Origin: an uncultured Candidatus Saccharibacteria bacterium | Lineage (GTDB): Bacteria > Patescibacteriota > Saccharimonadia > Saccharimonadales > JALRHH01 | DNA: 64,000 bases | Assembly (NCBI GenBank): GCA_964639295.1 | Contig: CAZXDT010000003.1 | Coordinates: forward strand, 65,304 to 129,303 | Reading direction: 5' to 3' | Shown here: one piece after another, positions 1 to 64,000 of the stretch | Layout of the letters: each line of letters opens with the position of its first letter | Position numbering within the stretch: the first letter of the stretch is position 1 | Notes under the pieces: model-generated | Databases searched by the model: none | Seen by the model: the letters and a program-made list of their open reading frames with translations, nothing else | What the model was told of the DNA's origin: nothing | Program-made: the position numbers and the translations under genes

Positions 1-2222
1 CAAACGGCCAAGTTACTACCTGTTCAATTACTAACAGTGATATTGCGCCAATCTTGACAGTGCTTAAGCAGGTACTGAACCCATACGGCACAGCACTCAG
101 CCCTTCTGCATTCCCATTGTTTGTGGATGGCACATCAGTGACTAGTGGTGTGGCAAGAAGCCAGTTTAATGCAGGCACACACACTATTACCGAGATACAG
201 CAATTTGGCTACACATTCACTGGCGTAAGTGGTGACTGTACACTTGATCAAAGTGGCATCACTGTTCTACTCGTAATTGGCGAAAGCAAAACCTGTACAT
301 TAACCAACACAGCTATTCAGCCTAAACTTACTGTTATCAAGCATGTTATCAATGACAATAGCGGCACCAGCTCAGCTGATGACTTCACTATGACTGTCAC
401 TGGCAACTCACAGTTTGTACCTAACTTCCCTGGCGACGAGAACGGCACCGAGGTTGGGCTAAACGAAGGTAACTACAGCGCTAACGAACTTGCGGATGCA
501 GGATACACTAAGTCATTCAGTGGTGACTGTAGCGGTACTATCGCAGTCGGCGAAACCAAGACATGTACTATCACAAATGACGATGTTGCTCACCCAGCAA
601 TCAACATCGTCAAGAATGGACCTGCGACTGCTCACGAAGGTGACCAAGTTGTATACACATTTGATGTTACCAATACTGGTGATACTGCAACACTTGCAAA
701 CGTAACCGTCAATGACACCATTGGCAACCAGGTTACCAACGCAGTTTACGCAAGCGGTGACACAAACAACGACGGTCTATTACAAAAGACCGAGACTTGG
801 CACTTCACCCTTAACTACGTAATCCCAGAAGACACCAACTCAGTCGTAAACACTGGCCAGGCTTGTGGATTTGACCCAGCTCAGACCAAGGTTTGCGATA
901 CTGACACTCACACACTAGACGTGCTTCACCCAGAGCTCCAAGTCATTAAGACTGCAAGTACTGAGGAAGCAAACCCAGGCGACACCGTAACCTACACATT
1001 CACTGTTACAAACTTGGGTGACACTCCTTTGGATATAACTAAGGTTCATGACTCTATTGCACTTGATGGTGCAGTGCTTCAACCTGGCGGCGATACTAAT
1101 GGCAATGAACTGCTAGACACTTCTGAAACCTGGGTATACACGATTGACTACACAATCCCCGCAAACCAGGATAGTAATGTCGTCAATGTCGTAACTGTCT
1201 GTGGCGAAGATGCACTTGAAGGTGAAGACTGCGACACAGACACGCACACACTTGTAGTACTCGCTAAAGTAATCGTTACTAAGTACAACGACGTAAATCG
1301 TAACGGTGTATTTGACAACGGTGACGAATTGCTACCAGACTGGGAGTTCACTCTCGGCTGTAACAACCCAGAATTTGTAGAACGGCTTGTACAAATCCTC
1401 GACAACTCTTGCCAAGACAAGACACAGTCAACTGGCCAAGACGGCACAACAACATTTACAAGCGTAAAGCCAAACAACAACTACACGTTGAACGAAACAA
1501 TCCCGGCAGACAGTAACTGGCACCTTGGCAGCATCGTCTGTAGCGGTGACCAAGCTGGACTTGATGGTGATACATACTACATCAACGACGTAACTCCTGG
1601 CGGAACAATTAACTGTTCTGTAGGCAACTACCGTGATGCAGTCCTAGAACTCACTAAGGCAAACGACCAGCCAAACCCAGTAAATACTGGTACAACAGTG
1701 ACCTACACATTGACCGTAACAGTTCCTGAAGACAGTGGTGCAGTATTTGGTGCAGAAGTCACCGACCTTACACCAGAAGGCTTCACCTACATACCAGGAA
1801 GCTGGACTGCAGAATCTAACATGGGGCCAATCGAAGTAGCAGAACCTCAGTATGGTTCACCAGGTATATGGAAGCTTGGCTACCTTGTACCAGGTTCAAT
1901 TGTCACACTTACTTACAAGGCACTCATCGGTACAACCGTCAGTAACGGTACCTACCCTGACCTCGCCTTTGCAAGAGGTTGTGATGTTGATTGTTCGAAT
2001 GTTGATGCAACCGCAGTCTTTGCCAACGTATCAACGGGAGCAAGCACTCCATTCGTTGGAACAAACGTAAGTATCGTCCGACCTGAAGTCCTCGCTGCAA
2101 ACATTACCCGTTACGTAAATACTGGTGCATCTGATGTATGGATAAATACTCTCGCAGCTATAACACTCGCTGGAGCGGCCTTCATTACACTGGTTCGCCG
2201 TGAGAAGAAAGGAGTAAAGTAA
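1..2222 (+). CDS. Large cell-surface repeat protein, 5' end cut by the window edge, with a C-terminal sortase-type sorting signal
   Basis: The frame stays open to nt 1. Upstream residues GQVTTCSITNSDIAPILTV repeat the G-x-(S/T)KTC-x-(I/L)TN module seen again downstream. It has DUF11-like repeats (GD.V.YTF.VTN.GDT) and an SdrD/Cna-B-like segment (VTKYNDVNRNGVFDNGDE). The C-terminus is YVNTGAS plus a hydrophobic helix plus RREKKGVK. Confidence 0.85.
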   Translation, partial: NGQVTTCSITNSDIAPILTVLKQVLNPYGTALSPSAFPLFVDGTSVTSGVARSQFNAGTHTITEIQQFGYTFTGVSGDCTLDQSGITVLLVIGESKTCTLTNTAIQPKLTVIKHVINDNSGTSSADDFTMTVTGNSQFVPNFPGDENGTEVGLNEGNYSANELADAGYTKSFSGDCSGTIAVGETKTCTITNDDVAHPAINIVKNGPATAHEGDQVVYTFDVTNTGDTATLANVTVNDTIGNQVTNAVYASGDTNNDGLLQKTETWHFTLNYVIPEDTNSVVNTGQACGFDPAQTKVCDTDTHTLDVLHPELQVIKTASTEEANPGDTVTYTFTVTNLGDTPLDITKVHDSIALDGAVLQPGGDTNGNELLDTSETWVYTIDYTIPANQDSNVVNVVTVCGEDALEGEDCDTDTHTLVVLAKVIVTKYNDVNRNGVFDNGDELLPDWEFTLGCNNPEFVERLVQILDNSCQDKTQSTGQDGTTTFTSVKPNNNYTLNETIPADSNWHLGSIVCSGDQAGLDGDTYYINDVTPGGTINCSVGNYRDAVLELTKANDQPNPVNTGTTVTYTLTVTVPEDSGAVFGAEVTDLTPEGFTYIPGSWTAESNMGPIEVAEPQYGSPGIWKLGYLVPGSIVTLTYKALIGTTVSNGTYPDLAFARGCDVDCSNVDATAVFANVSTGASTPFVGTNVSIVRPEVLAANITRYVNTGASDVWINTLAAITLAGAAFITLVRREKKGVK

Positions 2223-2938
2223 TGAAAAAATTACTCATCGCACTCGCCCTAACAATTACTCTTAGCCTTGGATTCTCAGCAAAAGCGCTAGCCTTTGATA
2301 ACTGTCTTCACCCGGAAGTTAGGTGTTGGGAAACTCAGATCATGACACCTGCTGCCTCAAGTTCGGATCACACATTAAATGTTGCATATAGTGTACTCTC
2401 AACTGTTAGTAGTGATATCTATGATGTCAGCCTCTACCAAAACGAAGTACTAGTTGATAGTCAGCATGTTGACCACGGCAAGGGTGGAAACTCTGGAGTA
2501 TTCAACATTGCGCTTCCCGCAAATGGTACATACAAGTACCAGATCTCTGCAAACAACACGTCAGCTGGCGAAGTAAAGAACACTGACACCAAGACCGTCA
2601 AGATTGTAGATGGTCCAACACCAACTGTTACAACTGTGAATGTAAACACAGCTGCAGCTAACGGTGGTGGTACGGCTGCTGGCACTGGCGCAAATGCTGG
2701 TACAGGAGCAGGAAACGCTGCTGGCGCAGTTAACGGCGCAGCTACAACCAACGGCCAAGTTACTCCAAATGCTGCTAACACTACCAACAACCAGAATTCT
2801 GGTAGCGCACTAGGTGCAAGTACAACCAAAGCCAAGGCTTCAAGCAACGGCAAGTGGTACGCCCTCGGCGCAGCAATCCTTGTGGTCGCTGGAGGCGCAT
2901 ACTACTGGTTCATGATGCGACCTAAACTAAACGACTAG
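2222..2938 (+). CDS. Secreted low-complexity (Ala/Gly/Asn/Thr-rich) protein with a C-terminal membrane anchor
   Basis: It has an N-terminal signal peptide (MKKLLIALALTITLSLGFSAKALA) and a C-terminal TM helix (WYALGAAILVVAGGAYYWFMM). The start overlaps the upstream stop (TAATG). Confidence 0.7.
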   Translation: MKKLLIALALTITLSLGFSAKALAFDNCLHPEVRCWETQIMTPAASSSDHTLNVAYSVLSTVSSDIYDVSLYQNEVLVDSQHVDHGKGGNSGVFNIALPANGTYKYQISANNTSAGEVKNTDTKTVKIVDGPTPTVTTVNVNTAAANGGGTAAGTGANAGTGAGNAAGAVNGAATTNGQVTPNAANTTNNQNSGSALGASTTKAKASSNGKWYALGAAILVVAGGAYYWFMMRPKLND

Positions 2939-2954
2939 AAATAAATACAAAATA

Positions 2955-2987
2955 AAAAGTCCCTCTTACGCGAGGGGCTTTTTATTT
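2955..2987. terminator. Bidirectional rho-independent terminator
   Basis: The ccctc/gaggg stem (2961-2965 and 2972-2976) is flanked by an A-run and a T-run. It lies between the convergent + strand CDS and the minus-strand tRNA operon. Confidence 0.6.
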
Positions 2988-3064
2988 GGGGCGAACTATG
3001 GGAATTGAACCCACGACCTCCGGAACCACAACCCGGCGCTCTAACCAACTGAGCTAAGCTCGCC
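2987..3064 (-). tRNA. tRNA-His (anticodon GTG) with encoded G-1 and CCA
   Basis: Hand-folded cloverleaf: acceptor GCGAGCT/AGTTCGC, extra 5' G opposite C73, anticodon loop TTGTGGT, T-loop GGTTCAATTCC. Confidence 0.85.
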
Positions 3065-3111
3065 ATAATATTTAACTGTCTGATACTAACAGATTACCCC
3101 TGTTATATCAA

Positions 3112-3188
3112 TGGTGCCCCGGGCTGGACTCGAACCAGCGACCTTGAGCTTAGAAGTCTCCTGCTCTATCCAGCTGAGCTACCAGGGC
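3112..3188 (-). tRNA. tRNA-Arg (anticodon TCT)
   Basis: Acceptor GCCCTGG/CCGGGGC, D-arm GCTCAGCTGGATAGAGC, anticodon loop CTTCTAA, T-arm GGTTCGAGTCC, encoded CCA. The anticodon stem has mismatched terminal pairs. Confidence 0.8.
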
Positions 3189-3225
3189 ATACACCACTAC
3201 ATTGTAAAGTAAGAATGAACTAATC

Positions 3226-3300
3226 TGGTGCGGGTGCGCAGAATCGAACTGCGATCTCAAGTTTGGAAAACTCACATACTAACCGTTGTACTACACCCGC
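3226..3300 (-). tRNA. tRNA-Gly (anticodon TCC)
   Basis: Acceptor GCGGGTG/CACCCGC, anticodon loop TTTCCAA, T-arm AGTTCGATTCT, encoded CCA. Confidence 0.85.
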
Positions 3301-3312
3301 ATGAACCTCGAT

Positions 3313-3321
3313 ATTATACCA
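3313..3321 (-). promoter_or_regulatory. Extended -10 (TGGTATAAT) for the Gly-Arg-His tRNA operon
   Basis: The minus strand reads TGGTATAAT about 12 nt upstream of the tRNA-Gly 5' end. Confidence 0.45.
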
Positions 3322-3330
3322 GATTACATC

Positions 3331-3339
3331 TGTTATAAT
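3331..3339 (+). promoter_or_regulatory. Extended -10 (TGTTATAAT) for the P-type ATPase gene
   Basis: TGTTATAAT lies 34 nt upstream of the ATG at 3374 and is divergent from the tRNA promoter. Confidence 0.4.
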
Positions 3340-3373
3340 AACCGTAAAGAAAGCTAAAATATATGGGGGCTGC

Positions 3374-5215
3374 ATGCTAAAGCGTGTTACGCATTTTTTG
3401 AGAGAGTATCGTCAACTAAGTTTTGCACTGATTGTTGCAGTAATTGGTCTTATTTTAGACCTTGCAAACTACAATGGTGCGGCGCATTGGGTGCTTGGCA
3501 CGGGTGCACTTGCTCTAACTATCCCCCTTGTTAGGGATATGGTTAAAACGCTCCAGGCTGGCCATTTTGGTATCGATGTATTGGCCGCAACTGCAATAAT
3601 CACCTCAGTTGTCTTGCATCAATACTGGGCAGCCATCGTCATTGTTCTGATGCTCACTGGTGGTGAATCATTAGAAGAGTACGCCGAGAAGCGCGCGAAG
3701 AATGAGCTAACTTCCCTACTTGCCCGCCGTCCTAAAAAAGCGCACTTACTAAAAGGACGCAAATCAACTGATATCAAAGCTTCCGAGATAAAGACCGGCG
3801 ATAAGCTAGTGATCCTGCCAGGCGAAGTCGTACCAGCGGACGCGGTTATCCTAGAAGGCAGCACGAGTCTTGATGAAGCCAGTATTACTGGTGAGAGCGT
3901 TCCAGTAGCCAAATCCGTAGGGGACGACATTGTCAGTGGTTCCGTAAACCTTGACGGACAACTAACCGTCCGTGCCCTGCACAGAGCAGCAGACAGCCAG
4001 TACGAACAGATCATTAAGCTAGTCCGGGGCGCTACTTCAAGCCAAGCGCCCTTTGTACGTCTTGCAGACCGCTACAGTGTGCCCTTTACTGCTATAGCAT
4101 TCTTTGTCGCTGGAGCGGCTTGGTTTGCTACAGGCGACGCTATACGCTTCCTGGAAGTACTTGTTGTAGCTACACCATGCCCACTACTACTTGGTGCACC
4201 TATTGCTATCATCTCCGGCATGAGCCGGGCTGCAAAGCACGGTATCATCATTAAGACTGGTTCGGCCCTGGAGCAACTTGCAGCAGTACAGACTATTGCC
4301 TTTGATAAGACTGGTACCCTTACTGCCGGACGCCCTGTTGTCGACACAGTAACCACCTATAACCAACACTCTGAATTAGCAGTTCTGCAAGCAGCAGCAG
4401 CGCTTGAGCAAGGTTCAACTCACGTGTTAGCCACAGCGATTATCAATAAGGCAATTGCCAAAAAGATTAAGTTCCAAAGTGCTAAACAAGTCAAAGAAGT
4501 CTCCGGGCACGGCCTATCTGGACGTTTGTCAGGTAAAGATTTGTTAGTTGGACACCTTAGCTTGATCAAGCAAGCTGATATTGAACTGCCTAAGGAGCTT
4601 AAAGCAAAGAAATTCAGTCAAACAGTAACCTACGTTGCGATTGCAGGCGAACTAGCTGGAACAATTACCTTTAAGGACGAAATCCGCCCAGAGGCCACCA
4701 AAATGCTTTCTCGCCTGCGTAAGGCCGGTATCCGTAAGTTTGCGCTTATTACCGGTGATAACGAAGCTTCGGCCGTTAGCGTAGCCCAGAAGCTTAATAT
4801 AGTCGATGTCTACCCTGATTGCCTGCCAGCAGAGAAAATGCAGGCTATCGAAGAAATGGATGCTCCTGTAGCCTTTGTCGGCGATGGTGTTAACGATGCA
4901 CCTGTGCTGACTGTGGCTGATGTTGGTATCGCACTAGGTGCACGTGGCTCTACTGCAGCTAGCGAAACCGCCAATGTCGTCATAATGCAGGATGATATAT
5001 CCAAGGTTGCGAGTGGTGTAGAGATTGCTAAACGTACGTTATTCATTGCTAAGCAAAGTGTATTGGTAGGTATATTCCTCAGTCTCGGCCTAATGGCTGT
5101 ATTTGCAACCGGTAAATTCACCGCCCTCCAAGGTGCTATCGTTCAAGAATTTGTGGACGTTGCAGTCATCATCCTTGCCCTACGCGCTCATGGTGCTGTC
5201 AGTAAGAAACTATAA
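3374..5215 (+). CDS. Heavy-metal-translocating P1B-type ATPase (TPCP transmembrane motif, no N-terminal metal-binding domain)
   Basis: Contains the DKTGTLT phosphorylation motif, the GDGVNDAP hinge, the TGES actuator motif and ATPCPLL in the metal-binding TM helix. Confidence 0.9.
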   Translation: MLKRVTHFLREYRQLSFALIVAVIGLILDLANYNGAAHWVLGTGALALTIPLVRDMVKTLQAGHFGIDVLAATAIITSVVLHQYWAAIVIVLMLTGGESLEEYAEKRAKNELTSLLARRPKKAHLLKGRKSTDIKASEIKTGDKLVILPGEVVPADAVILEGSTSLDEASITGESVPVAKSVGDDIVSGSVNLDGQLTVRALHRAADSQYEQIIKLVRGATSSQAPFVRLADRYSVPFTAIAFFVAGAAWFATGDAIRFLEVLVVATPCPLLLGAPIAIISGMSRAAKHGIIIKTGSALEQLAAVQTIAFDKTGTLTAGRPVVDTVTTYNQHSELAVLQAAAALEQGSTHVLATAIINKAIAKKIKFQSAKQVKEVSGHGLSGRLSGKDLLVGHLSLIKQADIELPKELKAKKFSQTVTYVAIAGELAGTITFKDEIRPEATKMLSRLRKAGIRKFALITGDNEASAVSVAQKLNIVDVYPDCLPAEKMQAIEEMDAPVAFVGDGVNDAPVLTVADVGIALGARGSTAASETANVVIMQDDISKVASGVEIAKRTLFIAKQSVLVGIFLSLGLMAVFATGKFTALQGAIVQEFVDVAVIILALRAHGAVSKKL

Positions 5216-6070
5216 GGCACTCAATAAATAAGCCGCGGTAAGTGGAACAAGTAAGTTATCCGTTCCATATACCCCGATGTTTTCCGAAAATGTAATAACG
5301 AGCGTTACCCATAGCACCGTAACGATGCTGACTGAGATGCTCGGCTCTACTAGACGAGTGAACCCAAACACTACAAACAAAGCCACAATATAAAATGCCG
5401 TAGAACCTACAAGTGACTTCTTCTGGCCGAGTATGGTGTAGCTTGTCTTCTTCCCGTATTTTTTACCAACGAGTGCAGCCGCTGCATCCGCAAGTCCTAG
5501 TGTTAAGATTGACCCTGCAAAGATCCACTTATCATTCGTGAGTAGTATCACTAAGATTGCACTAATAGGGTAAAGGTATTCTCCGTATGAAATTCTGTCC
5601 ACTTTATAAACACGACTCATGTAACCTATCCAAGGCACCGCACTAAAGTTATCTGATAGATAGCGAGCTATGAATATCGACACCAGGAAGAATCCTTCAA
5701 CAACAATTAGAAGCCCAAGTGGTGCGATAAAAGCTAAAGCCGCAAGAGTCACCCCATGAAATATATGAATAATCTTCCTAAAGATTTCATTATTTTTACG
5801 GTATTTGTCGTTGAGCCACTGAAACACCAGCAGCGCTGGCAGAAGCGCTGCAACCAATATCAGTATCCGTGTGATCATGTAGGTATTAAACGATAGTCCT
5901 TGGTTAACTGCAATGGTGAAAGGACCGCCTTCGGCGCGTTTGTTGCGTACGTCACTACGTTCCTCCCTGCGATGCTCGGTAAGAATATGTAAACACATTC
6001 TTACCTTCTCTTCTAGTACGCCGATGCAAGCATCTGCGTGCGCAACTTCACGAACAAACCGTTCGACCAT
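5210..6070 (-). CDS. Polyprenol (dolichol/phytol) kinase / CTP-transferase-1 family membrane protein; start uncertain (ATG 5878 gives 222 aa)
   Basis: Multi-TM protein with GLADAAAALVGKKYGKK...KKSLVGSTAF, which is typical of the dolichol/phytol kinase-CdsA superfamily. The first 64 codons of the longest ORF are non-membrane and have no SD. Confidence 0.7.
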   Translation of the reverse strand: MVERFVREVAHADACIGVLEEKVRMCLHILTEHRREERSDVRNKRAEGGPFTIAVNQGLSFNTYMITRILILVAALLPALLVFQWLNDKYRKNNEIFRKIIHIFHGVTLAALAFIAPLGLLIVVEGFFLVSIFIARYLSDNFSAVPWIGYMSRVYKVDRISYGEYLYPISAILVILLTNDKWIFAGSILTLGLADAAAALVGKKYGKKTSYTILGQKKSLVGSTAFYIVALFVVFGFTRLVEPSISVSIVTVLWVTLVITFSENIGVYGTDNLLVPLTAAYLLSAL

Positions 6071-6096
6071 GCATATTTTGCTCTAGCAAAATCTGC

Positions 6097-6128
6097 GGTC
6101 GAAGGTTTGAGGACTTGAGCACTGACCA
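6097..6128 (+). other. Degenerate copy of the 3' half of tRNA-Pro, inverted relative to the intact gene
   Basis: GGTCGAAGGTTTGAG (15/15) then 10/17 identities ending in GACCA, compared with the T-arm/acceptor of the tRNA-Pro at 6163-6238. No foldable cloverleaf upstream. Confidence 0.5.
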
Positions 6129-6130
6129 AA

Positions 6131-6163
6131 TAAAAAATCCATCTTGCGATGGATCTTTTATTT
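6131..6163. terminator. Bidirectional rho-independent terminator
   Basis: The atccatc-ttgc-gatggat hairpin is flanked by A6 and a T-rich run, immediately 3' of tRNA-Pro. Confidence 0.6.
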
Positions 6164-6238
6164 GGTCGGGGTGAAAGGACTCAAACCTTCGACCTCTCGG
6201 TCCCAAACCGAGCGCGCTATCAACTGCGCCACACCCCG
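6163..6238 (-). tRNA. tRNA-Pro (anticodon TGG)
   Basis: Acceptor CGGGGTG/CACCCCG, anticodon stem-loop CTCGG-TTTGGGA-CCGAG, encoded CCA. Confidence 0.85.
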
Positions 6239-6295
6239 AAATTATTCAGACCTCGGTAATTCTAACAGATTAGACCGCGGATTTCCAGAGGTTTA

Positions 6296-6862
6296 TTACG
6301 AGCCCAAGCCAAATGCTTCAAAGGCCATGAGTGCCGCCAGCTTAGCATCATCAAATGGGTGATGCTGTGAAAAGCTGGCTTCTTTGCGGACTTTTTTACG
6401 GGCTTGGTTTTTGAGTACACCCGATTTTTGCCCTTTGGCAACCAAAATAGATGTCAGGTCCAAGATCGGGAACGGGTGCTGCCAGTAACGTTCGTCCAAA
6501 TTTGCTTCTTGGCAATCAATCAAAAATCGATATTCTACTGGGTATCCGTTGCTCACCAGTACATAGTCAGATGCTTCTTCAGCTGGAACGTACCAGCGCC
6601 AAAATGCTTCCCGCAAATCCTCATAACTTCCATGTGTCTGAGCCATGTTTTTGATTGCAGGGAGCACATTTGCCTTCACCCAATCATCAGCCTCTCCGTC
6701 AATCGGGCAACGGGCCGTAAAACTATCATGTACTACTCCATGGCCGTCAATCACCAAGGCACCAACAGCAAACGGCTTGCCATGTAGATTATCAGCTTCT
6801 AAATCAAAACTTAAAATCTTAGTATCACGACTAATTTCCGGGGTTTTGGATACTTTATTCAC
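6296..6862 (-). CDS. DEDDh-type (DnaQ-like) 3'-5' exonuclease
   Basis: Has the Exo I motif FDLEADN and a C-terminal HHPFDDA (H-x4-D) motif. Confidence 0.65.
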   Translation of the reverse strand: MNKVSKTPEISRDTKILSFDLEADNLHGKPFAVGALVIDGHGVVHDSFTARCPIDGEADDWVKANVLPAIKNMAQTHGSYEDLREAFWRWYVPAEEASDYVLVSNGYPVEYRFLIDCQEANLDERYWQHPFPILDLTSILVAKGQKSGVLKNQARKKVRKEASFSQHHPFDDAKLAALMAFEAFGLGS

Positions 6863-7413
6863 TAGAGTACCTTTTCTTTTATTATCTCTAGTAAGTCTGG
6901 AAACTTCTTAAATTTAGGATCAAATCCTTCATTAAAATGTCCTTGGCCTGGTATCAAAATAAAGTCAGCCTGAAGTTGTTCCGCTATCCATTCTGCCCCA
7001 TCTAGTGGACAATACGGATCATTATCAGAGTGAATAACGAAGATTCTTTTTGCCTTTGAACGTATCTTTTTATAATCATGGCTTACTTCAAGATTACTCA
7101 AGGACTCCCAGCCAAGGCTTCCTTTGAAAACCCCTACTAAAATAATCGTATCTACATTGGTGTTTTCAGGCAATGACTCAAGGAGTGCTAGAATCGCAAC
7201 TGCACCCGATGAATGTCCAATAAGTAGGTTATCTTGAAAGTTATGCTCTTGTCCCAGGAGAAAGTTAGTGTAACTGTTTAATTCGGGCTTATCAGCACCA
7301 GGAAGATCTGGCACCCAAACATCAATACCAAGTCGCATAAGCTCAGACTGAAGCCACGGAAACCAGTTTGCTAAATGATTAGCGCTTGTACCATGTAAGA
7401 TAACTGCCTTCAT
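6862..7413 (-). CDS. Alpha/beta serine hydrolase of the YdeN/RBBP9 type
   Basis: Has the GHSSG nucleophile elbow, the DNDPYCP acid motif and a C-terminal GHF histidine motif. About 180 aa. Confidence 0.7.
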   Translation of the reverse strand: MKAVILHGTSANHLANWFPWLQSELMRLGIDVWVPDLPGADKPELNSYTNFLLGQEHNFQDNLLIGHSSGAVAILALLESLPENTNVDTIILVGVFKGSLGWESLSNLEVSHDYKKIRSKAKRIFVIHSDNDPYCPLDGAEWIAEQLQADFILIPGQGHFNEGFDPKFKKFPDLLEIIKEKVL

Positions 7414-7430
7414 ACACTAATTGTAACTGA

Positions 7431-8945
7431 CTACTTAGCGAATTCTATGGCGCGGGTTTCGCGGATGACGTTGACCTTGATAGTGCCTGGGTACTGCATG
7501 GTGCTTTCGATCTTAGTCGCAATGTCGCGAGCTAGTTTGATCGCAGTTAGGTCATCAACTGCACCTGGCTTAACAAATACACGAATTTCACGTCCGGCGC
7601 TAATAGCATATGATTTCTCGATACCGCTGAAGCCGTTAGCGACGTTTTCAAGGTCCTTCATACGCTCTGCAAAGTTCTCTGCAGAAACATTACGTGCACC
7701 AGGGCGAGCTGCACTAATGGCATCAACTACGCGGATGATAATCGCTTCCGTGCTGGTAGCCTCTACATCGTCGTGGTGTTGCTCTGCAGCCAAAGCCACT
7801 TCTTCTGGAGCGCCGTACTTACGGAGCATTTCACCGCTAATATGGTGATGCTTGCCTTCTACCTTGTGAGTTAGCGCCTTGCCTAGGTCGTGAACCAAAG
7901 CAGCGTATTTGGCAGTCTTAACATTGGCACCAACTTCTTCGGCAATGATACCAGCGATGTGAGCCATTTCAGTACTGTGCTTGAGCACATTCTGGCCGTA
8001 ACTTGTACGGAACTTAAGCTCACCAAGCAGGTTCAAGATTTCCTTAGGAACACCGATGATGCCAACTTCACGGGCAGCATCTTCACCGGCACGAGTGACT
8101 TCCTTGAGCACGTTCTTCTGGGCCTTTTCAACTACTTCTTCAATACGACCAGGGTGCACACGACCATCCTTGAGTAGCAACTCAAGTGCCTGTCGTGCAA
8201 CTTCGCGGCGTACCGGGTCAAACGAACTTAAGATAATCATGCCTGGAGTGTCATCAACCATAATGTCCACGCCAGTTGCACGCTGCAAGGCTTGAATATT
8301 ACGGCCTTCTTTACCAATGATACGACCCTTCATTTCTTCGTCCTGGAGCTTCACGGCAGTCACTGTTCGTTCTGCAGTTACTTCGCTAGCCATACGTTCC
8401 ATTGCTTCAACAATTATGGCGCCGGCTTTTTCTTCTGCGAGTTCTTTTGCTTCGGCCTGAAGCTTGGTGATCAAACCTGTCAGATCGTTACGGATATCAC
8501 GTTCGGTCATTTGCATAAGCTTATCGGCGGCATCTGTCTTGCTCAATTTGGCAATCTTTTCTAGCTTATCCTGTTGCTTGATACGGATATCACGGATTTC
8601 GTTTTTAAGGCCTTCTACTTCGTCTTCTGAGTTACGTAGGTTTGTTGCACGCTTATCAATCTCGTCGAGTTTCTTATCAAGGTTAACTTCACGGTCAAGT
8701 AACCGCTGCTCAACATCCTTGAGTTCTTTACGGCGTGTTGTTTCTAGCTTACGAGCCTCTTCATTAGCCCTGTTTACTTCTTCACGAGCCTCTTCGATGA
8801 GCTTGCTTGCCTCTTTCTTGGCCTTGCTAAGTTCTTTGTTGGCCTGGTTTTGTGCGTTGCCGAGCTGGCGCTTTGCCACGACGGTACTACCACCAAAACC
8901 AACACCAATACCAGCCAATGCCAGTACTATGGTAATTGGGTCCAT
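7431..8945 (-). CDS. rny: Ribonuclease Y
   Basis: N-terminal TM helix, long coiled-coil, KH domain (GRIIGKEGRNI) and HD domain (HDLGKA...). Confidence 0.95.
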   Translation of the reverse strand: MDPITIVLALAGIGVGFGGSTVVAKRQLGNAQNQANKELSKAKKEASKLIEEAREEVNRANEEARKLETTRRKELKDVEQRLLDREVNLDKKLDEIDKRATNLRNSEDEVEGLKNEIRDIRIKQQDKLEKIAKLSKTDAADKLMQMTERDIRNDLTGLITKLQAEAKELAEEKAGAIIVEAMERMASEVTAERTVTAVKLQDEEMKGRIIGKEGRNIQALQRATGVDIMVDDTPGMIILSSFDPVRREVARQALELLLKDGRVHPGRIEEVVEKAQKNVLKEVTRAGEDAAREVGIIGVPKEILNLLGELKFRTSYGQNVLKHSTEMAHIAGIIAEEVGANVKTAKYAALVHDLGKALTHKVEGKHHHISGEMLRKYGAPEEVALAAEQHHDDVEATSTEAIIIRVVDAISAARPGARNVSAENFAERMKDLENVANGFSGIEKSYAISAGREIRVFVKPGAVDDLTAIKLARDIATKIESTMQYPGTIKVNVIRETRAIEFAK

Positions 8946-9118
8946 ATTACACCTCTCTATCGGTACTAGAGCTCCGCTACAAGAACAATCACTATCACTT
9001 CATTAGTTCAAACGGACTCTAGAAAATCAAAGTTATTAGAAATTGGACAGACATAAGTAAATCCTGTTGTTTACTATACGGCTGGAAATAACGAAATGCA
9101 ATGAATTACTACGCATTC

Positions 9119-10102
9119 TTATCGCTGAACTGCGAACACGATCACACGCTGAATATTCTGATTATTGCCACCATCATAGTTCGCAGAACTCGTAACAAGA
9201 TTCAGGCCATTTTTACTGGAATCTATGGAGTCAAGCGCAATACTCATATCAACCTGATCGCCCGTAAAAGTCTGCACTTTGACTACACTGTACGTAATAA
9301 TTGTCTTGTCGCCCCGCTCTATGACTATCTCGTCATTTGGCAGTAGCGACTGTAGATCATGGAATACGCCATTCTTGGTACTCCCAGAAATATGACCGTT
9401 AATAAGCACTGCACCCGGTTGGCCTGGTCTACCACTATCATCAAACCAGCCGACGTCATGAATATTACTTGGGGAGATTGGCTCACCAACTAGTGAAGCA
9501 CCAACTCGTTTTACCCGAGCCTCAACATCCAGTTTACTAATGCGTAAAATTCGCGGTGCATCTGCAGCTGCTTGGAAGTTAGTCAGATCAGTCGGAGTCG
9601 GGATGGACTCATCAAGTGTACTCAAATTTTTTGTTGAGGCAGTAGCGGCCGTATTACCGTGGCGAGTGTCATGCAGATAAGGTATAGATATGGACCTGAT
9701 GTTTGGGAAGAAATCCCAGAAGGACCACAGTATCACGAGTAATGCGCCAATAATCATGAACATGCCAATAAATCCGGCAAATCGACGCTTTCGCATACTA
9801 CGAGCTTCTTTACGATATTCAACCGCTCGTTCAACCATATGACGCTTCAATACATGCGAACGATTTTGGCGCGGTAATGCGGGTTTGGTGGTTGATGGCT
9901 TACGAGAGGTGTGTTGCGGGGCAAAGTCGAGATGTTTCTGGTTACTCGGCTGAGTTAGTGGAGTACGCTGTTTTAATTCTGGCTGAGTGGTACTTCTTGG
10001 AACTGTCCTGGGGCTCACATCAACATCAGGGCGCAGACCAGTACGACCAGTGGCGTAACGCCGTCCTGGTTCACTACTCAGCGGGTGCTTTGGATCGTTC
10101 AT
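9119..10102 (-). CDS. Sortase-fold protein with Ser replacing the catalytic Cys (LVTSS instead of LVTCG)
   Basis: Disordered N-terminus, a TM helix and a sortase domain with VLINGH. It aligns residue for residue with the paralog at 10460-11476. The nucleophile codon is AGT at 9188-9190. Confidence 0.8.
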   Translation of the reverse strand: MNDPKHPLSSEPGRRYATGRTGLRPDVDVSPRTVPRSTTQPELKQRTPLTQPSNQKHLDFAPQHTSRKPSTTKPALPRQNRSHVLKRHMVERAVEYRKEARSMRKRRFAGFIGMFMIIGALLVILWSFWDFFPNIRSISIPYLHDTRHGNTAATASTKNLSTLDESIPTPTDLTNFQAAADAPRILRISKLDVEARVKRVGASLVGEPISPSNIHDVGWFDDSGRPGQPGAVLINGHISGSTKNGVFHDLQSLLPNDEIVIERGDKTIITYSVVKVQTFTGDQVDMSIALDSIDSSKNGLNLVTSSANYDGGNNQNIQRVIVFAVQR

Positions 10103-10202
10103 GTTTATGTTGCCACCAGTTACTTCTCTAACAATTCGTTACAGAATATACAACATTTAGTATACAAGCCCACTCCGTTTTAGCAACCTGCTTATACTTG
10201 TA

Positions 10203-10460
10203 CTACAGGGATATTCTTGAACGTTGCTTGGCCATCATGTCTTTACGTAGTATGACTGATGGGGTTGGCTGCTTGGGTGGTATAAATATATCCCGTTCAT
10301 CCAGATCAAGCACTTCCCTCGACACACCTCCAATGGTTCTTGTTACATCGATGATTGCCTCTACTTCTTCTGGGCTCGCCTGGTGGTAAACAGAACCCCG
10401 GCGTATAAAATCAACCTGACCTCTATGTTTATAACCATCTTTTGGCTGCGTGCCTCCCAT
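10203..10460 (-). CDS. Hypothetical 85-aa protein between the two sortase genes
   Basis: The ORF start overlaps the stop of the upstream sortase by 1 nt. No recognisable motif. Confidence 0.5.
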   Translation of the reverse strand: MGGTQPKDGYKHRGQVDFIRRGSVYHQASPEEVEAIIDVTRTIGGVSREVLDLDERDIFIPPKQPTPSVILRKDMMAKQRSRISL

Positions 10461-11476
10461 CAGTCTACCTGCACTGCAAAGACTTCATCACGAGATTCGT
10501 AGTGCCCCGTTTTTGTATCATACTTTCCGCCACACGTTACAAGATTGAGCCCCTGCTTACCAGGCTTAGCTGACTTCATCAGGGTAGCCATATTCAGACT
10601 ATCTGCAGATTCCTGAGCCGTCTTTTCAACCCTGTACTTCACAACTTTTCCATCACCACGCTCAACTTCAATGATGTCACCAGACACAAGTTTCTTGAGA
10701 TTTACGAATATACCGGGCTTAGTTGGGCCATGTACATGGCCATCGATCAACACTGCACCAGCATCTATACCAGGCTTAGCGCTCGCGTTGTACCAACCAG
10801 CATCATAGATACTACTCGGGGCGAGCAGTTGATTATCCCGGCTGACACCGAGTGGCTTTACGCGTGCTGCAACGTCAATTTTTTTAATAGTGATCTTGCG
10901 AGGTAAATCAGGGGCCACCTTGTAACTACTAACTGCGTTGGGGTGTATATCTGATTCGTCTGGCTTCTCGTTACCACTTGTTCCATCGTCACTAGTATTT
11001 TTCTTGCCGCTACTCATTGCCTGAACTTGCTGCGTAACATTCCTGTTCGTAAGCAGTGAGTTCACACTTACCCCTAGCCCAAGTATAAACACAACCATTG
11101 CCATGCCAGCAAGTGCACTACTTTTACTAAACAAACGTTGCTTCATAGATTTCTTGGCCGCTGAGTCCTGGGTAGGCTCAGACGAAAGAGCTATTTGTTT
11201 GTGCTGTGGTCTTTGAACGGCCGGCACTAGGGGTTTGCGGCGAACTGGAATAAAATCTATCCCTACTGCGGTGCTCTGAGGCTTATGCGCCTTATTAACT
11301 AGATTGTTTGGGCTGGGTGATGATAGAGGTACTACTTGGGCACCTGTAGGAGGCTTAACTGCAAGAGAAATTACTCCATCTGTGGTACGCCTAGAATAGA
11401 CAGAACTGCGGCGTTTATACCGCAGCGCTTGGCCATTTTGAGAATGGGTAAACCCACTTAATGGTCTGTCTGTCAT
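10460..11476 (-). CDS. Membrane-anchored sortase (class E/F-like transpeptidase)
   Basis: TM helix, VLIDGHVHG catalytic His, LNLVTCGG catalytic Cys and a conserved C-terminal Arg (SRDEVFAV). Confidence 0.85.
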   Translation of the reverse strand: MTDRPLSGFTHSQNGQALRYKRRSSVYSRRTTDGVISLAVKPPTGAQVVPLSSPSPNNLVNKAHKPQSTAVGIDFIPVRRKPLVPAVQRPQHKQIALSSEPTQDSAAKKSMKQRLFSKSSALAGMAMVVFILGLGVSVNSLLTNRNVTQQVQAMSSGKKNTSDDGTSGNEKPDESDIHPNAVSSYKVAPDLPRKITIKKIDVAARVKPLGVSRDNQLLAPSSIYDAGWYNASAKPGIDAGAVLIDGHVHGPTKPGIFVNLKKLVSGDIIEVERGDGKVVKYRVEKTAQESADSLNMATLMKSAKPGKQGLNLVTCGGKYDTKTGHYESRDEVFAVQVD

Positions 11477-11516
11477 GCTCTATCTTTTGTTTTTAATTTA
11501 TTTTTTAGGTAAAGAT

Positions 11517-13106
11517 TTAACGACGCTTTGCGGGTGCTTTTTGCAAACGCTTACGTGCAATCAAGATTGCACCTGCTGCGATTGTTGCTGTAATCAGTGT
11601 GATCATAGGGTTAGCAGCAAGAAGCTTGAAGCCAGTGTTTGGGGCCTTTGGAAGTAATGATGCGTCGATTGATTCTACCGTCAGCACGACATCATTGCCA
11701 TCACCGCCTTTGTAGGTAACTGAGTAAGTAACTCCTTGATTTGTATAGTTTCCACCTTCAGCAATTCCGGTAAACGTACCAGTAACAGCGTCTGCAACAT
11801 CGTTATCAATAATTGTGTAGCTCTGTCCAACAGTAGGAACAAATCCATTGTAAAGCGTTGATTCGAGCGTAGAACCACTCAGATCAACCGTACCTGTCAC
11901 CTTCAGTTGATCGTAGCCAGTACAGGCTGTTGTACCACCGATTTCAGCTTGGTAAGTTCCAAACAGAGATAGATTGCCACTATTTATACAGCCGGGGCTG
12001 TGTCCAGGTGCAACTATAGCACCCTGCATAATATTCAACACGGAAGCGGTACCCGTGCCTTTTAATATTCCACCGCTAAGGACTTCCACATTCTGACGAG
12101 ATCCATCAAGAATAGTTGTTTCTTTATTAACGACTGTCAGATCTGTGGTAGGCTGACTGTCACTAACGGTAGTAGTTTTTGTTGGATTTTCAAGTCTTCC
12201 TGTCTCCTGAGTTGTTGAAACCTTCGAGCTCGGGTTTACATTTAAAACTCCGTCAGCAACGGGGTTGTTGCCTATGTCACCGGTACCAGTAAGGGCGCCA
12301 GTAACGTTAACTGTAACTGGAGAGTACGCGGTAAATTTTGAGTTATCAAGAACATTTATTGCGCCAGTAACATTCCACGTTACTGGAGTAGTAGCACAGC
12401 TAAACCCTCCAGGCACACACCCAAAGTTAACATCAGGCCTACTGGTGCCGGTACCACCACCAAGTGTCATCGGGCTTGCGAACGCATTCGTTGCTGTACT
12501 TGTTAGTAGGTTAAGGTATGCGCCCTTCTCTACTACGATACGGTTCCCGATAGTAAGCGCAGTTGGATCAATATTGGCACTAGTACCGGACTCAAGAGTA
12601 AGTGAAAGAGTAATACTGCCTGTGGTATCTGCCATGTAAAATCCAATGTCACCACCTACAACTGACTGCCTGAGCTTGACGTCACCTTCTCCGGTTAAGT
12701 TTGCCACTGCCATTCTAACTTCAGTAGTACCAGTGTTATAACTATTGACTACAGCGTTGTCCTTGAGTGTTAGGGTATCTACGGTGTACGTCGTAGTATC
12801 TGTTGGGGCACCAGGAACTATCGTTACTCCTGCAAAAGCTACGCCGGTCAGATCATTCACAAGTGCCTTGGTTCCACCACCAGTTAACCTCTCAAAACGG
12901 ATCGTATCTCCGTCTTGAGGCTTTACGTTACCATCAACGCTACAACTCCAGTTGCCGTCGTTATCAAAGTTATTATTAACTGCGCCTGTCCAGGTACACG
13001 TATCAACAGCCGCATGCGCAACTGGGATAAACGCGATATTAAGTAACGCCGATACTGATAGTACAGATGCAGTCGCTAAAGAACTCAACCTCTTAAGTCT
13101 TTTCAT
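11517..13106 (-). CDS. Cell-wall-anchored beta-helix adhesin-like protein (autotransporter-associated beta-strand-repeat type)
   Basis: Signal peptide ending in VAHA. The C-terminal module YDQLKVTGTVDLSGSTL...GQSYTIIDND...VTYKGGDGNDVVLTV is followed by KAPNTGF, a hydrophobic helix and RKRLQKAPAKRR. Confidence 0.8.
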   Translation of the reverse strand: MKRLKRLSSLATASVLSVSALLNIAFIPVAHAAVDTCTWTGAVNNNFDNDGNWSCSVDGNVKPQDGDTIRFERLTGGGTKALVNDLTGVAFAGVTIVPGAPTDTTTYTVDTLTLKDNAVVNSYNTGTTEVRMAVANLTGEGDVKLRQSVVGGDIGFYMADTTGSITLSLTLESGTSANIDPTALTIGNRIVVEKGAYLNLLTSTATNAFASPMTLGGGTGTSRPDVNFGCVPGGFSCATTPVTWNVTGAINVLDNSKFTAYSPVTVNVTGALTGTGDIGNNPVADGVLNVNPSSKVSTTQETGRLENPTKTTTVSDSQPTTDLTVVNKETTILDGSRQNVEVLSGGILKGTGTASVLNIMQGAIVAPGHSPGCINSGNLSLFGTYQAEIGGTTACTGYDQLKVTGTVDLSGSTLESTLYNGFVPTVGQSYTIIDNDVADAVTGTFTGIAEGGNYTNQGVTYSVTYKGGDGNDVVLTVESIDASLLPKAPNTGFKLLAANPMITLITATIAAGAILIARKRLQKAPAKRR

Positions 13107-13222
13107 TTTATTGTTTCCTGTTTTGTTGTTATAAATTACTACACTTTGTAATATAGTCTCCCCTGTTATATTGTCAAGCCTTTTATGCTTAAATGATGAC
13201 TCGTTTACAACGTGTGTGAGGT

Positions 13223-13615
13223 CTATTTCTTCTGTGGGGTGATGTGTACGGGGGCGCCATACTCCGGCAAAGCTACTTTTGTAGTCTTACCATCAAGCAA
13301 GTCATAAATTCCGTTATCAATCCAATTGTCACCTGTTGTTGCAGCAATACCGATTCCGTTGCTACTTGCTAATGCGTTAGCTACGGAGAACCCAATTCGG
13401 AGTCCCGTGAAACTACCCGGACCCTGATAAGCTATGATCCCCTGTACGTCAGCCCAAGTCTTATCTTGTGCTTCTAATAATGCAGCGATTTTGTAATGAA
13501 TTGTTTCCGCTAATTGCCTATGCGCCTGCCACGTCTCATAAGTAATCCGTGTTTGATCGTCGAATAACCCAATTTCTGATTCTGGCTTGTCTGTTCTGAG
13601 CGTCAGAATTAGCAT
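13223..13615 (-). CDS. tsaB: tRNA t6A biosynthesis protein TsaB, short form (130 aa)
   Basis: Contains the QGPGSFTGLRIGFSVANALA motif. It overlaps tsaE by 7 nt. Confidence 0.75.
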   Translation of the reverse strand: MLILTLRTDKPESEIGLFDDQTRITYETWQAHRQLAETIHYKIAALLEAQDKTWADVQGIIAYQGPGSFTGLRIGFSVANALASSNGIGIAATTGDNWIDNGIYDLLDGKTTKVALPEYGAPVHITPQKK

Positions 13616-14085
13616 ATGCCCTCCGTAAGGTAAGCCAGTGATCCTGGATAGTTAATAACAATGTCTCTGGAATCTTCGCCACTGCGAGTTACTGTAATGG
13701 CCACTTTTTCTTCTGGTAGAACATGTTCCACGACACCACCCCATTCAACGACAATGACAATACCCGGATCATCTAACAGATCTTGTAACTCGTGTGCGAT
13801 CAAACCAGCGTCGGCCAATCTATAAAAATCAAAATGGTGAATCTCAAATTTGTCCGTTTTATACACTTTACTAACCGTAAACGTTGGACTAGCAACTACA
13901 TCTGTACTACCCGCACCCTCAGCAAGACCACGAGTGAATGTTGTTTTGCCACCACCCAGATCACTGACCAATTCAATTACCTCACCACCACGAAGCTTAG
14001 CGCCAATCTGACCTGCGAGCGCCTCGGTTTGGTCGGGATTAGCTGAAGTCAGCTGGCAATGTTTTATAGTACTCATATCTGTCAT
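13609..14085 (-). CDS. tsaE: tRNA t6A biosynthesis ATPase TsaE
   Basis: P-loop SDLGGGKTTFTRGL, SPTF motif and a C-terminal EW motif. Confidence 0.85.
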   Translation of the reverse strand: MTDMSTIKHCQLTSANPDQTEALAGQIGAKLRGGEVIELVSDLGGGKTTFTRGLAEGAGSTDVVASPTFTVSKVYKTDKFEIHHFDFYRLADAGLIAHELQDLLDDPGIVIVVEWGGVVEHVLPEEKVAITVTRSGEDSRDIVINYPGSLAYLTEGIC

Positions 14086-14128
14086 ATGCTATCTCAAAAC
14101 AGACTATGGCCGCAAGTATAAGCACTTA

Positions 14129-14686
14129 ATGAACAGGTGCTTGAGGTATACTAGAAGTAACATGTTACAGCTCAGCGCGTCACTTGCATATCGTCCTGTC
14201 GTAAGCCTCCGTACCAGTGGTGAGATTGCCACTATTGAGGCTCCTATTATTAATCCCAATAACCTCAAAATCGAGGGATTCTTCTGTGCCGACAAGTTCA
14301 GCCGCAAGCGCCTCGTACTATTAACCCAGGATATCCGTGACAACATTAAGCAAGGTATCATCGTAAATGACCACGACGTTCTCACGGAGCCAGAGGAACT
14401 GGTGCGCCTTAAGTCCATTATAGATCTGGGATTCGATATTATAGGAAAACCCGTAGAGACGGTCAGCAAGCACAAGGTAGGTAAGATTACTGATTTCGCT
14501 GTAGACGACCAAACACTCTATATTCAAAAACTGTATGCCGGTCCATCGATTATGAAGAGCCTGACTTCTGGGCAACTTAGCATTGACCGCGATCAAATAG
14601 TAGAGATTACTAATCGCCGCATTGTGATTAAAGACCTTGAAAAGCCAATTAAAGGCAGTATGACGGCCACGGCTCCGGCAGTATAA
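14129..14686 (+). CDS. PRC-barrel-like domain protein (probable start ATG 14162)
   Basis: Two segments resemble PRC-barrel/YlmC repeats (GKPVETVSKHKVGKITDFAVDDQTLYIQKL). The assignment is tentative. Confidence 0.5.
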   Translation: MNRCLRYTRSNMLQLSASLAYRPVVSLRTSGEIATIEAPIINPNNLKIEGFFCADKFSRKRLVLLTQDIRDNIKQGIIVNDHDVLTEPEELVRLKSIIDLGFDIIGKPVETVSKHKVGKITDFAVDDQTLYIQKLYAGPSIMKSLTSGQLSIDRDQIVEITNRRIVIKDLEKPIKGSMTATAPAV

Positions 14687-14731
14687 AGATCATTATTCTC
14701 CTAATCTAATATTGGTGCTAGACTGAGGCAA

Positions 14732-15469
14732 ATGGACATATGGAGCCTCCTCTTTATCGCCGCCGTCGGGCTTGTTTCTGGAGTATTATCGGGTGTTGGT
14801 GGTGGAGGGGCCGGCATGCTTATGATCCCTGCATTTATCCTAACAGGTATGTCCCCTTTGCACGCTGTAGCGACGGGTAAAATGAACGGACTGGGTGCTA
14901 ACTTTGGTGGCTTAGCTGCATTCAGGCACGGTGGTCACTTCCGCAAAGATATCGTCAAAGTCATGATACCCATAGCCATACTTGTTGGCGTAACCACGCC
15001 TTTTGTCTTTAACCGGATAGAAAGCAGTACCTTTCAAATACTTCTTGGCGTACTACTCCTACTACTCACACCAACACTGTTTATTAAAAAGCGACTGTCT
15101 GGCATGCACCAACGACATCGTATTATTGGGTATGTTGCATATACGTTCGTGATCACCCTACAGGCGCTATTTGGGACTGGTGCGGGATCGCTTGCGATTT
15201 TTGTACTGACATTATTATTTGGAACCTCAAAGCTGCAAGCAAACGCTACAAAACGCGCTGTTTCCGCCGTCTTGGTACCTATCACATTTATTGCACTGTA
15301 TTTGAGTGGATACGTAATACTCAGTTACGGACTGGTTGGCATGGTTTCTGTGTTTATTGGTTCTCATGCAGGTACCAAACTCGCCCTCAAGGGTGGTGAG
15401 CAATTTGCGACCTACGCGATGGCGACCATCATGCCACTTGCAGCAATATTTCTCATCATGACCGCTTAA
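14732..15469 (+). CDS. TSUP (TauE/SafE) family anion exporter-like permease
   Basis: Multi-TM protein with an N-terminal GVGGGGAGMLMIPAF motif and an internal duplication. Confidence 0.75.
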   Translation: MDIWSLLFIAAVGLVSGVLSGVGGGGAGMLMIPAFILTGMSPLHAVATGKMNGLGANFGGLAAFRHGGHFRKDIVKVMIPIAILVGVTTPFVFNRIESSTFQILLGVLLLLLTPTLFIKKRLSGMHQRHRIIGYVAYTFVITLQALFGTGAGSLAIFVLTLLFGTSKLQANATKRAVSAVLVPITFIALYLSGYVILSYGLVGMVSVFIGSHAGTKLALKGGEQFATYAMATIMPLAAIFLIMTA

Positions 15470-16068
15470 TATTCTGCTTCAAGGACTGACTTAATGTCAT
15501 CGTAGTTGTAGCCTTGCCGAGCGAGGTATTGCATGAATTTGAGTTTATCGGGGTAGCGAGCACGTTTCTTTTCAACTAATTCTTTGAGTAGCTCTCTCTC
15601 ATCTACCTGTTCTTTGTCATCTGCTAGGACCCTATCGATAATGTCACCGGGGATACGTTTCTGTTTGAGTTCCATAGTGAGCTTACGACGGCTGGTTGCT
15701 TTGAGTAACCTACGATTCTCTACCCACCGCTTGGCAAATTGCTCATCGTTGACATAACCATTAACGCTTAACTTGTTAAGTATTTTTTCCGTGAACTCTT
15801 CTGGTGCTTTTTTGCGCTTTAAGTAGTCACGTAGTTCCCACTCGGACCTCATGCGATAACTTAACAAGTTTAGGGTTTTATCAAACCACTTCCCGTAGTC
15901 CCCTTCTTCACGAAAACTGGACAGTTCTTGCTCAGTTAACTCCTGTCCCGAATGCAACCCAAGTTTGAGTAGCTCAGTTTCACCAACAGAAAAAGAATAC
16001 TTTCCATCCAGATAAACAGAATACCGATCCGCCCGCTTAACCTGCCGTGCTATCTTAGTAATTTTCAT
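15466..16068 (-). CDS. recX: RecA regulator RecX
   Basis: Helical-repeat protein downstream of recA (RYSVYLDG...; repeated ...KGYVNDEQFA-type motifs). ATG 16068 overlaps the upstream stop. Confidence 0.8.
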   Translation of the reverse strand: MKITKIARQVKRADRYSVYLDGKYSFSVGETELLKLGLHSGQELTEQELSSFREEGDYGKWFDKTLNLLSYRMRSEWELRDYLKRKKAPEEFTEKILNKLSVNGYVNDEQFAKRWVENRRLLKATSRRKLTMELKQKRIPGDIIDRVLADDKEQVDERELLKELVEKKRARYPDKLKFMQYLARQGYNYDDIKSVLEAEY

Positions 16069-16394
16069 TACACTTCTTGTTGACGTCGTCGTATCGCCAA
16101 GGCAAGACCAGCACATTCAACTGACATCCAGCCAGTCACTCCTCCAATGGCGATCTCGGGGAGATCATCCGTTACGGAAGCCACATGGTCTATGGGCGAA
16201 ATATTGCCCTCTTGTATCTGTTCTTTGATTACAGGTGACAATATCACACCAGACAATGCCGCAAATCCGGCAGTCTGTAAGACAACCATGTTCCGAAATG
16301 AGTTGTGACGACCACCACCAGGATTCCTCTCAACCACATCCTTGAGGGTTTCACCCCACATGTGTTTATAAGCAAACTGTACTGGACCATTCAT
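16068..16394 (-). CDS. Hypothetical 108-aa protein inserted between recA and recX
   Basis: The ORF is tightly packed (3-nt gap to recA, 1-nt overlap with recX). It has two hydrophobic segments. Confidence 0.55.
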   Translation of the reverse strand: MNGPVQFAYKHMWGETLKDVVERNPGGGRHNSFRNMVVLQTAGFAALSGVILSPVIKEQIQEGNISPIDHVASVTDDLPEIAIGGVTGWMSVECAGLALAIRRRQQEV

Positions 16395-16397
16395 AAC

Positions 16398-17426
16398 CTA
16401 CTCCTTGGTGGCGGCTTCGCGGACTTTGGCGTCGAGTTCTTTCAGTAGCTTTGGATTTTCTTTCAGGAAGTCTTTAGATGCTTCACGGCCTTGACCGACC
16501 TTTTCACCGTTGTAACTAAACCATGCACCGGCTTTTTCTACGATATTGTAGGTAACCGCAAGATCCAAGACATCTCCAGGAATACTGATACCTTCGTTAT
16601 ACATAATGTCGAATTCGGCCTCGCGGAATGGCGGCGCAATCTTGTTCTTGACCACCTTCACCCGGGTCCGGTTACCAACTACCGCATCGCCTTGTTTAAT
16701 TTGTGCAATACGACGAATATCCATACGGAGTGATGCGTAGAATTTCAATGCATTACCACCAGTAGTAGTTTCTGGGTTACCAAACATCACGCCAATCTTC
16801 ATACGAATCTGGTTAATGAAGATAACTGTTGCTTTGGACTTACTAATAACACTTGTTAACTTACGGAGTGCCTGGCTCATCAAACGGGCCTGAAGACCTG
16901 GGAGTGAATCACCCATGTCACCTTCAATTTCAGCCCTAGGTACCAACGCTGCGACAGAGTCCACAACAATCAAGTCAACAGCATTAGAACGAACAAGTGT
17001 CTCTACGATTTCAAGTGCCTGCTCGCCGTTATCTGGCTGCGACAGCAGAAGGTTTTCAATATCTACGCCAATACGCTTAGCGTACTGAGGGTCAAGGGCG
17101 TGTTCTGCATCAATAAATGCCGCTGTGCCACCTTGACGTTGGACTTCTGCGATCGCGTGTAGGGTCAAAGTTGTCTTACCGGAACTTTCCGGACCATAAA
17201 TCTCAATCACACGGCCACGTGGAATACCACCGCCAAGTGCCAAATCTAGACTCAAGGCACCAGTAGAAACAGTTTCTACGTTCTGCTTGTGGCCTTCGCC
17301 TAACTTCATAATCGAACCTTTACCGAATTGTTTTTCGATAGATTCAAGTGCTAGATCAAGTGCTTTTGCTTTACCTTCAGTGGCAGCGTCAGTCATAGTC
17401 TTTGCTGGTTTATCTTTTTTAGCCAT
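16398..17426 (-). CDS. recA: Recombinase RecA
   Basis: Walker [11 protein letters not shown]. Near-consensus RecA sequence throughout. Confidence 0.98.
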
Positions 17427-17526
17427 ACAGAATTACCCTCCGTTAATTAATACCCACCTATTTACAAATAGTATAGCAAATTAAACAGTGGTTACTCTAT
17501 GTTATACGTAAGCATTTTGGTCTATA

Positions 17527-19350
17527 ATGCACCTAAGTATGCGCATTTCTGATGCTTTGGTGGAAAAACTCTTGGTGGGGGCAGATAAAATTACCTCTGA
17601 TCAATTAACTGCGCTCAAAGAACAAGAAAAAGCCGAGAAAAAGCCGATGCAAGATTTGGCTATCTCTGGCAACATGATTTCAGAGAAAGACTTAACCAAG
17701 CTTTACGCCGATGAAATTGACATCCCCTATGTTGACCTCAACCCCAAGGAAATCAAACGCGAAGTTCTAAAACTTATTCCAGAACGTATTGCCCGTCAAT
17801 ACGGCGTTGTACTATTTGGTGTCGAAGAAGACGGCACTAAGTTGCTTGCCATGGAGGACCCGGACGATATCCTGGCAATTAACTTCCTACAAAAGCAACT
17901 TGGAAACAAGATCAAAGTCAGCGTGGCACCGGCAAGTGTCATTCAGGCAGCACTCGACCAGTACCGTGGCACCATAGGTAGCGAGCTAACTCAAGTCATA
18001 GCACCAGAAGACGATGCCAATAGTGAAGAGGAAGAAGTCAGTGAAGAAGACTTAGCAGAAGATTCACCTATTGCCCAGACAGTTAACTTACTCATTGAAT
18101 ACGCCATCCGCTCTGGAGCTAGTGATATCCACATTGAACCGAGAGACAGCTTTGTATCTGTACGCTATCGTATCGACGGTATTTTGCGTGAAGCCAACAA
18201 GCTACCAAAGAAGGTCCATAGCGCCCTCATTTCCCGTATCAAGATTCTTTCTAATCTGAAGATCGATGAACGACGCGTACCGCAAGATGGTCGATTTAAA
18301 ATTCAAATTGGCAGTGGTGTCTATGCCCTGCGTGTCTCAACTCTACCCATCACCGAAGGTGAAAAGGTGGTTATGCGTATCCTTAACGAATCAAGCAAGG
18401 CATCTACACTTGAAGAACTCGGCTACTGGGGTGTTTCGCTCGATGCAGTAAACGAAGCTATAAAGCAGCCCCACGGAATGGTCCTCGTTACTGGTCCAAC
18501 AGGCTCAGGTAAATCAACCAGTCTATTTAGTACACTCAGCCTCCTCAATAAACCAACCGTTAACATCTCTACCGTAGAAGACCCCGTTGAATATAAAATC
18601 CCTGGCGCCAACCAGGTGCAAACTAACGCTAAAGCCGGCATGACTTTTGCGGCTGGGCTCCGCGCACTCTTACGTCAAGATCCAAACATCATCATGGTTG
18701 GTGAGATTCGTGATGGAGAAACTTCAGGCCTCGCCGTCCAGGCTGCCCTGACAGGGCACCTGGTGTTTGCAACATTACACACCAACAATGCCGCGACCTG
18801 TCTACCACGTTTGCTTGATATGGGCATTGAGCCATTCTTGATTGCTAGTACCGTTCGCGTGGTGGTTGGTCAACGACTTGTTCGTAAACTATGTGTAGAC
18901 TGCCGTGAGGAAACGACACCTGATGTTGCTACGCTTAAACAAATCGGTCAAATATACGGCACCAGTACTGGCGGCATCATGAAACACATCCATGAACTAG
19001 AAGAACAAGCACTTGAAGGTGGTATCGGAAAAGTCAGCACTGGTAAGTCCAAGGTTGATACATCTACGTTATCAACCACTGACTCTAAAATCACGCGTAT
19101 TTTTAAGGCTCACGAGGGTGGCTGCGAAACCTGTGGACACACAGGTTATAAGGGACGAATGGGCATTTATGAAGTATTGTCTAACTCCAGTGATGTACAG
19201 AAGTTGATTGTCAGTAACGCCACAAGTGATGTTATTCAGAACCAAGCCATCAAAGAAGGCATGGTAACAATGCAGCTTGATGGGTTCATTAAGGCGCTCC
19301 GCGGACTGACAACTATTGAAGAAATATTACGCGTAACATCAGAAAAGTAA
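17527..19350 (+). CDS. pilB: Type IV pilus assembly ATPase PilB (GspE family); start 17527 or 17539
   Basis: N-terminal T2SSE_N/MshEN-like domain, Walker A GPTGSGKST, a C-terminal tetracysteine motif (CVDC...CETC). Confidence 0.92.
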   Translation: MHLSMRISDALVEKLLVGADKITSDQLTALKEQEKAEKKPMQDLAISGNMISEKDLTKLYADEIDIPYVDLNPKEIKREVLKLIPERIARQYGVVLFGVEEDGTKLLAMEDPDDILAINFLQKQLGNKIKVSVAPASVIQAALDQYRGTIGSELTQVIAPEDDANSEEEEVSEEDLAEDSPIAQTVNLLIEYAIRSGASDIHIEPRDSFVSVRYRIDGILREANKLPKKVHSALISRIKILSNLKIDERRVPQDGRFKIQIGSGVYALRVSTLPITEGEKVVMRILNESSKASTLEELGYWGVSLDAVNEAIKQPHGMVLVTGPTGSGKSTSLFSTLSLLNKPTVNISTVEDPVEYKIPGANQVQTNAKAGMTFAAGLRALLRQDPNIIMVGEIRDGETSGLAVQAALTGHLVFATLHTNNAATCLPRLLDMGIEPFLIASTVRVVVGQRLVRKLCVDCREETTPDVATLKQIGQIYGTSTGGIMKHIHELEEQALEGGIGKVSTGKSKVDTSTLSTTDSKITRIFKAHEGGCETCGHTGYKGRMGIYEVLSNSSDVQKLIVSNATSDVIQNQAIKEGMVTMQLDGFIKALRGLTTIEEILRVTSEK

Positions 19351-19363
19351 GAAGCATACATAT

Positions 19364-20581
19364 ATGAAATTCAACTACATCGCGATTGATAAAACTGGTA
19401 AGAAAATATCTGGTGCTATTGAGGGTGCAAACCAAGCATCCGCCACTGCCTCACTCAAATCACGTGGCCTCAAGCCACTATCCGTAAAGTCAGAGGGAGG
19501 TGGGCTGCTCGCAAAATCACCCTTCTCCGCTGCCAATAAGAAGGTAAAGCTCAAAGAATTAATGATCTTTACCCGTCAATTATCAACCATGATTAACGCC
19601 GGAGTACCCCTTGTTAGATCACTTGCAACTCTGCAGCTACAGACAGAAAACCCCGCATTCCAGCAGCACATCGTAGCTGTTACTAAGGACGTCGAAGGTG
19701 GTATGGCCTTTGCCGATGCCTTAGAAAAACACCCACATGTATTTACGCCGATCTACGTCAACATGGTTCGTGCTGGTGAAGCCGGTGGTATTTTGGATGA
19801 AATCTTGAACAAACTCGCCATCCAGCAAGAAAAAGATGCGCATATTAGGGCAAAGTTCAAAAGCGCCATGACATATCCAATCATCCTGTTGTCCATCACA
19901 ACTATTGTGTTCATTGGACTCATGGTCGTGGTTATGCCAAAACTAGGCAAAATTATTAAGGACCTCGGCGGCCCCGATGCCACACTGCCGCCACTGACTA
20001 CTGCAATGCTCGGTATTAGCCACTTTATGACCTCACAGTGGTACATCTTACTCGGTGGCACAATTATCCTCGTCGTTGGGCTTAAACGCTACACAGCAAC
20101 GCCACAAGGGCGTCGTAGACGGGACCAAACCCTCATGAAGCTACCCGTACTTAAAATGATTATTAAGAAGGTTGCTATTGCACGTTTTGCACGTATTTTC
20201 TCAAGCCTTATGAGCGCTGGAGTTAATGTTGTGGACGCTATAACCATCACATCAAAAGCACTCGGTAATGCAGTAATTGAAGATGAACTTATGGCTGCCA
20301 GTAAAGCGGTAGTAAACGGCCAGCAACTATCTGTGCCACTTTCGACAAGCAAGGTGTTCCCGCCAATTGTGAGTCAGATGATGGCCATTGGTGAGGAGAC
20401 AGGGCAAACCGACGAAATCCTTATCAAAGTCGCTGACTTCTATGAAGAAGAAGTGGATGCCGTCGTGGAAAGCCTTAGCTCTATCCTTGAACCAATTATG
20501 ATTGTTGTCATGGGTACTATGGTGGGACTCATCGCCGCAAGTGTTATCGGCCCAATTAGCAAACTATCTTCACAGGTTTAG
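19364..20581 (+). CDS. pilC: Type IV pilus platform protein PilC (GspF family)
   Basis: Duplicated T2SSF domains and three TM segments, directly after pilB. Confidence 0.9.
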   Translation: MKFNYIAIDKTGKKISGAIEGANQASATASLKSRGLKPLSVKSEGGGLLAKSPFSAANKKVKLKELMIFTRQLSTMINAGVPLVRSLATLQLQTENPAFQQHIVAVTKDVEGGMAFADALEKHPHVFTPIYVNMVRAGEAGGILDEILNKLAIQQEKDAHIRAKFKSAMTYPIILLSITTIVFIGLMVVVMPKLGKIIKDLGGPDATLPPLTTAMLGISHFMTSQWYILLGGTIILVVGLKRYTATPQGRRRRDQTLMKLPVLKMIIKKVAIARFARIFSSLMSAGVNVVDAITITSKALGNAVIEDELMAASKAVVNGQQLSVPLSTSKVFPPIVSQMMAIGEETGQTDEILIKVADFYEEEVDAVVESLSSILEPIMIVVMGTMVGLIAASVIGPISKLSSQV

Positions 20582-20693
20582 CTCACAAAACTCTTGCATA
20601 GTCCCTGGGGTGTGGTAGTGTATAAGCATAAGCCTCATAACGATTAATAACGTGGCTTTCTATTAGTAAGAACAGAAAAGGGTGGGCATTCTT

Positions 20694-21179
20694 ATGTTCA
20701 AAACACTTAAAAAAGAAGCACAAAAAGGGTTCACTATTATCGAACTCTTGATTGTGATCGCAATTATCGCTATTTTGGCGTTGTTAGTACTTAATAACTT
20801 CCAAGGTGCACAGGCTAAGGCTCGTGACCAACAGCGAACAACTGACCTCAACAACATCCACGGTAAGCTCGAAGAGTTCTACAACGAGAACAACGCATAC
20901 CCAAGCACATTTACTGCTGCTACCTTCCCTGGTATCGATGGTGAATCACTTAAGGACCCTATCGGTGGTGACACTATTTCTCAGACTGTAGTTGCCGATG
21001 CAACTGCTGCTGATAACCAAGCCGCACCTGGATCTGACAGCGTTGGTGCTGCATCATACGCATACATCGCTTACCCAACCGGTTGTACTAACAACTGTAC
21101 TGGTTACCGTTTGAAGAGCTTTATTGAGAAGCCATCTACAACGACTCCAAACCCATACGTCAAGAAGAGCCTTAACTAG
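20694..21179 (+). CDS. pilA: Major type IV pilin
   Basis: Class III signal peptide MFKTLKKEAQKG/FTIIELLIVIAIIAILA, SD-like GGGTGGG upstream and a strong terminator downstream. Confidence 0.85.
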   Translation: MFKTLKKEAQKGFTIIELLIVIAIIAILALLVLNNFQGAQAKARDQQRTTDLNNIHGKLEEFYNENNAYPSTFTAATFPGIDGESLKDPIGGDTISQTVVADATAADNQAAPGSDSVGAASYAYIAYPTGCTNNCTGYRLKSFIEKPSTTTPNPYVKKSLN

Positions 21180-21198
21180 TCACTTCTGACAATGCATT

Positions 21199-21230
21199 AA
21201 ACCACCTGGAATCCAGGTGGTTTTTTGTTT
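21199..21230 (+). terminator. Rho-independent terminator after the pilin gene
   Basis: The aaccacctgg-aat-ccaggtggtt hairpin is followed by TTTTTTGTTT. Confidence 0.8.
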
Positions 21231-21281
21231 GTGACCCCACCATACCTCTTATGCTATACTTGTTCTAACAGGGGTAATTAC

Positions 21282-21680
21282 GTGGGAATAAAAAAGTCAG
21301 AGCAAGGGTTCACAATCATTGAATTGTTAGTCACTATTGCAGTTGTGGGCATAATGGTGCCAACACTTGCCGGCTTCGTGAACACTCTCAACCGCTTTAA
21401 TGACCGTGCCCGTGATCTAACACTCGTAAACTCATTAGCAGAAAATAAGGTTGAGAGCCTTAGAAGTGTTGGCTATAGTGCCATAAACACTGGCACAACT
21501 TCTTTTGTGAGCGAACTTCCTACCAGCATTGGCAGCCCTCGAACTGCCACCTATACAGTCACAATACCAACGACAGGCATCAAACAGGTTGATGTTGCAG
21601 TTTCATACAATGACCACGGTACCACCCAGTCCGTTAATTACCGTACTTACATAGGAGAGCTCGGTGTTGGCCAGTATTAA
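21282..21680 (+). CDS. Minor pilin/pseudopilin (GTG start)
   Basis: Prepilin motif SEQG/FTIIELLVTIAVVGIM. The longer ATG-started ORF (21225) would place the cleavage motif abnormally deep. Confidence 0.75.
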   Translation: MGIKKSEQGFTIIELLVTIAVVGIMVPTLAGFVNTLNRFNDRARDLTLVNSLAENKVESLRSVGYSAINTGTTSFVSELPTSIGSPRTATYTVTIPTTGIKQVDVAVSYNDHGTTQSVNYRTYIGELGVGQY

Positions 21681-22365
21681 GAACATCTTGAAGAAGAATC
21701 ATAAACTCAACCAAGCGGGTGTGACGATTGTTGAGCTAATGGTGGTCGTAGGTATTGCCAGTGTACTACTACTGTCCTTCATGACTGTCAGTGTGTATAT
21801 GTACGGTGATACGTTACGATCCTCTCTGTATTCACAACTAGCCACCGAATCACAAACCATACTTCGTTCAGTGGTCGAAGAGCTCCGTCAGAGTTCTTCA
21901 ATCCGTACAAGTAACGCCAACCCCGATGCTAACGCCCCTGGCGGCGGCTGGACCACCAGTAATAGCAGCCTTATCCTTATTATTTCCACACCAGCACTCG
22001 ATAGTAGTAATAACTTCATTATTGACTCAGACACGGGGTATCCATACCAGAACGAGATTGTGTATTTTGCATCCGGGGGCACCTTATATAAGCGCTTTCT
22101 GGCAAATGCGGCTGCAACTGGCAACACACGCAAAACTACCTGTCCCCAGGCTTCTTCAAGCTCATCCTGCCCTCCAGACATTATTATGAGCACTAACTTT
22201 AAAACATTAAGCTTTATATTCTATGACCAGGATGATGCCGTAACCACATCCATCCCCAACGCCCGTTCAATCAAGCTATTCATACAAATGCAACGCAAAA
22301 CATTTGGTAAGACACTGCAGTTCGATAATAATATTCGTATAACCATAAGGAATACATACCCATGA
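21664..22365 (+). CDS. Minor pilin (PilW-like)
   Basis: Prepilin-like N-terminus NQAG/VTIVELMVVVGIASVLLL. Overlaps neighbours on both sides. Confidence 0.7.
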   Translation: MLASIKNILKKNHKLNQAGVTIVELMVVVGIASVLLLSFMTVSVYMYGDTLRSSLYSQLATESQTILRSVVEELRQSSSIRTSNANPDANAPGGGWTTSNSSLILIISTPALDSSNNFIIDSDTGYPYQNEIVYFASGGTLYKRFLANAAATGNTRKTTCPQASSSSSCPPDIIMSTNFKTLSFIFYDQDDAVTTSIPNARSIKLFIQMQRKTFGKTLQFDNNIRITIRNTYP

Positions 22366-23741
22366 CCAGGCGTAACAATGATGACGGATTTATCTTGTTG
22401 GCGGTCTTGATGACTACTGTGTTTATCATGATGGTTGGTGTGGCTTCACTGCAATTGATTACCAGCAACCTTCGCACAGCTAAATCTGAACGATACCTTA
22501 TTAATGCCCAGTTTGCAGCCGATGCCGGTATTGATGATGCAGTCCGCCACTTGAATCAAGATAATACTTGGACGGGCACAGGCGTCGAAACAACACTACT
22601 CACTGACCCCAAGTTTAAGACAACCTACCAGACAGTAGTTACTGCCGGCTCAACTGATTTTCAAAAGTTCATTGACGTGACTGCTAAAACTTTTGTCCCA
22701 GCAGGCAGTTCAACGCCATCATATACCCGTAAGTATCAGGTGGAAATGCGTGGTGTTGGTGGCGGTAACTACTCCATCGTGAGTGGTGTGGGTGGTCTTG
22801 AGATGTCAAATAATTCCAAAATTCTTGGCGGCCAGGTATATGTTAATGGAACATTAACTATGACTAATTCATCTCAAATTGGTATGAGCTTATTGCCAGT
22901 AAACGTCTCTGTCGCAGACCAAGCTTGCCCTATTCCTGCTGATGCCACATATCCACGCGTTTGCACAGCAGCCGACCATCCTCCAGAACCAGTAAACATT
23001 AGTAACCCAGCTAAGATTTATGGCGAAGTTAAGGCGACCAACCAAACTGACAACACCTATATGTATAGCCCCGGGCTCGTTGCCGGAAATCCTTCACCAG
23101 CTGACTTACCAGATTATGACCGTCAAGCACAAATTAATGCAGTAGCCCACACAGCAAGCGGTGCTTCATCTAGTTGCTCGCTCGGGGTGAAAACATGGCA
23201 AGCTAATACTAAGATTACCGGTGATGTGACAATTTCTGGTTTGTGTATAGTGACAGTTGAGGGCAACGTGTGGATTACTGGTAATCTCATTCTTAGAAAT
23301 TCAGCGATCCTTATCGTGAAGCCGGGCGTCACAACACCACCTGTCATCATGGTGGACGGTGACAACGGGCTGACGATACAGAACTCTGCCTCATTAATTG
23401 CAAATCTTAACCTGCCTCCAGTTGGATTCAAAATTATTACTTATGCGAGTAGCGTTGGCTGTTCTACCGCCGCCGTTGGGGCGTGTGATGTTACTGGTAG
23501 TGATCTATTCAACAGTAAATCCAAAACTACGATTAGTATCCAAAACTCCGCATCAGGTGCAGAGACAGAGTTTTATGCTCGTTGGTCTAAGATCGACCTT
23601 AATAACAGTGGTAATGTTGGTGCTCTTGTGGGTCAAACAGTCAGTTTGAGCAACTCATCGGCAATTACTTTTGGCGCTAGCGTCGATGGGTTCACAGGAC
23701 CGTTAGCTTGGGTAGTTAAATCGTATAAGAGAACCTTCTAG
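22362..23741 (+). CDS. Large PilX-N-type minor pilin, candidate pilus tip protein
   Basis: N-terminus DDGFILLAVLMTTVFIMMVGVASLQL...AQFAADAGIDDAV (PilX N-terminal type) followed by about 350 aa rich in beta-helix-like G/N/S/T repeats. Confidence 0.7.
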   Translation: MTRRNNDDGFILLAVLMTTVFIMMVGVASLQLITSNLRTAKSERYLINAQFAADAGIDDAVRHLNQDNTWTGTGVETTLLTDPKFKTTYQTVVTAGSTDFQKFIDVTAKTFVPAGSSTPSYTRKYQVEMRGVGGGNYSIVSGVGGLEMSNNSKILGGQVYVNGTLTMTNSSQIGMSLLPVNVSVADQACPIPADATYPRVCTAADHPPEPVNISNPAKIYGEVKATNQTDNTYMYSPGLVAGNPSPADLPDYDRQAQINAVAHTASGASSSCSLGVKTWQANTKITGDVTISGLCIVTVEGNVWITGNLILRNSAILIVKPGVTTPPVIMVDGDNGLTIQNSASLIANLNLPPVGFKIITYASSVGCSTAAVGACDVTGSDLFNSKSKTTISIQNSASGAETEFYARWSKIDLNNSGNVGALVGQTVSLSNSSAITFGASVDGFTGPLAWVVKSYKRTF

Positions 23742-23804
23742 TTGAGGAACATTCTCTCTGGTATACTGAGTGCAAACATACTGCTTATGGTGGGCAAATA
23801 ATAC

Positions 23805-24872
23805 ATGACTAACAAAGAAACCCTTTTCTTCAAAGACAAGCCGATATTCGGTCTTGATATTGGGTATAGTAGTCTCAAAGTTCTCCAAGCAGATACTTCT
23901 GGCAAGAAGCAGGTTGTTGTTGGCTACGGAGCCACTAGTTTTGCCGCAGGATCAGTCAAGGAAGGCGTTATTGCCGACCCAGAAGCTATAGCTAAGGCAA
24001 CCCACGAGCTATTCGAGAAAAACCTTATCGGTGATATCACTACCCGCCGTGTCGTATTGTCTATCCCTGCCTCACGCTCGTATAGTCGCAACGTGCACCT
24101 TCCAAAGCTTGGCACCAAAGAATTACACGACGCTGTTCTCTTAGAGGTTGAGCAGTATGTGCCCGTCCCCAACGACGAACTGTACATTGACTACACAACC
24201 ATCGATGAGACGGCTGAGGGTGTTGAGCTTATTGTGGTAGCGGTACCAAAGAAGGTCGTCGACTCCTACCTCCAACTTGCAAAAATACTGAATCTTGATG
24301 TAGTTGGCGTTGAGCCAAGTATCGCTGCAGCCGGTCGCTTGTTCCTGCAGGCAGAAAGTACTGATACGCCAACTGTATTAATTGATTTTGGCTCACTCTC
24401 ATCTGACGTAACAATCTATGATAAAGGGCTGGTCATTACTGGAACTGTCTCCGGTGGTGGCGACAACTTTACTGATATTATTGCCTCTACATTGAACGTG
24501 ACTAATCAAGAAGCCCACATTATCAAAACGAAATACGGTCTTGGTGTGAGTAAAAAACAGCGTGAGATTACCGAGGGTTTGACTCCCCTACTACAACAGC
24601 TCACTAAAGAAGTACGCCGTATGATTAGATACTACGAGGAACGTTCTGGTACCGAACGCAAGATTACCCAGGTGGTCACTATGGGTGGTGGCGCCAATAT
24701 GCCAGGACTATCAGAATACCTAACCAATCTTCTCCGGATTCCTGTCCGTATGTGTGATCCATGGCAGAATATTGATTTTTCTGGCCTACAACCACCTAAC
24801 AGCGTGGAGAAATCCATGTACGTTACTGTTTCTGGCCTTGCCCTGACCCCGCCAAAGGAACTGCTCTCATGA
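23805..24872 (+). CDS. pilM: Type IV pilus assembly protein PilM (actin-like ATPase fold)
   Basis: GLDIGYSSLKV N-terminal phosphate-1 motif, ...MGGGANMPGL adenosine motif, and a position before pilN. Confidence 0.85.
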   Translation: MTNKETLFFKDKPIFGLDIGYSSLKVLQADTSGKKQVVVGYGATSFAAGSVKEGVIADPEAIAKATHELFEKNLIGDITTRRVVLSIPASRSYSRNVHLPKLGTKELHDAVLLEVEQYVPVPNDELYIDYTTIDETAEGVELIVVAVPKKVVDSYLQLAKILNLDVVGVEPSIAAAGRLFLQAESTDTPTVLIDFGSLSSDVTIYDKGLVITGTVSGGGDNFTDIIASTLNVTNQEAHIIKTKYGLGVSKKQREITEGLTPLLQQLTKEVRRMIRYYEERSGTERKITQVVTMGGGANMPGLSEYLTNLLRIPVRMCDPWQNIDFSGLQPPNSVEKSMYVTVSGLALTPPKELLS

Positions 24873-24918
24873 TTTTCCTTGTTAATAACATCAAAGTGCG
24901 TCCAGAGGGTGAAACCCG

Positions 24919-25524
24919 ATGATTAATTTATTGCCTCCTGATTATAAGGATGAGTTAGTATTTGCCCGCAGGAATACCGCGCTCAAAAACTGGGTGATCA
25001 TGAGCTGCGCAGGAGTACTTGGGATTGTCCTTATCATTGCAGTAGGCCAGATCTTCATCAGTCGCTCCACTGTTAATTCCCAGAGACAAGTCAACCAGAC
25101 TCGTGAACAGTTAAATGCACAGAAGCTCGAAGAAACTCAGAAACAAGTCACCGATATTAGTGACAGTATCAAGCTCGCAATTGCTGTCCTTGGCCGTGAA
25201 ATACTGTTCTCTAAGCTACTGTCTCAGGTAGCTACTGCCATGCCAAATGGTAGTTCGCTGCAGAGCCTGACTATTAACTCTACCCAAGGTGGTATTGACC
25301 TTACTGCTGGAGCAACCACCTATCAGACCGCTACACAAGTGCAAATTAACCTGGCAGATCCAAACAACAAGATTTTTGAGAAGGCTGACATCGTGAATGT
25401 TACCTGTGACAGCAAACCGGCGACTACTGCAACGAGTGCCTATCCTTGTACCGTCTCTATCCGTGCCCTATTTGCTAAAGATAATATATTCCAATACGTA
25501 ACCAATACTAAGGCAACCAAATGA
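24919..25524 (+). CDS. pilN: Type IV pilus assembly protein PilN
   Basis: MINLLPP N-terminal PilM-binding motif, a single TM helix and a coiled coil. Confidence 0.8.
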   Translation: MINLLPPDYKDELVFARRNTALKNWVIMSCAGVLGIVLIIAVGQIFISRSTVNSQRQVNQTREQLNAQKLEETQKQVTDISDSIKLAIAVLGREILFSKLLSQVATAMPNGSSLQSLTINSTQGGIDLTAGATTYQTATQVQINLADPNNKIFEKADIVNVTCDSKPATTATSAYPCTVSIRALFAKDNIFQYVTNTKATK

Positions 25525-26141
25525 ACAGTAAACGCCTTTACTACATCTTGATTGCCTTGATTGTGCTCATCAATGGTTCTGGTATTGCTGCTGTATATTT
25601 TGGTAATAAGATCTTGGCCAAGCAAACCACTAAACTCACCGATCTTAAGGTTGAAGCAAACACCCTAGAGGACGTACAGCGTTCACTAACAAAAGCCAAA
25701 AAAGACATTCTCGCCTACTCCGATATTGAAAAGGTCGTTAAAACAGTCATTCCACAGGAGAAGGACCAGGCCCGAACAGTTCGTGAGATCGTTAAGATAG
25801 CTGACGAATCAAATATTAAGCTTGCAAGTATTAGCTTCCCTAGTTCCACTCTCGGTAACAAAGCAACAGCGGGGGCTACTGGGGCACCTGCAGCTACCAG
25901 TACTAGCGGTAACACACAAACACAAAAGGTTGATGGTATCAGCAACGTAGAGCGACTAGAAATAACTATTGCATCAGACACGACAAAGCCAGTGCTCTAT
26001 ACTGATTTCATCTCTTTCCTGGCGAAACTTGAGCAAAACCGTCGCACATCACAAGTAGGTAACATCAACATTATCCCTGACTCCAGCAAGCGAAATTACC
26101 TGACCTTCACCATGACACTTAACGTATACATAAAGAAGTAA
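25521..26141 (+). CDS. pilO: PilO-like bitopic pilus alignment protein
   Basis: Single N-terminal TM helix, a coiled coil and a 4-nt overlap with pilN. Assigned by position and architecture only. Confidence 0.55.
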   Translation: MNSKRLYYILIALIVLINGSGIAAVYFGNKILAKQTTKLTDLKVEANTLEDVQRSLTKAKKDILAYSDIEKVVKTVIPQEKDQARTVREIVKIADESNIKLASISFPSSTLGNKATAGATGAPAATSTSGNTQTQKVDGISNVERLEITIASDTTKPVLYTDFISFLAKLEQNRRTSQVGNINIIPDSSKRNYLTFTMTLNVYIKK

Positions 26142-26146
26142 CGACT

Positions 26147-26446
26147 ATGCAATTACACCTCGAGACACTACTCCCAAAAATCAAACCCTATCTTACTTTT
26201 GCAAAGAAGTATGCGGTGTTCTTGTTTACGCTTGCCTTCTTACTCGTGTATCTATTCCTAGTACAACACATTGGGCACCTCATACAGGATGAACCTTCCC
26301 AAGCGGCCATCGACAGCAAGCTCAAACCCGTCAACCAACTCAAGATTGACCAAGACGCCGTCAAGAAGATCACTGACCTAGAGTCCCAAAATGTAGAAGT
26401 TAAGTCTCTCTTCGAACAGGCTCGTCAAAACCCATTCACTGAGTAA
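26147..26446 (+). CDS. Small single-TM protein, last gene of the pilus operon
   Basis: 99-aa ORF 5 nt after the pilO-like gene, with one TM helix. No recognisable family. Confidence 0.5.
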   Translation: MQLHLETLLPKIKPYLTFAKKYAVFLFTLAFLLVYLFLVQHIGHLIQDEPSQAAIDSKLKPVNQLKIDQDAVKKITDLESQNVEVKSLFEQARQNPFTE

Positions 26447-26455
26447 GTAAACTCG

Positions 26456-27100
26456 TTAGGGAGTATTTCCGCCACCGTGACGGCCAATACATTTAGCCCG
26501 AGCGTCTACTAGCAATTGTCCATAATGATTTGGGTTTGGACAGTATGAGTAGTGAAAGTTATTTTGCTCACCCGCAGTTTCTATACGTATCTGCCCGAAG
26601 TTAAAGATCATTGCCCAGATGCCGCGTTTATCAGCCGTAACATCCTCGATATTATTCAATGTTAACTGTGAAACCTGGCGGTCAAACAGACCGTTCTTGA
26701 TAACCTGAACGACGTTACGGTCCGTAAGAATCAGTTCATTCTGCCTATATATCCACGTGACAATAATCATAATTATTGCAAGCAAGCCACCAAATAATGT
26801 TATTCCAAGCTTGAGCCATGATTTAACAGAATCGATCTGCGTGCCACTTGCCAGGTCAGGGACCAAGAAGTATAGCAGGCCACTCGCCAAGCCAAACCCG
26901 AGAATTGCCTGGATGTAAAAAATTATGATGCCAAAAGGATGTTTTTTAACCCGGAAGATTAACACTTCGCCAGGTTCGGTAATTGCCTCAATTGAGCCTG
27001 AGTTTTTGTGTAAGTGAATCTCCTTAGGCTGAGCTACTGGTTGTACGGCTTCAGGTTGCGGAGCTTGTTCTCGGTCTGTCGGTGTTTGTTGTGGTTCCAT
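26456..27100 (-). CDS. Membrane protein with a bacterial PH (YdbS/YdbT, DUF304-like) domain
   Basis: Two TM helices followed by LILTDRNVVQVIKNGLFDRQVSQLTLNNIEDV. Start ATG 27100 is chosen because TATAAT sits 6 nt upstream. The longest ORF reaches 27142. Confidence 0.65.
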   Translation of the reverse strand: MEPQQTPTDREQAPQPEAVQPVAQPKEIHLHKNSGSIEAITEPGEVLIFRVKKHPFGIIIFYIQAILGFGLASGLLYFLVPDLASGTQIDSVKSWLKLGITLFGGLLAIIMIIVTWIYRQNELILTDRNVVQVIKNGLFDRQVSQLTLNNIEDVTADKRGIWAMIFNFGQIRIETAGEQNNFHYSYCPNPNHYGQLLVDARAKCIGRHGGGNTP

Positions 27101-27186
27101 AAAAGTATTATACCGTAGGAACGGAGAAATAAACGTGTTCACATGATTATTTGGAGTACGGCCCGTTTCAACAATATTAAATATTG

Positions 27187-28215
27187 TTATACCTCTAAGC
27201 TGGCCTGGTCAGTTGTTTGTTTTTTATCCAAATGCTTGTATGCCTTTGGGGTGACTTTTCGGCCACGGGGTGTGCGCTCTAACAGTCCAATTTGCATTAA
27301 ATATGGTTCAATGAAGTCCTCAATTGTGGTGCGTTCTTCCGCGGTTAGTGCTGCGAGTGTTTCGACACCAACCGGGCCGCCATTGTAGTTGTCTATGATT
27401 GTGTGTAGTAAGTGCCTGTCAGCTGGATCAAGCCCAAGTTTATCTATTTCTAGCAGGTCTAGAGCGCTGTGACTCACCACAGTATCAATAATTCCATCTC
27501 CGTTAACGTCAGCATAGTCGCGAACGCGTTTGAGCAATCGGTTAGCAATACGGGGTGTCAGACGTGAACGTTCTGCGAGTAGTAGTGCGCCCTTATCGTC
27601 GATTTTCACGTCCAGGATTCCAGCAGCACGTTCAATAATCTTGCCAATTTGTTCTGGTGTATAGAATTCTAAGCGGTGAATGTGACCAAACCTATCGCGG
27701 AGTGGTGCAGCAAGTGCGCCGGTACGAGTAGTTGCGCCAATGAGTGTGAATTTAGGTAAATCCAGGCGCATACTGCGTGCACTTGGACCCTTACCTAACA
27801 TAATGTCTAGTTTGTAATCTTCCATCGCGCTGTAGAGGATCTCTTCAACAGATCGGTGTAATCGGTGAATTTCATCAATGAACAAAATATCACCATCTTG
27901 CAAGTTGGTAAGTAAGCTAGCGAGATCACCTGCCCGCTCAATGGCCGGCCCAGAAGTAATGCGTATCTGCGCGCCCATCTCGTTAGCAATAACACTGGCC
28001 ATAGTAGTCTTACCAAGCCCTGGAGGGCCATACAGCAATACATGATCAAGCGGCTCACCACGCTTCTTAGCTGCGTGAATAGCAAGCTGTAAATTCTTCT
28101 TTAAACGGTCCTGACCAATATAGCTTTCAAAATCATGCGGCCGTAACTTGACCTCAAATTCTTGCTCAACTTCATCCTCAGCCTGCGGCGTAGTGCCAAC
28201 TATTCGTTCAATCAT
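27187..28215 (-). CDS. ruvB: Holliday junction helicase RuvB
   Basis: Walker [10 protein letters not shown], Walker B DEIHRL. Full-length RuvB similarity. Confidence 0.97.
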
Positions 28216-28252
28216 TACTGGCTATTATAGCCTAATTTGCAAAAAGGTTACG

Positions 28253-28831
28253 CTACTTGGATTTGAGAGCCAATGTAACACGCTCTTCTGTTGAGAGATC
28301 TGTGTCTACATCTTTTAATGCAGCTGCGGCATCTTGTGGGGAGTAACCCAGGCTCATGAGGGCTTCCACCGCTTCATCACCACTAACTATGCCGGGTCGT
28401 CCGACAATTCCTTCTGCTGCATCACTTGATACTAAACCTACTTTGTCCCGAAGTTCTACAACGATCTGCTCTGCTGCACGTTTACCTACGCCCTTAGCAC
28501 TTTGAAGAAGTTTTACGTCGCCCGCAGCGATTGCGCCACGAACACCAGCAGCATTGCCTATATCAAGCACAGCTAATGCTACCTTGGGGCCAACATTCTT
28601 TACACCTAACAATTGTTCAAATAATTTCTTAGTGTCTAGGTTCACAAATCCAAATAGATCATAGCTCTGTTCGCGGATATGCTCATATACGTACAACTTT
28701 GCTTGTTCGCCAGATGGTAGCCGACCAAAATCTTCTGCCGTCACACTCAATCCATAGCCGACACCAGCAACATCAAGTACAACTTGTGTACCAATTTTCT
28801 CCGAAACTGTTCCTTTGAGTGTCAAAATCAT
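28253..28831 (-). CDS. ruvA: Holliday junction DNA-binding protein RuvA
   Basis: OB-fold N-terminus, HhH motifs (VGPKVALAVL, GVGKRAAEQI) and a C-terminal domain III. Confidence 0.92.
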   Translation of the reverse strand: MILTLKGTVSEKIGTQVVLDVAGVGYGLSVTAEDFGRLPSGEQAKLYVYEHIREQSYDLFGFVNLDTKKLFEQLLGVKNVGPKVALAVLDIGNAAGVRGAIAAGDVKLLQSAKGVGKRAAEQIVVELRDKVGLVSSDAAEGIVGRPGIVSGDEAVEALMSLGYSPQDAAAALKDVDTDLSTEERVTLALKSK

Positions 28832-28835
28832 AAAT

Positions 28836-29312
28836 TTATTGTCTCACACTCTGCGCACATGTAAGTGCTGCTGCAATTGCATCTGCCGCATCGTCTGGTT
28901 TGGGTACTGATTCCAAACCTAAAATTACGCGCACCATTTCTTGAACCTGCTTTTTATCAGCCTTGCCGTATCCACTGACTGCCATTTTAATTTCCATAGG
29001 TGTGTACTCATATAATTCCATGCCGTGTTGTTTACCACAGAGTAGTACTACACCACGGGCCTGTGACACACTCATCGCCGTCGTCACATTTTGGGCAAAG
29101 AATAATTTCTCAACCGACATAACGGTTGGTTTTAGTTCTGTAATAATTTCATGCAACTCATCGTAGATAGTTACCAGCCGATCACTATCCGCCTGGTTTA
29201 CTGGCGTACGTATTACGCCGCCATCAACAAGCGTAGCTTTGCCGCGAGCGTCAACATCAATAACCCCAAACCCCAATATCCCCGTTCCTGGATCAATCCC
29301 TAGTATTCTCAT
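28836..29312 (-). CDS. ruvC: Holliday junction resolvase RuvC
   Basis: MRILGIDPG catalytic Asp, the EKLFF glutamate motif and the C-terminal DAADA motif. Confidence 0.92.
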   Translation of the reverse strand: MRILGIDPGTGILGFGVIDVDARGKATLVDGGVIRTPVNQADSDRLVTIYDELHEIITELKPTVMSVEKLFFAQNVTTAMSVSQARGVVLLCGKQHGMELYEYTPMEIKMAVSGYGKADKKQVQEMVRVILGLESVPKPDDAADAIAAALTCAQSVRQ

Positions 29313-29824
29313 TGATCACTACCTACGAGTTCAAATGTTCTTGGATAGTTATTACGTATTGTTTCTAAACCTCCGGCAGCAAGCCTTAAAGGGTGAAATG
29401 TCACTCCGTAATCGTGTTCTGCATGCCCGAGGGTTTCTGCTAGGAACATCTCTTTATCTGGAACATGCGTGACTCCCTGTGGCAAGCCGTCCATGAGTGA
29501 TGCATAAGCACAGACATGCTGCAGGGCAACCCTTTCATCCTCCTCCGGCTTAAGCAGGTCCACAGGCATCTCAAATTCCTCATAAATCCGATCGTTATGA
29601 AGACTAGACACACTCTTAAACATCCCCTTTATTGCATCATCGTTTTGCAAAACAGCTTGTCGCCAATTGTACGAGTTAAGCAGTTCTGGGTCTTTTATGG
29701 CCGCAGTGTATATACCAACAAGTGCGATAGCAGGAATGTAGGGAGTCATCTTTTCCGGCCTCTCAAGCCCGTCAACTTCATCCCGCCAAAACTTAAATCC
29801 CTGTTCAAGCCTGAATGTATTCAT
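29309..29824 (-). CDS. Hypothetical protein (171 aa) inside the yebC-ruvCAB operon
   Basis: 4-nt overlaps on both sides. No recognisable motif. Confidence 0.55.
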   Translation of the reverse strand: MNTFRLEQGFKFWRDEVDGLERPEKMTPYIPAIALVGIYTAAIKDPELLNSYNWRQAVLQNDDAIKGMFKSVSSLHNDRIYEEFEMPVDLLKPEEDERVALQHVCAYASLMDGLPQGVTHVPDKEMFLAETLGHAEHDYGVTFHPLRLAAGGLETIRNNYPRTFELVGSDQ

Positions 29825-30180
29825 TCTCTTTTACCTAGTCTTCGTATCCCTATAAAACCAACAGCCGATGCAGAATACAGGACAGCATACACCAACATGT
29901 TTGCTTGACGACCACTCATGCCTAAAGCGTAGTTGTATCTATCAAATACGTGCCACTCACCATCAATTAATAACAATCTGTGATCTAGGATTGGAAAGCC
30001 CGCATTTGCCCCACCCTTCTGATAAGACGTTTTTTCGCAACCAAGGGCACTGTCAATTTCGCAAGTCGGTGCGTCAACAATCATCTGATTCCATCTAAAC
30101 TGCTCAGTTAACCGAGCTGTTGCGTAACCTAGTAGCAAGACAACAACTAAAAATACTATCGCCTTATGCCGTTTAGGCAC
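29821..30180 (-). CDS. Hypothetical single-TM protein (GTG start 30180; longest ORF extends to 30240)
   Basis: GAGGAA lies 8 nt upstream of the GTG. The 30240 start would overlap the yebC-family gene by 68 nt. One TM helix (AIVFLVVVLLLGYATA). Confidence 0.5.
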   Translation of the reverse strand: MPKRHKAIVFLVVVLLLGYATARLTEQFRWNQMIVDAPTCEIDSALGCEKTSYQKGGANAGFPILDHRLLLIDGEWHVFDRYNYALGMSGRQANMLVYAVLYSASAVGFIGIRRLGKRE

Positions 30181-30901
30181 CGAGAAGTTCCTCTGGGATG
30201 TCGAAGTTAACGTGGGTTGCAGTGACATCGTCGTGATCATCTAGAGCATCCATCATGCGCATGATTTTGCCAGCCGTTACAGCATCTTCAACAACGACCG
30301 TGTTGTTAGGTACATACGTCAGTGAAGCTTCCAGGATTTCTACACCTGCTGCATTCAAGGCATCACGAACTTTAGCGAGTTCTTTAGGGTCGGTATAGAC
30401 AATGGATTCCGTGCCTTCTTCTTGCATGTCTTCTGCACCCGCGTCGAGAACTTGTAGCATCAAGTCGTCACCAGTACCGTTTACACGAATAACGCCCTTA
30501 CGCTCAAACTGGAAAGCCACAGAGCCCTTCTCTGCCATGTTGCCACCATGTTTGCTGAATGCCAGACGGACTTCAGGGAGCGTACGATTTGTGTTGTCAG
30601 TAGCGGCCTCCACTAAGACTGCGGTACCACCAGGACCGTAGCCCTCGTACATCACTTCTTGTAACTGTGCAGCATTTTTATCTGACACTCGCTGAATTGC
30701 CCGCTCAATATTACTTGACGGCATGTTGGCAGCCCTTGCCTTGTCTATGGCTAGACGTAACGCAAAGTTAGTATCAGGGTCAACACCGCCACGAGCAGCT
30801 AGGGCAATAGCATTACCAAGTTTTGTGAACAAGACGCCACGCTTGGCATCATTTGCGCCTTTTGCGCGCTTAATTGTTTCCCATTTTGAGTGTCCAGACA
30901 T
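30173..30901 (-). CDS. YebC/PmpR family DNA-binding transcriptional regulator
   Basis: MSGHSKWETIKRAKG N-terminus. Family-typical sequence throughout. Confidence 0.95.
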   Translation of the reverse strand: MSGHSKWETIKRAKGANDAKRGVLFTKLGNAIALAARGGVDPDTNFALRLAIDKARAANMPSSNIERAIQRVSDKNAAQLQEVMYEGYGPGGTAVLVEAATDNTNRTLPEVRLAFSKHGGNMAEKGSVAFQFERKGVIRVNGTGDDLMLQVLDAGAEDMQEEGTESIVYTDPKELAKVRDALNAAGVEILEASLTYVPNNTVVVEDAVTAGKIMRMMDALDDHDDVTATHVNFDIPEELLGA

Positions 30902-31011
30902 GGGCAGAGACTCCGTTTAAATCACTATTCTTCCCTGTTATTGTATCACATTGCATCTACATCGCTTCTTTAAAAGCTTGACTTTACAAAAACCTGTAGT
31001 TTAATCAGGTT

Positions 31012-31770
31012 ATGGATAATGGTGAACACTACGACCGCGCACTTGTACCCGAACACCTAACTGGACTGACCATTGAAAACTTGCCTCTTGATGAGGCATT
31101 TTTTATTTTTCCTGAAGGAGATAATGGTTACAGTCCACCGACAGTTTTTGTAGGTGCGAATCGGGAGCTCGTGATCAATCGCGATTATGATATAGACATG
31201 GATACCAAAAAACCGGGCACTCCGGTCGGACGCGTTGGGGTGATGAGAACAATGGTTATCCACCCCGATACTAACGAAGTTACTGAGCATATAATTGCAG
31301 ACTTGCGGTTTGTTGAGTGGCACTCGCTCACCCATGTAGACAACGGCCCACAAGACATAAGTGACCAAGAAAGCTTTATGGCCTTAGTTGATTTGGTTGC
31401 TCAAGGCCTTGTGGTTGATGCATTTATTGCCCCGGACAAGGATTTCAATTACGAGAAGGATAAAAAAATTCCAAAAGGTACATTCTTTGGCCCGTCCGAG
31501 CTATACCCTAACCTTGATAAATTACAGGAACGTGGCAGCAAATTAATGAAGAAGTTCCTGAGCCGTGAAGCGGGCGCACAAGCTAAGCCGATTGAAGAAC
31601 GTCAAGGCCGTGCCAGCAGGTTTATGAAACAGATTCTTAGGCGAGGCAGCAACTCTACGACTAATACTGGAAAACCCACCAAGACCAAAGAAAAACCATC
31701 CAAAGCTGATAAGTCAAAGAAGCCAGCGCAAGACCCCAGCACAAAATTTAATGGTCCTTCAAATCCCTGA
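31012..31770 (+). CDS. Hypothetical protein with a Lys-rich disordered C-terminal tail
   Basis: 252-aa ORF. The promoter-like TTGACT-16 nt-TTTAAT ends 6 nt before the ATG. Confidence 0.55.
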   Translation: MDNGEHYDRALVPEHLTGLTIENLPLDEAFFIFPEGDNGYSPPTVFVGANRELVINRDYDIDMDTKKPGTPVGRVGVMRTMVIHPDTNEVTEHIIADLRFVEWHSLTHVDNGPQDISDQESFMALVDLVAQGLVVDAFIAPDKDFNYEKDKKIPKGTFFGPSELYPNLDKLQERGSKLMKKFLSREAGAQAKPIEERQGRASRFMKQILRRGSNSTTNTGKPTKTKEKPSKADKSKKPAQDPSTKFNGPSNP

Positions 31771-31771
31771 A

Positions 31772-32227
31772 TTAGTCCCAGGGTTGGATTTCTCCATCCG
31801 GCTTTGTATCACAACCGTAATCTTGTAGTACGGCCGCCGTATAATCATCAGCTGCCTGCAAAGGTGAGTCGGGGTCTGTTAATCCTATAAAGTGAAGTGT
31901 CTCAAACTTCTTTGACCCAGGAGTAACTTTTACGCCGTCATCCCCTTCTTGTGCAACCACAACTCTGCTCATTTTATACGGCGAGACTTCCAGGCAAGAG
32001 TTCACAACTCCATCTTCCGTTATTCTTTCTGGGTAACCGGCAGAGTAATCAAAACCATAGCGTGCTGCCACACTAGCCCGTTCACGGAACTGAGCAGAAG
32101 AGTCAAAATCATGAGAGTCTGCTAATTTGAACCCACAACTAGTTAAGGCCAAACTAGCCAAGCTGGCACCGATAACAACAACTACGCGTTTGCGTTTAGT
32201 GTTTGGATTTCCGAGTAATTCGCCCAC
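31772..32227 (-). CDS. Hypothetical lipoprotein
   Basis: Signal peptide with a lipobox (LALTSC). Confidence 0.6.
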   Translation of the reverse strand: MGELLGNPNTKRKRVVVVIGASLASLALTSCGFKLADSHDFDSSAQFRERASVAARYGFDYSAGYPERITEDGVVNSCLEVSPYKMSRVVVAQEGDDGVKVTPGSKKFETLHFIGLTDPDSPLQAADDYTAAVLQDYGCDTKPDGEIQPWD

Positions 32228-32374
32228 AGTAATGCCCTACATTAATTACATATGTAATACACCTCTAGTATTTACTTTGCAAGCATAACAAAAACAAAAT
32301 CACCCTCTCTCGCAAAGTGCTTATACTTGCACATTTGAGTGTTTAGATAGAAAATGGCTTAAAAGAGGGAGATC

Positions 32375-33130
32375 ATGAGTAATCAAAAACAACCCGCCGT
32401 CCTAGTTATGCGAGCTGTTACGGAGTTTAGGTTCCGTAAGAAAAGATTTGGTTTAGTAGACGAAAGAGGCAAGCTTGTTGATCAGCTCATTGACGAAGAT
32501 CGGTATACAAAAACCGCGATAACTGGCGACAAGATTGACGTTGCCTCAGATGACTTAACTGAGAAGCTATTCTTCTCTACGGTTAATATTGGCGTGCAGC
32601 GTGAGGCTATAAGTGATTTCAAGCAGTTCGGAGCAGCAATAACCCAGCTTTCCAATAATCAACATGTTCAAGGCGCCTTGGAATCCACGGAGATAATACG
32701 CGTTGGAACAAAAGCGAGTATTTTCTACTATAGGAAGGGCCTGGGTAGCTACGAGCAAATTAAGAGGTTCTATAAAGAGGGCTTCATTGAAGATAGTGTC
32801 AAGTTTGACAAGGCACTAGGTGGCTCGGTGAATGATACTATATATAACTTCGATTTCACAAAGAGCGATAAAAAAGGCCATCTCCAAATTGCCCCAATTA
32901 CTAAAGATCAGTTTGTGAATCAAATCGTGCAAGACCCTGTTGTCTATAACAAGCCGGGTGTAATCAAGGCGGAGTACGGGCTTCTTTTCGATATTGATAT
33001 ATATGACGATACTCTCGACGGAGTCACATACCCGAACTCACCCACTATTGCTAAGGAGTGTTGGAAAGAGGTTGAAGAGGTTTTTAAGAATTTATTGAAG
33101 CTAATCAGTGGTGATAATTATGGAAAATAA
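32375..33130 (+). CDS. Hypothetical cytoplasmic protein (251 aa)
   Basis: GAGGGAG SD 5 nt upstream. No motif that I can assign. Visibly more AT-rich than the flanks. Confidence 0.6.
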   Translation: MSNQKQPAVLVMRAVTEFRFRKKRFGLVDERGKLVDQLIDEDRYTKTAITGDKIDVASDDLTEKLFFSTVNIGVQREAISDFKQFGAAITQLSNNQHVQGALESTEIIRVGTKASIFYYRKGLGSYEQIKRFYKEGFIEDSVKFDKALGGSVNDTIYNFDFTKSDKKGHLQIAPITKDQFVNQIVQDPVVYNKPGVIKAEYGLLFDIDIYDDTLDGVTYPNSPTIAKECWKEVEEVFKNLLKLISGDNYGK

Positions 33131-33590
33131 AAGCGATGGTACGAACTTAAGCTCGTACCGAGCATCTTACGAAAGTGTGGAGAATAGCACCACGGAGAAG
33201 ACCGGTGAAGCTGCAATACCACCGACATCTAATGATGCTATGGCAGGGAAGGCCGCATCTTTCGCTGGAGCATTCCAAGGTTTCACGGCTACCGTTAAGG
33301 ATGAGTTAGCGGCAAGTGCTTTAGTAATTAGCATTGTGGGGTACATAATAATCGCCGCATTTGGTGAACTCGATGCAATACGATATTACGGCTACATTGC
33401 GTTTCTCTTCATGTCTTTCGCTCTTTACAAATTTGCGGCCAAGACCATTACTATTCGCATACGGATAAAACAACCAAATCCTATGTTAATTGGTATTACA
33501 GTGATGTGTGTAGTAGCAGTCGTATTCGCGTACAGGAAGCCAGTTGGTGAGGCGTTGAAGTTTGTATGGGATCATATACCTAAAAAGTAG
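33120..33590 (+). CDS. Hypothetical membrane protein (about 3 TM helices) overlapping the upstream gene
   Basis: ATG 33120 overlaps the upstream stop by 11 nt. Hydrophobic segments include LVISIVGYIIIAAF, YIAFLFMSFALY and LIGITVMCVVAVVFA. Confidence 0.55.
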   Translation: MENKSDGTNLSSYRASYESVENSTTEKTGEAAIPPTSNDAMAGKAASFAGAFQGFTATVKDELAASALVISIVGYIIIAAFGELDAIRYYGYIAFLFMSFALYKFAAKTITIRIRIKQPNPMLIGITVMCVVAVVFAYRKPVGEALKFVWDHIPKK

Positions 33591-33679
33591 TAGGTGCCTG
33601 ATTAAGCAGCCCCTGGTGCAGATACCCGCATGCGCTATAATCTCTTTTTTTCCTGAACGAGACTCAAACTGCCTAGAAA

Positions 33680-34405
33680 TTATTGTGGCAGTAGCTGACC
33701 TGGACAGGCTACTAGAACAGATCTCATCGCGTTCCTCTCAGCATCCGTGATCCAGAGGTTATATCTAATCTTTACGGCTATTTGCCTAGCAACATAACGA
33801 CAGCGGTAATCTTTGTTTGGTGGGAGCCATGATGCTGCGTCACTATCACTTTTGTTATTGTTCGCTGGGCCATCTACTGCTAGTAGATTGAGGGGGTCGT
33901 TGTAGAACTGGTAGCGCAAATCTGGTGTAAGTTGCTTGGCGCCCTTTTGCCAAGCATCTGACACAGCGACGACGTGATCAATCTGTACCGTCTGGCTACT
34001 AGTTGCGCCACGTTGGAACGCAATGGTCTTGCCTGTGTATGGATCTGGTTGTAGCGTGCCGTTGAGCACCTTACAGCCATCTTCATCTAATGTGGTGTTC
34101 TGTAAATCACGGAGCAGTATCAGTTCACGCAAACTACAGCCATTAATTCGACCCCAATCATTACTAAACTGTTCGCGTGTATAGCCAGTCTTTGGCGCAC
34201 GTCCTTTTATCTGCAACTTATCAAGGGCTTGGATTGCCGGAGTAGACGTAACAGGCGTCTGCTCGGTAACGACATTCTGAGTATGAGTAGGTACGGGTTC
34301 TTGAGCCAACTGCTCTTGAACCGCACTTGATACCGCTCCAGCGATAATCAACAACAGAGCCAAAATGACTACCGAGAACCGTCTCCGTCGCTCAATCACG
34401 CCCAC
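33680..34405 (-). CDS. Secreted or membrane-anchored HNH-type nuclease (DUF1524 family)
   Basis: N-terminal TM/signal anchor (FSVVILALLLIIAGAV). The C-terminal motif is IDHVVAVSDAW...LLAVDGPANNNKSD...WLPPN. Confidence 0.75.
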   Translation of the reverse strand: MGVIERRRRFSVVILALLLIIAGAVSSAVQEQLAQEPVPTHTQNVVTEQTPVTSTPAIQALDKLQIKGRAPKTGYTREQFSNDWGRINGCSLRELILLRDLQNTTLDEDGCKVLNGTLQPDPYTGKTIAFQRGATSSQTVQIDHVVAVSDAWQKGAKQLTPDLRYQFYNDPLNLLAVDGPANNNKSDSDAASWLPPNKDYRCRYVARQIAVKIRYNLWITDAERNAMRSVLVACPGQLLPQ

Positions 34406-34465
34406 AATATCACTCGCCCATGCTTCATAAGCAGAATTATACCTTATCCGTGTATATGGTTTACG

Positions 34466-34493
34466 TTGACTTTTCCCTGTAAATCTGGATAAT
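34466..34493 (+). promoter_or_regulatory. Sigma-70-type promoter for tRNA-Lys
   Basis: TTGACT, 16 nt, then GATAAT preceded by TG. It ends about 25 nt before the tRNA. Confidence 0.45.
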
Positions 34494-34517
34494 GTAAGGA
34501 GTTAATTTACCAGCTAA

Positions 34518-34594
34518 GGGTCCATAGCTCAGCCGGTTAGAGCACCTGCCTTTTAAGCAGGGTGTCGTGGGTTCGAGTCCCACTGGACCCTCCA
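34518..34594 (+). tRNA. tRNA-Lys (anticodon TTT)
   Basis: Acceptor GGGTCCA/TGGACCC, anticodon stem-loop CCTGC-CTTTTAA-GCAGG, T-arm GGTTCGAGTCC, encoded CCA. Confidence 0.88.
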
Positions 34595-34601
34595 AACAAA
34601 G

Positions 34602-34625
34602 AACTCCCTTCCGGGAGTTTTTTGC
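34602..34625 (+). terminator. Rho-independent terminator after tRNA-Lys
   Basis: The aactccc-ttcc-gggagtt hairpin is followed by TTTTTG. Confidence 0.7.
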
Positions 34626-34637
34626 TATAGTTAGGCG

Positions 34638-34898
34638 ATGCGCTTTATGCAACCCTTAAAAGATTCTACTGGCGAAATTGTAATATACCAACGTCCAAAC
34701 ATCCCCATCACTAGCTGGGCGGTATTCAAACTAGCAGCACTTTTAAGTTCAAACGAACAACTTACTAACACTTTCAATATCCTTGGCACCCTTTCCTTGC
34801 TCATCTGGGCGACCTTGGAAATAACCAATGGTGTCAATGTATTTCGAAGGCTGTTGGGCTTGGTCGTATTTGCTGCAACTATCGCCCACTATCTCTAG
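34638..34898 (+). CDS. Hypothetical small membrane protein
   Basis: 86-aa ORF with two or three hydrophobic segments. Confidence 0.45.
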   Translation: MRFMQPLKDSTGEIVIYQRPNIPITSWAVFKLAALLSSNEQLTNTFNILGTLSLLIWATLEITNGVNVFRRLLGLVVFAATIAHYL

Positions 34899-35389
34899 TG
34901 ATGTTTGCTGTGACCCTTAGTTTTGAACAGTGTCCACGATAGAACAAGGTTAGACACAACGGCGACTGCCGTGACAAGATCTTGCGAATTACGAATAGAC
35001 CCACCATATGTTGAATCGTAAATACTCTGTGAGAAACCTGGTGCAAGCAACGGCAATAGTAAGTTGCCCAAAAGCATTCCAGAAAAAATTAATGGAATAA
35101 ACTGGAAAACTACACTTCTTCCCTGTGTCTTCCGTAACAAAAATAGAGTCAGGATAACAGGTAAAACAAGCAGCCCTACACGGGCAGCGATGACAGAATT
35201 TGAGCCTTTAATAATTGTGGCGAGTACTAAATCAACGCTATCACTCAGCGCCATTTGTAATAAATAACCCGCGCAAATACTCATAAATACATGTACCGCA
35301 TGAACGCGAAAAACCAGTGCCAAAAACACTGGTACAACAATAATTGCGCCAAAAACGATAAGCGGAATCATACGCTCATGATAGCACAA
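34895..35389 (-). CDS. Hypothetical polytopic membrane protein, last gene of the ATP-grasp operon (TTG 35389 or ATG 35371 start)
   Basis: Four or five TM helices. It begins 3-21 nt after the DUF192 gene stop. Confidence 0.6.
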   Translation of the reverse strand: MCYHERMIPLIVFGAIIVVPVFLALVFRVHAVHVFMSICAGYLLQMALSDSVDLVLATIIKGSNSVIAARVGLLVLPVILTLFLLRKTQGRSVVFQFIPLIFSGMLLGNLLLPLLAPGFSQSIYDSTYGGSIRNSQDLVTAVAVVSNLVLSWTLFKTKGHSKHH

Positions 35390-35392
35390 ATA

Positions 35393-35827
35393 CTAGAGGT
35401 GAACTTGATCACCAATTTTGAGGTTAAGCCCGGCGGCATTGCCTGCTACAAACTCAATGACATTACGGCCTTGATGGCAGAATTCTTTTGGATATGTATC
35501 GTTCCCCACATTTGGTTCTATAGCTGAAACACGGTTCTGATCATCAAGCCAAACAATATCAATCGAAAACAGCATATCCTTCATCCAGAAACATTGCTCT
35601 GCAGTGTTACGATAACTAAATACCATTGCCTGGTCTGGTGCTAGATAGCTACGACCCGAGAGCCCACGAACCTGTACTTCACGCGTCTTAGCAATCTCGT
35701 AAGAAAAACGCATGCCATTGATACTCATTTTTGTATGATTGTCATACCAACTGCCAAACAAAAATAAGGCAACACCAATGAATAGAATAGAACTATATAT
35801 CAGCAGTTTTTTCTTACGCGCCAACAC
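35393..35827 (-). CDS. DUF192 (COG1430) family protein with an N-terminal membrane anchor
   Basis: Has the motifs ...MVFSY...CFWMKDMLFSIDIVWLD... and a C-terminal ...EFVAGNAAGLNLKIGD. Confidence 0.7.
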   Translation of the reverse strand: MLARKKKLLIYSSILFIGVALFLFGSWYDNHTKMSINGMRFSYEIAKTREVQVRGLSGRSYLAPDQAMVFSYRNTAEQCFWMKDMLFSIDIVWLDDQNRVSAIEPNVGNDTYPKEFCHQGRNVIEFVAGNAAGLNLKIGDQVHL

Positions 35828-36713
35828 GGTCTTTCCGGTGACCGCGGTGAGCGTTACGCTCTATGTACTCAACGATCTTTCCGGCAATATTCCGACCAGT
35901 CACTTGTTCAATTCCCTCTAAGCCAGGGGTAGAATTGACCTCAAGCACCAATGGTCCACGGTTGGAACGTATCATATCAACACCGCATATACTTAAGCCC
36001 ATGGCCTTAGCTGCTTTAATTGCAGTTCGTTTTTCTTCTTCAGTTAACTTAATCGCGGTACCTGTGCCACCTTGATGAATATTAGAGCGGAAGTCATCGT
36101 CCAAACTCTGGCGCTTATAGCTAGCAATTACTTGACTGCCAATAACAAACGCTCGTATATCTGACCCGCCGGCTTCCTCGATAAATTCCTGGAGTAAAAA
36201 GCTGGTATCGTTCACATAGAATGCCTGTGCAACAGATTTTGCAGCCTTGCGAGTTTCTGCCAATACAACACCATTTCCTTGTGTACCACTAGCTAGTTTA
36301 ATAATCATTGGTACACCAATACGGTCAATCAAGTCATCAACCTGATCAGTTTCCCTGGAAAAGAGGGTCTTTGGGATCCCGATGCCTGCTTTGCTCATTA
36401 ATTGTGTTGAGCGAAGCTTATCGCGTGATCGGACAATAGCAATTGATTTTGCTGTGGTGTATGTCCCCATCATTTCAAACTGTCGGACTATAGCCGCACC
36501 ATACGCTGTCATACCTGGCATAATTCGGGGTATGATTACATCAAAGTTATCTAGTGACTCACCACGATAACGTACAGCGGGTCGATCTTCTTCGAGCTCT
36601 ACGTAACATTCAGGAAACCTAATAGAAACAGCTTCGTGACCACGTAGAATAGCCTCTTCCTTGATACGACGCACAGTGTAACCTGGCTTGCGAGTTAAAA
36701 TTGCAATTCTCAT
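35814..36713 (-). CDS. rimK: RimK, ATP-grasp alpha-L-glutamate ligase (ribosomal protein S6 modification family)
   Basis: Collinear with E. coli RimK over its full length (MRIAILTR..., RDKLRSTQL, KLASGTQGNGVVLAE, DIRAFVIG, DFRSNIHQGG, GVDMIRSNRGPLVLEVNSTPGLEGIE). Confidence 0.92.
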   Translation of the reverse strand: MRIAILTRKPGYTVRRIKEEAILRGHEAVSIRFPECYVELEEDRPAVRYRGESLDNFDVIIPRIMPGMTAYGAAIVRQFEMMGTYTTAKSIAIVRSRDKLRSTQLMSKAGIGIPKTLFSRETDQVDDLIDRIGVPMIIKLASGTQGNGVVLAETRKAAKSVAQAFYVNDTSFLLQEFIEEAGGSDIRAFVIGSQVIASYKRQSLDDDFRSNIHQGGTGTAIKLTEEEKRTAIKAAKAMGLSICGVDMIRSNRGPLVLEVNSTPGLEGIEQVTGRNIAGKIVEYIERNAHRGHRKDRVGA

Positions 36714-36715
36714 AA

Positions 36716-37612
36716 TTAGTTACCCTTTACTGCTTCATTAATACTAGTGGCGATTGCCTGCATCTTCTCGGTTACATAACTACCTGACGTAAGCTGCGGC
36801 AATGCATTCACTTCAAGTACAAGGTACGGCCTCATTCTATCAACCGATAGTAAAATATCAACCCCAGAAACTTCGCGGTGCAACAGCTTTGTTGCCCGGG
36901 TTGCTATCTCCAGCACCTCAGGGTCAATCTCATTCATTGGAACAATAGCCGCAGTCGCGCCCTGAGAAACATTATTCAGGTGTGTTGAACCGTCAGTTCT
37001 CGTTCGCTCAATCACCATAACTGGCTTTGAGTTTGCGCAGATAATACGCAGATCACTCTTGTTCTCAACAAACTTTTGTACAATAAACAGTTTGTCATTT
37101 TCTGTCAGGATCTTGCCTAGAGCGTCTTCACTCTCAACAAGATAGTTATCGGTACCTCTGCTCGCATTGACTGCCTTAGCAACAACGGGGAATTCTTCAA
37201 CAGATGTTGTTACAGACGCCCCGCTAAGACTGCACAGTGTGTCGGGGACAGGAACGCCACCGAGCCCCAAGATAACCATAGCCGACAACTTGCTCTTTGA
37301 ACGAGTCTTGGCCATTTCACTGTTCCACAATTCAACGTTGTGATGTGACAGATACGAAGCCACTGACAAAGCAAAGTCGACCATATTTGGCTTATACCAA
37401 CCCGCAGAGAATACCAGAGCTGCATCTTTTAGATCAAAGCCCGCTCCATCAACGACCGTCACTAAGCCATCTTTAATCTGGATGACTACATCTTCCCAAT
37501 ATACTAATCGAATAGTGGCGCCCACAACCGTTGTCGCAACGACACTTTGCATCTGGGCTAGATCGTTTTTTGTACCCGGGTTTTTGCTACCAAGCAATAC
37601 TACTGTTTTCAT
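36716..37612 (-). CDS. Second, divergent RimK-like ATP-grasp ligase
   Basis: ATP-grasp C-terminal motifs are retained (SDLRIICAN, HLNNVSQGA, GVDILLS...YLVLEVNALPQ). 2-nt gap to rimK. Confidence 0.8.
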   Translation of the reverse strand: MKTVVLLGSKNPGTKNDLAQMQSVVATTVVGATIRLVYWEDVVIQIKDGLVTVVDGAGFDLKDAALVFSAGWYKPNMVDFALSVASYLSHHNVELWNSEMAKTRSKSKLSAMVILGLGGVPVPDTLCSLSGASVTTSVEEFPVVAKAVNASRGTDNYLVESEDALGKILTENDKLFIVQKFVENKSDLRIICANSKPVMVIERTRTDGSTHLNNVSQGATAAIVPMNEIDPEVLEIATRATKLLHREVSGVDILLSVDRMRPYLVLEVNALPQLTSGSYVTEKMQAIATSINEAVKGN

Positions 37613-38883
37613 GATATTACTCCTGGGGCTAACAGCCGCTTAAACTCGTCTTTGGTTAATAATTTTGCTTCTAACATTTTCCATACTTTTATATTTCCGG
37701 CTAAGTAACATATATCTTTGTGGTAGATTACGCCTCGTTCATTCGGGAGCCCTCCCCGGAAAATCCGTGCACATTCCTTAAAGGCTCTCTTCTTGGCTGA
37801 CAACTCGTCAACCCCTGTTTGCAGTTGAACAACCCGCCATACTACCCTAAATACCTCAGTAAAGTCACGTTTTTCACCATCTAGTCCCAGCGCAAGCCCT
37901 GCAATCAAGTATCTAAACGTACGTTTATGCGTGAAACGGCTAAGGCTGAGCTGTTCTAAAGCAACCGCAAGACCTTCTTCACCCTCGGCGAACGATTCTG
38001 TCTCGAGCCTTCGGCGAACCGTCTGCTCAAGTGACTCACCGATAGATCTCGTAACGTGTAACCCAAGCTCGTGCAAGAGCAACTGCCTCAACTTGCTCTT
38101 ATTATCAATCTTTATCAACGTTCCTACACAAACTTGTTTGGTGCGATGTGACACTCGAACGTGGGGCAACCCAATGAGTGTAACTGCCTGCCATTTTTCG
38201 TCAGTAGCAGAGATTTTTTCAAGTGCGGTCTGGAAAATTTCTACCAATCCCTCGCTATGGTATGGGCCTTCTGGGAGCTCATCTATAAATGCCAATAGAT
38301 CAGCGAAAATATCATTGGTAAATTCTCTATAGTGCCTGAAAGTCTCGGGACTTGGGCGGAATAGAGGCCTTAGCTGCATGACTGCATGTGGGATGAAGCC
38401 CTTAATCTCCTCAACCAACCGTAGCGCTTCGGGATCCTTCAAGGTGCGTGGGTGTACAAGAATCTTTTGTACAATACCAGCAAATATTTCTTCTGTGGGT
38501 ACGTCATATAAATCTTCATTTAATTCACGAAGTATACGGATGTTATCAATCTTGGTATCAGGATTCTTAGCATATTTTGCATGGAAGAACGCCTCAAGCA
38601 TCTCAGTTTCCTGTATGCGACGATTCAAGAAACTACGAATGATATCTACTTCTCCTACTGGTGCTTCAACCTCAACTGCATCAAGATGTGCCTGAAGCTG
38701 ATTTTTGCGCTCTTTAAGGTGAGTCAACGAAAGCCATTCTGGATAGCTAAAGTCAGGGTTCTCTGTTTCGTTTGTCTCCAAGAAACGCTGCAACGCTGCT
38801 TCGTAATTAGTTATTTTGAGGTATACATAGGGAGCATCTGGGAATACACTCAATAATTTTTGGAGGCTCATATGATGTGACAT
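37609..38883 (-). CDS. DUF1704/MATCAP-like metallocarboxypeptidase-fold protein (QEGLA-motif family), paralog 1
   Basis: HELGLH (HExxxH) followed by EGEEGLAVALEQ. Size and helical N-terminal region are typical of DUF1704. Confidence 0.75.
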   Translation of the reverse strand: MSHHMSLQKLLSVFPDAPYVYLKITNYEAALQRFLETNETENPDFSYPEWLSLTHLKERKNQLQAHLDAVEVEAPVGEVDIIRSFLNRRIQETEMLEAFFHAKYAKNPDTKIDNIRILRELNEDLYDVPTEEIFAGIVQKILVHPRTLKDPEALRLVEEIKGFIPHAVMQLRPLFRPSPETFRHYREFTNDIFADLLAFIDELPEGPYHSEGLVEIFQTALEKISATDEKWQAVTLIGLPHVRVSHRTKQVCVGTLIKIDNKSKLRQLLLHELGLHVTRSIGESLEQTVRRRLETESFAEGEEGLAVALEQLSLSRFTHKRTFRYLIAGLALGLDGEKRDFTEVFRVVWRVVQLQTGVDELSAKKRAFKECARIFRGGLPNERGVIYHKDICYLAGNIKVWKMLEAKLLTKDEFKRLLAPGVIS

Positions 38884-38896
38884 GGTAAGCCTTATT

Positions 38897-40285
38897 TTAC
38901 TGACGTGTCTCTAAAACACCAAGCTTGCCAAGTGCTTCAGTATGTCTGTCATTTGCTATATCGTACTTGCCTAGATCACCACTTTCAATGTTGTACACAT
39001 CGGCTTCTGCAGCTTTCCAGCTTGCGACATTACCTTCTAGGTACACAATATCCTTTCGGTACGCACCGCCTGTTCCGTCCGTACCCTTTAGTACTCTCTC
39101 GAGTAAGCTCCAGGTACGAGTGTGGGCTTTTGCGTCAGCAGCATCAGGATCATCTGGATTCTTTTTACGTTCCCATAGTTTATCAATTGCGTTGACTGCT
39201 TTGTAGACACTCGGGAAATCAACAGCATCATCCTTCAATCCAGTTGCCAACGAAATTGCAAAGTGTCGACGAAGCACATCTTGCCAGCGAATCAGCTTAG
39301 AGAACTCAGCAATGTCCGGGTATACTACTTGCTCGCGCAGTAATGCTCTACCTTCGTTACCGGCTTCATATCTATCAAGGCCAATTGCCATTAACTGGAG
39401 CTTTGAACGCATACCATTAACGTACTCAAGTATATGACTGCCTGCTTCATGACCTGCGGGTAGCCCAATAAATCGGTTTACGGGAAGCTTATAGTCAAGC
39501 GGACCAAGGAATTCTTTGCGCGCATGTGAAATAGCCCATGACTTGCCTGTTGGGTTTTCAGCACGACTATATCCCGCTTCTAGATTATGGAGGATTCGCT
39601 CGAGGGCTGGTTCGCCAACATCAGGGCCAACTGTACCAGAATCAGGCAGCTCTACGCCGCTCAGTAGTAAGGCATAAAATCCGGTTTTGCGGTAGTGTAG
39701 CTCGCGTACTGCGCCAAATAATTCGGGTGATGGAGTAAGCGAAGTTTCACTCTCCGGGATGCCATCAACAACTGCCAGAACCTCAGCAGCTGCTTCACGT
39801 ACGTTTGGGTTATCATGGTCTAAGCTAGCCTGTGCATCAGCCCTAAAGCTACCAGCTGTTGCTCTAAAAACCTCGGTGCTTGGAGTACCGTATACAAACT
39901 TGTTGTACACCTCAAAACGACGCGTATCACCTGTTGCAGCTGCTTGTACTATGCGATTCTCGGCAACTAGTTCGTTGATACGCCAACGATATAACTGGGC
40001 TACGGTAGGATCCGTGTCTTCGTCTATACCCGTGCGGCCGAGTTGTATTAAGGCTTTATTACGTGATTCAATTTGATCTACGTCAACAGTAGTAGGACGT
40101 AGGTCTGGTGCTTGCTGCATGCCTGAGTCATAAAATGCCTGTTTTTGTTCCGCAAGGGTCGTCGCATCGGGCAATAATGCTTCGCTTACGGACATTGTGC
40201 CCTGTTGCTCAACTAAACGTGAAAAAAGCTCCTCATCAATACTTTGCTGAGGTTCAATTAACAAAGAAGCACGTTCGGATATCAT
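38897..40285 (-). CDS. DUF1704/MATCAP-like metallocarboxypeptidase-fold protein, paralog 2
   Basis: HEAGSH (HExxxH) followed by AGNEGRALLREQ. The C-terminal YRKDIVYLEGN matches YHKDICYLAGN of paralog 1. Confidence 0.72.
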   Translation of the reverse strand: MISERASLLIEPQQSIDEELFSRLVEQQGTMSVSEALLPDATTLAEQKQAFYDSGMQQAPDLRPTTVDVDQIESRNKALIQLGRTGIDEDTDPTVAQLYRWRINELVAENRIVQAAATGDTRRFEVYNKFVYGTPSTEVFRATAGSFRADAQASLDHDNPNVREAAAEVLAVVDGIPESETSLTPSPELFGAVRELHYRKTGFYALLLSGVELPDSGTVGPDVGEPALERILHNLEAGYSRAENPTGKSWAISHARKEFLGPLDYKLPVNRFIGLPAGHEAGSHILEYVNGMRSKLQLMAIGLDRYEAGNEGRALLREQVVYPDIAEFSKLIRWQDVLRRHFAISLATGLKDDAVDFPSVYKAVNAIDKLWERKKNPDDPDAADAKAHTRTWSLLERVLKGTDGTGGAYRKDIVYLEGNVASWKAAEADVYNIESGDLGKYDIANDRHTEALGKLGVLETRQ

Positions 40286-40298
40286 GCGATATACTATA

Positions 40299-40883
40299 CT
40301 ACATTTTTATAGTATTTGCAAGGGTAATCTTCTCTAGTAGCGCATTCAGCACGTTGTGCGCATTTGAGCCGTCTTGAAGTACTTCTGGGTGGAACTGAAA
40401 TCCCCAAATAGGACGGGTTTTATGTCGCATAATATCTATACCTGTATCACTCTCCAGAAGACTCTCAAAATTGTCAGGTGGCGCAGTGACCACCCACCCA
40501 TGAGACTTATATGCACGGAGTGACTCTCCCTCTTGAAGCCCTAAATCTTCGTTGCTTTTGGTTATTGGTATGTCAACTACGTCTTTGTGATATGTAGGCA
40601 TTTTTTGCAACTCTCCACCGAACGCACAGACAATAAGCTCTAGACCAAGACATATCCCCACAAGTGGTCCTTGGTGCTGCTTGATTAAATCAATTTCAGA
40701 CTGATAACGGCTTCGGTGATCATATACATCCAATGGACCGCCAGAAAGTACTACTATTGCGCCCAAAGGGATACTGTCTGCGGATAGCTCTGTGATAGGT
40801 ACAATGGTTATCTCGGCGTACTGTCCAGCTAACGCCACTATCTCATCTACGTGTATTGATCCATTATCAACAACGTATATCAT
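40299..40883 (-). CDS. Class-I glutamine amidotransferase-fold protein (GATase1 / peptidase C26-like)
   Basis: Nucleophile elbow GICLGLE and the catalytic His-Glu motif FQFHPE. Confidence 0.8.
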   Translation of the reverse strand: MIYVVDNGSIHVDEIVALAGQYAEITIVPITELSADSIPLGAIVVLSGGPLDVYDHRSRYQSEIDLIKQHQGPLVGICLGLELIVCAFGGELQKMPTYHKDVVDIPITKSNEDLGLQEGESLRAYKSHGWVVTAPPDNFESLLESDTGIDIMRHKTRPIWGFQFHPEVLQDGSNAHNVLNALLEKITLANTIKM

Positions 40884-40889
40884 TTGACC

Positions 40890-41000
40890 CTACTTGCTAG
40901 CTACTCGGGTGTAAGCTAGGGCAATCACTGCGATTATGATCACCAAAATGGTAATAATCATCGGGATAAACCCGTTTTGATTTTGTTTCAGCTTATGCAT
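40890..41000 (-). CDS. Untracked 36-codon ORF encoding a single-TM peptide (MHKLKQNQNGFIPMIITILVIIIAVIALAYTRVASK), first gene of the ATP-grasp operon
   Basis: ATG at 41000 and TAG at 40890-40892, only 6 nt before the amidotransferase ATG. The hydrophobic core is flanked by basic residues. It is below the ORF-track length cutoff. Confidence 0.4.
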   Translation of the reverse strand: MHKLKQNQNGFIPMIITILVIIIAVIALAYTRVASK

Positions 41001-41041
41001 ATTAGCTATAGTATATCGTAATCGCGCAAGATGGTGTACCC

Positions 41042-42139
41042 CTAGCTAAAGAGGCCGGATTTCTTGTTGTTTTTGAATTCTTGGAGGAGTTCTTGCTGCT
41101 TTTTGCTGAGTTTAGTCGGAGTTTCTACGGTTATTGTCACAATGTGGGCACCGCGGGTTTCTTTGCGCATGTGCGTAACGCCGTGATTTGAAAGTTTAAA
41201 GTCTGTACCGCTTTGTGTACCCGCTGGGATCTTCATCTTGATAGGGCCATCGACAGTATCAACTTCTATCTCTGTACCGAGGGCAGCATCAACCATGCCG
41301 ATTGTTTCTTCTGATAGGATAAGGTCACCTTCGCGGGTGAACTTTTTGTGTGGCTTAACCCGAACATTTACGTATAAGTCGCCTTTGGGGCCATTGGCAA
41401 TCGCTTCACCACGCTCGCGCAGGCGAATAGTGGAGCCATCGTCAATACCAGCTGGGATTTTGAGCCCAACTTTCTGTGTTTTGCGTTGCGTACCAGTGCC
41501 GTGGCAGACTGTACAGACTTTTTCCGGGACCTTGCCTACACCATGACACTTGTCACAGACCGCAGCCTGCTGAATGTCACCAAACATCGTACGCATGATG
41601 CGGACAGTTTGGCCGGAGCCCTTACACTTGTCACAAGTCTTCATGTCGTGACCCGGTTCTACGGTTTTGCCCTTACAGTGTTCGCATGTGTCATCTAAGT
41701 TAAGGCTGAGCTCTACTTCTGTGCCAAATACGGCATCCTCGAAAGTAATCTCTACAGCCGTTTCTACATCATGGCCGCGGTTGCGACGCTGCTGTTGCTG
41801 CTGGCCACCGCCGAAGAAGCTACCAAATATGTCACCAAGTCCTAGGTCGCCAAAATCAAAATTGACGTTCTGTCCCTGTCCGCCAAATCCACCAAAACCT
41901 TCGTATGGATTACCGCCACCATTGCCACCTACTCCGGCGTGGCCGAATTGATCGTAACGCTGCCGTTTGCTGCTGTCTTTGAGCACTTCGTAGGCTTCGT
42001 TGATTTCCTTGAACTTTGCTTCATCACCGCCCTTATCTGGGTGATGCTCAATAGCAGCACGGCGGAAAGCCTTTTTCAGCTCGTCCGCGGATGCGTCTTT
42101 TTTGACACCTAAAACTTCGTAGTAATCTCTTTTTGCCAT
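41042..42139 (-). CDS. dnaJ: Chaperone DnaJ
   Basis: J domain with HPD, a G/F-rich linker and four CxxCxGxG zinc-finger repeats. Confidence 0.97.
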
Positions 42140-42158
42140 CTGTTACTATGATACTAAT

Positions 42159-42185
42159 TTGGCACTCAAAAGTCTAGAGTGCCAG
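42159..42185. promoter_or_regulatory. CIRCE-like HrcA operator upstream of dnaJ
   Basis: TTGGCACTC-N9-GAGTGCCAG, compared with the consensus TTAGCACTC-N9-GAGTGCTAA. Confidence 0.75.
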
Positions 42186-42189
42186 CAAG

Positions 42190-42828
42190 CTAAAAACCAA
42201 GCTTGGGACCAAAGTAGTACCAAAATTCCCACAAAATGAGACATGTAATGGTCAAAAACCAGACAAATAGAATATCGTGCTGATATTTCCGTATAAACTT
42301 AGTTGCTTTACTCCGGAGGCTACCAATATGCCCTTCTGCCAGCATATATTGCAAGGTGTACCACGTACTAAGGCTAAGTACGATCCACACAGTCATACAG
42401 TAAATGCATATAGCGCCAATCACAAAGATACTTTGCTGCATGAGAAAGAGGGTAAATGCTACGCTACCTAACACTTGTAAGCCCCATAATTTCCAAAACC
42501 AGGATTTCATCCGTGCACCAGCCAACAGCACTAGACCAAGCAGCGCTTGGGCAGCAAAACTAGCCAATCCCATAATAGGGTTCGGAAATCCAAACTGAGT
42601 AGCGGTAGGGCTAGACATCACTGGTCCACAGCTAAGGATTGGATTGATACTACAACTCAGTTGGTGATTTGGGTCTTTGAGCAGGGCTATGTGCTCTATC
42701 AGTAGAACAAATGATGCCGCAAAACCAATTACAGCTGTAATAATGAGTATGTACGGAAGAACCTGTTGGATTTTATATCCAAATACAAGCTGTTTCCAGC
42801 CGTTTGGACTAACTTTTTTTTGGACCAT
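42190..42828 (-). CDS. Vitamin K epoxide reductase (VKOR) family membrane oxidoreductase
   Basis: Loop cysteine pair CSINPILSC and the active-site CIYC (CxxC) in a TM helix. Five TM helices. Confidence 0.8.
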   Translation of the reverse strand: MVQKKVSPNGWKQLVFGYKIQQVLPYILIITAVIGFAASFVLLIEHIALLKDPNHQLSCSINPILSCGPVMSSPTATQFGFPNPIMGLASFAAQALLGLVLLAGARMKSWFWKLWGLQVLGSVAFTLFLMQQSIFVIGAICIYCMTVWIVLSLSTWYTLQYMLAEGHIGSLRSKATKFIRKYQHDILFVWFLTITCLILWEFWYYFGPKLGF

Positions 42829-42891
42829 CCCAGCAATTGTATACCACTTTACTGTGAGTAAACTGTGATCTGGCTCAAGTATTTTTGGTAA

Positions 42892-44829
42892 CTATTCCTT
42901 TTTGTCGTCTTTGTCGTCTACGACTTCACCTTCTACGGGTTCGTCTTTATCAGATTTCTTGTCGTCTTTCTTTTCTTCTGATGCTTCTTCGCCTTCGGCT
43001 GGAGCTTCTGCCGCTTGGGCTTGTTCGTACATTTTGGCACCGATTGGCATAATCTTGTCAGTCAGTTCTTTGGCTGCTGCTTCAAGTGCATCTTTGTCTG
43101 CCTTTTCGTCTGCAACAACTTTCTTTGCCGCTTCTACTGCTTCGTCCAATGACTTAACATCCTCTTCTGCGATCTTGTCCTTATTGTCTGACTTCATTTT
43201 CTCTGCCTGATAGATAGCGCTGTCTAGTTGGTTGCGGGCATCGATTGCTTCACGTTTTTTCTTGTCGTCTTCAGCGTGGGCTTCGGCTTCTTTAGCCATT
43301 TTTTCGACTTCTGTCTTGTCCAAGCTACCACTGCCCTGAATGGTAATGTTCTGTTCTTTGCCAGAACCTTTGTCTTTGGCAGTAACGTTCAAGATACCGT
43401 TTGCGTCGATGTTAAAGGTCACTTCAATTTGTGGTACGCCACGTGGTGCAGATGGGATCCCATCAAGCACAAAACGGCCGAGTGACTTGTTATCACTGAC
43501 GAGCTCGCGCTCACCCTGAACAACATGGATTTCTACCTGTGGCTGGTTGTCAGCTGCAGTACTAAACACTTCTGATTTGCTAGTTGGGATGGTTGTGTTT
43601 CGCTCGATGAGCTTCGTTGCAACACCACCAAGTGTTTCGATACCAAGTGAAAGTGGAGTTACATCAAGAAGAAGTACGTCCTTAACATCACCTTGCAACA
43701 CACCACCCTGGATAGCAGCACCAACGGCTACAACTTCGTCGGGGTTTACGCCCTTCATTGGGTCTTTACCAAAGATAGCTTTGACCTTTTCTTGAACGGC
43801 TGGCATACGAGTCATACCACCAACTAATACTACGGCGTCGATGTCGCTTGCCTTGAGGCCAGCGTCTTTAAGCGCCTTTTCACAAGGATCTGCGGTCTTG
43901 TCGACGAGATCACCAACAAGGCTTTCCAGCTTGGCACGAGTCAACTTGTGCTCAAAGTGCTTTGGACCATCTGCATCTGCGGTCAAGAATGGGAGGTTGA
44001 TAGTGATTTCGTTGGTTGTAGAAAGTTCAATCTTGGCCTTTTCTGCTTCGTCACGGAGACGTTGCATAGCTGCGTTGTCGTCAGTAATTGCAATGCCGTG
44101 TTCCTTCTTGAACTCGTCTGCAAAGTAGTTAACGATTACGCGGTCAAAGTCGGCACCACCAAGGTGAGTATCACCGTTAGTAGACTTAACTTCAAACACG
44201 CCATCACCAAGCTCGAGGATAGATACGTCGAAGGTACCACCACCGAGGTCGTATACAGCGATCTTCTCGTCTTTTTTGTCGGCTTTATCAAGACCGTATG
44301 CAAGTGCTGCAGCAGTTGGCTCGTTGATAATACGCTTAACTTCTAGTCCGGCGATCTTACCAGCATCTTTGGTTGCATGGCGCTGAGAATCGTCAAAGTA
44401 TGCAGGAACAGTAATAACTGCTTCTGTTACTGGCTCACCTAGGAAAGCTTCCGCATCTGCCTTGAGCTTGCTCAGAATCATAGCACTGACTTCTTCTGGG
44501 CTGTACTCTTTGTCACCCATTTTTACTTTGGTACTGTTGCCAGACTTGATGATTTCGTAACCCATAAGTTTGAGGTCACGCTGAACTTCTTTGTCATCAA
44601 AGTTACGTCCAATGAGGCGCTTTACTTCGTAGATAGTGTTTTTAGGGTTAGTCACCTGCTGGCGTCGTGCCACCTGACCAACCAGACGTTCGCCGTTCTT
44701 ATTAACAGCTACAACGGATGGTGTTGTGCGGTTGCCTTCTGAGTTTGCAATAATTTCTGCTTTGCCAGCCTGCATGACAGCCATAGCTGAGTTAGTTGTA
44801 CCTAAGTCGATACCTATAATTTTTCCCAT
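42892..44829 (-). CDS. dnaK: Chaperone DnaK (Hsp70)
   Basis: [17 protein letters not shown] and the full Hsp70 architecture. Confidence 0.98.
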
Positions 44830-44831
44830 TA

Positions 44832-45077
44832 TTATTTCTCCTTTTTCTTAACTATAGTTCTGTAGTTTGCCGCTAATACCCTGCCATCTTCCATGGCAAC
44901 AATAAACTTGCCCGCAGCTACTCCTGTTTCACTCTGTTGTGCCTCGGTCATCATACGCTCAGCCTGTGAACTTAGCGCAAGTGTTACTTGAGATTGCTCT
45001 AGACGATCTAGACTATCGTAGTCAGTCAGCATTGAAGCATCTGCTTCTGGGTCAAGCTTCCCTAGTACTTCAGGCAT
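44832..45077 (-). CDS. Hypothetical 81-aa acidic protein translationally coupled to dnaK
   Basis: AAGGAG SD upstream. Its stop is 2 nt before the dnaK ATG and its last codons carry the dnaK SD. Confidence 0.55.
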
Positions 45078-45092
45078 GAATCTACTCCTTAA

Positions 45093-45119
45093 CTAGCAGT
45101 GACTCTATTAGAGTGCTAA
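45093..45119. promoter_or_regulatory. Imperfect CIRCE operator (downstream operator of a tandem pair)
   Basis: CTAGCAGTG-N9-GAGTGCTAA. The right half is perfect and the left half matches 6/9. Confidence 0.6.
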
Positions 45120-45123
45120 TACA

Positions 45124-45151
45124 ATTGTAGCATAAAATAATTAGCACTCAA
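45124..45151 (-). promoter_or_regulatory. Sigma-70-type promoter of the dnaK transcription unit
   Basis: The minus strand reads TTGAGT, 16 nt, then TACAAT. The -35 lies inside the perfect CIRCE and the second CIRCE covers the start-site region. Confidence 0.55.
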
Positions 45152-45167
45152 GTACCTAGAGTGCTAA
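45141..45167. promoter_or_regulatory. Perfect CIRCE operator
   Basis: TTAGCACTC-AAGTACCTA-GAGTGCTAA is an exact match to the consensus. Confidence 0.92.
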
Positions 45168-45181
45168 TTTCAAGCCTTCGC

Positions 45182-45412
45182 TTAGGTTAGCTCGCGGTCA
45201 ATGCAATCCCGAGCAAAAAGTGCAAATAGGCGAGCATGATGAGGGGCAACTCCCCGCTGTTCAATAAGTCGTTGCTCTAGGGTCTGCTCAGGGTCATGTA
45301 TTGATCTATACATCTCATCATCGTTGTAATAACACGTGAAGAAATCAGTTGATTCAAGTGATATTGGTCCGGAGGTTGGATCGAATAGACCAAATGGAGA
45401 TATCTGAGTCAT
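45182..45412 (-). CDS. Hypothetical 76-aa protein downstream of grpE
   Basis: An ORF inside the heat-shock cluster. No motif. Confidence 0.45.
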   Translation of the reverse strand: MTQISPFGLFDPTSGPISLESTDFFTCYYNDDEMYRSIHDPEQTLEQRLIEQRGVAPHHARLFALFARDCIDRELT

Positions 45413-45454
45413 AATGAATGGTAATTGTAGCCGTTTCGCCGCGAATTACAAGCT

Positions 45455-45913
45455 CTATTGAATCTTGACCCTAACCATTGCGTGGCGGATGATTTCGTCA
45501 CCTAGCTTATAACCTGCCTGAAGCTCTTCGCTAACGACTTCAGTAGTACCATCACCATCTTCCATACTGACGGCTTCGTGGAGTACGGGGTCAAAAACTT
45601 CACCAACAGTCTTGATACGATTAACACCGATAGTTTCTAATGTCTTTTCAAACTGAGCGACAACGCCCTTAACACCCTTTATGTAATCGTTACCTTTTAA
45701 CTCTTGTGGCACGTGCTTGAGTGCACGTTCAAAGTTATCAATAACAGGCAGTAGATCTCGAACGACATTTGCTTTAACAATAGTCTTAAGATTAGCTGTT
45801 TGCTCGTCATGACGGCGACGGACATTAATCACATCAGCACGTTCACGTTGTAGCGCCTCTGTTAATTCGGCAATTTTTTCTTCGTACTCTTTGGGTGTAG
45901 GTTTCTTGGTCAT
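45455..45913 (-). CDS. grpE: Nucleotide exchange factor GrpE
   Basis: Long N-terminal helix followed by ...DNFERA... and a C-terminal beta domain (FDPVLHEAV...GYKLGDEIIRHAMV). Confidence 0.93.
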   Translation of the reverse strand: MTKKPTPKEYEEKIAELTEALQRERADVINVRRRHDEQTANLKTIVKANVVRDLLPVIDNFERALKHVPQELKGNDYIKGVKGVVAQFEKTLETIGVNRIKTVGEVFDPVLHEAVSMEDGDGTTEVVSEELQAGYKLGDEIIRHAMVRVKIQ

Positions 45914-46182
45914 CGTTCGATTCCTTGTAGTGACAATAATTCACCTGCGAGCGCACTGCATCGAACTTTCGCTTCGTGAGTCATCGCCTTAAATGTTTCG
46001 TCGTCTGTGCTCTCACGTATTTGCTCTACCTGATCATCAATGATTTCCTGCTCGCCCAATAAACGCTCAAATGTGTTTGCATCCTGTGGATCTTCGTAGT
46101 CCCCTTCGGACGTGACATCTAAGACGCTGTTAACTAGGTGAAGCTCCATAAGTGTGTAGATCCCCTCTTCGGAACTAGGCAT
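45910..46182 (-). CDS. Hypothetical 90-aa acidic protein between hrcA and grpE
   Basis: Overlaps hrcA by 8 nt and grpE by 4 nt, consistent with translational coupling. Confidence 0.5.
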   Translation of the reverse strand: MPSSEEGIYTLMELHLVNSVLDVTSEGDYEDPQDANTFERLLGEQEIIDDQVEQIRESTDDETFKAMTHEAKVRCSALAGELLSLQGIER

Positions 46183-46879
46183 ATAATACGTCCTCCAGTG
46201 AACGGCCAGCGTGTTCTACGAGACCCATGACATTTCGGTAGCTCTGGCGAGTTGGACCCAAGACACCAATGTAGCTACGATCGCTATATGGGCTACGGAA
46301 TTTGCTAATAATGAGGGTACAGTTGGCAGCGCGGCCAATGGGGTTCTCTGCGCCAATGTAGACACTTAATGGTTCGTTAGGGGCTGCTTCTTTGAGCCAT
46401 GGTTCAAGGTTATCCAGCAATCGTGCAACCTGCTGAACATGTGCACCACCAACAAATTCAGGTTGGCCAAACAAGTTCGACAGACCACTCATATAGAGTT
46501 GATCACCGATTGTTGCCATCCCTAAGTTGTGCGTTAGCTCAACAAGCGTATCTACCGCATTACGTATGGTTCGCTCAGGCAAGCCACCGCCCTCTACGCG
46601 GGCTGCAAGTGCACGGTTACCTCGACGTTCCATAGATGTTTCTATTTCGTCACTTAGTCCATTAACGTAGTACCTATAACCTTTGTCTGTAGGGATACGT
46701 CCAGCGCTGGTGTGAGGCTGTTGAATGAACCCCAGCCGTTCAAGTTCTGCCATTTCTGCACGAATAGTAGCAGACGATACATTAAAGACTTTAGCCAGTA
46801 AGCTAGAGCCCACTGGACTCGCAACTTCGGCATATTGCTCTACTACAGCTCGTAAAATGAGTTTTTGACGCTCCGTCAT
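46175..46879 (-). CDS. hrcA: Heat-inducible transcription repressor HrcA, short form (234 aa)
   Basis: Winged-helix N-terminus (MTERQKLILRAVVEQY...VGS..L......SSATIR.EM.ELE..G...QPHTSAGRIPT.KGYRYYV). CIRCE sites in the neighbourhood. Confidence 0.88.
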   Translation of the reverse strand: MTERQKLILRAVVEQYAEVASPVGSSLLAKVFNVSSATIRAEMAELERLGFIQQPHTSAGRIPTDKGYRYYVNGLSDEIETSMERRGNRALAARVEGGGLPERTIRNAVDTLVELTHNLGMATIGDQLYMSGLSNLFGQPEFVGGAHVQQVARLLDNLEPWLKEAAPNEPLSVYIGAENPIGRAANCTLIISKFRSPYSDRSYIGVLGPTRQSYRNVMGLVEHAGRSLEDVLYA

Positions 46880-46899
46880 AATAGATCTATTCTATAACG

Positions 46900-46926
46900 T
46901 TGGCAGTCAAGTAGCAAGAGTGCTAG
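46900..46926. promoter_or_regulatory. CIRCE-like operator upstream of hrcA
   Basis: TTGGCAGTC-N9-GAGTGCTAG. It overlaps a candidate minus-strand promoter (TTGCTA-17 nt-TAGAAT). Confidence 0.7.
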
Positions 46927-46927
46927 C

Positions 46928-46956
46928 TTGAACAGCTAGGTTGTTTCCTTTATAAT
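46928..46956 (+). promoter_or_regulatory. Consensus sigma-70 promoter giving a probably leaderless mRNA for the kinase-like gene
   Basis: TTGAAC, 17 nt, then TATAAT. The -10 ends 6 nt before the ATG at 46963 and there is no SD. Confidence 0.6.
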
Positions 46957-46962
46957 TACCGA

Positions 46963-47604
46963 ATGAAAGAACTCGAGAGACAAAAAGAAATACAAATTAT
47001 CAAAGAATGGTTGGGGGCTGGCTCGATCAATATTTTTGGGCTACCCTTTGCCGGCAAAGACACTCATGGCGAAACACTAGCCGAGCAATTAGACGGTGTA
47101 GTGCTTGGCGGTGGTGAAGTTCTTAGAAACAGCGTTATACCTGATCACGTCCGCACAAAGATGGATGCCGGCGAGCTTGCACCTACCGATGATTATGTCC
47201 AGATCGTATTGCCCTACTTGTCTCGTGAGCAACTTGCTGGCAAACCTTTAATACTGAGTTCAGTAGGACGATGGCATGGCGAGGAAGAGGGTGTCATTGC
47301 CGCAGCCAAGGCCAGTGGCCACGAGCTCAAAGCTGTTATTTTGTTGCAAGTTAGCCAGGAAGTAGCACTGGAACGGTGGCAACACTCACAAGAACACCTC
47401 ACCCGTGGCGAGCGAGCTGATGACCAGCACCACAAACTCGATATGCGTTTTGCGGAGTTCCAGAATAAAACACAACCAGTTATTGAATACTACCGGGAGA
47501 TGGGCTTATTAATTGAGATCGACGGCACTCCAGATATTGCCCGCGTAACTCAAGACATTATTGACGCGCTTGTAGCATTTGCAGCAAGCCACACAGGAGT
47601 CTAA
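46963..47604 (+). CDS. Adenylate-kinase-like P-loop nucleoside(-phosphate) kinase family protein
   Basis: P-loop GLPFAGKDT and an overall adenylate-kinase-like length and layout. The substrate cannot be determined. Confidence 0.6.
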   Translation: MKELERQKEIQIIKEWLGAGSINIFGLPFAGKDTHGETLAEQLDGVVLGGGEVLRNSVIPDHVRTKMDAGELAPTDDYVQIVLPYLSREQLAGKPLILSSVGRWHGEEEGVIAAAKASGHELKAVILLQVSQEVALERWQHSQEHLTRGERADDQHHKLDMRFAEFQNKTQPVIEYYREMGLLIEIDGTPDIARVTQDIIDALVAFAASHTGV

Positions 47605-47906
47605 AAAGAAATGTCCCCGTGTTCTGGCGGTTTACGCCCGGCTTGTGCAAAAAATATCGCCTGAGTGTAAGCGGCATTTTCATAGTATGCAGCTTGCGCA
47701 AGGCGAACATCTGGCGTTGTACCAGGAACGAACCTCCCAATACCACCAAGAACTACTGCTTCCTCGGGGCAGCCTGGGTCTTCTATACTTAAATCTAAGC
47801 CATATGACTCGATAAGGTACTTTCGCGCATGAAGCGCTGAGAAGTCACCTACATGAATCACATTTGATGGCTCGAAATCGCTAAATCCCGTTGAATGCTC
47901 GCTCAT
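47601..47906 (-). CDS. Hypothetical protein (101 aa)
   Basis: An ORF convergent with, and overlapping by 4 nt, the kinase-like gene. No motif. Confidence 0.45.
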   Translation of the reverse strand: MSEHSTGFSDFEPSNVIHVGDFSALHARKYLIESYGLDLSIEDPGCPEEAVVLGGIGRFVPGTTPDVRLAQAAYYENAAYTQAIFFAQAGRKPPEHGDISF

Positions 47907-47927
47907 AATTCCAGTAATTGTATCAGA

Positions 47928-48185
47928 TTAGCTTAGCTTGCGAAGAGCCAAGCCGGTAACAGAAAGTGTACCGACACCCAGTATAAGTAATATCCAGGGG
48001 TGATTTACGAATAAATGCACTCGATCAATCATCTTCTCGAAGCCATAAAAAGTTGATACTAGCCCGAAGGTACCTATGAGCGCGAACGACATTGGGTAAC
48101 GTTCAGCTACACTTTCACGCTTCTGGCGGGCTTTCTCAATAATCTTATCGTCTAAATCTGTAAATGGAACAATGCTTTTTGTCAT
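47928..48185 (-). CDS. Hypothetical small membrane protein (2 TM helices)
   Basis: 85-aa ORF immediately downstream of lepA with two hydrophobic helices. Confidence 0.5.
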   Translation of the reverse strand: MTKSIVPFTDLDDKIIEKARQKRESVAERYPMSFALIGTFGLVSTFYGFEKMIDRVHLFVNHPWILLILGVGTLSVTGLALRKLS

Positions 48186-48193
48186 AATGATAG

Positions 48194-49975
48194 TTAATCA
48201 CGTTTGAGCATCACGGTGAAGGCTTCGGCTGGGATGTCTACTTTACCGAACTTTTTAAGGCGCTCTTTACCCTTCTTCTGTTTAGCCAACACTTTCTTTT
48301 TACGGGACACGTCGCCACCGTATAGGCCACTCGTTACATCTTTGCGGTAGGCGCTCACGTCTTCGCGGGCGATAAAGCGGCCACCAATAGCAGCCTGAAT
48401 TGATACCTGGAAGTTCTGGCGCGGAATAACTTCTTTGAGTTTCTTGGTTGTACTGCGACCCAGAGCCTGAGCCTCTGTTTTGTGCGTCATGATACTCAGC
48501 GCTGCAACCATGTCACCAGCAATATAGAAATCCACACGTACGAGGTCTTCTGCGCGATAATTGTCTAGTTCGTAGTTAAAGCTACCGTAGCCGCTGGTTA
48601 CACTCTTGAGTTGATCATAGAAATCGGTCAAAAGGTTTGCAAGCGGTGCATCAAATGCTACTACAGCCAGCTGTGCATCGACAAACGACAGGTTCTTCTG
48701 GATACCCCGTTTACTAATAATAAGCTGGATAACTGCGCCAACGTATTCTTTAGGAACAACGATTTCTCCCTTGATCCAAGGTTCACGGATCTCTTCAATC
48801 TTTGCCACGTCCGGCAAGTCAGCGGCAGAACGGATATCAATTTGCTCGCCTTTTGTCATCATAATCTGGTAATCGGTACTCGGGTTAGTCACGATAAGGT
48901 CTAGGTTATACTCACGCTCAAGTCGCTCACGGACGATATCCATGTGTAGTAACCCCAGGAAGCCAATACGAACACCAAAGCCAAGTACCGGTGAGTTCTC
49001 AGGCTCCCAAGCAAGTGCGGAATCACTAAGCGACAACTTCTCAATAGCGTCTTTTAGCTCGTTATACTGCTCGTTGCTCTCTGGGAAAAAGCCAGCATAC
49101 ACGAATGGCTGGACTTCTTTATAGCCAGGCAGAGACTCAGTTGAGGGGTTCTTTGCCAAAGTTACCGTATCACCCACTTTTGCCTCACGAGTACTCCGGA
49201 GGTTGGTTACAATATATCCAATTTCACCTGCATTGAGTGCGGGGAGTGATGACATTTCTGGTCGCAGTGCACCAACTTCAAGTGCGATGCCCTGACTGCC
49301 GGTTGCCACCATTTGGATCTGATCGCCCTTGCCGATTTTGCCATCAAAAGTACGAACATACAGGATTACGCCACGGTAATCATCGTAGTAACTATCAAAA
49401 ATAAGTGCTCGAGTTGCTTCGTTAGTACCACTCGTCGGGGCCGGGATATCAGACACAACTTTTTCTAGCACGGCATCGACACCCATCCCAGTTTTGGCAG
49501 AAATGTGAAGGATGTCTTCTTTTTTGCAGCCCAACAGATTAATGACCTCTGCGCTTACTCGTTCTACATCAGCTGCAGGCAGGTCAATCTTGTTAAGTAC
49601 AGGGATAATGGTGAGATTAGCATCCATTGCAAGGTACACATTGGCCAGTGTCTGGGCTTGAATACCCTGACTAGCATCAACCACTAGCAAGGCCCCTTCG
49701 CAGGCCTCAAGGCTCCGAGAGACCTCATAGCTAAAGTCTACGTGCCCAGGAGTATCTATAAGGTTCAGTTCGTATTCTTTGTACTTCATGCGAACAGGGG
49801 CGAGTTTGATGGTAATACCCTTTTCACGCTCTAGATCCATCCTGTCCAACATCTGAGCTTTCATGTCACGCTTCTGAACGGTTCCGGTCATCTCTAATAG
49901 TCGGTCAGCCAAAGTAGACTTACCGTGATCGATATGCGCAATAATACAGAAGTTTCTAATATTTCCCTGATTCAT
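48194..49975 (-). CDS. lepA: Translation elongation factor 4 (LepA)
   Basis: GTPase motifs AHIDHGKST, DTPGH and NKID, plus the LepA-specific C-terminal domain. Confidence 0.97.
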   Translation of the reverse strand: MNQGNIRNFCIIAHIDHGKSTLADRLLEMTGTVQKRDMKAQMLDRMDLEREKGITIKLAPVRMKYKEYELNLIDTPGHVDFSYEVSRSLEACEGALLVVDASQGIQAQTLANVYLAMDANLTIIPVLNKIDLPAADVERVSAEVINLLGCKKEDILHISAKTGMGVDAVLEKVVSDIPAPTSGTNEATRALIFDSYYDDYRGVILYVRTFDGKIGKGDQIQMVATGSQGIALEVGALRPEMSSLPALNAGEIGYIVTNLRSTREAKVGDTVTLAKNPSTESLPGYKEVQPFVYAGFFPESNEQYNELKDAIEKLSLSDSALAWEPENSPVLGFGVRIGFLGLLHMDIVRERLEREYNLDLIVTNPSTDYQIMMTKGEQIDIRSAADLPDVAKIEEIREPWIKGEIVVPKEYVGAVIQLIISKRGIQKNLSFVDAQLAVVAFDAPLANLLTDFYDQLKSVTSGYGSFNYELDNYRAEDLVRVDFYIAGDMVAALSIMTHKTEAQALGRSTTKKLKEVIPRQNFQVSIQAAIGGRFIAREDVSAYRKDVTSGLYGGDVSRKKKVLAKQKKGKERLKKFGKVDIPAEAFTVMLKRD

Positions 49976-50081
49976 CAGGGGTCAATTATAACAGAGATGG
50001 AGGGAAAAGAGCAGCCCGACAAAAAGTCACGCCTTTTTGCCGGCGCGTTGAGAAAAACCGTAGGTTTGTCTCAAGATAAAA

Positions 50082-51719
50082 CTACTGGAACAAACGGATA
50101 GGCTTCAAGACGAATTGCTTAGCCCTTGCGATCACCGGTTTGGCCTCACTAAGATCAAAGATAAGTGAGATTCCAACATGCACACTGAAGGTTACGAGGG
50201 CGATTGCGCCAAGCTTGGAGCCTAGTGTCAAAATACCACGGTCACCAACATTAAGCGGTAGGAGTGAGATCATGATAAAGGCTGCCGTCACGCTAAACCC
50301 AGTCACTGACAGAATACGCAATATGCCGTGCCAGAACTCTGCATTAAAGAGCTTGTGATCACGAACCAACATAATTACGGTCAAGATCAGTACTTCTACA
50401 GCTGCAACAATTGACTGCGCCATAGCAAGACCTGCAATGCCGTACGCATCTGGCTGAGAAAGTGTGTATGCAAGATAGATGTTAAGGGCAATTACAAATA
50501 ACGAGACAAACAGTGGGGTCTTAGTATCTTTCTGTGCATAGAACCAACGCGACATAATGGAATAGATCGTTCGGAAGAATATGGCACCGACTAGGTAGCC
50601 AAACACAAGTGAAATCTGGGAAATTCCCTGGGCAAAAATCATACGAGACAAATAGCCTCGTGCAAAATAACTCACAACAATAATCGGCATCATGATCCAG
50701 ATCATGGCACGGAGGATCATCAAGAAATCTTTCCTGAATAAATCGGTTCTGCCAGATGAAAGACGCTCTGTTAGGCGTGGAAATGCTGCAGTAGATATGG
50801 TGGTACCGACAAGTTGTATAGGCACTGTATGTAGTGTGTAGGCGTTCTCATAGTAGGTGATGCTTCCTGTCGGGAGACGACTTGCAAAACCGGTCTCGGC
50901 AATACTGTTAATACTATCAATTCCTTGGTCGATTGAACGAGCTGGTAGGCGTTTAAGTACCAGTCTGAAGTCCCTAGTCTTAAGAATCTTTGGTTTCCAG
51001 TTGAATTCGGTGCCATACATTCCAAACATCACCACAAGTAATTGCAGTATCGCACCTATTGCTGCGCCAATTCCCAGCCCAACCAGGCCAAGTCCGCCTG
51101 GACCACCATTATTTGAATCGACTGTACTGAATATAAGGGCTGAGATAATGATCGCACCGTTATAGAAGAATGGTGCGATAGCAAAGAAGAAAAACCGTCC
51201 AACCGTCTGTTGAATAGCAGTCAAAATACCCGACAACGTAAATAGCAACGGATTAAAGGCAATGAGTCGCATAATAGTCGCCGCTGTATCAACCTGCTCC
51301 TGTGACTTCAGTCCAGGTGCCACTAAGTGGACCAGTGGTTCGGCAAAAATAAGGATAATAAAGCCAATTATCGCCATAAATATAGCAAGTAGGTTGAGGA
51401 GGCTAACCGCTAATTCCCAAGCACCCTTGCGGTCATGTTTCTGCAAATGGTCAGACAAGATAGGGATAAAAGCTACACCCAATGCGCCAGCAGCAATCGT
51501 GTAGAAGAAAAAATCCGGTAGTTTAAAGGCCGCAAAGAAGGCGTCTGTACTCTGTGGGCCAAACTCATCAAAGTTAGCGTTAATTAGCTTGAGGCGCAAA
51601 AATCCGAGTGCCTGACCAAAAAGTGCGGCAGCAACTAACAGACTAGCAGCGCCGCCTAGTGAGATGCGCTTATTCGCACGGCGGAGTAATTTTGTTCGCG
51701 GACTAACCATTCTTACCAA
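50082..51719 (-). CDS. murJ: Lipid II flippase MurJ (MviN family)
   Basis: About 14 TM helices with a MOP-superfamily pattern and a typical N-terminal region (...FGQALGFLRLKLINANFD...). Confidence 0.85.
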   Translation of the reverse strand: MVRMVSPRTKLLRRANKRISLGGAASLLVAAALFGQALGFLRLKLINANFDEFGPQSTDAFFAAFKLPDFFFYTIAAGALGVAFIPILSDHLQKHDRKGAWELAVSLLNLLAIFMAIIGFIILIFAEPLVHLVAPGLKSQEQVDTAATIMRLIAFNPLLFTLSGILTAIQQTVGRFFFFAIAPFFYNGAIIISALIFSTVDSNNGGPGGLGLVGLGIGAAIGAILQLLVVMFGMYGTEFNWKPKILKTRDFRLVLKRLPARSIDQGIDSINSIAETGFASRLPTGSITYYENAYTLHTVPIQLVGTTISTAAFPRLTERLSSGRTDLFRKDFLMILRAMIWIMMPIIVVSYFARGYLSRMIFAQGISQISLVFGYLVGAIFFRTIYSIMSRWFYAQKDTKTPLFVSLFVIALNIYLAYTLSQPDAYGIAGLAMAQSIVAAVEVLILTVIMLVRDHKLFNAEFWHGILRILSVTGFSVTAAFIMISLLPLNVGDRGILTLGSKLGAIALVTFSVHVGISLIFDLSEAKPVIARAKQFVLKPIRLFQ

Positions 51720-51763
51720 TTATAGGTGTTGTTGGGCAAATTTAGAATCAAGAAATGGATAAT

Positions 51764-53635
51764 TTAGTACAGAGAAGCGATTTTAGGCATGTGTGACCCT
51801 TTTAGGATCTCAATAACTTCGTCGGCTTCGACTGTTTCTTTATCAAGTAAGGCGTCTTTGAGCTCTTCGAGCTTGGCCTTGTTAGCCTTGATTACTTCAC
51901 GAGCACGGGTTGCGGCTTCTGTAATAAGCGCTTCGACTTCGTTATCAATCACCTTTGCAGTGTCATCAGAGTACTGCTTTTCGTGCATCATACGTTCCAT
52001 CATCATACCTTCTTCTATGTGGAAGACTTGATCACGCAATTTACTGCCCATTCCCTGGTTCACAACCATCTCTCGAGCCAACTCGGCTGCCTTCTGGAGG
52101 TCAGAGCCGGCACCAGTCGTAACACGGTCTTTGCCGTATATAACTTCTTCTGCAATACGACCACCAAGCATACGAGCAAGTACGTCTTTGTATTCGATAA
52201 TACTGTGGTAACTCTTGTCCTCTGGTGGAATAAACCAGGTAACGCCACCGGTTCCACCACGTGGGATGATAGTAACTTTGTGCACCATATCACTGTCAGG
52301 CAATACATGTCCGACGATAGCGTGACCGGCCTCATGGTAAGCGGTCAGCTCCTTTTCTTTGTCGTTCATTATCTTACTCTTACGCTCTGGACCAATAGCA
52401 ACCTTTTCAAAGGCAGAGGTTACGTCGGCTTGGGTGATTTCTTTACGGTTGTGACGAGCAGCAACGATAGCAGCCTCGTTAGCGATGTTGGCCAGGTCAG
52501 CGCCAGATGAACCGGCAGTCTTAGCAGCAAGCGCGTCAATATCAACGGTCTTAGCGACTGGCTTCTTAGCAAAGTGTACTTTGAGGATTGCCTCACGCTC
52601 TTTACGATCAGGCAGGCCTACACCGACACGTCGGTCGAAACGACCTGGACGGAGTAGTGCTGCGTCGAGTACATCTGCACGGTTAGTAGCAGCTACAACT
52701 ATCACGTTGGTACCCTGCTCAAAGCCATCCATTTCAACAAGAATTTGGTTGAGTGTCTGTTCACGTTCATCGTGGCCACCACCCATACCAGAACCACGCT
52801 TGCGACCTACAGCGTCAATTTCGTCGATAAAGATAATACATGGAGCATTCTTTTTTGCCTTAGCAAAGAGGTCGCGTACACGTGATGCACCAACACCCAC
52901 AAACATTTCCACAAACTCTGAACCAGAAATACTAAAGAATGGTACTTCCGCTTCGCCAGCAACTGCACGAGCGATCATAGTCTTACCCGTTCCTGGAGGA
53001 CCAACTAATAGGACACCTTTTGGAATCTTGGCGCCAACGGCTTCAAACTTCTTAGGGAACTTGAGGAACTCTACCACTTCTTCGAGGTCTTGTTTGGATT
53101 CTTCGTAGCCCGCAATGTCTTTAAAGGTAACTTTGTCTTTTTCGTTACCATAGAGACGAGCCTTGCTCTTACCGAAGCTCATTGCCTGGTTGCCCTGGCC
53201 CTGTGCGCTTCGCATCATGAACACCAATACAGCGACGATGATAATCACAGGCAATAGTGTGATCGCTAGACTGCTCCAGAACTGGCCTGAGCCAGATTCA
53301 TCCTTGGTATCAACAGTAACTTTGCTGTAATCAACACCCTCTTCCTTAAGGCTTACTTCTTTGCCTTTTTGAGATTTGAGTGTAGGGTCTTTGTCACCCT
53401 TCTTGGTAATTTCAATAGAATCACCCTTGAGTGTAATCTTCTCGTAATCACCGGCATTAGCCTGTTGAACTACAGTGCTGATAGGCACATCCTGAAGTTT
53501 GGTCTGGTTGCCAAATGAGGCAAAGACTATCAGGCCGAATAGTATGAGTAGTGCAACAAATCCAGCGTTTTTGGCGCCACGATTCTTAGGGCTAGTACCG
53601 CCAGTTTTGGGAACACGAAAAGGTTTTTTATCCAT
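51764..53635 (-). CDS. ftsH: ATP-dependent zinc metalloprotease FtsH
   Basis: Two TM helices, AAA+ module ([16 protein letters not shown]) and HEAGHA zinc site. Confidence 0.98.
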
Positions 53636-53669
53636 AGAAGGATATTATACAGATGAAATTGTTTGTGCG

Positions 53670-54557
53670 CTAGCGGTCTGGTGTCTGGAGTGCCAAATAC
53701 TTGGTGGTAATCTTTAACGAATGGCCCTGTAACACATCTGCCGACTTACCGGGACGAAGTGTTTTAGCGGCAACAACCAGCCGTTCGAGTGCTTTTGAAT
53801 CAAAGTTCCTGATGTCATGTTTGCGCAGCCAGGCAGCCATAACTTCCTTGCTAACAGCGTGTGGCAGACGCAAAAATGTTTCTCTATCCAACTTCCCCGC
53901 CTTAGTCTGCACATGTAGGTAGTTCATAAGCTGAGTGTCGAGTTCTTTATTTATATGTGCGGCTTTGCGAACAATGTACTGCAACTTGTTACGATCTTCT
54001 GTACCAAACTTGGTTAAAATTCTGTGACGAACATAGTTGCGGAGGTATTTTGTATCTTCGTTTGTTGAGTCTTCTCTCCAAGTAAGTCCTTGGTCGTTTG
54101 CATAGTCACGGAGTGCTCGTTTCTCCAGGTGTAACAATGGGCGGTGGACTGTGTGATTAGATTGCAGTGAGCTCAAGCCCTTACGGCCGGTCCCCCGCAA
54201 CAGATTAATAACGGCGGTTTCAAGTGCATCATCATGATGATGTGCAGTAATAATTGCCCGCGCCCCACTTGCCTCCCGGACGGCATGGAGGAATGTATAA
54301 CGAGCTTTGCGTGCGGTCTCTTCACTCGCTCCTGGTCCCAGCTTGGCTTCATGATACACAAACGGGAGCCCGTGACTTTGTGCAGTTCTTTGCACTAATT
54401 CTCTATCAAAGGCTGAGTCGGAGCGAATACCGTGGTCAAAGTGGGCTACGACAAGTTTTACATTAGGTTGCTGGCGCAAAAGGTCCAACAAAACCATGCT
54501 GTCGACCCCACCCGACACCGCCACAACATATGTTCCTGGCTGAACGCTGATATTCAT
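53670..54557 (-). CDS. tilS: tRNA(Ile)-lysidine synthase TilS
   Basis: PP-loop SGGVDS and a position downstream of ftsH. Confidence 0.88.
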   Translation of the reverse strand: MNISVQPGTYVVAVSGGVDSMVLLDLLRQQPNVKLVVAHFDHGIRSDSAFDRELVQRTAQSHGLPFVYHEAKLGPGASEETARKARYTFLHAVREASGARAIITAHHHDDALETAVINLLRGTGRKGLSSLQSNHTVHRPLLHLEKRALRDYANDQGLTWREDSTNEDTKYLRNYVRHRILTKFGTEDRNKLQYIVRKAAHINKELDTQLMNYLHVQTKAGKLDRETFLRLPHAVSKEVMAAWLRKHDIRNFDSKALERLVVAAKTLRPGKSADVLQGHSLKITTKYLALQTPDR

Positions 54558-54570
54558 TTATACTCATTAT

Positions 54571-55173
54571 ATGCAAAAGCCAACTATCGAGCGAATTATT
54601 GAGCTACAACACTTGCTCCTGAGATTCAGCCAGATTGATCGAGTAATACACCGCAAATCATCTTCAAATAAGGATTATGTTCTAGAAAACGATAGTGAAC
54701 ATAGTTACAACCTGGCAATGACCACATGGTTTCTAGCGGATTACTTTCCTGGGATTGATAAAGATCGTGCGATCCGTCTTGCGCTTGTTCACGACCTGGT
54801 TGAGATTCACGCTGGAGACACCTTCGTGTTTGCGGATGAAGCAGAACTCTCTTCAAAAAAAGCACGCGAAATGGAAGCATTGCAAAAACTCGAGCAAGAA
54901 TGGTCTGATTTTAAGGGTTTAGCTGAGCATATTACTGAATACGAAAATCTAGCATCAGCTGAAGCAAAGTTTGTGTATGCACTTGATAAGGTAATGCCCG
55001 AAGTCACAATCTATATAAATCAAGGCTTTACCTGGAAAGAAAAGTCCATAACGATAAAGATGCTGTACGACAAGAAAATAGCCAAAGTATCTGTCTCACC
55101 CGAGATCAAGTCATACTATTTGGGTCTTCATAAACTTCTCATGGATTCTCCGCACCTTATTCAGCTAAAATAG
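54571..55173 (+). CDS. HD-domain phosphohydrolase (YfbR-like 5'-nucleotidase type)
   Basis: ENDSEHS...LVHDLVEIHAGD motifs. TATACT ends 6 nt before the ATG. Confidence 0.7.
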   Translation: MQKPTIERIIELQHLLLRFSQIDRVIHRKSSSNKDYVLENDSEHSYNLAMTTWFLADYFPGIDKDRAIRLALVHDLVEIHAGDTFVFADEAELSSKKAREMEALQKLEQEWSDFKGLAEHITEYENLASAEAKFVYALDKVMPEVTIYINQGFTWKEKSITIKMLYDKKIAKVSVSPEIKSYYLGLHKLLMDSPHLIQLK

Positions 55174-55244
55174 CCCTCCATGTACTAGCCAACAGGGATA
55201 AAATCTGCTATATTACCCCAGTTATCAATTCAGAATTTCTTTGG

Positions 55245-55321
55245 GGCGGCGTAGCTCAGTTGGTTAGAGCGCAGGACTCATAAGCCTGAGGTCACAGGTT
55301 CGAACCCCGTCGCCGCTACCA
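55245..55321 (+). tRNA. tRNA with anticodon CAT (elongator Met by similarity; Ile2 not excluded)
   Basis: Acceptor GGCGGCG/CGCCGCT (G1-U72), anticodon loop CTCATAA, T-arm GGTCACAGGTTCGAACCCCGT closely resembling E. coli elongator tRNA-Met, encoded CCA. Confidence 0.8.
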
Positions 55322-55348
55322 AACAAGTTCTGAATTGCATATATGTGA

Positions 55349-55386
55349 AATTAATGGCTGAGTAGCCATTAATTTTGTGTTTTTAT
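55349..55386 (+). terminator. Rho-independent terminator after the tRNA (CAT)
   Basis: The aattaatggct/agccattaatt hairpin is followed by a T-rich tract. Confidence 0.65.
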
Positions 55387-55393
55387 ACTGTCT

Positions 55394-56449
55394 ATGATGT
55401 TAGACAAGCATAAACGGATACCATATTTGCAGACTCTTGCAAAACGCTTGTTTAGGCGTATAACGAGATATGAAGGCAAAAAAACAATGTTTGAACAAAA
55501 TAAAAATTTTGAAGTAAATTCCTCTTCTGCTCACCTCCTCAAGCTTGGTGGCGCTGTCTTGGCAGGGGCCCTATTGGCAACTGACTTTGCAAAGGGTTAC
55601 TACGAAGCATCTCAAAGACGAACCAACACTGAACTGTGCGCTAACAACTTGATGAATGCGGACCGAACACTCCTTTGGGAAGTAGGCTGTGCACAGGAAG
55701 GCAAAGAAGCCTACAGCCAGCTGGTCCAAAGAACCTCTGGGGTTAACATTATTGCCACTCGCCTTCCAGAAAAGAGCCCTTCGGGCACCATCGACGAAGA
55801 TGAAGCCAGTATGGTGACACTAGAGAAGCTACTCGAAACCGGTGCTTGGCACCCTGATATCGTTGCTGAATCCAGAGCCGCACTTAATGTAGTGAGATTA
55901 CTGCAAGTTGCTCACCGGACAGGTATTGCCGAGCAGCTAGGTGGATTTGGCACAGTCGTGTTCAATGCGTCGCCCCATGATGGTAATGACATTACACCAT
56001 CCAGAAGTCGATGGCTTAATGGTGCGATCGGTTTACAATATTCCGCAACCGCTGAGCGTCTAAAACAACGTGTTTTACAGGGCACAACCCATAGTTCTCT
56101 TGGGCGTACCCCGCTGACCAAAACCGCCGCAGAAGGCCGGAGTATCCGTCGAGCACCAGCTGTTAATCCCATCCCACCAATTATCGATAAGCTTATTTAT
56201 GTACGCGGGCAATACCACGACCCAACTGTTTACGCTGCCCAAGCAGCTGAAAAGTGGCGTGCAGACGCACCAGCGGGGACATTTGAAGAATATATTGACC
56301 TCTCGCGCACCGTAGGTACACACATTGGTAATGGGGAACGGTTCGATTTACTCCTTGAACTAGTGGGAGTGGTACCAAATACTGCTACGGAGGAACCACT
56401 AGCCGAGGAAGTTACCATACACTTCAACCACCAAGCGCAAGCTGCCTAA
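55394..56449 (+). CDS. Hypothetical protein with one N-terminal TM segment (probable start ATG 55487)
   Basis: Long ORF. The ATG at 55487 is preceded by GAAGG and followed by LLKLGGAVLAGALLA. Confidence 0.55.
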   Translation: MMLDKHKRIPYLQTLAKRLFRRITRYEGKKTMFEQNKNFEVNSSSAHLLKLGGAVLAGALLATDFAKGYYEASQRRTNTELCANNLMNADRTLLWEVGCAQEGKEAYSQLVQRTSGVNIIATRLPEKSPSGTIDEDEASMVTLEKLLETGAWHPDIVAESRAALNVVRLLQVAHRTGIAEQLGGFGTVVFNASPHDGNDITPSRSRWLNGAIGLQYSATAERLKQRVLQGTTHSSLGRTPLTKTAAEGRSIRRAPAVNPIPPIIDKLIYVRGQYHDPTVYAAQAAEKWRADAPAGTFEEYIDLSRTVGTHIGNGERFDLLLELVGVVPNTATEEPLAEEVTIHFNHQAQAA

Positions 56450-56513
56450 TACCCTACCCCTTGCCAAGTAGGCGTATAATAGTTTCTAAGGAAGTTTTTT
56501 AATAAAAACAGAT

Positions 56514-56951
56514 ATGAGATACGAAACACAACGAGTACCTATCCTCTCGACAAGAGTAGCGATTGAACATAAAGGCCGTATAGCGATGGCTGCTCGTGCA
56601 AGCGGTGAGCAAGCAGGCTTGTTTGAGTTTTTTGGCGGCGGTATTGAAGAACACGAAACCCCCTTTTTAGCTGCTGACCGCGAAGTGAGCGAGGAGTTCC
56701 GATTTCCTGTTAGGTTCTTAAGCCATGAACCATTAGATACTAGATACGAAATCAAACACGGCCGACGTGCCGGCACCATAGTAAAGGTTGCTTGTTTCCT
56801 GGCTGCAGCCGAAAGTTTTGATATGGGGCTCAATTCAGAGATCCACTTGCCTGATTCAGGAATTTGGGTGGCGCCTGCCGAGATCCCACAAATGAATAAT
56901 GTTACCCCTGCTAGTTTACTGGCCATAGATAAACTGAGCGTACTGTTATAG
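56514..56951 (+). CDS. NUDIX hydrolase
   Basis: Nudix box GGGIEEHETPFLAADREVSEEF. Confidence 0.8.
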   Translation: MRYETQRVPILSTRVAIEHKGRIAMAARASGEQAGLFEFFGGGIEEHETPFLAADREVSEEFRFPVRFLSHEPLDTRYEIKHGRRAGTIVKVACFLAAAESFDMGLNSEIHLPDSGIWVAPAEIPQMNNVTPASLLAIDKLSVLL

Positions 56952-56952
56952 T

Positions 56953-56984
56953 AAAAGCCCCTCGTGATGAGGGGCTTTTTATTT
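56953..56984. terminator. Bidirectional rho-independent terminator
   Basis: The gcccctc-gtgat-gaggggc hairpin is flanked by AAAA and TTTTTATTT. Confidence 0.75.
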
Positions 56985-57291
56985 AGGCAGCGATGATTAT
57001 GTATCGCTTAGTTCTGCTACTGACGCGGCGGAGCTTTTTGCTCGTCTGACGTTTTGCAGGACGAATGTCTTGTATTAACATGACGATATTAGCAGTAGAT
57101 ATCACTGAAATCTTTATCAAGACTTATGATTTCTTCGCTGTTTGTTGGCAATAATTCATATGCCAACTGAGGAAGAGTGAGTACACTCACTGCTGTTCCT
57201 TTCTTTTTATATTTATTTGATAGTTTTTGTTTTATCTAGATATAACAGTACTTATTATACATAAGTTTGCTTATTTGTCAATAAGCTTATG

Positions 57292-57561
57292 CTAGTCTTG
57301 AGTACTTTGAGCTGTCTCGTGGGGAGCTTCCCACTCCTGCCTAATAAGCATCGCTAAGTGTTCGGTGCGTGTTACGAAGTCGGTACGGGTATCAAACTGC
57401 TGATCAGGGGAAAACAAACGCAAAAATGATATTACTTCCGGTTTGAAATTCCACATTCTCGCAATACGTAGAATTTCCCTGCGAGTGACGGGGTAGGATG
57501 TGGCCAGTTTACTGAGCCAAATAATGTCCTTCTCACTCGGAAGTCGATTGGTATAGTTCAT
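57292..57561 (-). CDS. Hypothetical small protein (possibly DUF2795-like)
   Basis: The ATG at 57561 is preceded by a perfect AGGAGGT SD. The motif ...YPVTRREILRIARMWNFKPEVISFLRLF... is reminiscent of DUF2795. This assignment is weak. Confidence 0.6.
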   Translation of the reverse strand: MNYTNRLPSEKDIIWLSKLATSYPVTRREILRIARMWNFKPEVISFLRLFSPDQQFDTRTDFVTRTEHLAMLIRQEWEAPHETAQSTQD

Positions 57562-57654
57562 ACTTACCTCCTGCACAAAATTACTTCTGTACATACACTA
57601 CTATAGGCTAAGGCAGTATAAACTTTTGTCGGAAATATCACATTGTGAAGTGTA

Positions 57655-57825
57655 CTAAGATTTTTTCTCAGAATCCGATTTTTTGGACTGCAACAAGTAC
57701 ACAATAAGACCTGAGGCTATCAGTAGAAATCCGATGCCGAGTAGTAGCTGCCCATTGCTACCGTTATGCTCTACAGCTGCCACTGCTTCTGTTGCGTGAT
57801 CATGGCCTTCATGCGCAAATATCAA
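57655..57825 (-). CDS. Possible 56-aa ORF (TTG start) with a His-rich N-terminus and a C-terminal TM helix plus basic tail
   Basis: (M)IFAHEGHDHATEAV...GQLLLGIGFLLIASGLIVYLLQSKKSDSEKKS. It starts 3 nt after the stop of the upstream gene, in a different frame. No SD. Confidence 0.3.
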   Translation of the reverse strand: MIFAHEGHDHATEAVAAVEHNGSNGQLLLGIGFLLIASGLIVYLLQSKKSDSEKKS

Positions 57826-57827
57826 GA

Positions 57828-58574
57828 TCACAGACCCTCTGTCACACCCTTATCGTCTTCTGGCATTACTGCAGGTTGCTGTTGCTGAGGAAATTCAATG
57901 GGGTCTACCTCAGAAGTGAAGACTGATATTATTTTTACGCAATTAAAGTTAGATGATATCGCGGCTGGGCTGGGCTGGGAGAAAGCAATGTTAGTATCAA
58001 AGGTACAGCTCACGCCATTAGTTGTCTTAGAATAAAAAGCATCGGGGGTGTAGTCAATACCGTTGGCAGCTCCAGAAACTAGCTTATTGAGAGAAGCGTA
58101 CTCACTCTCATTGTTGAATGTTCCGTTCCAGTTATTTGCCTGTAGCTGTTCTTGAACACTGGCAGCAGTATCAACAATCTGTTTCTTGCCAACTTCGTCA
58201 GTTGGCACTTCCATATATCCATGCACGTTATAGCTACAATATACCTGCTCTGTGAACCCCTCGGCAGACAGCAGCGTACAGTTATGTGTAACTTCAGAAT
58301 CTTTATACCCCATGGCCGTCAATGGATCGCCCAGGATCGCAAGTTCAGTCTCGGCTGCCTTGGTTACTTCAGACGCATGGAACACGGAAACAGCCTTGGG
58401 CACAACTGTTACACGGACCCAACTTCTTGATAGATACAGTACAGCAAACAGTACCAGGACCACACCTAGAACATATGTAAGTATGCGGAACTTTTTGTCT
58501 GTCCATACTGTAGTTAATCGTACGCTTGTAGATTGTTTCTTGACGGGTTTCTTGCTTGATTTCCGAGTAGCCAT
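57828..58574 (-). CDS. Hypothetical N-terminally membrane-anchored extracytoplasmic protein
   Basis: The ATG at 58574 is preceded by GAGGTGGAG. Basic N-terminus plus a TM helix (ILTYVLGVVLVLFAVLYL). Confidence 0.6.
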   Translation of the reverse strand: MATRKSSKKPVKKQSTSVRLTTVWTDKKFRILTYVLGVVLVLFAVLYLSRSWVRVTVVPKAVSVFHASEVTKAAETELAILGDPLTAMGYKDSEVTHNCTLLSAEGFTEQVYCSYNVHGYMEVPTDEVGKKQIVDTAASVQEQLQANNWNGTFNNESEYASLNKLVSGAANGIDYTPDAFYSKTTNGVSCTFDTNIAFSQPSPAAISSNFNCVKIISVFTSEVDPIEFPQQQQPAVMPEDDKGVTEGL

Positions 58575-58639
58575 GGCTCCACCTCTTATATTAAGCATAA
58601 CTATAATCTAGAGAACGCTCTTGGGCAATACTTTAGGGG

Positions 58640-59068
58640 TTATTCAGTAAATGCGTCTGTGATTCGACAAATATACTGAGCGAGATCAGCTTGCTCGCTG
58701 GCGGTCAGAGGGGCAAGTAGCTGGCTATTAACTATAGTCACAGCTTCTAATAATTGGGCTCTTAGTTTAACGCCCGCAGGCTCTAGATAAATAACCTTGA
58801 TACGTCGATCAGCTGGGTCCTGTTTGCGGGTCACGAGTCCCATGTCCTCTAGCCCATCAATGATACCAGTGATATTCGCAGGGTCACATGAATGGGCTTG
58901 GCTGTAACTTTTCATGGAACGTGGTTTTGCATCGTCTACAAGTAATAATGCAAAAGCTTGTGGGCCAGAAAGATCAAATTGAGCAGCAGCCACGGCCACG
59001 TTTTGTTTGGCGCGAAGCAAGAAACTGATAAGTTCCCTATGGAAGGTAGTTGGTAACGGTGAAGACAT
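58640..59068 (-). CDS. MarR family transcriptional regulator
   Basis: Winged-helix core (...LSGPQAFALLLV...ANITGIIDGLEDMGLVTRKQDPADRRIKVIYLEPAG). Divergent from the MFS gene. Confidence 0.85.
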   Translation of the reverse strand: MSSPLPTTFHRELISFLLRAKQNVAVAAAQFDLSGPQAFALLLVDDAKPRSMKSYSQAHSCDPANITGIIDGLEDMGLVTRKQDPADRRIKVIYLEPAGVKLRAQLLEAVTIVNSQLLAPLTASEQADLAQYICRITDAFTE

Positions 59069-59089
59069 AATAATTTCCTTACAAAATGC

Positions 59090-59119
59090 TTGACAGTGTC
59101 AATCATTGACATTTACAAT
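59090..59119 (+). promoter_or_regulatory. Sigma-70 promoter of the MFS gene with an embedded 7-1-7 palindrome (candidate MarR operator)
   Basis: TTGACA (59090-59095), 18 nt, then TACAAT (59114-59119). The spacer contains TGTCAAT-C-ATTGACA (59097-59111). Confidence 0.6.
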
Positions 59120-59172
59120 TATCTCGTACAGTAATTCTACTACACCTTTTAACAAACAATCAAGGAGTTCCT

Positions 59173-60624
59173 ATGAAAGAAAAAGCCCGTAGCCACTGGC
59201 TTATCCTCATTGTCCTGGCGCTCGCACAGTTCATGATCGTCTTGGACGTATCAATTGTGAACGTTGCCCTGCCAGCAATGCAGAGAGCATTTAATATGTC
59301 GCAGACAAATCTGCAGTGGATTATCACCGCCTATACACTGGCATTTGGTGGTTTCTTAATGTTTGGCGGACGCGCCGCCGACTTGTTTGGCCGTAAGCGT
59401 ATGTTCCTTATCGGTACAGCCCTATTTGGCGTTGCATCCCTGCTTGATGGGCTTGCTACATCTGAAACCATGCTCATCTTGCTTCGAGGTGCTCAGGGTC
59501 TAGCCGCTGCATTAATGTCACCTGCCGCATTGTCAATCGTTCTAGTAACTTATAAAGAGGGTCACGAACGAAACGTGGCTCTATCAGTATGGGGTGCCGT
59601 AGCCTCCGGTGGCGCCGCTGCTGGCGTGCTACTCGGTGGAATTATTACTGAATACCTCGGTTGGCGCTGGAACTTCTTTGTTAACGTACCTGTAGCATTG
59701 GCGGTCTTCTACGCAACATGGAGATTAGTCGATAGCCATGAATCAGAGGAAACACATACTGATCTAGACCTTCCAGGTGCGATTTCTATTACTGGAGCAC
59801 TGATGTTGCTCGTATATGGTCTTGTTAAAGCACCTTCTGTTGGATGGACAGCACACAGCTCTCTACTCTTCTTTGCAAGTAGTATCGCGTTGGTTGCATT
59901 CTTTATCTTCAATGAATCACGCGTTAAAAACCCGTTGGTACCGCTCAATATCTTCAAGATTCGTAACGTTACTGCGTCTAACTTAGTACAATTGCCTATC
60001 ATTGCCGGCATGTACTCTGTGTTTTTCTTCATCACTCTGTATGTGCAGACAGTACTTGGCTACTCACCAGTTAAAACAGGATTTAGCTTCTTGGTTATCC
60101 CGTTTGTTATTGGTCTGACCGCAACCAATGTGCCTCGTATTATCCAAAAGGTAGGCTTCAAGCCAATTCTGGTGGTCGCACCGCTTATCACTGCGAGCGC
60201 CTTGTTCTGGCTGTCACACATCCGGGTAAATGGCACATACGCACACGATATCTTGCCAGGATTCATCCTGATGGGGCTTGGTATGGGTGCTACATTTGTG
60301 GCTATCACTATTGCCGCAACTAGTGGTGTACCAGCCAAGAAGTCTGGTCTTGCATCCGGATTACTTAATACATCCCAACAAATTGGTGGTGCATTAGGCT
60401 TGGCTATATTGACGGGCGTGGCTACATCTAGTGCTGCAAATCACCTCAATAAAGTGTCTGGAGCTCACGACCAGCTTGCCCAGGTAACTGCACGAGTACA
60501 AGGCTTCCACACTGCGTTCTATGTAGCAACAGGGTTTATGATAACTGCATCAATCCTTGCTATGTTGCTTATTAAGCAGCAAAAGGGCAACAAAATTGAT
60601 CCTCAGGCTTTGATGCCTCACTAG
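59173..60624 (+). CDS. MFS drug:H+ antiporter, DHA2 (EmrB/QacA, 14-TM) family
   Basis: 14 predicted TM helices, motif A-like GRAADLFGRKRMF, and AAGGAG SD upstream. Confidence 0.88.
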   Translation: MKEKARSHWLILIVLALAQFMIVLDVSIVNVALPAMQRAFNMSQTNLQWIITAYTLAFGGFLMFGGRAADLFGRKRMFLIGTALFGVASLLDGLATSETMLILLRGAQGLAAALMSPAALSIVLVTYKEGHERNVALSVWGAVASGGAAAGVLLGGIITEYLGWRWNFFVNVPVALAVFYATWRLVDSHESEETHTDLDLPGAISITGALMLLVYGLVKAPSVGWTAHSSLLFFASSIALVAFFIFNESRVKNPLVPLNIFKIRNVTASNLVQLPIIAGMYSVFFFITLYVQTVLGYSPVKTGFSFLVIPFVIGLTATNVPRIIQKVGFKPILVVAPLITASALFWLSHIRVNGTYAHDILPGFILMGLGMGATFVAITIAATSGVPAKKSGLASGLLNTSQQIGGALGLAILTGVATSSAANHLNKVSGAHDQLAQVTARVQGFHTAFYVATGFMITASILAMLLIKQQKGNKIDPQALMPH

Positions 60625-60640
60625 GATGCATTCCTCATAT

Positions 60641-60672
60641 AAAAAGCCGCCTGTGATGGGCGGCTTTTTATA
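60641..60672 (+). terminator. Rho-independent terminator after the MFS gene
   Basis: The agccgcc-tgtgat-gggcggct hairpin is followed by TTTTTAT. Confidence 0.75.
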
Positions 60673-60684
60673 TGACTGCTATGT

Positions 60685-60936
60685 CTAGACTCGGAGACGA
60701 GTAGACAGGCGCAGGTTAGAAATATAGTGCTGTGGATCAACGTTTGGGTGCGTGTTGAGGTAATGCATGTGACGATCAACAAACGGCATCAAGTTATCTG
60801 GATACTGCTCACTATCGGTGCTGTAGCTTGGCTTGGTATTAAATGCTTCGTCGGCAATCATGTCGCGGAGTGTTTCCTTAACCTGCTGGCCAATTTCTGA
60901 TTCAAAGAAGTTAATGCGCTTTTTAGTGCTCGCCAT
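60685..60936 (-). CDS. Hypothetical 83-aa protein
   Basis: An ORF 2 nt downstream of a 20-codon sORF. No recognisable family. Confidence 0.5.
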   Translation of the reverse strand: MASTKKRINFFESEIGQQVKETLRDMIADEAFNTKPSYSTDSEQYPDNLMPFVDRHMHYLNTHPNVDPQHYISNLRLSTRLRV

Positions 60937-60938
60937 GG

Positions 60939-61001
60939 CTATACCTTAGCCTTGCTCTGCTTAGGTTTTTTTACTTCTTTACGGCCTTTGTCTCTGGACA
61001 T
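60939..61001 (-). CDS. Possible 20-codon ORF encoding a highly basic peptide (MSRDKGRKEVKKPKQSKAKV)
   Basis: GGGAGA lies 8 nt upstream of the ATG at 61001. The stop is 2 nt before the next ATG. Confidence 0.35.
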   Translation of the reverse strand: MSRDKGRKEVKKPKQSKAKV

Positions 61002-61153
61002 TGTAATATCTCCCGTTAATTATTGGAGTAGTCCAACGACAATCTTTTAGCTAGCAGAACTAGAAGTTTTTGGGCTATCGATGGCCTAATTACTTCTTAG
61101 TATACGCCCGTCCGACGCTATAACCTAATCACGTAACAGATACACGTTGGGTG

Positions 61154-61942
61154 TTAGCGAATGAAGTACTCGACGGTCACCGAGTAGTGGAGCTCGTTTT
61201 CGCCTGGTTGAACGGCAAGTTGTGTTGTTTTTCTACTGTCCTCGGCTACGCTCAAAGCAACCCCTGAACAAAGGCCACCACCACAACCGCCACCACTGAA
61301 TCCACCGTCATCAAGGCTCTTTACCTTGCCGACTTTGAATCCGAGGTTATTGGCGGACTGATCAGCTTTCTTGCGGGCCTCTTTTGTGGCTTCATCACGC
61401 GCTTGTTGCTCCAATTGTTTCTGCTTAGTATCACTAAAGACTGCTTGCGGGGATATAGCGCCTGTTGGAGAGGTTGTCGCTAGATAATCTTGTGTCTTTT
61501 GAGCTAGCTCTTTATTATCTACCCTGATTGTTAGCTGTAGACTGTAAGTGAAAACTTTGGATGATGGATCGTAGTAATAGGTGTAGCCTTCGTAGCCACT
61601 CGAGCTAGTCTTAATGTTTTTGTCAGACACACCTAGCTCTTTTACTTTTTTGGTGATCTCGTCGCTCTTCTTAGTCAAATCCACAAGTGAAACCGCCTTA
61701 TCAGCATTCTTAAACTCGTAGGTGGGTGAGAATACGAACTCATCGGGTGCTGCTTTTACAGTAGACTCACCCGTTACCTTGACTACTCGATTGGTATCGG
61801 AGGTATCGGTTGTCCATGGCCTCCATAGGGCTAACATTGCAGCGATTACAACCAGCAGTACTATACAGAGGTACTTTGGGTTTACTGAAACCTTTATATA
61901 GCCATTTTTAGCAGGCTGAGGGGTCGGCGTATTATTATCCAT
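61154..61942 (-). CDS. SIMPL (DUF541) domain protein with an N-terminal membrane anchor
   Basis: TM helix, then VTGESTVKAAPDEFVF... and ...QQARDEATKEARKKADQSANNLGFKVGKV..., which is typical of SIMPL/BP26-like proteins. Confidence 0.7.
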   Translation of the reverse strand: MDNNTPTPQPAKNGYIKVSVNPKYLCIVLLVVIAAMLALWRPWTTDTSDTNRVVKVTGESTVKAAPDEFVFSPTYEFKNADKAVSLVDLTKKSDEITKKVKELGVSDKNIKTSSSGYEGYTYYYDPSSKVFTYSLQLTIRVDNKELAQKTQDYLATTSPTGAISPQAVFSDTKQKQLEQQARDEATKEARKKADQSANNLGFKVGKVKSLDDGGFSGGGCGGGLCSGVALSVAEDSRKTTQLAVQPGENELHYSVTVEYFIR

Positions 61943-61998
61943 TTAGACACTCCAATTAATACCTTAGAGTGTGCGCCAGCGACTGGTATTTTTCAACA

Positions 61999-63102
61999 CT
62001 AGTCTTGCTGGAGAGCATCTCGGAAGCTGTAGAAAGCAGGCTTTGGCTTATAGTCCTTATCAAACATCAATGGAGTCGCACTCGTGGTACCAGGCATGTA
62101 GTTATACCAGGTTTCTTTATCAGTTATACCCAGTGCCGAAAATGACACACAGACCTTGGATTCTATGCAAGCACGCATCATTTCGTAGTAAATGCCTGAT
62201 TGAATCTCATCTCGTGCTTTGGGGTCGGCCTTCACGTCATTCATGTTCACATCCAGTTCGGTCACGTATACTTTCACACCCAGCTGGCCAAAACGCCACA
62301 TATTAGCTACTACTTCGTCTTTAGTGGGTGGGTGCGTACCATCAATGTGCATTTGCATACCAATACCATCTATCGGTACACCACGAGCCTTCGCGACTTT
62401 AATATAGTCATACATGGCGTCAGAAACATCATTCTTCCCCTCATTCTGGAAGTCATTCAGTAGTAACTTGCTGTTTGGATCAGCTTGACGTGCCCAAATA
62501 AATGCTTGGTCGATATAACTCTGATCATTACCGGTATGATCAGCCCACCAGTCGTGGAGGCCGTACATGTGTTGGCCGCGAGTAAATGCCTCATTCACTA
62601 CACTCCAGTGGCTAACCTTACCTTTGTACCGAGCACCCATGGTAGCAATGTGGTTGTGCATGAGATCCATAAGCTGCTGCTTGCTATAGTTACCGTTTTT
62701 TAGCCAGTCGGGCAACCATTTCTCCTCACCCCATATATAGTGGTGCATCTCTATTTCCATATGATTCTTCTGGGCATAATTAACAACTTGATCCACTCGA
62801 CTAAAGTTAAATTTTGTGGGTCCGGGGCGTAAGTCCGCGTCTGTAAAGTGCCAGTTTGGCTGATTGTCCACCAGAGCTAAATCGAACTGTGATGTCAGGA
62901 TGTCGTTGTATGGCTTTTCATTGTACAACTTTGGCATCGCAAAATTGCCAAGTTTAAGATTGTGTTTTGCTGCCAATGCCTGCAACGAAGGCTCTGGAAG
63001 TTTTGGGGTTTCTGGCACCTTCGTACGCTGTAATTGCACAATAGTGGCAATTGTTAAAATCAATAGGGCAGTAGCGCCAAGATATTTGGGCTGTATACGC
63101 AT
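61999..63102 (-). CDS. Glycoside hydrolase family 10 endo-beta-1,4-xylanase, secreted or membrane-anchored
   Basis: N-terminal signal/TM. Acid/base motif WSVVNEAF and nucleophile motif YVTELDV. Confidence 0.85.
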   Translation of the reverse strand: MRIQPKYLGATALLILTIATIVQLQRTKVPETPKLPEPSLQALAAKHNLKLGNFAMPKLYNEKPYNDILTSQFDLALVDNQPNWHFTDADLRPGPTKFNFSRVDQVVNYAQKNHMEIEMHHYIWGEEKWLPDWLKNGNYSKQQLMDLMHNHIATMGARYKGKVSHWSVVNEAFTRGQHMYGLHDWWADHTGNDQSYIDQAFIWARQADPNSKLLLNDFQNEGKNDVSDAMYDYIKVAKARGVPIDGIGMQMHIDGTHPPTKDEVVANMWRFGQLGVKVYVTELDVNMNDVKADPKARDEIQSGIYYEMMRACIESKVCVSFSALGITDKETWYNYMPGTTSATPLMFDKDYKPKPAFYSFRDALQQD

Positions 63103-63116
63103 GTATTCTCCAATGG

Positions 63117-63290
63117 TTATTGTTTAGGAACTTTGCTACCTTCTTCGTGGGCTTTTGATAATCCTATCGCGATCGCTTGTTTGCGATCAGTAACTTTCTT
63201 GTGACTTCTGCCGGAGCGAAGTTTGCCTTGTTTCATTTCGTGCATTGCTTCGTGGACTTTTTCTCCAGCTTTTGGTCCGAACTTGTTCAT
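63117..63290 (-). CDS. Small conserved basic protein (57 aa; DUF6496-like ...RKQAIAIGLSKA... motif)
   Basis: AAGGAGGG SD 6 nt upstream of the ATG at 63290. Sequence: MNKFGPKAGEKVHEAMHEMKQGKLRSGRSHKKVTDRKQAIAIGLSKAHEEGSKVPKQ. It is below the ORF-track cutoff. Confidence 0.65.
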   Translation of the reverse strand: MNKFGPKAGEKVHEAMHEMKQGKLRSGRSHKKVTDRKQAIAIGLSKAHEEGSKVPKQ

Positions 63291-63416
63291 AGCATTCCCT
63301 CCTTAACTGTATACAGTGTGAAGCAAGATCTATTATTTAGCTGTAATATAATCTACACATATTGGTGTGACGAGAATCAATTACTTTAAAGTGGTTGTAG
63401 CCTACACTTCGGATAT

Positions 63417-63797
63417 ATGAAAACTATTTGTTCTGGGACTTACTCCCTGCGGAAGATTGACGAGAAGCGTAAGCTTCTCACTTTAGATAAGAAATCTTAC
63501 ATATGGGCCTCTTCAAATCCTGATTATCTAATACGGTGTGCAAAAAATGATAGCCTACCCCCGGTAATCTCAAAAGGTAAATTCTGGATGTTTGATGTGC
63601 TGAGCCGCACTAATTTGACTAAGGGCTTACACTTATCCATCGTTAAGACTCCTGGTGAGTGGGAAGCGTTTGTAATGCCCGATGGTCTGCCTAATAAACG
63701 TCAGCCCCAGATCAGCATTTTCCCAACAGAAGAGCGTATTGCGTGCCCAAATAAAAATACCCGTCAAAAGACAGGCATTATTGGTGGGAGTCATTGA
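63417..63797 (+). CDS. Hypothetical protein (126 aa)
   Basis: ORF only. No motif. Confidence 0.4.
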   Translation: MKTICSGTYSLRKIDEKRKLLTLDKKSYIWASSNPDYLIRCAKNDSLPPVISKGKFWMFDVLSRTNLTKGLHLSIVKTPGEWEAFVMPDGLPNKRQPQISIFPTEERIACPNKNTRQKTGIIGGSH

Positions 63798-63906
63798 CTC
63801 GAATTGGAATCAGATACTGACTTATCTAAAGGAACTGCATAGGGAGCTTTCATTGACTGAAGGAGCTTCCCCATATACAACTACCAGACTATCTTAGAAT
63901 CAGATG

Positions 63907-64000
63907 TTACTCACCAGCGAAGACACGCTGAGCAACAACAACCTGGTCTATGTCCTTGGCTTGTTCTTCTGCAGAGAGTTGGTCAAACGGTACGTCAAGC
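63907..64000 (-). CDS. 3' end of a minus-strand CDS truncated by the window edge
   Basis: The open frame runs from the window edge (...LDVPFDQLSAEEQAKDIDQVVVAQRVFAGE) to the TAA at 63907-63909. Confidence 0.35.
   Translation of the reverse strand, partial: LDVPFDQLSAEEQAKDIDQVVVAQRVFAGE

Follow-up and report, generated by a model that had tools for sequence, protein, structure and literature searches.

A sortase homologue without the catalytic cysteine is conserved upstream of rny in Candidatus Saccharibacteria

Results

The tsaB-rny interval carries two sortase homologues, a small ORF and an adhesin gene

The window, that is, the whole 64,000-nucleotide stretch of DNA that was analysed, comes from an uncultured Candidatus Saccharibacteria bacterium. 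Its features relevant to this study are the following:

54..2222 (+): large, repeat-rich surface protein, the window's second predicted sortase substrate
7431..8945 (-): rny (RNase Y), downstream boundary of the conserved locus, from synteny
9119..10102 (-): Cys-less sortase homologue ('pseudo-sortase'), 327 aa, from Pfam, AF2/Foldseek, orthologues, pN/pS and a hydrophobicity scan
9188..9190 (-): Ser305 codon AGT, in the place of the nucleophile Cys of sortases, from codon and alignment
10203..10460 (-): small ORF, 85 aa, no TM segment, with homologues in loci L005, L010, L011, L012 and L013
10460..11476 (-): class-F-like sortase with intact triad (H247, C315, R329), 338 aa, from Pfam, NCBIfam and orthologue alignment
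11517..13106 (-): predicted surface adhesin, 529 aa, with signal peptide, repeat-rich passenger and C-terminal sorting signal
13150..13177 (-): promoter-like site upstream of the adhesin gene, TTGACA-16-TATATT, 11/12 consensus matches
13223..13615 (-): tsaB, upstream boundary of the conserved locus, from synteny

In the sorting signal of the adhesin, APNTG (11645-11631) precedes a hydrophobic stretch and then a basic tail, in agreement with a first-pass annotation of this DNA, which had placed the sortase genes behind a sorting-signal-bearing adhesin gene. Adhesin homologues with APNTG or TPDTG signals are found in the same position in L010 and L008, and the adhesin is likely the substrate of the adjacent active sortase (10460-11476). 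The promoter-like site at 13150-13177 may be the operon promoter, in a promoter and terminator scan whose site count was not above that of shuffled sequence. The surface protein at 54-2222 ends with YVNTG, a hydrophobic stretch and RREKKGVK, and is possibly cut at the window start.

The intact sortase (including ...GLNLVTCGGKYD...) matches the Pfam Sortase profile with 56.8 bits (cut-off 26.6, E 2.5e-15) and has an invariant N-terminal LRYxRRSSVYxRR motif followed by a TM helix at about residues 120-138. The annotated 85-aa ORF does lie between the two sortase genes, its start ATG sharing one base with the Cys-sortase stop codon TGA (TGATG). Its family is defined by an invariant PPKQPxP and an N-terminal [YF]x[RH]RxSxY; the ORF has no match in Pfam, and a homologue search with it returned one relative only. 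It accompanies the Cys-less gene in closer relatives, standing directly upstream of it in the window, L005, L010, L011, L012 (= P0336) and L013, and is absent from L003, L004, L006-L009 and L014. As a lead, hhalign aligns its N-terminal motif with the N-termini of Cys-sortase orthologues (E 1.3e-4). Descent of the ORF from the cytoplasmic tail of the Cys-less protein as a copy was considered and rejected (hhalign E 0.38 with Cys-less orthologues A1 and 0.26 with the L008 sortase).

The Cys-less protein keeps the sortase fold and a conserved cytoplasmic tail

The protein encoded at 9119-10102 includes ...GLNLVTSSANYD... and begins with a cytoplasmic tail (residues 1-107) containing conserved EPGRRYA (11-17) and KPALPRxxRSxVLKRHMVERA (73-93) motifs. 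The tail is followed by a TM helix at about 108-126, seen in the hydrophobicity scan, a variable linker (129-180) and the sortase domain (181-327), which holds H237, T304, S305 and R319. The hydrophobic segment 108-126, with basic RKEARSMRKRR just before it, constitutes an N-terminal membrane anchor, and the AF2 model has a helix at 83-127. The first-pass annotation had described both proteins as a disordered N-terminus, a TM helix and a sortase domain. The helix and the domain are confirmed; the N-terminus of the Cys-less protein has low pLDDT, yet conservation in two of its segments (11-24 and 71-95) matches that of the enzyme domain, with an entropy of 1.1 versus 1.28 for the ectodomain and with P74, A75, R78, S82, V84, L85 and R87 invariant among the orthologues. 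Neither Pfam nor NCBIfam reveals a recognisable signalling domain in the protein.

Both the sequence threshold and the beta-barrel fold place the protein in the sortase superfamily (PF04203, peptidase family C60). More specifically, the Pfam Sortase profile scores 54.5 bits (gathering cut-off 26.6, E 1.2e-14), with residues 186-325 matching profile positions 1-123 of 125. The AlphaFold model has a pLDDT above 90 over most of residues 181-327, and the top 50 Foldseek matches in the PDB are all sortases (best E 2e-9, probability 1.00). The His-Cys-Arg triad characteristic of sortases is broken by Ser305 at the nucleophile position. At the sequence level, PDB searches found nothing significant with the Cys-less protein (best E 0.04) and no match at E <= 1 with the Cys sortase, and the orthologue profile gave one short match (E 6e-4). 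Class E/D sortases are the sole sequence-level PDB matches, and none of the matches obtained with the single proteins or the orthologue profile extends to the Cys motif.

Serine occupies the nucleophile position

The two paralogues are 32% identical (E 5e-42) and align without gaps around the motif, so that Ser305 (AGT, 9190-9188) of the one stands opposite Cys315 (TGT, 10534-10532) of the other. Both retain the catalytic His, as H237 (CAT 9394-9392, LINGH) and H247 (LIDGH), and the C-terminal Arg, as R319 and R329. These results uphold the core of the first-pass annotation, namely that one paralogue has Ser in place of the catalytic Cys through an AGT codon at 9188-9190, one base from TGT, while His (INGH/IDGH) and Arg are kept in both. 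The annotation also asked whether the Ser truly lies at the nucleophile position. A profile alignment to S. aureus SrtA pairs H237/S305/R319 with His120/Cys184/Arg197, in a weak match (hhalign probability 3%, E 0.014). The placement of Ser305 follows mainly from the ungapped LNL[VIM]T[C/S] motif that the protein shares with Cys-bearing homologues.

Cysteine is absent throughout the orthologues and the gene is under purifying selection

The identical protein is found in two further assemblies (SRR8931241 and SRR8931239). Whether orthologues conserve Ser or show Cys had been put forward as a check, and the answer is uniform in one respect: all 46 orthologues (33-100% identity) lack Cys at the site and none has TGT, the residue being Ser in 23, Thr in 21, Ala in one and Asn in one. 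The catalytic His is replaced by Asn or Phe in four of the 46 and the Arg by Gln in eight, and every one of the 22 orthologues with 50% identity or more has the complete His237-Ser305-Arg319 set. No Cys occurs anywhere in 37 orthologues, and the other nine have a single one, located in the TM helix (8) or at domain position 324 (1). When the 147 domain positions of the orthologue alignment are ordered by conservation, the nucleophile site comes no higher than 79th. At the DNA level, AGT is common to the three closest loci with DNA, L010 and L011 among them, and ACC (Thr) and GCA (Ala) are found in L005 and L003, respectively.

Each of the 46 orthologues has an intact ORF, as does every examined locus, with no frameshift or stop codon seen. 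Against the closest orthologue, which is 73% identical, pN is 0.152 versus a pS of 0.737, with a pN of 0.088 in the sortase domain and 0.064 in the juxtamembrane and TM segment; dS is saturated, and dN/dS is therefore at most about 0.06. The Cys-less gene is thus under strong purifying selection.

Of the best 150 cluster representatives in a wider profile search, taken together with the window's own two proteins, 56 lack the Cys. In these 56 sequences the site is occupied by S, T, A, N, D, Y, H, F, W, M or V, and the His is likewise often replaced. Comparison of the Cys-bearing and Cys-less groups identified 29 domain positions that are at least 80% conserved in both, among them R319 (100% and 91%, respectively) and T304 (100% and 80%). 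Conservation is lost at eight positions, most of them in the His and Cys motifs (C305, G307, D235, V238). The family shows three properties expected of a pseudoenzyme: homology with loss of catalytic residues, purifying selection and catalytic positions free of constraint across the lineage.

The Cys-less gene has a fixed place and cysteine has been lost repeatedly

The synteny set was drawn from a metagenome scan and exact-protein look-ups. Twelve loci with Cys-less homologues were fetched, two of them being copies of the window's own locus, and in all 11 with a readable flank rny immediately follows the Cys-less gene. Synteny with tsaB is seen in L003-L011, L014, L016, L017, L054 and L072, and a scan of genome contigs returned only two loci, both from Candidatus Saccharibacteria. 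The adhesin and active-sortase cassette upstream of the Cys-less gene varies between loci: L012 has an upstream active sortase of a different type, and in many genomes the tsaB-rny place holds the Cys-less gene, often together with the small ORF, without the adhesin and Cys sortase. The first-pass annotation had treated the two sortases as a pair; what is conserved is instead the Cys-less gene, often with the small ORF, at the fixed tsaB-rny locus.

Across the loci examined, loss of the Cys is particular to this place. The sortase homologues found elsewhere keep His and Cys in 53/53 cases (52 H-C-R, one H-C-K), and in more distant genes at the rny-adjacent locus the nucleophile is replaced by D, N, H or Y. 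Some relatives with an intact triad are about 60% identical to degenerate ones, which argues for repeated, independent losses of the Cys: P0128 (H-S-R) is 61% identical to P0136 (H-C-R), and P0150 (H-C-R) is 60% identical both to P0120 (Y-H-R) and to P0105 (Y-S-R). L009 has a Q-C-R state, in which the His is gone and the Cys kept. On this basis and on a rough neighbor-joining tree, exposed to long-branch effects, the losses look independent and to have occurred several times.

Cys loss can be accompanied by loss of the substrate, as the comparison of two related loci suggests. In L008, an intact sortase comes after a 585-aa adhesin. In L072, a Ser version follows a 59-aa remnant in which the adhesin signal peptide is fused to its C-terminal TM and tail, and which aligns with adhesin residues 553-585 (E 1e-5).

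In Southlakia epibionticum, for which Tn-seq data are published (PMC10633639), rny lies next to tsaB and no sortase gene separates the two, so that the data offer no phenotype for the Cys-less family. Of the two sortases of that organism, SEML1_0327 is essential or gives a growth defect, and SEML1_0711 gives a growth advantage when disrupted (PMC10633639).

Discussion

Relation to known sortases and pseudoenzymes

The best model for both paralogues is the NCBIfam class_F_sortase (NF033748), with 86.5 bits for the Cys-less protein and 106.7 for the Cys paralogue, neither of which reaches the whole-protein cut-off of 166 bits. Related Saccharibacteria proteins carry the NCBI name 'class F sortase'. 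The prototype of class F is Propionibacterium/Cutibacterium acnes SrtF (Di Girolamo et al. 2019, as cited in PMC8225981). The Cys-less protein resembles class F sortases in its N-terminal membrane anchor, its beta-barrel and its His and Arg in the expected motifs. It differs in having LNLVTS where class F has TLxTC, and so no Cys, in its cytoplasmic tail of about 100 aa with lineage-specific conserved motifs, and in its likely ligands, which end in xP(N/D)TG or VNTG rather than the canonical LPXTG. The closest solved folds are class E/D sortases (T. fusca SrtE 9m2g/9j0t, S. coelicolor SrtE1 5cuw, C. perfringens SrtD 4d70; Foldseek E 2e-9 to 4e-9, probability 1.00, identity 22-26%), which, unlike the protein studied here, are Cys enzymes.

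The Cys-less sortases available for comparison are laboratory constructs and not natural lineages. Structures of SrtE engineered to C222A (9j0t, 9m2g) show that a sortase without its Cys is crystallisable, and SrtA without Cys (C184S/C184A) serves as a folded background for biophysics, C184S having been used for spin-label measurements (PMC5578623), consistent with a sortase still being able to fold without its Cys. A review states that all sortases carry His-Cys-Arg (PMC8225981). Nothing relevant on pseudo-, inactive or natural conserved Cys-less sortases was found in the literature searched, in which the present lineage is not described.

In other membrane and envelope systems, pseudoenzymes such as the iRhoms (inactive rhomboids) and the degenerate LytM factors EnvC and NlpD regulate their active relatives. 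They too are dead paralogues under selection that keep the fold and the substrate-binding surface, often beside active members; their folds and families are unrelated to sortase and the likeness is one of analogy only.

A probable non-catalytic role and its alternatives

The maintained and widespread lineage to which the 9119-10102 protein belongs has freely varying catalytic residues, and the protein is therefore most likely non-catalytic. We propose that it is probably a selectively maintained, catalytically degenerate pseudo-sortase acting as a sortase-fold binding or scaffold protein, which is the best supported of the readings offered by the first-pass annotation given that relatives have Ala, Asn, Asp, Tyr or His at the site and have sometimes lost the His or Arg. 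In the presumed ancestral state, the rny-adjacent place would have held a gene for a surface adhesin and, behind it, the class-F-like sortase dedicated to that adhesin. In many lineages, and apparently several times independently, the sortase at this place has lost its Cys, often also its His, while the fold, the single-pass membrane topology, the conserved cytoplasmic tail, the active-site Arg and the Thr ahead of the nucleophile were kept. The result is an orthologous group in Candidatus Saccharibacteria situated directly upstream of rny and mostly just after tsaB, whose members presumably no longer form an acyl-enzyme and could serve as membrane-anchored, outward-facing binding modules. The ligand may be sorting signals of the xP(N/D)TG type, an idea suggested by the retained Arg, Thr and fold, or a cell-wall acceptor. 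Through such binding the protein might scaffold, hold or regulate the anchoring of surface proteins by the active sortase(s) of the cell, of which the one in this genome is encoded two genes upstream, beside the APNTG adhesin. A direct partnership with an adjacent active sortase is not required, since many genomes keep the gene with neither adhesin nor active sortase nearby.

A rather unlikely alternative, still conceivable for the 9119-10102 protein itself, is a transpeptidase or hydrolase in which His237 activates Ser305, or Thr in relatives, instead of Cys. It draws on the complete His237, Ser305 and Arg319 here and in every orthologue of at least 50% identity, on the retention of the groove residues Thr304 and Arg319, and on the almost constant hydroxyl residue in the Saccharibacteria clade (23 Ser and 21 Thr of 46). 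The restriction to small residues (S, T, A) in this clade fits a hydroxyl requirement, but equally a packing constraint, and an internal Thr is unusual as a nucleophile. What disfavours this alternative is that the site holds Ala (L003/P0024, P0094, P0097), Asn, Asp, Tyr, His, Phe, Trp, Met or Val in orthologues occupying the same locus, that the His is replaced in many orthologues and the Arg is Gln in 8/46, that the site is only averagely conserved, and that G307, D235 and V238 beside the catalytic centre lose conservation along with the Cys. Decay is harder still to reconcile with the data. A functionless relic, left after loss of the dedicated substrate and awaiting pseudogenisation, would account for the coincidence of Cys loss with loss of the adjacent adhesin in L072 versus L008 and for the free variation of catalytic residues, but we regard it as very improbable in view of full-length ORFs in no fewer than 46 orthologues, with identity as low as 33%, and in more distant clades, a pN of 0.15 versus a pS of 0.74, the 29 domain positions at least 80% conserved, and reading frames free of frameshifts and stop codons in every locus examined. 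The first-pass annotation also suggested a sequencing or assembly variant. Such an error, or strain-level variation in an otherwise normal Cys sortase, is invited by the single base that separates AGT from TGT. It is ruled out by the identical protein in two other assemblies, the AGT codons shared by L010 and L011, and the lack of Cys in 46/46 orthologues.

A transmembrane sensor or adaptor is about as doubtful as a Ser nucleophile. Here the dead ectodomain would bind a ligand outside and the tail would relay this to a cytoplasmic partner, possibly the 85-aa protein; the ligand might be a peptide from the host surface, a peptidoglycan stem or a sorting signal, which we hold equally tentatively. 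The ectodomain-like conservation of tail segments 11-24 and 71-95, with their invariant residues, is in line with such signalling, as are the small cytoplasmic ORF directly upstream in the window and in five other loci (L005, L010-L013) and the N-terminal motif which that ORF has in common with the active-sortase tails. Yet the juxtamembrane motif is also present in relatives with an intact triad (L008: SRSGVLKRQAV), meaning that it is older than the loss of catalysis and may simply direct localisation or topology; many loci (L003, L004, L006-L009, L014) lack the small ORF, and the protein has no recognisable signalling domain. A broader version, in which Saccharibacteria possess lineage-wide sortase-derived receptors whose dead groove reads sorting-signal or (host) cell-wall peptides and whose tail couples inside with the small protein, is likewise improbable; if true, it would constitute a new functional class for the sortase fold.

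Significance

Sortases are textbook cysteine transpeptidases, and the lineage described here is natural, conserved, widespread and devoid of the Cys. That such a lineage has dropped its Cys, and often its His, under strong selection points to a catalysis-independent job for the sortase fold, which we favour in the form of the pseudo-sortase proposed above. The locus also offers a directly testable case, with a natural wild-type Ser/Cys pair side by side and the substrate gene adjoining, and the intact and degenerate pairs at 60% identity in other genomes are suited to swap experiments. The automated label 'sortase (surface protein transpeptidase)' probably overstates the anchoring capacity of these genomes. 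Saccharibacteria are ultrasmall epibionts with a surface-protein-dependent lifestyle and heavily reduced genomes, and a gene retained in such genomes likely matters to them.

A sortase gene pair with one cysteine-less member

Four consecutive genes occupy positions 9119-13106 on the minus strand of the window, listed here in transcription order:

11517-13106 (-), secreted protein (adhesin), 529 aa, C-terminus made up of APNTG, a hydrophobic stretch and a basic tail
10460-11476 (-), sortase homologue, 338 aa (Cys sortase)
10203-10460 (-), small ORF, 85 aa, its ATG overlapping the TGA of the Cys sortase
9119-10102 (-), sortase homologue, 327 aa (Cys-less sortase)

These are the only two sortase homologues in the 64-kb window. 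Both exceed the Pfam Sortase threshold and both have class_F_sortase as their top NCBIfam model while scoring under its cut-off. The two proteins are 32% identical (E 5e-42) and their catalytic motifs align without gaps: the catalytic region reads LIDGH ... GLNLVTCGGKYD ... SRDEVFAV in the Cys sortase and LINGH ... GLNLVTSSANYD ... QRVIVFAV in the Cys-less sortase. At the nucleophile position, the codons are TGT (Cys, 10534-10532) and AGT (Ser, 9190-9188), respectively. A profile of the orthologues compared with S. aureus SrtA places H237, S305 and R319 on His120, Cys184 and Arg197. The AlphaFold model of the Cys-less sortase has a pLDDT above 90 across most of residues 181-327, and its PDB matches are sortases only (best E 2e-9). 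The first-pass annotation had described two proteins of sortase architecture, one with Ser for the catalytic Cys and with His and Arg retained, separated by an 85-aa ORF and preceded by an adhesin with a sorting signal; codons, ungapped motifs, profile, Pfam matches, model and gene order all agree with that description.

The window holds two candidate sorting-signal ligands, the APNTG adhesin and a YVNTG protein, the latter among these further features:

54-2222 (+), large repeat-rich surface protein with a YVNTG sorting signal at its end; the ORF may extend past the window start
2222-2938 (+), Ala/Gly/Asn/Thr-rich protein of 238 aa, with a TM segment at its C-terminus and a signal peptide, immediately after the preceding gene
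2987-3300 (-), 6163-6238 (-), 34518-34594 (+) and 55245-55321 (+), tRNA genes, six in the window

Three of the six tRNA genes form a His-Arg-Gly cluster just upstream of a P-type ATPase gene. Besides tRNA, no Rfam family matched the window at gathering score.

The cysteine-less protein is conserved and under purifying selection

A homologue search with the Cys-less sortase returned 79 proteins, the top 47 being the database copy of the query and the 46 orthologues analysed here (33-100% identical). The nucleophile Cys is absent from all 47, and the T-C motif is present in all more distant matches. Catalytic positions in this lineage are free to vary: among the 46 orthologues the nucleophile site holds Ser in 23, Thr in 21, Ala in one and Asn in one, four proteins have Asn or Phe for His and eight have Gln for Arg, and the conservation of the nucleophile site is merely average (rank 79 of 147 domain positions). 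Most orthologues (37/46) are cysteine-free proteins; the single Cys of the remaining nine lies in the membrane helix (eight) or at domain position 324 (one). The nucleophile codon is AGT in the window and in the homologous loci L010 and L011, ACC in L005 and GCA in L003. The first-pass annotation had also considered that Ser305 might be a sequencing or assembly variant, with Cys to be found in orthologues. This is ruled out by the identical 327-aa protein assembled independently from two sequencing runs, by the AGT common to L010 and L011 and by the Cys-less orthologues themselves.

The lineage is under strong purifying selection. Against L011, the closest orthologue with DNA (73% identity), pN is 0.152 and pS 0.737, and dN/dS can be given only as an upper bound of about 0.06 because synonymous sites are saturated. 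Constraint is strongest in the juxtamembrane and TM segment (pN 0.064) and in the sortase domain (pN 0.088). Purifying selection and orthologue conservation rule out a pseudogene at 9119-10102.

Gene neighborhood of the cysteine-less lineage

We surveyed 71 loci by BLAST against the window proteins and then read off the residues at the His, nucleophile and Arg positions. Cys-less homologues occur in 12 of these loci (two being copies of the window's own), and in all 11 with a readable flank the gene lies directly upstream of rny. Sortase homologues at other places keep His and Cys in 53 of 53 cases (52 H-C-R, one H-C-K). The Cys-less sortases are thus a real, conserved and locus-specific lineage that has no nucleophile. 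Both genome matches are labelled 'uncultured Candidatus Saccharibacteria', and the NCBI names of related proteins agree. The gene order in orthologue contigs is T4P genes (T2SSF, T2SSE)-recA-recX-small PRC-like gene-tsaE-tsaB-[Cys-less sortase]-rny, and the window has this order reversed. More distant sortase homologues next to rny vary in their triads.

Residues at the His, nucleophile and Arg positions of rny-adjacent sortase homologues in homologous loci
L006, S-D-R
L007, Y-H-R
L054, T-N-R
L009 (2499-3440), Q-C-R
L008, L016, L017 and L040, H-C-R (intact)

The L009 homologue, with Gln for the catalytic His and Cys kept, looks like an intermediate state of decay. An unusually long open frame (about 450 codons, stop to stop) precedes rny in L016 (3606-4958) and L017 (4464-5816); about 1.7 kb of sequence that has no match to window proteins separates it from tsaB.

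Judged by gene content, the conserved unit is not the sortase pair. The adhesin-Cys sortase-(small ORF)-Cys-less sortase-rny arrangement recurs in L010 (proteins 46%, 60% and 51% identical), L012 and one further contig. The closest relative, L011, contains no more than tsaB, a small ORF of 88 aa, the Cys-less gene and rny; several other Cys-less loci have neither adhesin nor Cys sortase, and the active sortase upstream of the Cys-less gene in L012 (388-1377) is 39% identical to the window's. Thus the cassette upstream varies between loci, and adhesin and active sortase appear to be exchangeable together. Between L012 and the window the Cys-less genes share 65% identity, although the active sortases are so much more distant.

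Nucleophile loss in the wider family

Searching 1.84 billion cluster representatives with a profile yielded 1048 matches below 1e-30, and the best 150 were aligned with the window's two sortases. Cys occupies the nucleophile site in 95 aligned sequences, 94 of them with the full H-C-R triad. Another 56 are Cys-less, with S, T, A, N, D, Y, H, F, W, M or V instead; His is often substituted too, and Arg is retained in 91%. Conservation reaches 80% or more in both groups at 29 domain positions, including R319, T304, G299-L300-N301 and D216/G218/W219. Eight lose conservation in the Cys-less group, the majority within the His and Cys motifs: position 305 (100% C to 21%, Ser being commonest), G307 (100% to 55%), position 235 (82% D to 54% N), V238 (97% to 48%), Y220 (91% to 41%), V193, G201 and K225. 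Such a pattern would be expected if the chemistry was abandoned with the fold, and probably also the peptide groove, retained.

Intact and degenerate proteins can be close relatives. P0136 (H-C-R) is 61% identical to P0128 (H-S-R), and P0150 (H-C-R) is 60% identical to both P0120 (Y-H-R) and P0105 (Y-S-R), each group being just ~33% identical to the window's clade. This argues for several independent losses of Cys, on an NJ tree that is rough.

In L008, the intact-triad sortase is preceded by a 585-aa adhesin homologue (2527-4284) ending in TPDTGF. In L072, a Ser-type sortase 61% identical to that of L008 is preceded by just a 59-aa ORF (3113-3292), in which the adhesin signal peptide is joined to the tail and membrane segment of the adhesin C-terminus; residues 21-53 match L008 adhesin residues 553-585 (E 1e-5), and the ORF has lost the sorting motif. 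It is an internally collapsed adhesin gene. Loss of the dedicated substrate can thus coincide with loss of the nucleophile in a sortase-like gene that is itself kept intact. In L007, a 33-aa ORF in this position resembles the adhesin signal peptide, in a match not significant alone.

Cytoplasmic tail and small ORF family

In the 46-orthologue alignment, two stretches of the Cys-less protein's cytoplasmic tail, which was supposed to be disordered, match the enzyme domain in conservation: residues 11-24 and 71-95, with the motifs EPGRRYA and KPALPRxxRSxVLKRHMVERA. The second is also found in intact-triad relatives (SRSGVLKRQAV in L008).

Just upstream of the Cys-less sortase, small cytoplasmic ORFs of 85-91 aa form a family with members in the window, L013 and four other loci.

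Positions of small ORFs
Window, 10203-10460 (-)
L005, 6622-6882
L010, about 9013-9230
L011, 465-731
L012 (P0336), 1347-1658

Members share an invariant PPKQPxP and an N-terminal [YF]x[RH]RxSxY, and searches for a TM segment or a Pfam match in the small ORF found none. By hhalign, the N-terminal motif is similar (E 1.3e-4) to LRYxRRSSVYxRR, an invariant N-terminal sequence in Cys-sortase orthologues. No significant similarity links the small ORF to the tail of the Cys-less protein. The small ORF may be a sortase fragment consisting of the tail alone, or may mimic such a tail.

Comparison with known sortases and possible function

By sequence and fold, the Cys-less protein belongs to the sortase superfamily. 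Class F is the nearest class, yet its score cut-off is not reached and the defining His-Cys-Arg triad is missing, so we do not classify the protein as an enzyme of class F. According to a review, all sortases have this triad (PMC8225981), and literature searches for pseudo-sortases, inactive sortases and Cys-less sortases gave nothing relevant. The only Tn-seq data set for a Saccharibacterium is that of the cultivated Southlakia epibionticum ML1 (PMC10633639), in which tsaE, tsaB and rny are adjacent (region SEML1_0711-0714) with no sortase between tsaB and rny, so it is uninformative for the Cys-less lineage. This genome has a 200-aa 'class E sortase' beyond rny, whose disruption gave a growth advantage, and a second sortase, SEML1_0327 (448 aa), scored essential or growth-defective.

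The Cys-less lineage retains the fold, topology, Arg, Thr and cytoplasmic tail motifs, and we infer that the protein is non-catalytic and functions by binding. Catalysis by Ser is formally possible, since the window's subclade keeps H-S-R, but orthologues with Ala, Asn, Asp, Tyr or His at this site, and orthologues that have lost the catalytic His or the Arg, disfavour it. Conservation of the lineage contradicts the idea that the protein is a functionless relic. A sensor or adaptor role, exerted through the conserved tail together with the small ORF, is attractive but unsupported, and the presence of the juxtamembrane motif in intact-triad relatives counts against it. Under the binding model, which is the most economical, a membrane-anchored module would still bind sorting signals of the xP(N/D)TG type, or the wall acceptor, and so would serve as a scaffold for, or a modulator of, anchoring by the active sortase(s) of the cell. 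The nearest functional counterparts, purely as analogies, are inactive paralogues with a regulatory effect on active family members, such as iRhoms and degenerate LytM factors.

The pseudo-enzyme reading offered in the first-pass annotation is supported by the variable catalytic sites and by selection, and its gene pair gives way, as the unit of interest, to the conserved rny-adjacent lineage of Cys-less sortases. A natural pseudo-sortase family would, if true, be surprising to specialists and easily tested.
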